A DNA stretch of 35,581 nt from Chiloscyllium plagiosum (lineage: Eukaryota): the NCBI RefSeq assembly GCF_004010195.1, contig NW_025213737.1, positions 1-35,581 of the forward strand, written 5' to 3'. Every line of letters begins with the position of its first letter. Position 1 is the first letter of the stretch. Positions 1 through 35,581 of the stretch are shown here, piece after piece. Under the pieces are notes generated by a model. That model was not told where the DNA came from. It ran no database searches and saw only the letters and a program-made list of their open reading frames with translations. Both the position numbers and the translations under genes were made by a program.

Positions 1-269
1 CCAAAGAGACAATCGTTAAATAAAGAATAAATTGTATCATTTTATCTTTTGTTGTGGATTAGGCAGTCTCACATATTTGGGGTGACAGATACATTTTCCA
101 TGAACTAGAAAAGGGACCATAAGTAATGGTTGTTCATGCATTAAAGTCATAGGTGATAAATAGTCATAACGTCATGGGAGTCTGCCCTCTAGCTACAGGG
201 AAGGCATTGATATAACCGTTGCTAGAACCAACGCTGTGATTTTCCCTCCCTGGAAGTGGCAAGGAGGGA

Positions 270-375
270 AAATAACGGGACAAAAACAGAAACTGCTGGA
301 AAAGCTCAGCAGTTCTGACAGCAGCATGCCCAGTCGCTTGTGTTTTTGTTTCTGATTTACAGCATCTATCGTTCT
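270..375. mobile_element. Degenerate Penelope-like terminal-repeat hairpin remnant
   Basis: acaaaaacagaaactgctggaaaagctcagcag ... tgtttttgtttctgatttacagcatct forms an imperfect inverted repeat sharing the gctggaaaagc motif with the other PLE ends. Confidence 0.45.
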
Positions 376-737
376 TTAAGTTTTGAAAGAACGGAACGCG
401 TTGGCCTTGGGGAGAAACTCACCAACGGGCAAAAGGGCCCACTGGAGACTTTCCCAATCTACCAGCCGGTAAGGCCTTGAAGAGGTCAATTACCAATCAG
501 GTAAGGGCCTCAATTCCCCAACTCGCTCCTCACATGCCTCCCCAGCCAGATGAGAGGTAGATAGCTTCCTGGTTAAGAAGACAGGGTGATCCATCTGTGA
601 AGTGGGGCGGGGTTGGAGGATTCTAACTGCTCCATTATGGGGGGAATTGAGGCCCGAGTGATGACCCAGAGGAAGGCGCTTCTGCTTGATCTTGCTTCCA
701 ATTGTTCTGGCCCCCTCAGCCTGCAACCCTCAACCCC

Positions 738-925
738 TCAGAAGGGAAAATAAAAGAGGTACATTTTTTTTCTGATGAATCCCCTGAGGTGTAAGCTTCT
801 ACCAACTTCTCCCTGCGTTAGGGTGAGATACTTGTCTCTGTTCTGCCTGTCAGCTCCGAATGAGCTGATCGATCGGAAAATCTGGTGAGTTATCTCTGCA
901 GCGGGGATAGCATGTTCGTCACCAC
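738..925 (-). CDS. Candidate terminal coding exon (phase 1 entry): (G)GDEHAIPAAEITHQ...LRGFIRKKMYLFYFPF*
   Basis: Acceptor gatcattttttTAG|GTGGT. Open for 61 codons to TGA at 738-740, ending in a basic plus aromatic/hydrophobic tail loosely like the human MAJIN C-terminus (GFFGFLSSLFPF, recalled). Assignment to MAJIN is speculative. Confidence 0.35.
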
Positions 926-1477
926 CTAAAAAAATGATCCCCCACACTTCGAAAAAAAAAACCACGCTCATAGTTTAGTATTTACGATTCAGATTTGTCA
1001 AATTTGTCAAAGGATGGGCAAATAATAAAAGTCTGCACCTCGCATTTTTGACTAAGTTGATCTACGTTTTTGATGAACTGTTGGAATAAGTCGATACAAG
1101 TAATGCAGATAATGCTCTGGTTGGCAAAATACCACATAAAGTCCTTTTCAGCACAACTGATCGTTGCTGTTTTTATGCTCTATATTAGCCTCTTCCAAAT
1201 CCTTTCCATCCAACCTGATAATATGTCCTTCTCTTCCTTCCTCCTGCATGTGTTTGTCTTGACTCCCTTCTAATGCAATCATGCTATTTTCTTCTGCCAC
1301 TTCTCATGGTAGTGAGCTCCACACTCTCTGTGGAAAAAGATTTCTCCTGAATTCCACAGTGCATTTATTAGTAAATCTTATATTTACAGACCCTAGCTTT
1401 TTTTTTGCTGGGAACATCCTCTGTATGTCTACCTAATAAAATCTGGAGAATTGGCCTTTGAACAGGAAGATTAAAGA

Positions 1478-2179
1478 AAGAATCCCTACAGTGTAGAAAC
1501 AGGCTCTTTGGCCCAACCAGTCCACACCAACCCTCCGAAGAGTAACCAACCCAGACCCATTCTCCAAACCCATTACTCTACATTTCCCCTGACTAATGCA
1601 CCTCTGAACACTATAGGACAATTTAGCATGGCCAATCCACCTTAACCTGCACATCCCTGAGCACTATGGGACAATTTAGCACGGCCAATCCACCCTGACC
1701 TGCACATCCCTGGGCACTATAGGACAATTTAGTATGGCCAATCCACCTTAATCTGCACATCCGTGGGCACTATGGGACAATTTAGCACGGCCAATCCACC
1801 TTAACCTGCACATCCGTGGGCACTATGGGACAATTTAGCATGGCCAATCCACCCTAACCTGCACATCCCTCGGCACATGGTGCAATTTAGCTCGGCTAAT
1901 CCACCCTAACCTGCACATCCCTGGGCACTATGGGGCAATTTAGCACGGCCAATCCACCCTAACCTGCACATCCCTGGGCACTATGGGGCAATTTAGCATG
2001 GCCAATACACTGAACCGACACATCTTTGGATGGTTGGGGGAAACGGGAACACCCAGAGGAAACCCACGCAGACACGGGGAGAATGTGCAAACTCCACACA
2101 GACAGTCGCCCGAGACTGGAATCAAACCTGAGTCCTGATGCTGTGAGGCAGCAGTGCTAACCACTGAGCCACCGTGCCG
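1478..2179 (-). mobile_element. HE1/V-SINE-like tRNA-derived SINE with internal tandem expansion
   Basis: Reverse-complement head ggcacggtggctcagtggttagcactgctgcctcacagc, core tgtgtggagtttgcacattctccccgtg, and CR1-like tail gcctgtttctacactgtagggattct. Confidence 0.9.
1609..2029. repeat. Tandem array of 8 units of about 53 bp inside the SINE
   Basis: Unit cactatgggacaatttagcatggccaatccaccctaacctgcacatccctggg repeated head-to-tail with no spacers. Confidence 0.95.
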
Positions 2180-2707
2180 AAAGGTTTTATAGTGATGTTC
2201 AAATCTGTGAAGCAATTGGTAAATAAGGAGCTGTTTGTACTGGTAGGAGCGTTGGTAACCAGAAGACAGGAATTCATGTAATTGACATTGGAGTCAGAAG
2301 GCAGATGTGAATTCTATTAGGAAGTGAGTCATTATGATGTGGAACTAATTGACTAGTTCTTCGAAAATCCCAGCACAGACACAAGGAGCAAAATAGTGGT
2401 GTTGCAGAACACTACTAATAGGTAGGACAATAGATTCATTATTGAAACAATGCCCATGACATTTCCATGGATACAAATTTGTCAACAGGACAGAAAATGA
2501 TGGTGATTTTTATTCCAGAAAGTACAGTGATGATCCACACAGTTGACATTAGGACTACTCCACATTTCAACATCAGTTAAACGATCTGGACTTGAGAATA
2601 CAAGGCATAATTTAGAAGTTTGCAGATGAGATGAAACTTGAAAATGTAGTAAACAAAGACAGCATCCGACATGATTAGTTTAAATTAGATTACTTGCATT
2701 TTTTAAA

Positions 2708-3022
2708 GATTAGATTACCTATAGTGTGGAAACAGGCCCTTTGGCCCAACAAGTCCACACTGGCCCTCCGAAGAGCAACCCACCAAGGCCCATTCCCCTA
2801 CATTTACCCCTTCACCTAACACTACGGGCAATTTAGCACGGCCAATTCACCTAACCTGCACATCTTTGGACTGTGGGAGGAAACCGGAGCACCCGGAGGA
2901 AACTCACGCAGACACGGGGAGAATGTGCAAACTCCACACAGTCAGTCGCCTGAGGCGGGAATTGAACCCGGGTCTCTGGCGCTGTGAGGCAGCAGTGCTA
3001 ACCACTGTGCCACCGTGCTGCC
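2708..3022 (-). mobile_element. Full-length HE1/V-SINE-like SINE
   Basis: tRNA-like A/B boxes (tggcacagtggttagc; ggttcaattccc), conserved core, and tail ending in aatct repeats. Confidence 0.92.
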
Positions 3023-4269
3023 CACGGTGAGATCAGTGGCTTTATTAAAAGAAGTGGAGAGAGGAAAAACGATGGGGCAATTTAAATTCTCCTCACCACA
3101 CACGTTACGAATGATGACAAGGCCTTGGAGTGGGTACAGAAGAGATTTCCTGGATGTGATGAGGAATCAGAGAGTTCATGGAACTCTTCTGAGAGAGGAG
3201 GGATATTTTGGGAGCCTTGGTGTCGGTGGCAAAAATTATAAAGGGCTTTGATACTATAAATAAGGAGAAACCATTCCAGTGGCAAGAGGATTGGTAATTT
3301 AGAGGGTAGTTAACAAAAAGACCAACAAGAGGAACATGAGAAACCAAGAAAGTTTTTTTTTAGTTCGGTAAGTTGGAGAACCAAATAGAAAGCAGACTAT
3401 TTTGTTATCAGCATAGTTTATTGTGAAAGGGCTAGCAGATTTGACCTCCAATAGTGATTATAATATAATAGCAGTTACGTTCAGCTTAAAAGTGACTGGG
3501 GATTTAAATTTGAGGTTGAGTTAACTAAGGTAGATTAGAAAACCATATTGGAATACATGCAGTTAGACAAGCCACATTCCTTAATATTTAAGGAATTCAA
3601 TCATGATTTGTAACAAATATGCTTCCCTCTGAGCCACACAAAGACCTCACAGTAAAAGTGATCCAAGTGTGGCCAGCAAGCCGTAAGATATTATTGATCC
3701 AAAAAAGAGGCTTAAAATGTTACCAGAAAGATTAGTAATGCTGAAAGGCTACAGGATTTTACAATTCAGTAAAGCGGAGCAAGAACTTGATAAAGAGAAA
3801 ACAGAGAAGCAAGAGTGAGATGGCTCTGAGTCTGGTGAATTAATGGAAACCCAAGTGTCTAGCAAGAATGAGGAACTCAAAGAACCCTGTACAAGTAAAC
3901 ATACAGCGCTGGTGAGATCAGTGGTTTTCAAACAGGTGGTTGCAGAAATAGAGGATGCATTGATCTTTGACTTTAATCTTCCAGAATTAGATTCTAGACT
4001 GACAGATTGGGGGGGTAGCAAAAGTAACCCCATTATTTAAGGGAACAGGGACAGAGAAAACAGAAACTACAGGGCAGTTAGCCCACTATTAGTAGCAGGC
4101 AAAACTTATCTATTAATGTTAAGAATTGCCTATTAATAATGTGGCAACAAGACACTTGAAAATCATATGATTAGACAAAGTCAACACAGATTTATCAAAG
4201 GGAAGTTGTGTATACAAATCTATTAGTTTTTTTCTGAGGACGTAGCTAGTACGATGGATAAGATCAAAA

Positions 4270-4690
4270 CACCATGTGATACTGGGGCAGAATTAGGCCA
4301 TTCAGCCCATTGAGTCTGCTCTGCCATTCGATCATAGCTGATAGCTTTCAACCCCTGCCTTCTCTCAGTAACCCTTGATCTCCTTACTAATCAAGAACTT
4401 ATCTATCTTAAATATACTCAATGACATGGCCTCCACAGTCTTTTGCAGTAAGGAGTTCCACAGATTTGGCTGAAGAAATTGCTCCTCATCTCAGTTCTAA
4501 AGGAAGGGCCCTTCACTCTGAGACTGTGCCCTCAGGTCCTAGTCTCTCCTACTCGTGAAAACATCTCCTGCGTGTCCACTCTATCCCGGCCTCTCAGTAT
4601 TCCGTAAGTTTCGATCAGATCCCCCCACCCTTCATCCTTCTAAACTCCACTGAGTGCAGATCCAGAGTCCTCAACCAATTCTCCTATGGG
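4270..4690 (-). mobile_element. CR1-type LINE 3' fragment nested in the older CR1
   Basis: gcagaattaggccattcagcccattgagtctgct is the reverse complement of the CR1 tail seen at about 35520-35560. Confidence 0.8.
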
Positions 4691-5249
4691 GGTAAGCAGT
4701 GCATGGAGTGAGTCTAGATTTAAAAAATGACACTTAAGAAGGTATTACACAAGAGGCTATTGCAGAAAAATAGGACTTGGGACTGCGGATAATTTCATAA
4801 CATAGATTGAGAATTAGTTAACAGCGTTCGCTGGCTAAAGCTAGCAGACTGCTGCAAGGATCAGCATTTGGGCCTGAGCTATTTATAATAAATTTTATAT
4901 TCAATGACTTGGAGGAGGGGAACATCTTACAAGTTTACTGACAATACTAAGTTGGAAAAGGTGGGAATGAGCATAACAGATGGAATAGAATGTAATGAAT
5001 TAAGAAGTTTTCTACTTGGCTCGGAATAAAGGTAGAATTCTTTTGAATGGTGAGAAGTTCCCCTTGCAGATGGATGTGAGCATCCTTGTATGTGAATCAC
5101 AGAAAGTGTGCAACACTTAACACAACAATAAATTATGTTAGCTTGAGTTAGAAAGGGTTAGAAGTACAAAGGAGTCTTGCAGCAATTATACAGGATGTTG
5201 ATAAAGCCACATGGATTAATGTACGCAGTTTTGGTCTCTTTAGATTAGG

Positions 5250-5441
5250 TTACATCAGATTCCTTACAGTTTGGAAACAGGCACTTTGAACCAACCAGTC
5301 CACACCGACCCTCCGAAGAGTAACCCACGCAGAACCATTTCCCTCCTAACACTAGTGGGCAATTTAGCGTAGCCAATTCAGCTGACCTGCACATCTTTGG
5401 ATTGTGGGAGGAAACCGGAGCACACAGAGGAAACCCACGCA
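5250..5441 (-). mobile_element. 5'-truncated HE1/V-SINE-like SINE
   Basis: Tail and core (ctgcacatctttggattgtgggaggaaaccggagcac) present, head absent. Confidence 0.85.
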
Positions 5442-5544
5442 GTAAGGAAGAACTACTTGCCTTTGAGGAAGTTCTTCCAAAGTTAATTTGACTGGTTCCC
5501 TGAAATGAAGAGATTGTCTCAAGAGGGAAACACACTTGCACTTT

Positions 5545-5832
5545 CTCAAATACACACATACATACAGACACGGACACAGACACAGACACACACTCTCTCT
5601 CTCTCACATTCATACATTAATTATCTCTCTCTCATACACTCATACACTCTCTCTGTCTCTCTGACACACACACTCTCTCGCTCTGACACACACACACTCT
5701 CTCTCTGACACGCACTCTCTCTCTCTCTCACTCACTCTCTCACACACACACACACACACTCAGACACACATACACACACACACACAACACACACACACAC
5801 ACACACACAGACAGACAGACACACAGACACAC
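5545..5832. repeat. Compound (CT)n/(CA)n/(CAGA)n microsatellite
   Basis: Directly visible dinucleotide runs. Confidence 0.97.
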
Positions 5833-5940
5833 AAGGGGAATTATTTCATTCATGATTCTTTTCTGTCAAAAAAAACCTGACCTCAGCTTGTTAACGTTTT
5901 GCTTATAAATACTGTGTCTTATATCTCTCCATCATACCAT

Positions 5941-6227
5941 TCCTGAGGAAGGAGCTGAGTTCCGAAAGCTTGCAATTTCAAGCAAACCTGTTGGACTATA
6001 ACCTGGTGTCATCTGATTTTTGGGAGAAAGTGAGGACTGCAGGTGCTGAAGATCAGAGTCGAGAGTGTGGTGCTGGAAAAGCACAGCAGGTCAGACAGCA
6101 TCCGAGGAGGAGGAGAAACGACGTTTTGGACATAAGCCTGAATATTCCTGATGAAGGGCTTACGCCTGAAACCTCAATTCTCCTGTTCCTCAGATGCTGC
6201 CTGACCTGCGGTGTTTTTCCAACACAA
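5941..6227. mobile_element. Two abutting Penelope-like terminal repeats (family A end at 5941-6020; family B hairpin at 6021-6227) with degenerate hammerhead cores
   Basis: cctgaggaaggagctgagttccgaaagc (about 5942) and cctgatgaagggcttacgcctgaaacc (about 6147). Inverted arms gctggaaaagcacagcaggtcagacagcatc / gatgctgcctgacctgcggtgtttttcca. Confidence 0.8.
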
Positions 6228-6711
6228 TGTCTCCCTGGGCTTGTAAGTCTGGGATGCGGTGCCATAGTCTCAGACTGAGGGGCCAGCCATTTTGGCCTGT
6301 GATGGGAGAGGTTGTGAATCTCTGGAACTCTCTACACCAGAGACCTGTTGTGCTCAGTCGTTAAATACATTCAAGACCAGGATCAATAGATCTTTGGGTA
6401 CACAGGGAATGAAGGATATGGAGATAGTGTGAATAGATGGAGTTGAGGTAGAAGACCAGCTGTGATCTTGCTGAATTATGGAGCAGGATCATAGGGGTGA
6501 ATGGCTTCTTCCAACCCCTAATTTCTATATTTCTTCCTTCTGAAAGGGAAGATCAGGCATTTTTCTGTCATTAACCTTGTATTTTTATAGCCCCTTTCAT
6601 ACAGAAGCAGCTCCAAGCCCATCACACTACAAAGTACTATTTGGAAAGGTGTGGCTTCTTGTCAGTGAATATCAAGGATCATGTTGCAAAATTACAATTA
6701 CTTTTACTTAC

Positions 6712-6740
6712 ACAATCATTGAAATGGCATTCACCTGCAG
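6712..6740 (-). CDS. MAJIN: Candidate MAJIN micro-exon (29 bp, phase 1 to 0): (A)AGECHFNDC
   Basis: Strong acceptor ctgatttgtgtttcctttgtttcAG and consensus donor T|GTAAGT in non-repeat DNA. Open in the phase left by the 126-bp exon. No recognisable peptide similarity. Confidence 0.5.
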
Positions 6741-7439
6741 CTGAAACAAAGGAAACACAAATCAGTCAAGAAGTCACTCATCCCTGTTCAAAGTCAAGGA
6801 GATAAATGGCTTTCAATTTGTACTTTAAGACTTGAAAAAGTGAGTTTGTAAAACTTTTGAAAAACACATAATTGGAAACAAAATTGAGCATGGGTTATAA
6901 AATCGAACTATGAAGCTGATTGTATAACATTAAATCGATTGGAGCACCATTCCACTCCACAATGACCACCATCATTTTAAAAAAACCTGCATGAGGGGTA
7001 CTTTCCTTTTGTCCATAGCGTGATTTCTGGTCACACTTTTCTGTCAATATCTTTCACTCAGTTTTGTTATGTCAACAGTTCTGGACTCTAGACAGCACTT
7101 TCACAAAAGCTGTTGAAGCAAAGAGAGTAACGAAGGACTTGCACATTTATGCAATGCCTTTCACATCATCAGAACACCCTCAACAGTTTTTAAGTGTGTT
7201 CACACGCAATCCATCTATCCTCAAACTTTAAAGATTCAAGCACATCCTTTGAACTTTCATAAAAATTGTAGGGGGTCATTGGTGAAGTGGCATTAACTGC
7301 CCAATCCTAGTTGGCTTGAGAAAGTGGTCTGAGACTCCTTCTTGAACTTCTGCATGGTGCAGGTAGGTAGAGAGTTAGGTTCAGAGTTCCAACTTATCAA
7401 ATGAGCAACAATGATAGAACGGCAGGGTCTTGTTTTCGT

Positions 7440-7860
7440 AGAGTCATAGAGACGTACAGCACGGAAGCAGACCCTTCGGTCCAACTCGTCCATGCCGACC
7501 AGATATCCTAACCTAACTACCAGTACCCAGCCCATATCCCTCCAAACCCTTTCTATTCATTTAGCCATCCAGATGCCTTTTAAATGTTGCAATTGTACCA
7601 GCCTCCACCACTTCCTCTGGCAGCTCATTCCATACACGTACCACCCTCTGAGTGAAAAGGTTGCCTCTTTTATATCTTTCCCCTCTCACCCTAAACCTAT
7701 GCCCTCTAGTTCTGGACTTCCCCCACCCCAGGGAAAAGACTTTGTCTATTTATCCTATCCATGCCCCTCATGATATTATAAACCTTTATAAGGTCACACC
7801 TCAGCCTCCGACGCTCCAGGGAAAACAGCCCCAGCCTGTTCAGCCTCTCCCTACAGCTCA
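7440..7860 (-). mobile_element. CR1/HER1-like LINE 3' fragment
   Basis: Reverse complement reads gtgaccttataaaggtttataatatcatgaggggcatggatagg (RGDLIEVYKIM-like) and ends in the tail ggaccgaagggtctgcttccgtgctgtacgtctctatgactc. Confidence 0.88.
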
Positions 7861-7864
7861 TGTT

Positions 7865-8490
7865 GTGAAGATGACCTAATAACAATTATGACTGACATAG
7901 ATAGGTTAAATCAATGAGCAAAATTCTGGCAGGTGGTGAATAATGTGGGAAAATGTGATGTTGTTTACATTGGCAGGAAGGAAAAAGCAGAGTATTATAT
8001 AAATGGTGAACAACTGCAGAATTCCAAGGTGTAGAAAGATTTAGGTGGTTTAATGCATGAATTGCAAAGGATTAGGAGCAGATACATCAAGTGATTACTG
8101 GAATGCTATTCTTTACTATCATAGCAATTTGAACATAAATGTGAGGATGTTATGCTTCAGGTTATGGGGCACTAGTCAGAACACATCCCGAATACTGTGT
8201 GCAGTTTTGGTCTCATTACTGAAGTAAGAGAGTAAATGTGTTGGGCACAGTTCAGAGAAGGTTTACCAGAATGATACCTGGATTGAGCAAGTTGGTTTAT
8301 GAGGGAAGGTTGGACAAGCAGAGCAAGGTTTCACCTAAGTTTAGAAAAGTGAGGGGTGATTTGATTGCAGTTTATCAAATCCCAAACACTCGTAACATGG
8401 TGGACGTGGAAAAGATATTATTTATGTAGGTGAGTCCAGAGCTAAGGAATGCAGTCTTAAAATCTTTTAGGACAGAAATGAGGGAAATAT
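7865..8490 (+). mobile_element. Degenerate CR1 ORF2 C-terminal fragment
   Basis: ORF 8238..8429 contains VQRRFTRMIPGL...RGDLIAVYQI. Confidence 0.82.
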
Positions 8491-8734
8491 GTCACTTGAA
8501 TATGTTCAGTGACTAACTATGACGGTAACCAAATCTCAGAAGTAAAACTTATGGCCTATCAAGTCAGGTTTCACCACTGAGCCTGGCATCCAATATTACC
8601 ATCAGCTGGGACATAGCAACTTGCATCTTGCAACGTGAAATGTAAAAATAAAGTGTAATCTCACTTAATTCCAATAGCATAAGATTTCAAAAATTGCAAC
8701 GTGTACAGTTTAACATGCTGTTGTCATTGTTTCT

Positions 8735-9235
8735 AAGAACAAAGAAAATTATTACACAGGGACAAGCCCTTCGGCCCTACAAGCCTGTGCTGATCCAGAT
8801 CCTCTGCTGGCAATGTGTTCCAGGCACCTACCACCCTCTGCGTAAAGAACTTTCCACACAAATCTCCCCTAAACGTTTCCTCTCTCACTTTGAACTCGTG
8901 ACTCCTAGTAAGAGACCCCCCCCTGGGAAAAAACTTCTTGCAATCCACCCTGTCCATATTGTGGACCTCATGATTTTGTAGACCACAATCAGGTCCCCCC
9001 TCAACCTCCATCTTTCTAATAAAAACAATCCTAATCTACTCTACCACTCTTCATTGCTAGCACCCTCCATACCAGGCAACATCTTAGTGAACCCCCTCTG
9101 CACCCTCTCCAAAGCATCCACATCCTTTTGGTAATGTGGTGACCAGAACTGTACGCAGTATTCCAAATGTGGCCGAATCAAAGTCTTATACAACTGTAAC
9201 ATGACCTGCCAACTCTTGTACTCAATACCCCGTCT
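8735..9235 (-). mobile_element. CR1-type LINE 3' fragment
   Basis: ORF 8733..9011 contains TRSHEFKVR...FFTQRVVGAWNTLP, the typical CR1 ORF2 terminus. Confidence 0.88.
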
Positions 9236-9717
9236 GATTTTGAAATGTATTAACTGACAAATGTCATGCTCTCAAAAATTACAATAAAGAATTAGCAGAA
9301 GTCTCTCAATTATTGAGGGTTAAATTACTACTTAAAGTAACCAGAGGGTCCCAATTTCAATTCCCAGTCTGTGCTGAGTTGACACACATGTCTTAATCCC
9401 TAGGATGAAAACAACTGGTAAGAACAGAGAAATCAGTTGGACTGATGAATGGCTTGGTTCAAAAGAGAGAGGTCTTAAACGAACAAGCAGAGGGATTTAC
9501 AGAGAGAATTCCAGACCAATTGATCAAGGGACGAAAGGCAGAACAATCAGGAGTGAAGGGCTGGGGAGTTGGAGAAAATGGATAAAGCACAAGACATTTT
9601 AAAATTAAATGTTACCCAAGCAATCATACAGCTCCTTCCACAACAAAATCCTGATCCACCCGATCAGAAGCAGATGAGTGGGGGTAAAGGTGTAATGGGT
9701 TGGGTTCAATCAACAAT

Positions 9718-10225
9718 TGGCTGGGGCTGTTTTCCCTGGAGCGTCGGAGGAGTGATCTTATAGAAGTTTATAAAATCACGGGGGACATGCATCGGGTAAA
9801 TGGACAAAATCTTTTCCCTGGGGTGGGGGGAGTACAAAATTAGATGGCATGGGTTTAAAGTGAGAAGGGAAAGATTTAAAAGGGACCTAAGGGGCAACCT
9901 TATCACACAGAGGGTGGTGCATGTATGGAATGAGCTGCCAGGGGAAGTGGTGCAATTACAACATTTAAAAGGCATTTGGATGGGTATATGAATAGGAAGG
10001 GTTTAGAGGGATATTGGCCGGGTGCTGGCAAATGGGACTAGATTAATTTAGGATATCTGGTCAGCATGGATAAGTTGGAAGGAAGGGTCTGTTTCCATGC
10101 TGTACAGCTCTAAGAGCTCAGCATGCCTCCTTGCTTGCCCTATACAGCAGCTTTAAAAGGGACCTAAGGGGCAATTTTTTTCACACAGAGGGTGGTGAGT
10201 GTATGGAATGAGCTTCCACAGGAAG
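9718..10225 (+). mobile_element. CR1/HER1-like LINE 3' fragment with partial internal re-duplication at about 10150-10225
   Basis: ORF 9800..9991 contains FKVRRERFKRDLRGNLITQRVVHVWNELP. tttaaaagggacctaaggggcaa occurs at about 9875 and again at about 10152. Confidence 0.85.
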
Positions 10226-10414
10226 TGATGAGGCTTGGCTCCGGTCTGCCAAATAATCTCTTGGATGGACAATGATGCTTGGCAAGTAACAGAGGGAGAG
10301 GAAAATAAAAGTTAGAAAGGAAGCATTGAAAGCTAAGTAAAAGGGAATACATCTAATATTGTTTAATCCTGTAATCATACACTCTAAACATTTATTTTAA
10401 AGAAATGCATTTAC

Positions 10415-10540
10415 CTGCTAACGAATGCTGGTGATCTGACCTTAATTCAACATACAAGGTACAGACATACGGGTAAGAGATGAGGATTTTGTCACCTTGT
10501 TTAAACTGAAGTTCTGATAATCTTTCCCATTCATTTTTAT
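10415..10540 (-). CDS. MAJIN: MAJIN internal coding exon (126 bp, phase 1 to 1): (Y)KNEWERLSELQFKQGDKILISYPYVCTLYVELRSDHQHSLA
   Basis: Matches human MAJIN YKSKWERVSHLKFKHGEIILIPYPFVFTLYVEMK (recalled). The split codon T|AT rebuilds the conserved Tyr. Donor GCAG|GTAAAT; acceptor gtgtacaAG with a U12-like branch point. Confidence 0.93.
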
Positions 10541-10737
10541 CTTGTACACTGTTAAAGTGAAAACCATAAAGGAGAATCTGTTGCAAGCTGTCCCTTTGGC
10601 ATCAGTTATACTGAAATTAAATAAAAGGCATTCTAGCAAACTACACAGACATTACACAGCACACAATTATGAAAGAAAGGATTTGGTGCATTTATATTAG
10701 ACCTTTTACAACCTCAGGGTATTCCAAAGAATTTGGA

Positions 10738-11000
10738 CCATAAGACCACAAGATGTGGGAGCAGAAATTAGGCCATTCAGCCCATCGGGTTAGCTCCACC
10801 ATTCAATCATGGCTGATAAGTTTCTCAACTGCAGTCTCTCGCTTTCTCCCCCAAGGAGATCCCCTTGACACTCAAGAACCTGTCCATCTCAGACTTAAAT
10901 ATACTCAATGACCTGGCCTCCACAGCCTTCTGTGGCAGTGATAGATTCATCACTCTCCGGCTGAAGACATTTCTAAAAGGACTTCCTTTTACTCCAGGAA
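10738..11000 (-). mobile_element. CR1-type LINE 3' tail fragment
   Basis: ccataagaccacaagatgtgggagcagaaattaggccattcagccc, same family as 4270-4690 and 34790-35581. Confidence 0.8.
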
Positions 11001-11301
11001 TGAGTCACTTCTGAAGTCCAGTTACTAATGTATCGTAGGGAAACACGGCAAATGGTATGCACGCATTGAAGACCCTCAGGCAGCGCTGAAATAAATGACA
11101 GATAACTGATAGTAGTTAGTTGAGGAAGGACACCTAAAGGATATAGGAAGGCAGAGGCAACAAGAGTCACAGACATTAGAAAAATGGGAATAATCAGTGT
11201 AGAAAAGAATAGTTATTTAAAAGGGCAAATGGAAATACAGAGAATCACTAAGAGGATAGATGTAAAAAATTGGGGTAAACACTTTTTTTCCCATTGATTT
11301 G

Positions 11302-11620
11302 GGGCAGCATGGTGGCTCTGTGATTAGCACTGCTACCTCACAGCACCAGGGACCCGGGTTTGATTCCACCCTCGGGTCTGTGTGGAGTTTGCACATTCTC
11401 CCCATGTCTGGGTGTGTTTCCTCTGGGTGCTCCGGTTTCCTCCCACTGTCCAAAGATGTGCAGGTTAGGGTGAACTAGCCATGTTAATTTGCCCATATTG
11501 TTAGGTGCATTAGTGTGGGGTAAATATAGGGTGGGGGAATGGGTCTGGGTGGGTTACTGTTCGGTGTGGACTTGTTGGGCTGAAGGGCCTGTTTCCATAC
11601 TATAGAGAATCTAATCTAAT
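11302..11620 (+). mobile_element. Full-length HE1/V-SINE-like SINE
   Basis: gggcagcatggtggctctgtgattagc ... gggcctgtttccatactatagagaatctaatcta. Confidence 0.92.
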
Positions 11621-12009
11621 TCATACAAAACTATATCAAACTGAAGATTCAAAGGTAGAAGCTAAGTTTTTTTTTTAACAAAAGAATCATTCAGGTGTCA
11701 ATTGTAAAAAACAAAGAACTCCATGCACTGTGGACACCCAACAACATCGAAACAGACGTGAAACTGCAACTCTTGATGGCTGAATTGTACCAGAAATCCA
11801 CCATGTGCCATTTTGATGAGTCTCATGGTATATTTCTCTTTGTGAGGCCAGCAGGTTTCTAGCGCAAATGTTTCATACCCATCTCATTGCCTTATGCACC
11901 ATGCTCCCAAAGGTGACCTGCACATCCTATTCTGCCACTTGTCAGGACATGGCCGGGCCCTGATTGCTTGCACCTTGTTTGAAGCCCAGCCTTGACTTGA
12001 CTTGATTCT

Positions 12010-12345
12010 CTGGATGTTCATTCCACACATGAACCACTCTCTGTGTAAAAATGTAGTCCTTCATGTCCTTTCTGCTCTCACTTTAAAAATATGCCACCCT
12101 AGTCTTGAAATCCCTCACCACTGGGAAAAGACACCTGCCTTATCTATACCCCTCATGATTTAAAAAATCTCTATAAAGCCACCCCTCTACGTCCTACACT
12201 CTGGTGAAAAACGTCCAAGTCTATTTAGCCTCTCCCTTCCATTCCTGGCAACATCCTGGTTAATATTTTCTGAACCCTGTCCAGTTTGATAATATCCTTC
12301 CTGTAACAGGCTGACCAGTACTCCAGAGGAGGCCTCACCAATGTC
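12010..12345 (-). mobile_element. CR1-type LINE fragment
   Basis: ttcattccacacatgaaccactctctgtgtaaaaa and ccttatctatacccctcatgattt are reverse complements of CR1 ORF2 end motifs. Confidence 0.78.
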
Positions 12346-13989
12346 AGTCAAGCATTGGCAGTCCTGAGTTGTTATTCACCATGGATGTAATGGGAAAGCG
12401 ACCACAAATCAACACTCCCCTGGACACATAACAGACTCAGCTGACATTTCATTGCACACACAAGTCCACAGTTTCACATCAATTGCTGTTGAGGATGCAA
12501 GCCACAGTTATCCATAGGTAGCCCTATCCCATCTCAACACCCTATCTAAATGGCAGCTGCTCTTTCCCCAATGCCCAATGTAACTCAAACTCTTCCCACT
12601 GCTTAATGTGGGGCCATTACATACAGGGAAGCCTTCGAACGGTTCAAAACATTCATTTTCACTCAACAACAGTAGGAGTGAAAATAAAGAAGTAGAAGCT
12701 GTGTTTGCCTCTTCAAACAGCAACAGACTAAAGTGCTACACATCCCTTAACTGTGTCCAGTCCAGCGGTAGACTGACTTTCTTCATCCCCTGGACTGAGA
12801 TTAGATGACGTGCAAGATTTTCTGTGCCAGAACGTCTGAATGACAGCAGGCCTCCTTGACTTGACTTGACTTGACTTGGGTCCACTCTGCTTAAACTTTG
12901 AGACAGGGCTATGCACTATGCACGTGAATCATGTTTGCTACCTAGACTGCTGGCACATGCTGTATATCTGAGATTGGCAAAACATGGTGCCATGCAACAT
13001 GTCTGATCTGACCAATGCTGAAAAACTACATCAATCTTTATGTCTGAGCTAAATAGCAAGGCAGGATCAAAGTTCTTTGAGCCTTTAATCTCTGGTGAGG
13101 GAGCTAGCACCAAAGGCAGGGACGTTGTGAGTATTCAAGTTGGCACAAAAGCAGGATGCTGTGAGTATTTAAGCAAGCACAAAGTGAGTGAGCAATAAGA
13201 CAGTGAGTGAGTCAGCAGCCTCGAGATGCAGCCTGGTTCAACAGGGGCCTATCTCTGCATGCAAAGTGCCCTGGCAGCAGCAGTGCAATGAAAAACATAT
13301 GTGTAATCCAAAGTGGACCACTTAAAATGCATAACTGTATCATAAGTGGACTGGAAGTGTGTCACAACGATGTGGTGAGGCTGATATGTGTCTGATTCCA
13401 AGGTCCGTGGATGGGTAATGTGTGTGATAGCTGTCCGTGGAATGTACCCTGAGATGTTAATGCCTGGAATTACATTTGTAGCTTTCACTGTGACCCACTG
13501 AATCTCTGCCCTGTAGCATAGATTTACTCAATATCCTGCAGCACAGCTCCCACATTTATGCCACTGCTGTGGTGATCACTTAACCTCTGCTCCCACAATA
13601 TGGCATGTCCTCCCATGTGCTACGTTAAACCTCTTAAATGTCCAATTTTCCCTCTTCATCATTCTTGTCTCCTCTGCATCCTAGGTTGCTACCTCCAATC
13701 CAAAGCACCGATTTCCCCCAACATCCCTAGTACGGCAGTATTTCCTGATAATATCGCCACCACTCCTCCCACCATTGACTTTCAAAGCCTGAGATGTTGG
13801 TGCTTGGTATTCAAGGTGGAGGCCTGGAGGAGTAAGCAGTGAGCTGTAGTAACCAGGATACCGCTCTGACCTTCATACAACAAGAACATTCCTGCGCAGT
13901 ACAGGCCCTTCGGCCCTCGATGTTGTGGAACCAATCTGAAGCCGACCTATCCTTTCATGCTGAGGAGTCTAGTTTCTATCTAGCGGGTT

Positions 13990-14430
13990 GGAGAATTGAA
14001 TTAGCTTTATTGTCACATGTACTTGAATGAGTATAGCGAAAAGTTTACAAGTCGCTACTTATGACACCATCTTAGGTGCAAGATATCTAGGTACAGATAC
14101 TTAAATACTTGATACAAAATAGAAAAAATAATAAGTAAAAATTCGATCATAAGTATGAAAAGGAAAAGTAAAAAATAAAAGTATACAATTCACAGTCCTT
14201 CCACCCCAGCCCATGCCAGCATCTAGTCTCCAGACCACATCGGGCCAAGTCTCCAGACCATGCCAGACTCTGAAATGTGAAGCTTCGCCTCCAGTCCGGG
14301 CATTTGCCTCCAAGTTCATGCTGGTGACTCGCCTTCCCGCAACAGCCTCCAATCCATGTCTTGCCTCCAGTCCAGGGACTCGCTTCTCCGTGACAGCCTC
14401 CAATCCAGGACTCAGCTCAAATGCTTATTA
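13990..14430 (-). mobile_element. Non-LTR retroelement 3' end (Rex1/L2-like tail) with short internal repeats of about 50 bp
   Basis: Reverse-complement tail acatgtgacaataaagctaattcaattc. gactcgc...acagcctccaatcca is repeated at about 14326 and 14377. A similar tail occurs at about 28935-29060. Confidence 0.5.
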
Positions 14431-14624
14431 ATGAGGCAAGCTTGGATAATAAAAAATGGCAATACATGCTAATACATATAAAGAGGCCTCTCGCCTTTCA
14501 CAAGCAAGGAGTTTGTCTGTTCAAAACTTGGTTGAAAAATGGGACTTTTCACTATTGACAGCAAGAAACTTTTCACTGGTCATGTGACTTTACCTACTTT
14601 GTCATCGTGGCCCATCTCGTCAGG

Positions 14625-15229
14625 GCTAGAAGATTAGATTCCCTACAATGTGGAAACAGGCCCTCCGGCCCAACAAGTCCACACCGACCTGCCAAAGAGA
14701 AACGCACCCAGACCCGTTTCCCTCTGACTAAAGCACCTAACACTAGGGGCAATTTAGAATGGCAAATTCACCGAACCTGCACATCTTTGGAAACCCACGC
14801 AGACACAGGGAGATTGTGCAAACTCCACACAGACAGTCATCCAAGGCTGGAATCGAACCTGGGTCCCTGGTGTTGTGAGGCAGCAGTGCTAACCACTGAG
14901 CCACCCCTTTTTTTTGGTGTGGAAACAGGCCCTTCGGCCAACAAATCCACACTGACCCTCCGAAGGGTATCCCACCCACACCCATCCCCCTACCCTATTA
15001 TTCTACATTTACCCCTGGCTACTGCACCTTACCTACACACCCCTGAACGCTATGGGCAATTTAGCATGGCCAATTCACCTAACCTGCACATTTCTGGACT
15101 GTGGGAGGAAACCCACACAGACACAGGGAGAATGTACAAACTCCACACAGACAGTCACCCAAAGCTGGAATCGAACCTGGGTCCCTGGTACTGTAAGGCT
15201 GCAGTGCTAACCACTGGGCCATGGTGCCC
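14625..15229 (-). mobile_element. Two HE1/V-SINE-like SINEs in direct tandem (14625-14906 and 14917-15229)
   Basis: Two complete head/core/tail sets separated by a T-run. Flanking DNA has RTE-like character (DNITNVEVLHKA at about 15359-15396). Confidence 0.88.
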
Positions 15230-16408
15230 TCATTGAAAGATTCATTGAAACTGCCCATCTAATGCCAACAAGACATGGAAGAGAGTAGCAAAGGTGCCAT
15301 ATAAACCGCCTACCTTCCACTAGTGTTGCCTATGCAAAGTCCTGGGCATTACTTGAAGAGACAACATCACCAATGTTGAAGTGTTACACAAGGCACTGGC
15401 ACAGAGTGACAACAGACACTAACTAGCGGGTACGCATTCCACCTCAAGGGCCATCCGCCCTATTGGAGGGGCACTCGAATGGACACCCGACCTGGGAAAA
15501 GAAGGCATGGCTGGCCAAAAAGACCTGACAAAGTGCATTGAGATGGACCTTCAACAGTGGGACACCACTTTGGCTGGAGTAAAAGAGGCTATGACGAATT
15601 GAGTCTGGTGATAGGGATTTGCTGCATGTTATCTTGCATGGCACTGGAGGAACTAAACTGAAGTCAGTAAAGCAATGGCAAAATTGATGACAGCTTTTGA
15701 AACGGTAGTGCGTAAACATTAGAAAAAACACATAAGTAGGAGCTGGAACAGAGATTTAAATATAGAACTGTTTTAGTGAGTTGGCACAAGCATTTTGAGT
15801 CAATTTTTAAAAAGTCCTTACAGCAATGTGGGCTTCATTGCATTCTAGCATTAATTGCCCAGGCTGTTTACCCTTGAGAAGGTGGTGGTTAGCTGCCTTC
15901 TTGAACTGCTATAGTCTATTTGTGGAGGTAGACACAGAATGCTGTTAGGGAGGAAAGTCCAGGATTTTGACCCACCCAATGAAAGGTAATATATTTCTGC
16001 AGCGCATCTCATTGGTGGTACACACAGCTGCTTCTACGCATTGGTGGTGGAAACAGTGAATATTTGTGGATGTGGTGCCAGTCAAGTGAGCTGTATTGCT
16101 TTGAAGGCTTTCAAGGTTGTTGGATGTTCTGGAAGGTGCACTCATCCAAGCAAGTGGTGCATAGACTATCAGATCGGTGACTTGAGCCTTAAAGATGTTG
16201 ATCGGGCTTTAGGCAGTTAGGAGGTGAGTTACTTGTTGCAGGATTCCAAGTCTCTGACCTGGTCTTATAGCTAAGGTATGTATATATCTAGTCAAGTTCA
16301 TTTTCCGGTCAATGGTAAGCCCTAGCATGTTTATAACAGGGGAATCCAGTGATCATAATGCCATTGCAAATTAAGGGACAATGTTAGATCTCTTTCTTGT
16401 TGGAGACA

Positions 16409-16666
16409 TGATTCGGAGATGCCTGTGTTGGACTGGGGTGTACAAAGTTAAAAATCACACAACACCAGGTTATAGTCCAACAGGTTTAACTGGAAGCACA
16501 CTAGCTTTCGGAGCGATGCTCCTTCATCAGGTGATTGTGGAGGGCTCGATCATAACACACAATCGAGCCCTCCACAATCACCTGATGAAGGAGCGTCGCT
16601 CCGAAAGCTAGTGTGCTTCCAATTAAACCTGTTGGACTATAACCTGGTGTTGTGTGATTTTTAACT
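16409..16666. mobile_element. Hairpin-shaped non-autonomous Penelope-like element (family A) with a hammerhead on each arm
   Basis: Inverted arms of about 109 bp at 16442-16550 and 16562-16670. Direct repeat ttgttggagaca at 16397-16408 and 16667-16678. Confidence 0.88.
16579..16613 (+). ncRNA. Minimal type I hammerhead ribozyme motif
   Basis: CAC-CUGAUGA-A-GGAGC-guc-GCUCC-GAAA-GC-UA|GUG. Stem I CAC:GUG, stem II GGAGC:GCUCC, palindromic AGCU at stem III. Confidence 0.8.
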
Positions 16667-17007
16667 TTGTTGGAGACAGTCATTCTCATGCATTTGTGTG
16701 ATGCAAATGTTACTTGCCATTTGTCAGCCCAAGCCTAGATATTGTCCTGGTCTTGCAGTATTTAGACAGGCTGCTTCAGTATCTAGGATTTGCAAATCAC
16801 ACTGAGCATTGTGCAATCATTAGTGAACATCTCCACTTTTGACCTCATAATGGAGGGAAGGTCATTGATGAAGCAAATGAAGCTGATCGGGTCTAAGACA
16901 TTACTCTGAAGAACTCCTGTTGAGATATCCTGACACTGAAATAAATGACCTCCAACAACCACAACCACCTTCTTTTGTGCTATGAATGACTCTAAAGAAT
17001 GGAGAGA

Positions 17008-17342
17008 CAATGGTCTAATGGTAGACTACTAATCCAAAGACTCAGTTAATGTTCTGGGAATCTGGGTTGAAAATCTCATCATGTCAGATGGAATTTGAAC
17101 CCAACAAAAAAAAAACTCTGGGATTAAGAGTCTAGTGACGACTGCCAACTATCGGGAAAAACCTACCTGGTTTAATAATGTCCTTTAGGGAATGAAACTG
17201 CCACCCTTACCTGGCCAGGCCTACACGTGACTCTAGACCCTCAGCAATGTGGTTGACTCTTAATTGCCCTCTGGGCAATTAGGGATGGGCAATAAATGTT
17301 GGCCGAGCCAGAGATGTGCACATCCCATGAGTGAATTTTTTA
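17008..17342 (+). mobile_element. Second tRNA-derived SINE family (not named)
   Basis: tRNA-like head tggtctaatggtagactactaatcc ... gggttgaaaatct, body aatgtcctttagggaatgaaactgcc, tail gggcaataaatgttggcc. A degenerate minus-strand copy lies at about 17970-18330. Confidence 0.7.
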
Positions 17343-19162
17343 AAATTCCCATTGACTGCAGTATTTCTAGGCCTCCGCGATGTCAGATTCAGTCAAATGT
17401 GGCCTTGATGTCAAGGGCAGTCACTCTTAACTCACCTCTAGAGTTTAACTACTTTGTTCATGTTTGAACCAAGTTTATAATAAGGTCAGGGGCTGAGTGG
17501 CTCTGCGGAACCCAAACTGGATGCCATGGGGCAGGTTATTATTCGGCAACTGCTGCTTGATAACTCTGTTTATGACCCCTCCATCAATTTACTGATTACT
17601 ATGAGTGTGCTGATGGGCAGTAACTCGCTGAGCTTGTCCTGCTTTTCATATCAGGGGAATTTCCCATATTAGTGGGTAAATATCAGTGTTGTATCTGTAC
17701 TAGAACAACTTGCCTAAGGAGCTGTCAACTTCTGAAAGACAATTGCTGGCAGTACACTTCTGGGTTCATAGCTTTTTTGGCATCAGATGTTTCTTGATAT
17801 CACGTGGAGTGAATTGGGGTGAAAACTGGCATCTGTAATGTTGGGGACTTCCAGAGAAGGCTGAGATGGATCGTTTCCTCAGTTTTCCTCGCTGGAGGTG
17901 GGCTCACTTCTGCACTCTGATTCCGCAGAATCATTGAATACCCGGCATTGTAAGTGTCTCTTCTTTTAATTATTCACAGAGCATTGGCATCATTTGCAAG
18001 GACAAGTTATCATTGTCCTCAGGAAATTGCTGTTGAGCTGCCCTTTTGAAAATAACTGACTGGTTTATCAGATCATTTCAGATGGCAGCCAAGAGTTACA
18101 TACAGTCTGGAATGGGTAAGGATGGCAGATTTCCCTGAAGGACATTAGTGAATTGGATGGGTTTTTTATGACAATCCAATGGTTTCAATGTCACCATTAC
18201 TGAAACTAACTCTTTAATTCTAAGTATATTAATGAACTGAGTTTAAATTTTCCAGCTACAATGTGGGATTTGAACTCAAATCTGAATCATTAATTGAGGC
18301 CTCCAGATCATTAGTCCAGTAGGCTACCACACAAACACCATTTGCTCCATCAGACGCATACAGTAGTGCTAGTCCCTCACTCAATGACCAATTACAGCAC
18401 ACAAAGAGGCTATCTGGCCCATTGTGTCCATGCTAGCTCTCTGTAGATTAATCCAGTTAGTCACATATGTTGTATACCCTGTACACTTACTTCCTTCAAA
18501 CACTCAACCAATTGAAATCACAGTTTGTTTCTGTTTGTATTATCCTTGTAGGCAGCGAGTTCCCAGTTACTGCTGCTCCAATTCTATTCCTCTGCTTTAA
18601 CCATACACCTCTAACTATTTTCCTCCAGTGTTTATCTAATTCCCTCTTGAATACATGATTGGTTAAGCTTCAATAACCAGAGCACCCCTCGTTCTAATAA
18701 CATTTTGATGAGAATTTCCTTTCTGACCTGCCTCTCTCTGTTTTAAGTGCTAATGCTAAATGTACATATTATTCTTGACATTCAACCAGTGAAGATAATC
18801 GGTCTCAAAACCCTCGAAAGGTTTAAATAGATCCCCTCCTCTCATTCTGTCCAAGAACATATCACTAGTTGTCTTCCTTTCATCAGAAATGTATTTTCCT
18901 GCTTCCGCCTCAGCAATGCTAGGTCCTAGGTTTCCCTTTGAATCCTCGCTGTATAAAGACATGCACCAGCAGCACTGTATGTTACAGCCCGACAATTTTA
19001 CTAGTGTTTAACATAATTTACCAATGTGGTGGCCACTGGTAACCAGGTTGTGGAGCATCACTCTGTTCAAAACCTTAGTAACGTTCTTTCTATAACTCGT
19101 AAGTGGGTGGAAGCGCCCTCTTAAGTTCGATACGGCCCTTTTGATCAAGCTGCAAAGGATAC

Positions 19163-19238
19163 ATGGGAAGATGGTGAAGTGCTCTGTGGTAAATGGTTGT
19201 AACCTGTCCAGATTTCCAAGTACCGCACGGATAGCATC
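19163..19238 (-). CDS. MAJIN: MAJIN internal coding exon (76 bp, phase 0 to 1): DAIRAVLGNLDRLQPFTTEHFTIFP
   Basis: Acceptor ggtttgttgcAG, donor CCAT|GTATCCTTT. Close match to human MAJIN DSVRVVLGNLDNLQPFATEHFIVFP (recalled). Visible inside ORF 19008..19247. Confidence 0.93.
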
Positions 19239-20309
19239 CTGCAACAAACCAATATCAATGTATTATAGCACGAGGTGACAGATTCACAATTCACAGCATC
19301 CACACTGATTGCATTTTAATTATCCTTACTAGTACTGTATCTTTTTCTTCATCAGGACGAGTGATTTTCTCGGGTTTTATTATTTGAGTATGATTATGAA
19401 TTATATATTGTTACATGAATAACATTGGGGTTGGTGCGCTAAGTTGGCTTTTTGGCTTGGACTATGCTTCAGAATGATGCCAACATCACAGGTTCAATAC
19501 CCATTCTGGCTGCGTCGACTTCTTCCCCTCCCTCGAGAATTAATGGCAATGGCAAACCACCACTGACAAGGAAATAGCGCAGGATAATGAATCAAGGGCC
19601 TGCCTTTCAGGAGAGCACACATACCATATTATTTAAAACTATTAAAAGCACAGTGTATGTTATCTTGAAGGTGGGCATAAATTAAGTCTTAAGAAACTTG
19701 TTACATCCAGGGTTGGTATCAGAGTTTATCACTGGATCGCTGAGTACAGTAACTGCTGCAGTACCTGATTTCAGCACAGACAGGAGCTATATTCTTCAAA
19801 AGGTGAGAAATGTTCGCATGCGACAGAAATATCAAATTTCAGTGTCACAGCAGATAAAGCTGTGTTGAAATAAAATTCACTTTTACAGAAAGAATTACCT
19901 TATCACAGTTCACCAAAACAACTCCCAATTAACCATAATTTGATTCATTAGCCTGGCCACTATTTCCCATTAGTCGGAAGAAACTATAAAGGTACACCGA
20001 TGCAAAAGTAGGAAGGTAAGTTAGGAGTCAGGCCCAGACGTCACTGGAGTGTCCCAAAGATGCAAGCTGCGAGCCCGTCACCAAGAGATAATTTCCTACT
20101 GGAGATGCAAGTTGGCTGAGCAGGATCCCTTTCATAGTCGTGAGTCTATGCCAAGTTGCAGCAATAACGAATTTGGGCGAGAGAGATTGTCCAGTGTATG
20201 CATACCATGGCCCAGAGAGAGGGCTCTGTGTCTGGCCCAGAGAGAGGGCTCACTGTCTATGCATCTGATCCAGAGCACAGAGAGGGAATCTGCTTCTGTG
20301 TATTTGAAT

Positions 20310-20937
20310 TATAGAATCGCTACAGTGTGGAAACAAGCCACTAGGCCCAACAGGTCCACACCGGCCCTCCAAAACAGTAACCCACTCAGACCTATTCCCC
20401 CACATTTCCCCTGACTAATGCACCTAACCTACATATCCCTGTACACTATGGATGATTTAGCAGGGCGGCATGGTGGCTCAGTGGTTAGCACTGCTGCCTC
20501 ACAGCACCAGGGTCCCAGGTTTGATTCCAGCCTTGGGCAATTGTCTGTGTGGAGTTTGCACATTCTCCCCGTGTCTGCATGGGTTTCCTCTGGGTGCTCC
20601 GGTTTCCTCCCACAGCACGAAAGATGTGCAGGTTAGGTAAATTGATGACCATGCTAAATTGCCCGTAGTGTTAGGTGCAATAGTCAGAGGGAAATGGGTC
20701 TGGGTGGGTTACTCTTTGGAGGGTCAGTGTGGACTGGGTGGGCCAAAGGGCCTGTTTCCATACTGTAGGGAATCTAATTCACCTAACCTGTACATCTTTG
20801 GATTGTGGGATGAACCTACAGCAAACTCACACAGACACAGGGAGAATGTGCAAACTCCACACAGACAGTCGCCTGAGGCTGGAATCGAACTTGGGTCCCA
20901 GGCACCGTGAGGTAGCAGTGCTAACCACTGTGCCACC
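20310..20937 (-). mobile_element. HE1/V-SINE-like SINE (outer, minus) interrupted by a plus-strand copy
   Basis: Tail at 20310-20462 and core/head at 20776-20937 join as ...gatttagca|attcacctaacctgtacatc.... Confidence 0.85.
20463..20775 (+). mobile_element. Full-length HE1/V-SINE-like SINE (inner)
   Basis: gggcggcatggtggctcagtggttagc ... gggcctgtttccatactgtagggaatcta. Confidence 0.9.
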
Positions 20938-21540
20938 GGGCTCTGTGTGTACATATCAGACCCAGAGACAGGACACTGTGTGTCTGGCCCAATGACAGGG
21001 TTCTGTGTCTGTGTGTGTGGCACAGAGACAGGGCTCTGTGTCTGTGTGTCTGGCCCAGTGACAGGTCTCTGTGTCTGTGTATTTGGCACAGAGACAGGGC
21101 TCTGGGTCTGTGCGTCTGGCCTAAAGATAGGGATCTGTGTCTGTGTGTCTGGCCCAGAGACAGGGCTCTGTATCTGTGTGTGTGGCACAGAGACAGGGCT
21201 CTGGGTCTGTGTGTCTGGCCTAAAGATAGGGATCTGTGTCTGTGTGTCTGGCCCAGAGACAGGGCTCTGTATCTGTGTGTGTGGCACAGAGACAGGGCTC
21301 TGGGTCTGTGCATCTGGCCTAAAGATAGGGATCTGTGTTTTTGTGTCTGGCACAGAGATAGGGCTCTGTGTCTGTGCGTCTGGCCTAAAGATAGGGATCT
21401 GTGTCTGTGTGTCTGGCCCAGTGACAGGGCTCTGTGTTTTGTGTGTGACCCACAGAGAAGGTTCTGTGTCTACGTCTGACCCAGAGAGAGAGAGAGCTCT
21501 TTGTCTGACTAAGATAGTTGGCTGTGTATCTGTATCTGGC

Positions 21541-22500
21541 TGTGATGAAGGGCTTTTGCCCGAAACGTTGATTTTCCTGCTGCTCGGATGCTGCCTGACC
21601 TGCTGTGCTTTTCGAGAGAAAGTGAGGGCTGCAGATGCTGGAGATCAGAGATCTGTGGCGGATATGGAAATGTCCCTTGGGGCCTTGGAGGGAAGTAAGG
21701 GGGGAAGTGTGGGCGCAAGTTTTGCATTTCTTGCGGTTGCAGGGGAAGGTGCCGGGAGTGGAGGTTGGGTTGGTGGGGGGTGTCACGGAGGGAGTGGTCT
21801 TTTCGGAACGCTGATAGGGGAGGGGAGGGAAATATATCCCTGGCGGTTGGGTCCGTTTGGAGGTGGCGGAAATGATGGCGGATGATACGCTGTACATGGA
21901 GGTGGTAGGTGAGGACAAGTGGGGTTCTGTCCTGGTGCCGGTTGGAGGGGCGCCTACTTGCGGAACGTTTCAGAGAACACCTCTGGGACACCCGGACCAA
22001 CCAACCCAACCAATCCGTGGCTCAACACTTCAACTCCCCCTCCCACTCCACCAAGGACATGCAGGTCCTTGGACTACTCCATCGCCAGACCATAGCAACA
22101 CGACGGTTGGAGGAAGAGCGTTAATATTGAGGCTCGTACGGTCACAATATGACTGGAGCAGCTTCAGGTTCCTCCCCATATTGATGTGAGAGTCACTCAG
22201 AAGGGTGATGTCATCCAAGAAAGCCAAAGTAGAGCAGTTGACTATTCTGCCACCCAGGGGTATGGCAATCCCTGAGTTGACCTTCTTCAGAGAGTTTGGA
22301 TCGCATTTCCAAAGCCCCTCCCCCAAGTCCCTCCTCCCTACCTTTTATCTTAGCCTGCTGGACACACTTTCCTCATTCCTGAAGAAGGGCTTATGCCCGA
22401 AACGTCGATTCTCCTGTTCCTTGGATGCTGCCTAACCTGCTGCGCTTTTCCAGCAACACATTTTCAGCTGCTGTGCTTTTCCAGCACCACTCTGATCTAA
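21541..22500. mobile_element. Rearranged Penelope-like element (Neptune-type): inverted ORF segment, GIY-YIG endonuclease C-terminal part, and 3' repeat with hammerhead
   Basis: Minus 21653-21940 gives RTPLVLTYH...IFPSPPLSAFRK and PGTFPCNRKKCKTC (Cys linker). Plus 21946-22121 gives GRLLAERFREHL...VAQHFNSPSHS...MQVLGL...RRLEEER. cctgaagaagggcttatgcccgaaacgtcga at about 22378-22408. Confidence 0.88.
22120..22298 (-). mobile_element. R2-like non-LTR retrotransposon RT fragment (YADD-box region) embedded in the PLE
   Basis: STLAFLDDITLLSDSHINMGRNLKLLQSYCDRTSLNIN resembles vertebrate R2 RT (AMAFADDLVLLSDSWENM..N..ILE.FC..TGL, recalled) and not PLE or CR1 RT. Confidence 0.65.
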
Positions 22501-22849
22501 ACTGTGTATCTGTGTTCCCTGGTCAAGAGGGCTCTGTGTCTAGTCCAGAAAGAGAGCTCTGTGTGTGTGTCAGATCCAGAGACAAAGGGCTGTGTGTCTG
22601 TGTTTCACGTCCAGCGAAAGAGGACTTTGTGTTTGTGTGTCTGGTCCAGAGTCAGAGTGCTCTGGGTCTGTGTGTGTGGCCCAGAGACAGGGCTTTGTTT
22701 TTGTCTGTCTGGCCCAGAGACAGGGCTCTGTGTCTGTGTATCCTGTCTCAGAGAGAAGGCTCTTTTTTTGTGTGTGTGGGCATTTGTCTGGTCCACAGAG
22801 AGAGGGCACTGTGTTTGTATGTCTGAAACAATGGAGACGTTTTGTGGAG

Positions 22850-23190
22850 GTAGAGTCCAGAGTGTGTTGCTGGAAAAGCACAGCAGGTCAGGCAGCATCC
22901 GAGGAGCAGGAAAATCGACGTTTCAGGCATATGCCCTTCTTCAGGAATGAGCCGAGAGACAGGGCTCAGTGTCTGTGTGTCTGGCCCAGAGACAGGGCTC
23001 AGTGTCTGGCCCAAAGATAGGCATAAAGATAGAGACACTGCCCTGACCCACAAGTTTAATTTCTGATGAAGGGCTTATGGCAAAAATGTCGATTCTCCTG
23101 CTCCTCGGTTACTGTCTGACCTGCTGTGCTTTTCCAGCACCACACTCTCGACTCTGATCTCCAGCACCTGTAGGCCTCACTTTCTCCTTC
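22850..23190. mobile_element. Two PLE family-B terminal repeat fragments in opposite orientation (minus 22850-22950; plus 23060-23190)
   Basis: cgacgtttcaggcatatgcccttcttcagg and tctgatgaagggcttatggcaaaaatgtcga ... ctcactttctcc. Confidence 0.8.
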
Positions 23191-23609
23191 CTGTGGAGAT
23201 ATGCATGTTGTGCTGATAAGGGGGCTAAAGACTTATGAAGAGATGTCAAATCATGGCGTCAGCAATAATATTATGTGCAATGATCTTGATGGCAGAATGA
23301 TGATGCCCATCTCAAATGCTTTTCTGGAGAGAACTATTATGAAGCAGTAACTCCACCAGGGTCCTAAGAAAACTATTTGCCTTTAAAATGTGTTGCTGAG
23401 GTTTCATTCTGTCCAGTACTCTATGACATAGGGCAAATTTCCTCAGGCAAGCTTCCACGCTTTCTCTCTTTAATTATGTAACTGAGCTATGGGGCTCTTT
23501 TTTCTCAGGGAATAGCCTTGGCAGACAGGGGGAAGTGCTTGTCACTGGCAAGACCTTTTGGTTCCTCTGGCTGCATTTTTAAAATCCAGCAGCACAGCCG
23601 TCCAGATGC

Positions 23610-24188
23610 TGTCATGACGACACTGTCACTTTAACAAGGTCACTTTATGGTTGGGCTTTTTATCAAGAGAGGTCGTAAAGGCAGAGGTGCCGAAATGTCT
23701 CGGAAGCAAGCCTACTTTAACAATGGCAGGGGAGTGAACAGTTCCCCTGGTTCAGGGTTTTTCCTAGTTTGGTTTAGTTGTACCGCAGAAGCTGCTGCCG
23801 AGAAAAAGCTCCATGCTTCAGCAGATGATCCCTGGCTGACTTTTCTCTCTGAAATCTCTCTGGCCTGTAAGAACCTGTGTCTGAATTTATCTTCTGCCAA
23901 GGGGTGCATTTATGGGATGTTACGGGAGTTGGAACAGCTGCTTAGTTAAGTTGCGATATTGTGTCGGTTGAGTTTTCAAATAGTTAAGTTATTCTAAATT
24001 CCGTTTTCTTTTGTTCACGTTTCAACTGCAGTCTTTAAAGAAAGTCTGTTTTGCTTAAAGCAGAGTGGTTTGGCCAGCTACGTCAAACCTAGAATATTCC
24101 CTTCACATCAGCCTTTATATTAAGAAACAGTTAGGGTCGAGGCTACCTTCTCGAAATATTTTGAGAGGGTCTGACCTGGTCCATAACA
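23610..24188 (+). mobile_element. Probable solo LTR
   Basis: Begins TGTCATGA and ends CCATAACA (imperfect terminal inverted repeat), about 580 bp. No clean TSD seen. Confidence 0.45.
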
Positions 24189-26143
24189 CTGTAAGCCAGG
24201 AACCACTTCCCAAACTATAGTTCTTGACCATGTTGATCTTTCAAAGGAAAGGCAAGCTAACTCTCCATTGCCAGAAGGGATGCCCAGTAATGCCACAAGT
24301 AGGTCCATAATCTTCTGCACTCTCTATGGGTGAGTACCACCATCTTCTCTCTGCTACATCATGCTTACAAACAGAGCATTCCCTCTAACTCTACCCCCAA
24401 GGCGTATGGACTACAACTCTCAGTAGGTCCGCACAAGATCTCCCCACCACCACAAGCTGTCCCCTGACACTCAGAAGCAAGCAGAGGCTGACAGCCTGTA
24501 AGGTCAGTGAGTTCTAAGAAATTAGTGACAAGCAAACAGAGGCCAGCAGCCTCTAAATAAACACTAAAGGGAGTCAGTGCCTAGAGGTCTGCGACGGAGG
24601 TGCCCCTGAGCACAAATCAACCTAGCAGAAGCAAGTCCATTAGCTCCAGAGTAAAGTGTTGAAGGCCTGAAGTGGTGTCTGAATTGATCTGAGAGGAAGC
24701 TCGATGATTTTTGTGAGGCTGACAGTTTGCCGATGTGGATGGAAGGCGATGGACGACATTGGCCATGGAACGATGTTGGGATAGGGAGTGGCAATACAAT
24801 GGCCGGGACAGACACTTGGCAAACTGCAGCTTCCGGGTACCTGTCTGATTTACATGTTGGGAATTTGCATTGTATAGTTTCTCGATTAAGGAGAGGGGAA
24901 CTGCAGGTGGAACGTAAATAGGGCAAGTTGAAACTTCAATGAGTTGCAAATAACTTGGAAATAAGTTGGTCATTGCTAAGGGCAAAGAGGGGAAAATTGG
25001 GAAAACGTTTCTCGATGTTGAGAACCTAACTTATGAAAAACATTTTCACCCTATCTTGTCACCTTAGCAGGGAGGGGAAATTTTCAGCCAATGCACAGGG
25101 ATTACGCTGTGAGTAAAGAGTTCTTTCAGAAGATTCCTTGGTCTTAAGCAGTACTTTGGGAAACCAAATGGAATCAAATCCCATAGACACGGCAAAACAA
25201 GTGGGTTCAATATCAGAGGAGAAAGGATACTCACAAAAAACATTAAAATCAGATGCTGAACACCCAGACGAAAGATGGTTCTAATGTGTGGGAGGAACAA
25301 TACTTGCACAGAACATTGAAATCAGATGCAGAAACTGATGAAGTCAAGCATGCATTGAGTGGATGTTTCATCAGAGCTCAATAAATACAGTGCAGAGCCA
25401 GCAGTGTAAGCTGAGTTTACCAGCTGTGAACTTAATGGCACAGACACTGGAGAACAAATCCATTCAGTGCTTGGCAGTGTTCATTTTTTAATGGAAAAGG
25501 CTGAAACACTTCCCTATTTCTTTGTGAATGATATTCATGGAACATTGTAGCATATTCCAGTTTTAAGAATAAGAGGGCACTTTGGTTCAGGGTGTCTTTT
25601 AACTGGGAGGAACAATAAGGAATGTAGTGGTAGTAGGAGATCGCATAGTGAGTGGGACAATCACTGATCTAGTGCATTCAATTGAGTGAGTCCAGAAGGC
25701 TACATAGTGCTAGGGGTTTAGGACATCTGCTCAGGGCTGGATGGGAACTTGGAGTGAGAGGGAGAGGATCCAGTTGCCATATTCATGTAAGTACCATCAA
25801 CATAGGCTGGACTTTAAAAGAGATCCAGCTTAAATACAGGAGCCAGGCACTAAACTAAGTCACAAAAACTCCTGAGCAATAATCTTTGTACTATTATTAC
25901 TTGAAGAATGTACTAATTACAGAGGGAGCATAAGGTATTGCAATAAATACATCAAAGACTGCTGTGGAAGAAGTGGGTTCTGGTTTATGGAAAACTGGCA
26001 TCTATAGTGGGGAGAGTTGGCGCTATACTATTGGGATGGTCTGTGCCTGAATTGTGCTGGAACCAATGATCCAGCAAGCAATATATTAGGGAAGTAGAGA
26101 GGGCTTTAGATTAAACAATAGGAGTGAAGGATCAGGTTTGGAT

Positions 26144-26999
26144 TGATGTGGGAAATCAAAGGTCCAAGCAGTCCCCCTGGAATGGTTGCAAACGGGTTCC
26201 AGTCTTGAGTCCATTTGTACAGAAGTCTGAACACAAGGCAGGACAATATAAAGCAGCTGTTCATAGTGAAGTGGGAGATGGCATGGGGCAGGGTGACACT
26301 ATGCACATGGACACACAAGATGGCCGCTGAGACATAAGTTGGCCACTTGACACACAAGATGGCCACCGGACCACAATATGGAGAGAGACAGCAGAACAAA
26401 CACACACACTGTCTGGGGCTACCAGAATGCCAGCACAATCACTCACAACCTAGTTGATTAGTTTAAGGCAGGTAGGGGAGAGATTACACATGAGTAGCGT
26501 ATACTGCCCGCCGAAGTGTCTGGGTCCAGCCAACACCTTTGATAGAAATGCTAACAGTCTGATACGGACTCAATACAAAGTGCTAATAGCCCCCAGGGCT
26601 GCAGTACTCGTCCATCTCAGGAAGTGTGATTGGCATGCATTACTAGAGCAACGGACGTCCGCACATACATTGAAACTTACAATGTCTGCACTGAAACTGA
26701 CAACAACCGTGCTGAAATTAACAAAGGCTGTGCTGGAACTAACATGAAACTATCGACGCTTCTGCATTGTTTACAACAAACAAGCTATGTTACAGAGGCA
26801 ATAACCTCATCACTGACCTATTATATCATAAAATGTATAGAAGTATCTTGACATGTGCTCCGGGTTGAGAGAAGTCTCGCAGCTGACCACTGTGCTGTTG
26901 GTGTCTTTCTCTCCCCGGAGCTCCGGTAGTCTCCTGTACAATAAACTCTGACGTTGAACTCAGACTCTGACTGCAAGGCTGGTGATTTTCCCCACAACA
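26144..26999 (+). mobile_element. Probable solo LTR (ERV/Gypsy-like), 856 bp
   Basis: Termini TGATGTGGGAAATCA / TGATTTTCCCCACAACA are imperfect inverted repeats. AT-rich TATA-like stretch at about 26820, AATAAA at about 26940. Interrupts the CR1. No exact TSD. Confidence 0.55.
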
Positions 27000-27034
27000 T
27001 TAGGTACAGGAAATGTTGGGCCTTTAAAATTACA

Positions 27035-27217
27035 GGAGAAAGTGAGGTCTGCAGATGCTGGAGATCAGAGATGGAAATGTGTTGCTGGAAAAGCGCAGCA
27101 GGTCAGGCAGCATCTAGGGAACAGGGTTCCTGAAGAAGGGCTAATGCCCGAAACGTCGATTCTCCTGTTCCCTAGATGCTGCCTGACCTGCTGCGCTTTT
27201 CCAGCAACACATTTCCA
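27035..27217. mobile_element. Hairpin-shaped non-autonomous PLE (family B) with hammerhead in the loop and 14-bp TSD
   Basis: Perfect 54-bp inverted arms at 27072-27125 and 27164-27217. TSD cctttaaaattaca at 27021-27034 and 27218-27231. Confidence 0.9.
27128..27159 (+). ncRNA. Minimal type I hammerhead ribozyme motif
   Basis: UC-CUGAAGA-A-GGGC-uaau-GCCC-GAAA-C-GUC|GA, with palindromic ACGU at stem III. Confidence 0.72.
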
Positions 27218-27494
27218 CCTTTAAAATTACACCCTTGTATGGGATCACATTTGGAAGTACAAGCATTCGTATGTTGGACGTTTGTAAATCAGGGACCCCC
27301 TGTATCATAAAAGCAGGAATGCAAAATAATAATCTAGCAAATGAAGGTTAGGAAGAGATAGACAGAACCAACCTGAGAATATACAAGACTAGGTATTACA
27401 AAAACAACAAAGATAAAACTAAAGACTCTGTATCTGAATGCACGTAGCATTCATAGCAAATTAAACAAAATGATAGTATGATGTAGTTTTTTTT

Positions 27495-27815
27495 AGAATT
27501 CCTACAATGTAGAAACAGGCCATTTGGCCCAACAGATCCATACCAACTCTCTGAAGAGTAACCCACCCAGACCCATCCCCCTACTACTCTGCATTTAATC
27601 CTGAGACATGCACCTCACCTATACGCCCCTGAACACTATGGGCAATATTTTAGCACAGCTATTCAACTAACCTGCACGTCTTTGTACTGTGGGAGGAACC
27701 CGGAGGAGCAGACACAGGGAGAATGTACAAATTCCACACATACAGTCGCCCGAGGCTGGAATCAAAACTGGGTCCCTGGTGCTATGAGGCAACAGTGCTA
27801 ACCTCTGAGCCACTA
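27495..27815 (-). mobile_element. HE1/V-SINE-like SINE
   Basis: Same head/core/tail as the other copies, moderately diverged. Confidence 0.88.
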
Positions 27816-27827
27816 TTTGCAGGATGT

Positions 27828-28567
27828 TGTTATGATTTGGAAACTTGGATTTGAAAGAGGGGGGAAAATGCATTTTAGCTTTCAGTTCTGTAAAAGTGAC
27901 TTGACGTAGGTTAGAAAGTCATCTTTTGACATTGCATTTTGACAGCTTCTTCAAAGAAAATTTGTGACTTATGTTAAATGACTATATCAACTACTTGGGA
28001 GTTAATTGATGAATTTTGTAGTTAAGTTTGATATCAGGGGCCACTAGTAGACTGAGCTCAGAAGAGCAGTTTCACACTAGCAGAAAGGCAGTTTAGTTTG
28101 GGGCAACCAATGCTTTCAAAGCTAGAAAGAAATCTTAAAATAATTTTTGCAGTTTAAGTAATCAATGTTTTCCTTCCAGTTTAGCTAGTAAATGTCAGTG
28201 AAAAAGGTGGAAATGCCAGAATCATAACTGGTGAATATTTAGAAGGTAATTGAAAGGAAATGCTTATAACCTCATCAATTAAATAAGAAATGAAAGAGAT
28301 TCAATAGGAATGAGACTTCACTGGATTGATGTACTGTAAAGAATACTACTGGGAAAAGGGTTGAATTTTCCTTTGTTTATGCCAAGATCTTTCTAAATTA
28401 TCTTATACAGTGCTTTGCTTTTTATTTTGTGCACTTTTGTTAAAAGGACACTGACAGACTCACTTGTCTATGTTTAGTGACTGTTTAGTGACTGACCACC
28501 ATGGTAACCATTATTTAAAACGTGCGGTCTGATATGTCCAGAATTAACTTCAGCTGGGATCATATCA
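27828..28567 (+). mobile_element. Probable old solo LTR
   Basis: TGTTATGAT ... GATCATATCA termini. Sits within the CR1 endonuclease region, which resumes afterwards. Confidence 0.45.
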
Positions 28568-30133
28568 ATAATGCACACTGAAGAAAATAAATATGATCTA
28601 ATTTCTGTGACAGAGTTGGCTGAATGGTGACAGGGATTGGGTCCTGAATATTGTGGGGTATATGACATTCAAGAAGAATAGGAAGCTGGGTAAAGGTGGA
28701 AGGAAAGCATGGAATTAATGCATTAATTAGACATGATCTTGGTTCAGGAGATTGGGATATGGAATTGGTTTGGGTTGACATTAGGAATAGTCAGAATGTT
28801 CTGGAACCAGCTAGACAGCAAACTATACTAGACTTGGTGGACTGTGTAAAATGACAGGATTATTTCAAGACCTCAGAGTAAAGTAACCCCTCTGACTGAA
28901 TTCACACTCAGTTTGAAAGGGAGACAGTGTTTGAGTTTGATTTATTGTTGTCACATGTGCCGAAATACAGTGAAAAGTGTCCTATATCAAGAGATTGAAG
29001 CAGACGAAGTGCATTAAGGTGGCAGAATAGAATGCAGAATACAATGTTACAGGGAAGGTGCAGAAGACTGTTCTTTTAGATTTAAATAAAGGCATGCCTT
29101 CTGCATGAAAGCTGAGTTAACTAAAGTGAACTGGCATCCTGGCTACGGAATTGATCAACTGAGGGCATTTAATGGGACATTTCAAAATAGTCAGAACAAT
29201 TATATTTATAAGGGGAAAAGCCACCATCTAGGTTTACGGAAAGCAGCTAAGAAAAGCATTAAACTTAAGAAAAAAAGTGTATAATTGCACAAAGTTGAGT
29301 GGCCATCAGATAACTGTACAGAATATACATTACAGCAGAGAATGTCTAATTATTAATAAGGATAAACAAATTAGAGTCTGAGAGGTAGCTAGCTAGAAAA
29401 ACAGATAGCAAGATGTTTTATCTACATGTAAAAATAAAAATGTCAATTGAGTGTTGCTTCTCCAGAGAATGAGAATGAGATGAAGAGGTCATTGTAGATA
29501 ATAAGGAAACAGCAGACAAATTTAACAAATATTTTGCATTTGTCTTCATTGAGGATACAGAGACATTCTAATTATATTTGCAAATCAAGAGGTGAAAGGC
29601 AGTGTCAAACCTAATGAAATTACAATCTCTAGGCAAGCTGGTGGTGCTGTAGCTGACAAGTCCCCACGTCCTAATGGACTTTATTCCAGGGTCTTAAAAG
29701 TGATGTTTAATGAGGTACTGGTGGGTTAGTATTGATTTTCCTATTTGCTAGATTCAGGAAAGTTTCCATCTGATTTGAAAGCAGCAAACATAACTCATCT
29801 GTTCGAGGAGGGTGTGGAAGGCAGGAAACACGGAAACTATATGCCAGTTACTTGATATCCATCTTGGGGATGTTGTCAGAATTGATCAATAGGAGTTTGT
29901 AACTGGGCACTTAGAATAACCCAAGGTTTTTGGGAACAGCCACTGTGATTTTGAGAAGGGAAAACGTGTTTAACTAATTTATTGAAGTTTTATCAAGGAG
30001 CAACATACAGGACTGCTGTAGACATAATGTTCTTGGATTTCCAGAAGGCATTTGAGAAGGCATTGCATAAAATGTTACTGAACAAAGTAGCAGCTCATGG
30101 TGTAGGGGACAGCATATTAGCATGGACAGAAGT

Positions 30134-30460
30134 GGGGTGGCACAGTGGCTCAGTGGTTAACACTGCAGCCTCACAGCACCAGAGACCTGGGTCTGAATCC
30201 AGCCTCGGGCAACTGTGTGGAGTTTGCATGTCATCCCCGTGTCTGTGTGGGTTTCCTCCGGGTGCTCCAGTTTCTTCCCACAATCCAAAGATGTGCAAGT
30301 TAGGTGAATTGGCCGTGCTAAATTGCCTGTAGTGTTAGGTGCATTAGTCAGGGGAAATGCAGAGGAAATAAGGGAATGGGTCTGGGTGGGTTACTCTTCG
30401 GAGGCTCGGTGTGGACTTGTTGGGCTGAAGAGCCTGTTTCCACACTGTAGGGATTCTAAG
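30134..30460 (+). mobile_element. Full-length HE1/V-SINE-like SINE inserted in CR1 RT
   Basis: ggggtggcacagtggctcagtggttaac ... gcctgtttccacactgtagggattcta. CR1 reads ...catggacagaag|attggttggct across it. Confidence 0.9.
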
Positions 30461-31156
30461 TAAGATTGGTTGGCTGGCAGAAAAGAAACAGTATCCTTAA
30501 ATTTGTCTATTTCAGATTGGCAGGATGTGACAATGTGAAGTTTGTGCTGCAACCCCAGCTTCTTACAATATATATACTTAGATGGGAGAACAAAGGGATA
30601 GTAACTAAATTTGAAAGTGTGATGAGCCTGATCTTAACGAGTGGTTCTGTGCTGTTTCTCTTGCAGATGTGGTGGCGCCAAAATATCTCCTTCAGACAGG
30701 GAGTTGGTAAAGAGCTTTTTGTGTTTTTTGTATTTAAAAAATGATACAAAGGATTCATGAGTGGGCAGGATGAGGACTCACATAGACCCAGGAAGGCTTT
30801 TAGTTTTGCTTTCAGTTAGAAGAGTCATCCAACAGGTCAGCCAGATCAAAGAGTGTGCTTCATTGTTTCTTGTCTTTGTTCTCTTATCCATACAGCCCAC
30901 CCTTCTCCCTGTCTGGCCAGGGATCGTTGATTTGACCTGGTTAGTCAGTGTGACCAGAAAACACAACTTCTACTGTGAATTCCACTCAAATTCAGGGGAA
31001 ATCATCACCAGGTCAAGATCTGTGAAATCCACATTTTCAAATAGACCACCTTTCCCATTTCATTCTGGTAGTCTGTACATTTGAAATGAGTCTAACATCC
31101 TTCCCTTCTAATTTCCTGTACCTGTGTTCTGAAGTAGTGGAACATGGATTCCCTAC

Positions 31157-31202
31157 CTCCAATTCTTGCCTGACTTGCTCTCTGTCGATCCCCATGTCCT
31201 CC
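31157..31202 (-). CDS. MAJIN: MAJIN internal coding exon (46 bp, phase 2 to 0): (x)EDMGIDREQVRQELE
   Basis: Acceptor tttctctttccattggtttttccAG and donor GAG|GTAGGG on the minus strand. Peptide aligns to human MAJIN GEEIENKEVITQELE (recalled) and joins in frame to the 19163-19238 exon. Confidence 0.85.
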
Positions 31203-31742
31203 CTGGAAAAACCAATGGAAAGAGAAATGATACACGGTAACAGTCAGGATTAACAGCAATGGTTTTGCACATCTGTTTGAACAACTAGGTGCAGAATTAC
31301 TGAGCCCAGGGGATAAAGAAAGCAATTTATCAGATTGAACTGTGGGTTTCCAAATTTTTCTGTGTCTCACCACACGCAAGGGCAGCAGTACTAGTTTGTG
31401 TGACAGAATAAAAAACGCATTGTTAAAAAGAATTTAAATAATGAAGTGCTTCATAATGCAAGAGTGACTAGGTTCGCCCACTCACCCAAAACTCACCAGC
31501 TTGGATTTGCATTTTGTGCAAATGTCTTTCAAGTTGAAGAGAGACTGCTGCAGATAGTTCCAGTCAAGTAATTTGCATTCGGAGGAGGAAAGAGTCAAAC
31601 AGTTGTGGGACTTGGGAGTTTTTTTTATTCGTTTGTGGGATGTAGACTTTTCTGACTGGGCTGACACTCATTGCCCATCTTTAATTGTCCCCAGTGGTGG
31701 TGAACTGCCTTCTGCAACCCCTCACTCTAGTCCTGTTGGGCT

Positions 31743-32315
31743 GTCATGTTGAGGTTGTACAGGGCATTGTTGAGCCCACTGCTGGAGTACTGGGTCCAGT
31801 TCTGGTCGCCCTGTTATAGGAAAGGTATTATCAAGCTGGAGAGAGTTCAGGAAAGATTTACCAGGATGTTGCTGGGAATGGAGGGTTTGAGTTATAAGGA
31901 GAGGCTGAATAGGTTGAGATTTTTTTCACTGGAGTATAGGAGGTTGAGAGGTGACCTTATTGAGATTTATAATCATGAGGGGTATAGATAAGGCGAATGG
32001 CCGGTGCCCTTTCCCCAGGGGATTTCAAGACCACGGGATCTATTTTTAAAGTGAGAGGAGAGAGATTCAAAAAAATCATGAGGGGCATTTTTTTTGTTTT
32101 TACACAGAGTGGTTCGTGTGTGGAATGAACTTCCTGAGGAAGTGGTGGATGCAGGTACAGTTACAATGTTTAAACGACATTTAGGTAAGTAAATTAATAT
32201 GAAATATTTGGAGGGATATGGGCCAAGCGTTGGCTGATGGGAATAGTTTAGTTTGGGATTATGGTCGCCATGGACTGACTGGACCGGAGGGTCTTTTCCA
32301 TGCTGTATGACTCTA
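31743..32315 (+). mobile_element. CR1-type LINE 3' fragment
   Basis: ORF 31746..31991 contains LYRALLSPLLEYWVQFWSP...LERVQERFTRML...RRLRGDLIEIY. Confidence 0.92.
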
Positions 32316-33297
32316 CGTGTTGTGGATACACCACTGTTAGGGAGTTGGAGGTGGGTGAGGTTTGTTCCAGGATTTATAGAAATGCTATACAAATGAAGTC
32401 ACAAGGCAGCAAAAAAGCACAATCTGACTACATAACATGACAGAATAAAGGCTCCAGAAATGATCGTTTTTTTTCTCACACTTCTTGAGTTCTCTCCCCG
32501 ATTGCTGGTCCAAATCATGGTGCTGTTATTGCCATCATGGGTAGGCGAGAAGGTAGGTCCTGAATTCACCACAGCTGGATCAGAGATCGAATCCGGAGCT
32601 GGTGACACCAAACCGATCTACACCAGCCATCCAGGCCAACCGAACCATCACCCTGCTGCATTGCTGTAGCAGTGCACACCATTACATGCATGCTGTATCC
32701 CACAGCTATGGACACTGATAGTAGAAGCTCTGATTTCTTTCCATCAAATGGCTGACCAGCAATATCTGGATTTACAACCTGCCAATGGCCTCTGTTGTTA
32801 GGACTTAAAGGTGGATTCTCCAGCTCTCTGGCTGCATTATGTATGCAAGCTCCTTGGCCATCAACTCTTGAGATTGGGACTCGAATCCCTGTCTCAGTGG
32901 AGACAAGGTCAGAAGTCACACAACATCAGGTTATAGTCCGACAGGTTTATTTGAGATCACAAGTGTTCAGAGCGCTGCCCCTTTGTCAGGTGAAGTGAGG
33001 AGAAGCACACAGGCACAGAATTTATAATCAGAGACCTCAAACAAATGGTGTGAATGCAGTATCGACAGGCTGAATAATAGATCTCTGCAGGTAATCAAGA
33101 GTATCAGACAATCTGAGTAAAGTGTCAACAGCTGAACAGTATGCAAAGGGATGACCTATAGTCCGATTAATTCAGGCAGACAGATAATTATAGAAAATTA
33201 GAAATAAGATGATGCTGGAGACAAACCGAGTGACTGGAATAATATGATACGTGTAAGAGTCACATTGCATGCCAAAGTAACAACTAATCCAAAAGTG

Positions 33298-33619
33298 ACA
33301 AATCACACAACACCAAGCTATAGTCCAACAGGTTTAACTGGAAGCACTAGGAGCGGTGCTCCGAAAGCTAGTGTGCTTCTAGTTAAACCTGTTGGACTAT
33401 GATTCGGAGATGCCGGTGTTGGACTGGGGTGTACAAAGTTAAAAATCACACAACACCAGGTTATAGTCCAACAGGTTTAATTGGAAGCACACTAGCTTTC
33501 GGAGTGACGTTCCTTCATCAGGTGAAAGCTAGTGTGCTTCCAATTAAACCTGTTGGACTATAATGGCGTTGTGTGATTTGTCACTGTACATCCCAGTCCA
33601 TCACTGGCATCCCCAAATC
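33298..33619. mobile_element. Family-A PLE hairpin with 12-bp TSD, itself containing a second family-A hairpin (33401-33561)
   Basis: TSD aatccaaaagtg at 33286-33297 and 33620-33631. The inner copy starts gattcggagatgcc, like the element at 16410. Confidence 0.85.
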
Positions 33620-34014
33620 AATCCAAAAGTGTGTAAACTAATTAAGATAGGTACTTGTTACTTTGGTTAGAACCTTGGCATACAATTCTTATACCTATCA
33701 GGTTATTCTAGTCACTCGATCTGTCTCCAGCATCACTTTATTTTTAATTTTTTGTAATTATCTCTCTGCCTCAATTCATCAGATTATACTGTAGATTATG
33801 CCTTCATATGCTATTCGGCTGTTGACATTTTAATCAGACTGTCTGACACTCTAGATTACCTGCAGAGATCTATTATTCAGCCTGGACACTCCACTCACAC
33901 CATTTGTTTGAGGTCTCTGATTATAAGTTTTGTGCCTGTATGCTTCTGCTCGTTTCACCTAACAAAGGGCAGCATTCCGAAAGCTTGTGACTCCAAATAA
34001 ACCAGGTGGACTAT

Positions 34015-34689
34015 TGTTGTGGAATAGAGGGATTTAGGAGTACAAGTACATAGTTCTTTGAAAGCAGTGTCACAGGGAGACAGGGTGGTGAAGAAGGCAT
34101 TTAGCTTGCTGGCCTTCATCGGTCTAGGCACTGAGTATAGGAGTTGGGATGCTATGTTATAGCTGTATAAGTCGTTGGTGAGGCCACACTTGGAGTGCTG
34201 CATACAGTTTTGGTCACAGTGTTATAGGAAGGACATAGTTAAACTGGAAAGAGCGCAAAGAAGATTTACGAGGATGTTGCCAGGACTAGTAGGCCTGAGT
34301 TATAGGGAGAGGTTGGACTTCATTCCTTGGAATGAGGAGTGACCTTACTGATGTGTATAAAATCATGAGTGGTATAGATAGGATGAATGTATATAGTCTT
34401 TTTCCCAGGGATGGGGAATTGAAAACTAGAGGGCGTAGGTTTAAGGTGAGAGGGGAAATGTTTAAGAAGACCTGAGGGGCAACTTATTCACACAGTGAGT
34501 GTATATGGAATGAGCTGCCAGAGAGAGTGATTGAGGCAGGTACAATAGCATCATTTAAAAAACATTTGGATAGGTACATGAATGGGAAGGGTTTAGAGGG
34601 GTATGGACCAAATGCAGGCAATTGGAACTAGCTGAGTGGGTACCAGGGACCAGTTTTGGCCAAAGGGCCTGTTTCCATGCTATGACTAT
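34015..34689 (+). mobile_element. CR1-type LINE 3' fragment inserted in the PLE arm
   Basis: Encodes LYKSLVRPHLECCIQFWS-like sequence at about 34160-34215. Flanked by gactat at 34009-34014 and 34684-34689. Confidence 0.88.
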
Positions 34690-34789
34690 AACCTGCTGTC
34701 ATGTGACCTCTGACCTTGTCCACCCTAGTCCAACACTGGCACCTCCACATCAGTGGGGAGAGAGAGAGTGATGCTAACCAGACCAAGCC

Positions 34790-35581
34790 ATGAATTCTTT
34801 GAGGTGGTAACGAGCAGGTTAGACCAAGGCGAGCCAATGGATATTATCTGTCTAGATTTCCAGTAGGCCTTTGATATGGTGCCGCACAGGAGGCTGCTGA
34901 GTAAGATAGCATGGATAGAAGATTAGCTGTCTGGAAGAAGGCAGGTCGAGTTAGTCGTTAGGAAAGCTAACACAATGTTGTCATTCATCTCGAGAAGTCC
35001 AAAACATAAAAGCAGGGATGTACTTCTGAGGCTTTATAAGAATCTGGTCAAACCACATTTAGAGTATTGTGAGCAATTTTGGACCCCATACACTGGTCCT
35101 GGAGAGGGCCCAGAGGATGTCCACAAGAACGGTCCCAGGAATGAAAGGCTTAACATAGGAGGAATGTTTGAGGACTCTGGGACTATACTCGATGGAGTTT
35201 AGAAGGATGAGGGGGGGGGGGGGGACAGAAAACTGAGTGGCCTAGACAGAGTGGACGTTGGGAAGATGCTTCCATTGGTAGGAGAGATGAGGACCTCAGG
35301 GCACAGCCTAAGAATAAAGGGAAGAATTTAGAACAAAGATATGGAGAAACTTCTTCAGCCAGAGAGCGGGGAATCTATGGAATTCATTGCCACAGAAAGC
35401 TGCAGAGGCCAGGTCATTGAGTAAGTTTAAAACTGAGATAGATAAGGTCTTGACTGCCAAGGGGATCAAAGGTTACTGACAGAAAATGGGGTTGAAAAAC
35501 TTATCAGCCATGACTGAACGGTGGAGCAGACTTGATGGGCTGAATGGCCTAATCTCTGCTCCTTGTCTTAAGGTCTTACGG
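34790..35581 (+). mobile_element. Internally deleted CR1-type LINE 3' portion
   Basis: LDFQ-AFD-VPH-RLL-K at about 34850, LYKNLVKPHLEYCEQFWTP (ORF 34975..35202), tail gatgggctgaatggcctaatctctgctcc. Confidence 0.9.

Follow-up and report, generated by a model that had tools for sequence, protein, structure and literature searches.

The gene for MAJIN in the shark Chiloscyllium plagiosum is interrupted, within its core domain, by an intron bearing the marks of the minor (U12-type) spliceosome. One question then is whether this intron is peculiar to the shark or belongs to an older architecture of the gene, and a second is what its presence implies for the supply of functional MAJIN. The sequence analysed here, hereafter the window, is a contig of 35,581 nucleotides (NW_025213737.1), and the intron runs on its minus strand from 19162 to 10541, a length of 8,622 nt with GT-AG ends. 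Taken together, its position and signals argue that it is almost certainly orthologous to the U12-type intron already known from human MAJIN, and that it was present in the ancestor shared by all jawed vertebrates.

The best protein match in the window is a 92-residue NCBI model of MAJIN from C. plagiosum (P0001), which is 100% identical, and four exons can be placed on the minus strand, numbered here by the protein of the sister species C. punctatum. Exon A (31157..31202; 46 nt) ends at c.147 and is followed by an intron of 11,918 nt with U2-type ends; exon B (19163..19238; 76 nt, c.148-223) and exon C (10415..10540; 126 nt, c.224-349) lie respectively upstream and downstream of the U12-type intron; and exon D (6712..6740; 29 nt), ending at c.378, is preceded by an intron of 3,674 nt, again with U2-type ends. 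Both pieces flanking the U12-type intron match the Pfam profile PF15077 (exon B, also matched by tblastn, with E=6.2e-10 and exon C with E=1.4e-10), their scores of 39.9 and 42 bits exceeding the cut-off of 27, which places them in the MAJIN domain, as a preliminary description of this locus had proposed. Exon C in addition matches the solved human MAJIN chains of PDB 6GNX, 6J08 and 6GNY and is 83-100% identical to nine shark and ray proteins, while the C. punctatum protein matches 6GNX with E=8.1e-42. The TERB2-binding domain of MAJIN comprises residues 1-110 as delimited in PMC6361898, and the U12-type intron falls about two-thirds of the way along it.

Searching the window by tblastn with nine proteins recovered neither the first coding exon nor the C-terminal region of MAJIN. 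In MAJIN the latter carries a basic patch and a membrane anchor, for which the same search found no matching exon in the window. The missing exons probably lie off the contig, which is the simpler reading because introns of 3.7-12 kb are here accommodated on a contig of only 35.6 kb. The NCBI models of both Chiloscyllium species end near residue 126-133, without the C-terminal region of other sharks, P0001 also lacking the first 36 residues, and the catshark and sawfish models carry unrelated C-termini. Since P0002 resides on a contig of 80.7 Mb, a contig end offers no explanation for its missing C-terminus, and the C-terminal anomalies in the set comprising P0001, P0002, P0004 and P0006 are probably errors of annotation, a real truncation being the less likely reading. 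The whale shark model P0003 contains an insertion of 16 residues matching 31234-31203 on the minus strand, just upstream of exon A, which suggests that the acceptor used in P0003 is an alternative one or was called wrongly.

The junction itself is tightly constrained. Exon B stops after the first base of a Tyr codon that follows Phe-Pro, so that the intron is in phase 1, and the two flanking pieces occupy positions 50-74 and 76-109 of the PF15077 profile, leaving only position 75 for the split codon. When 15,000 donor/acceptor pairs around both ends were compared, the annotated protein P0001 was reproduced by a single one, 19162/10541, and this exhaustive test excludes a shifted boundary at either end of the intron. 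P0001 and eight other shark and ray MAJIN proteins are also gapless across the junction, with the proviso that these nine are database gene models, among which a common prediction bias is conceivable; a search of sequencing runs with exon C listed none of RNA. The intron thus interrupts Tyr75 after c.223, and the preliminary description was right to place it within a conserved Tyr codon.

At this boundary the 5' splice site GTATCCTTT (19154..19162, minus strand) agrees at 9/9 positions with the extended U12 donor consensus RTATCCTTT and at 3/6 positions with the GTRAGT of U2-type introns. At the other end a putative branch site, CTTTAAC (10551..10557, minus strand), begins at -17 and differs by one mismatch from CCTTAAC, and so from the CCTTRAC pattern expected some 11-13 nt from the 3' end of a U12-type GT-AG intron; its As lie at -13 and -12, and the optimal branch distance according to the methods of PMC6717393 is 11-13 nt. 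The exact donor consensus and the branch-like motif 12-13 nt from the AG, both claimed beforehand from inspection, are therefore confirmed at a junction fixed by homology. The accompanying claim that a pyrimidine tract is absent needs to be divided. It stands for the last 13 nt, pyrimidines filling 5/11 positions at -14..-4, as against 7/11 and 10/11 in the two flanking introns, so that no strong tract adjoins the AG. It fails further upstream, where pyrimidines occupy 12/16 positions at -30..-15 in a run that overlaps the branch region and is closed by another AG, at -8 (10549..10550, minus strand), 3-4 nt past the branch As. The stretch leading to this AG is 8/11 pyrimidine and resembles a U2 acceptor, so that the AG could possibly act as a decoy of U2 type, shifting the frame if used. 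GT-AG introns of U12 type in general likewise show an extended donor, a branch 11-13 nt from the end, a weak adjacent tract and a non-zero phase; the shark intron shows no categorical difference from this class, the AG at -8 being a local detail.

How far such signals exceed chance depends on how they are counted. The donor 9-mer is weak evidence when taken alone and is by itself insufficient, because the window contains 2 copies against 0.41 expected, a number equalled in 5 of 100 shuffles; its weight derives from its placement at a junction independently fixed by homology. The 9-mer is carried by 2 of 4,102 GT sites, and 62 of 5,000 AG sites have a U12-like branch between -20 and -8, giving a joint chance of ~6e-6 on the assumption of independence, all of these counts being based on consensus motifs. 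The two flanking introns serve as an internal control, matching the U12 donor at 4/9 and 3/9 positions and the branch, at best, with 3 and 2 mismatches. The shark donor 12-mer (-3..+9) recurs in 14 cells of the human and mouse minor-intron table of PMC6717393, where the identical 12-mer is given scores of 94.0 in the mouse column and 97.6 in the human column, out of 100; the nearest branch tabulated there, that of mouse Fig4, has 9/12 positions in common with the shark branch, and its score of 68.8 barely exceeds the threshold of 65. The second perfect copy of the 9-mer, an occurrence near chance level, lies at 25222-25230 on the minus strand, which is that of MAJIN, inside the upstream U2-type intron and with no homology-supported exon found ahead of it. 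Two further U12-donor-like motifs, one starting with GT and one with AT, occur at 13861 and 11144 (minus strand) inside the U12-type intron. As none of these three stands at the end of a homology-supported exon, we put them down to chance.

Elsewhere in the window, tandem arrays occupy 1609-2010, 20976-21471 and 22535-22779, with periods of 53, 33 and 33-35 nt, and the long Cys/Val-rich open frames that the 33-nt arrays yield are not taken as genes. The open frames at 29955-30329, 31731-31988 and 34927-35199 resemble fragments of LINE reverse transcriptase, and a short interspersed repeat is present in many copies.

Whether this intron was already catalogued in other vertebrates had been left open in the preliminary description, which had also proposed its deep conservation; the human data bear on both. 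MAJIN is listed as a minor-intron gene in human and mouse, with testis-enriched expression, in the tables of PMC6717393, which place the minor intron of human MAJIN (C11orf85) at hg38 chr11:64949869-64950354, a length of 486 nt, and score the human and mouse introns at 98.7 and 96.5 for the donor and 76.0 and 69.0 for the branch. A second catalogue, Table S3 of PMC6800510, gives the human intron at hg19 chr11:64717341-64717826. The codon at which it falls can be derived from a donor variant, c.349+1G>T of MAJIN exon 6, reported in the main text of PMC11563684. An intron following c.223 would put c.349+1 at chr11:64717214, a prediction set beforehand, and this is where the supplement of the same paper locates a homozygous MAJIN splice variant, its row naming the gene and the position and the c. 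notation coming from the main text. The intervening human exon is therefore 126 nt long and spans c.224-349, so that the human intron follows c.223 in phase 1 of codon 75. Since residues 1-111 of the shark and human proteins form a gapless alignment, the two introns occupy the same codon in the same phase, and the proposed deep conservation is upheld as far as human. They share gene, position, phase, nine intronic donor bases and a downstream exon of 126 nt ending at c.349 (exon 6 in human); they differ in length, 486 nt in human against 8,622 nt in the shark, and in the base at which the branch departs from CCTTAAC, the second in the shark and the sixth in human.

The mouse Majin minor intron (chr19:6211680-6212127, 448 nt) is listed in PMC6717393 as shared with human and has the same donor 12-mer, an identical donor context that suggests the corresponding position in the gene. 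The U12-type intron of MAJIN is thus already known, having been catalogued in human, and its functional implication has been probed in mouse. Zebrafish, as quoted in PMC10639083, retains 91% of human minor introns, and such retention is the norm among fish. Our literature search found no paper on the shark MAJIN intron, and some supplements beyond its range may bear on the point. An online intron database by Larue and Roy reportedly covers more than 1,500 species. The ortholog work of Olthof 2024 takes in the elephant shark. No MAJIN row was found in the supplements of PMC7367187, PMC11347168 and PMC10639083 and no mention of MAJIN in the main text of PMC12077890, nor did we find a genomic coordinate for the MAJIN variant c.158G>A. 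Metagenome contigs scanned with the shark alignment gave 401 pattern matches, 0 of them confirmed, a blank that is uninformative on intron conservation because both scan patterns straddle exon junctions.

By established U12 biology, the donor and the branch site would be recognised together by the U11/U12 di-snRNP and the AG 12-13 nt past the branch A chosen by distance, the distal AG being used because that at -8 is too near the branch. With the intron removed, exon B would be joined to exon C within Tyr75, which would restore the N-terminal TERB2-binding domain. Given the U12 class of the intron, an in-frame MAJIN mRNA would need the minor spliceosome. Every route of failure breaks the frame: skipping of exons B and C removes 202 nt, retention of the intron adds 51 codons and then a stop, and use of the AG at -8 leads to a stop inside exon C. 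Functional MAJIN should thus depend on the minor spliceosome, a dependence that the preliminary description had proposed and that we consider likely, as read from the DNA. It also characterised U12 introns as often rate-limiting; for this intron such a role is a separate matter.

In its stronger form such a role would make the intron a switch, such that low activity of the minor spliceosome would lead to exon skipping, to retention or to use of the AG at -8, and so set the dose of MAJIN in meiotic prophase. Such a role, which is not exclusive of ordinary descent from the ancestral U12-type intron, would draw on the frame-breaking outcomes just described, and there are data in its favour: in PMC6717393 skipping of the two exons on either side of the human MAJIN intron (CAT2) is tabulated with an MSI of 0.56 in 1 of 8 tissue columns, which by column order is testis, and U11-knockout mouse spermatocytes show telomere defects according to PMC12956336. 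Yet the Majin variants that the same study records in U11-knockout testis involve changes that did not reach significance in its bulk RNA-seq, other genes with minor introns are expressed there in their hundreds (530 MIGs), the CAT2 row was found for human only and none for mouse in the tables concerned, and noise at two adjoining exons of weak definition would produce the same pattern. We therefore regard a rate-limiting or switch role as rather unlikely. Somewhat less probable still is the extension by which the two flanking exons would form an on/off cassette conserved across jawed vertebrates, the balance of U12 and U2 splicing setting the amount of functional MAJIN and hence telomere attachment at meiotic entry; with little activity of the minor spliceosome, both exons would be skipped, out of frame, by the major one, and in the shark the extra AG at -8 would offer a second exit.

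The same AG enters into the idea of a hybrid intron, removed partly or mainly by the major spliceosome by way of the AG at -8 with its pyrimidine run, or from a cryptic U2 donor. The U2-like character of the stretch before that AG would suit it, as would a GT at 19200 inside exon B that matches a U2 consensus at 6/9 positions. But the true donor agrees poorly with the U2 pattern, the AG at -8 gives a frameshift, no GTRAG occurs within 400 nt of either end of the intron, and the human ortholog is of U12 type in both catalogues cited (PMC6717393; PMC6800510), all of which makes a hybrid very improbable. That the locus is instead a decayed or truncated copy of MAJIN, its junction a mere prediction, would accord with the early ends of both Chiloscyllium models and the residues missing from the start of P0001. 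It is scarcely credible in view of four exons that are intact, in frame and bounded by canonical ends, of the close identity of exon C to the shark and ray proteins, and of the simpler placement of the missing exons off the contig.

Inheritance of an ancestral U12-type intron, the reading that we prefer, gives the MAJIN minor intron an age of at least the shark-human split, the intron remaining of U12 type throughout despite an ~18-fold difference in length. Vertebrate minor introns are expected to keep their U12 identity while changing in length, and the shark adds one data point to this. The case would matter more if skipping of the two exons were a regulated switch that sets the dose of MAJIN for tethering telomeres, since defects of the minor spliceosome would then be linked to a single, specific cause of failed meiosis.
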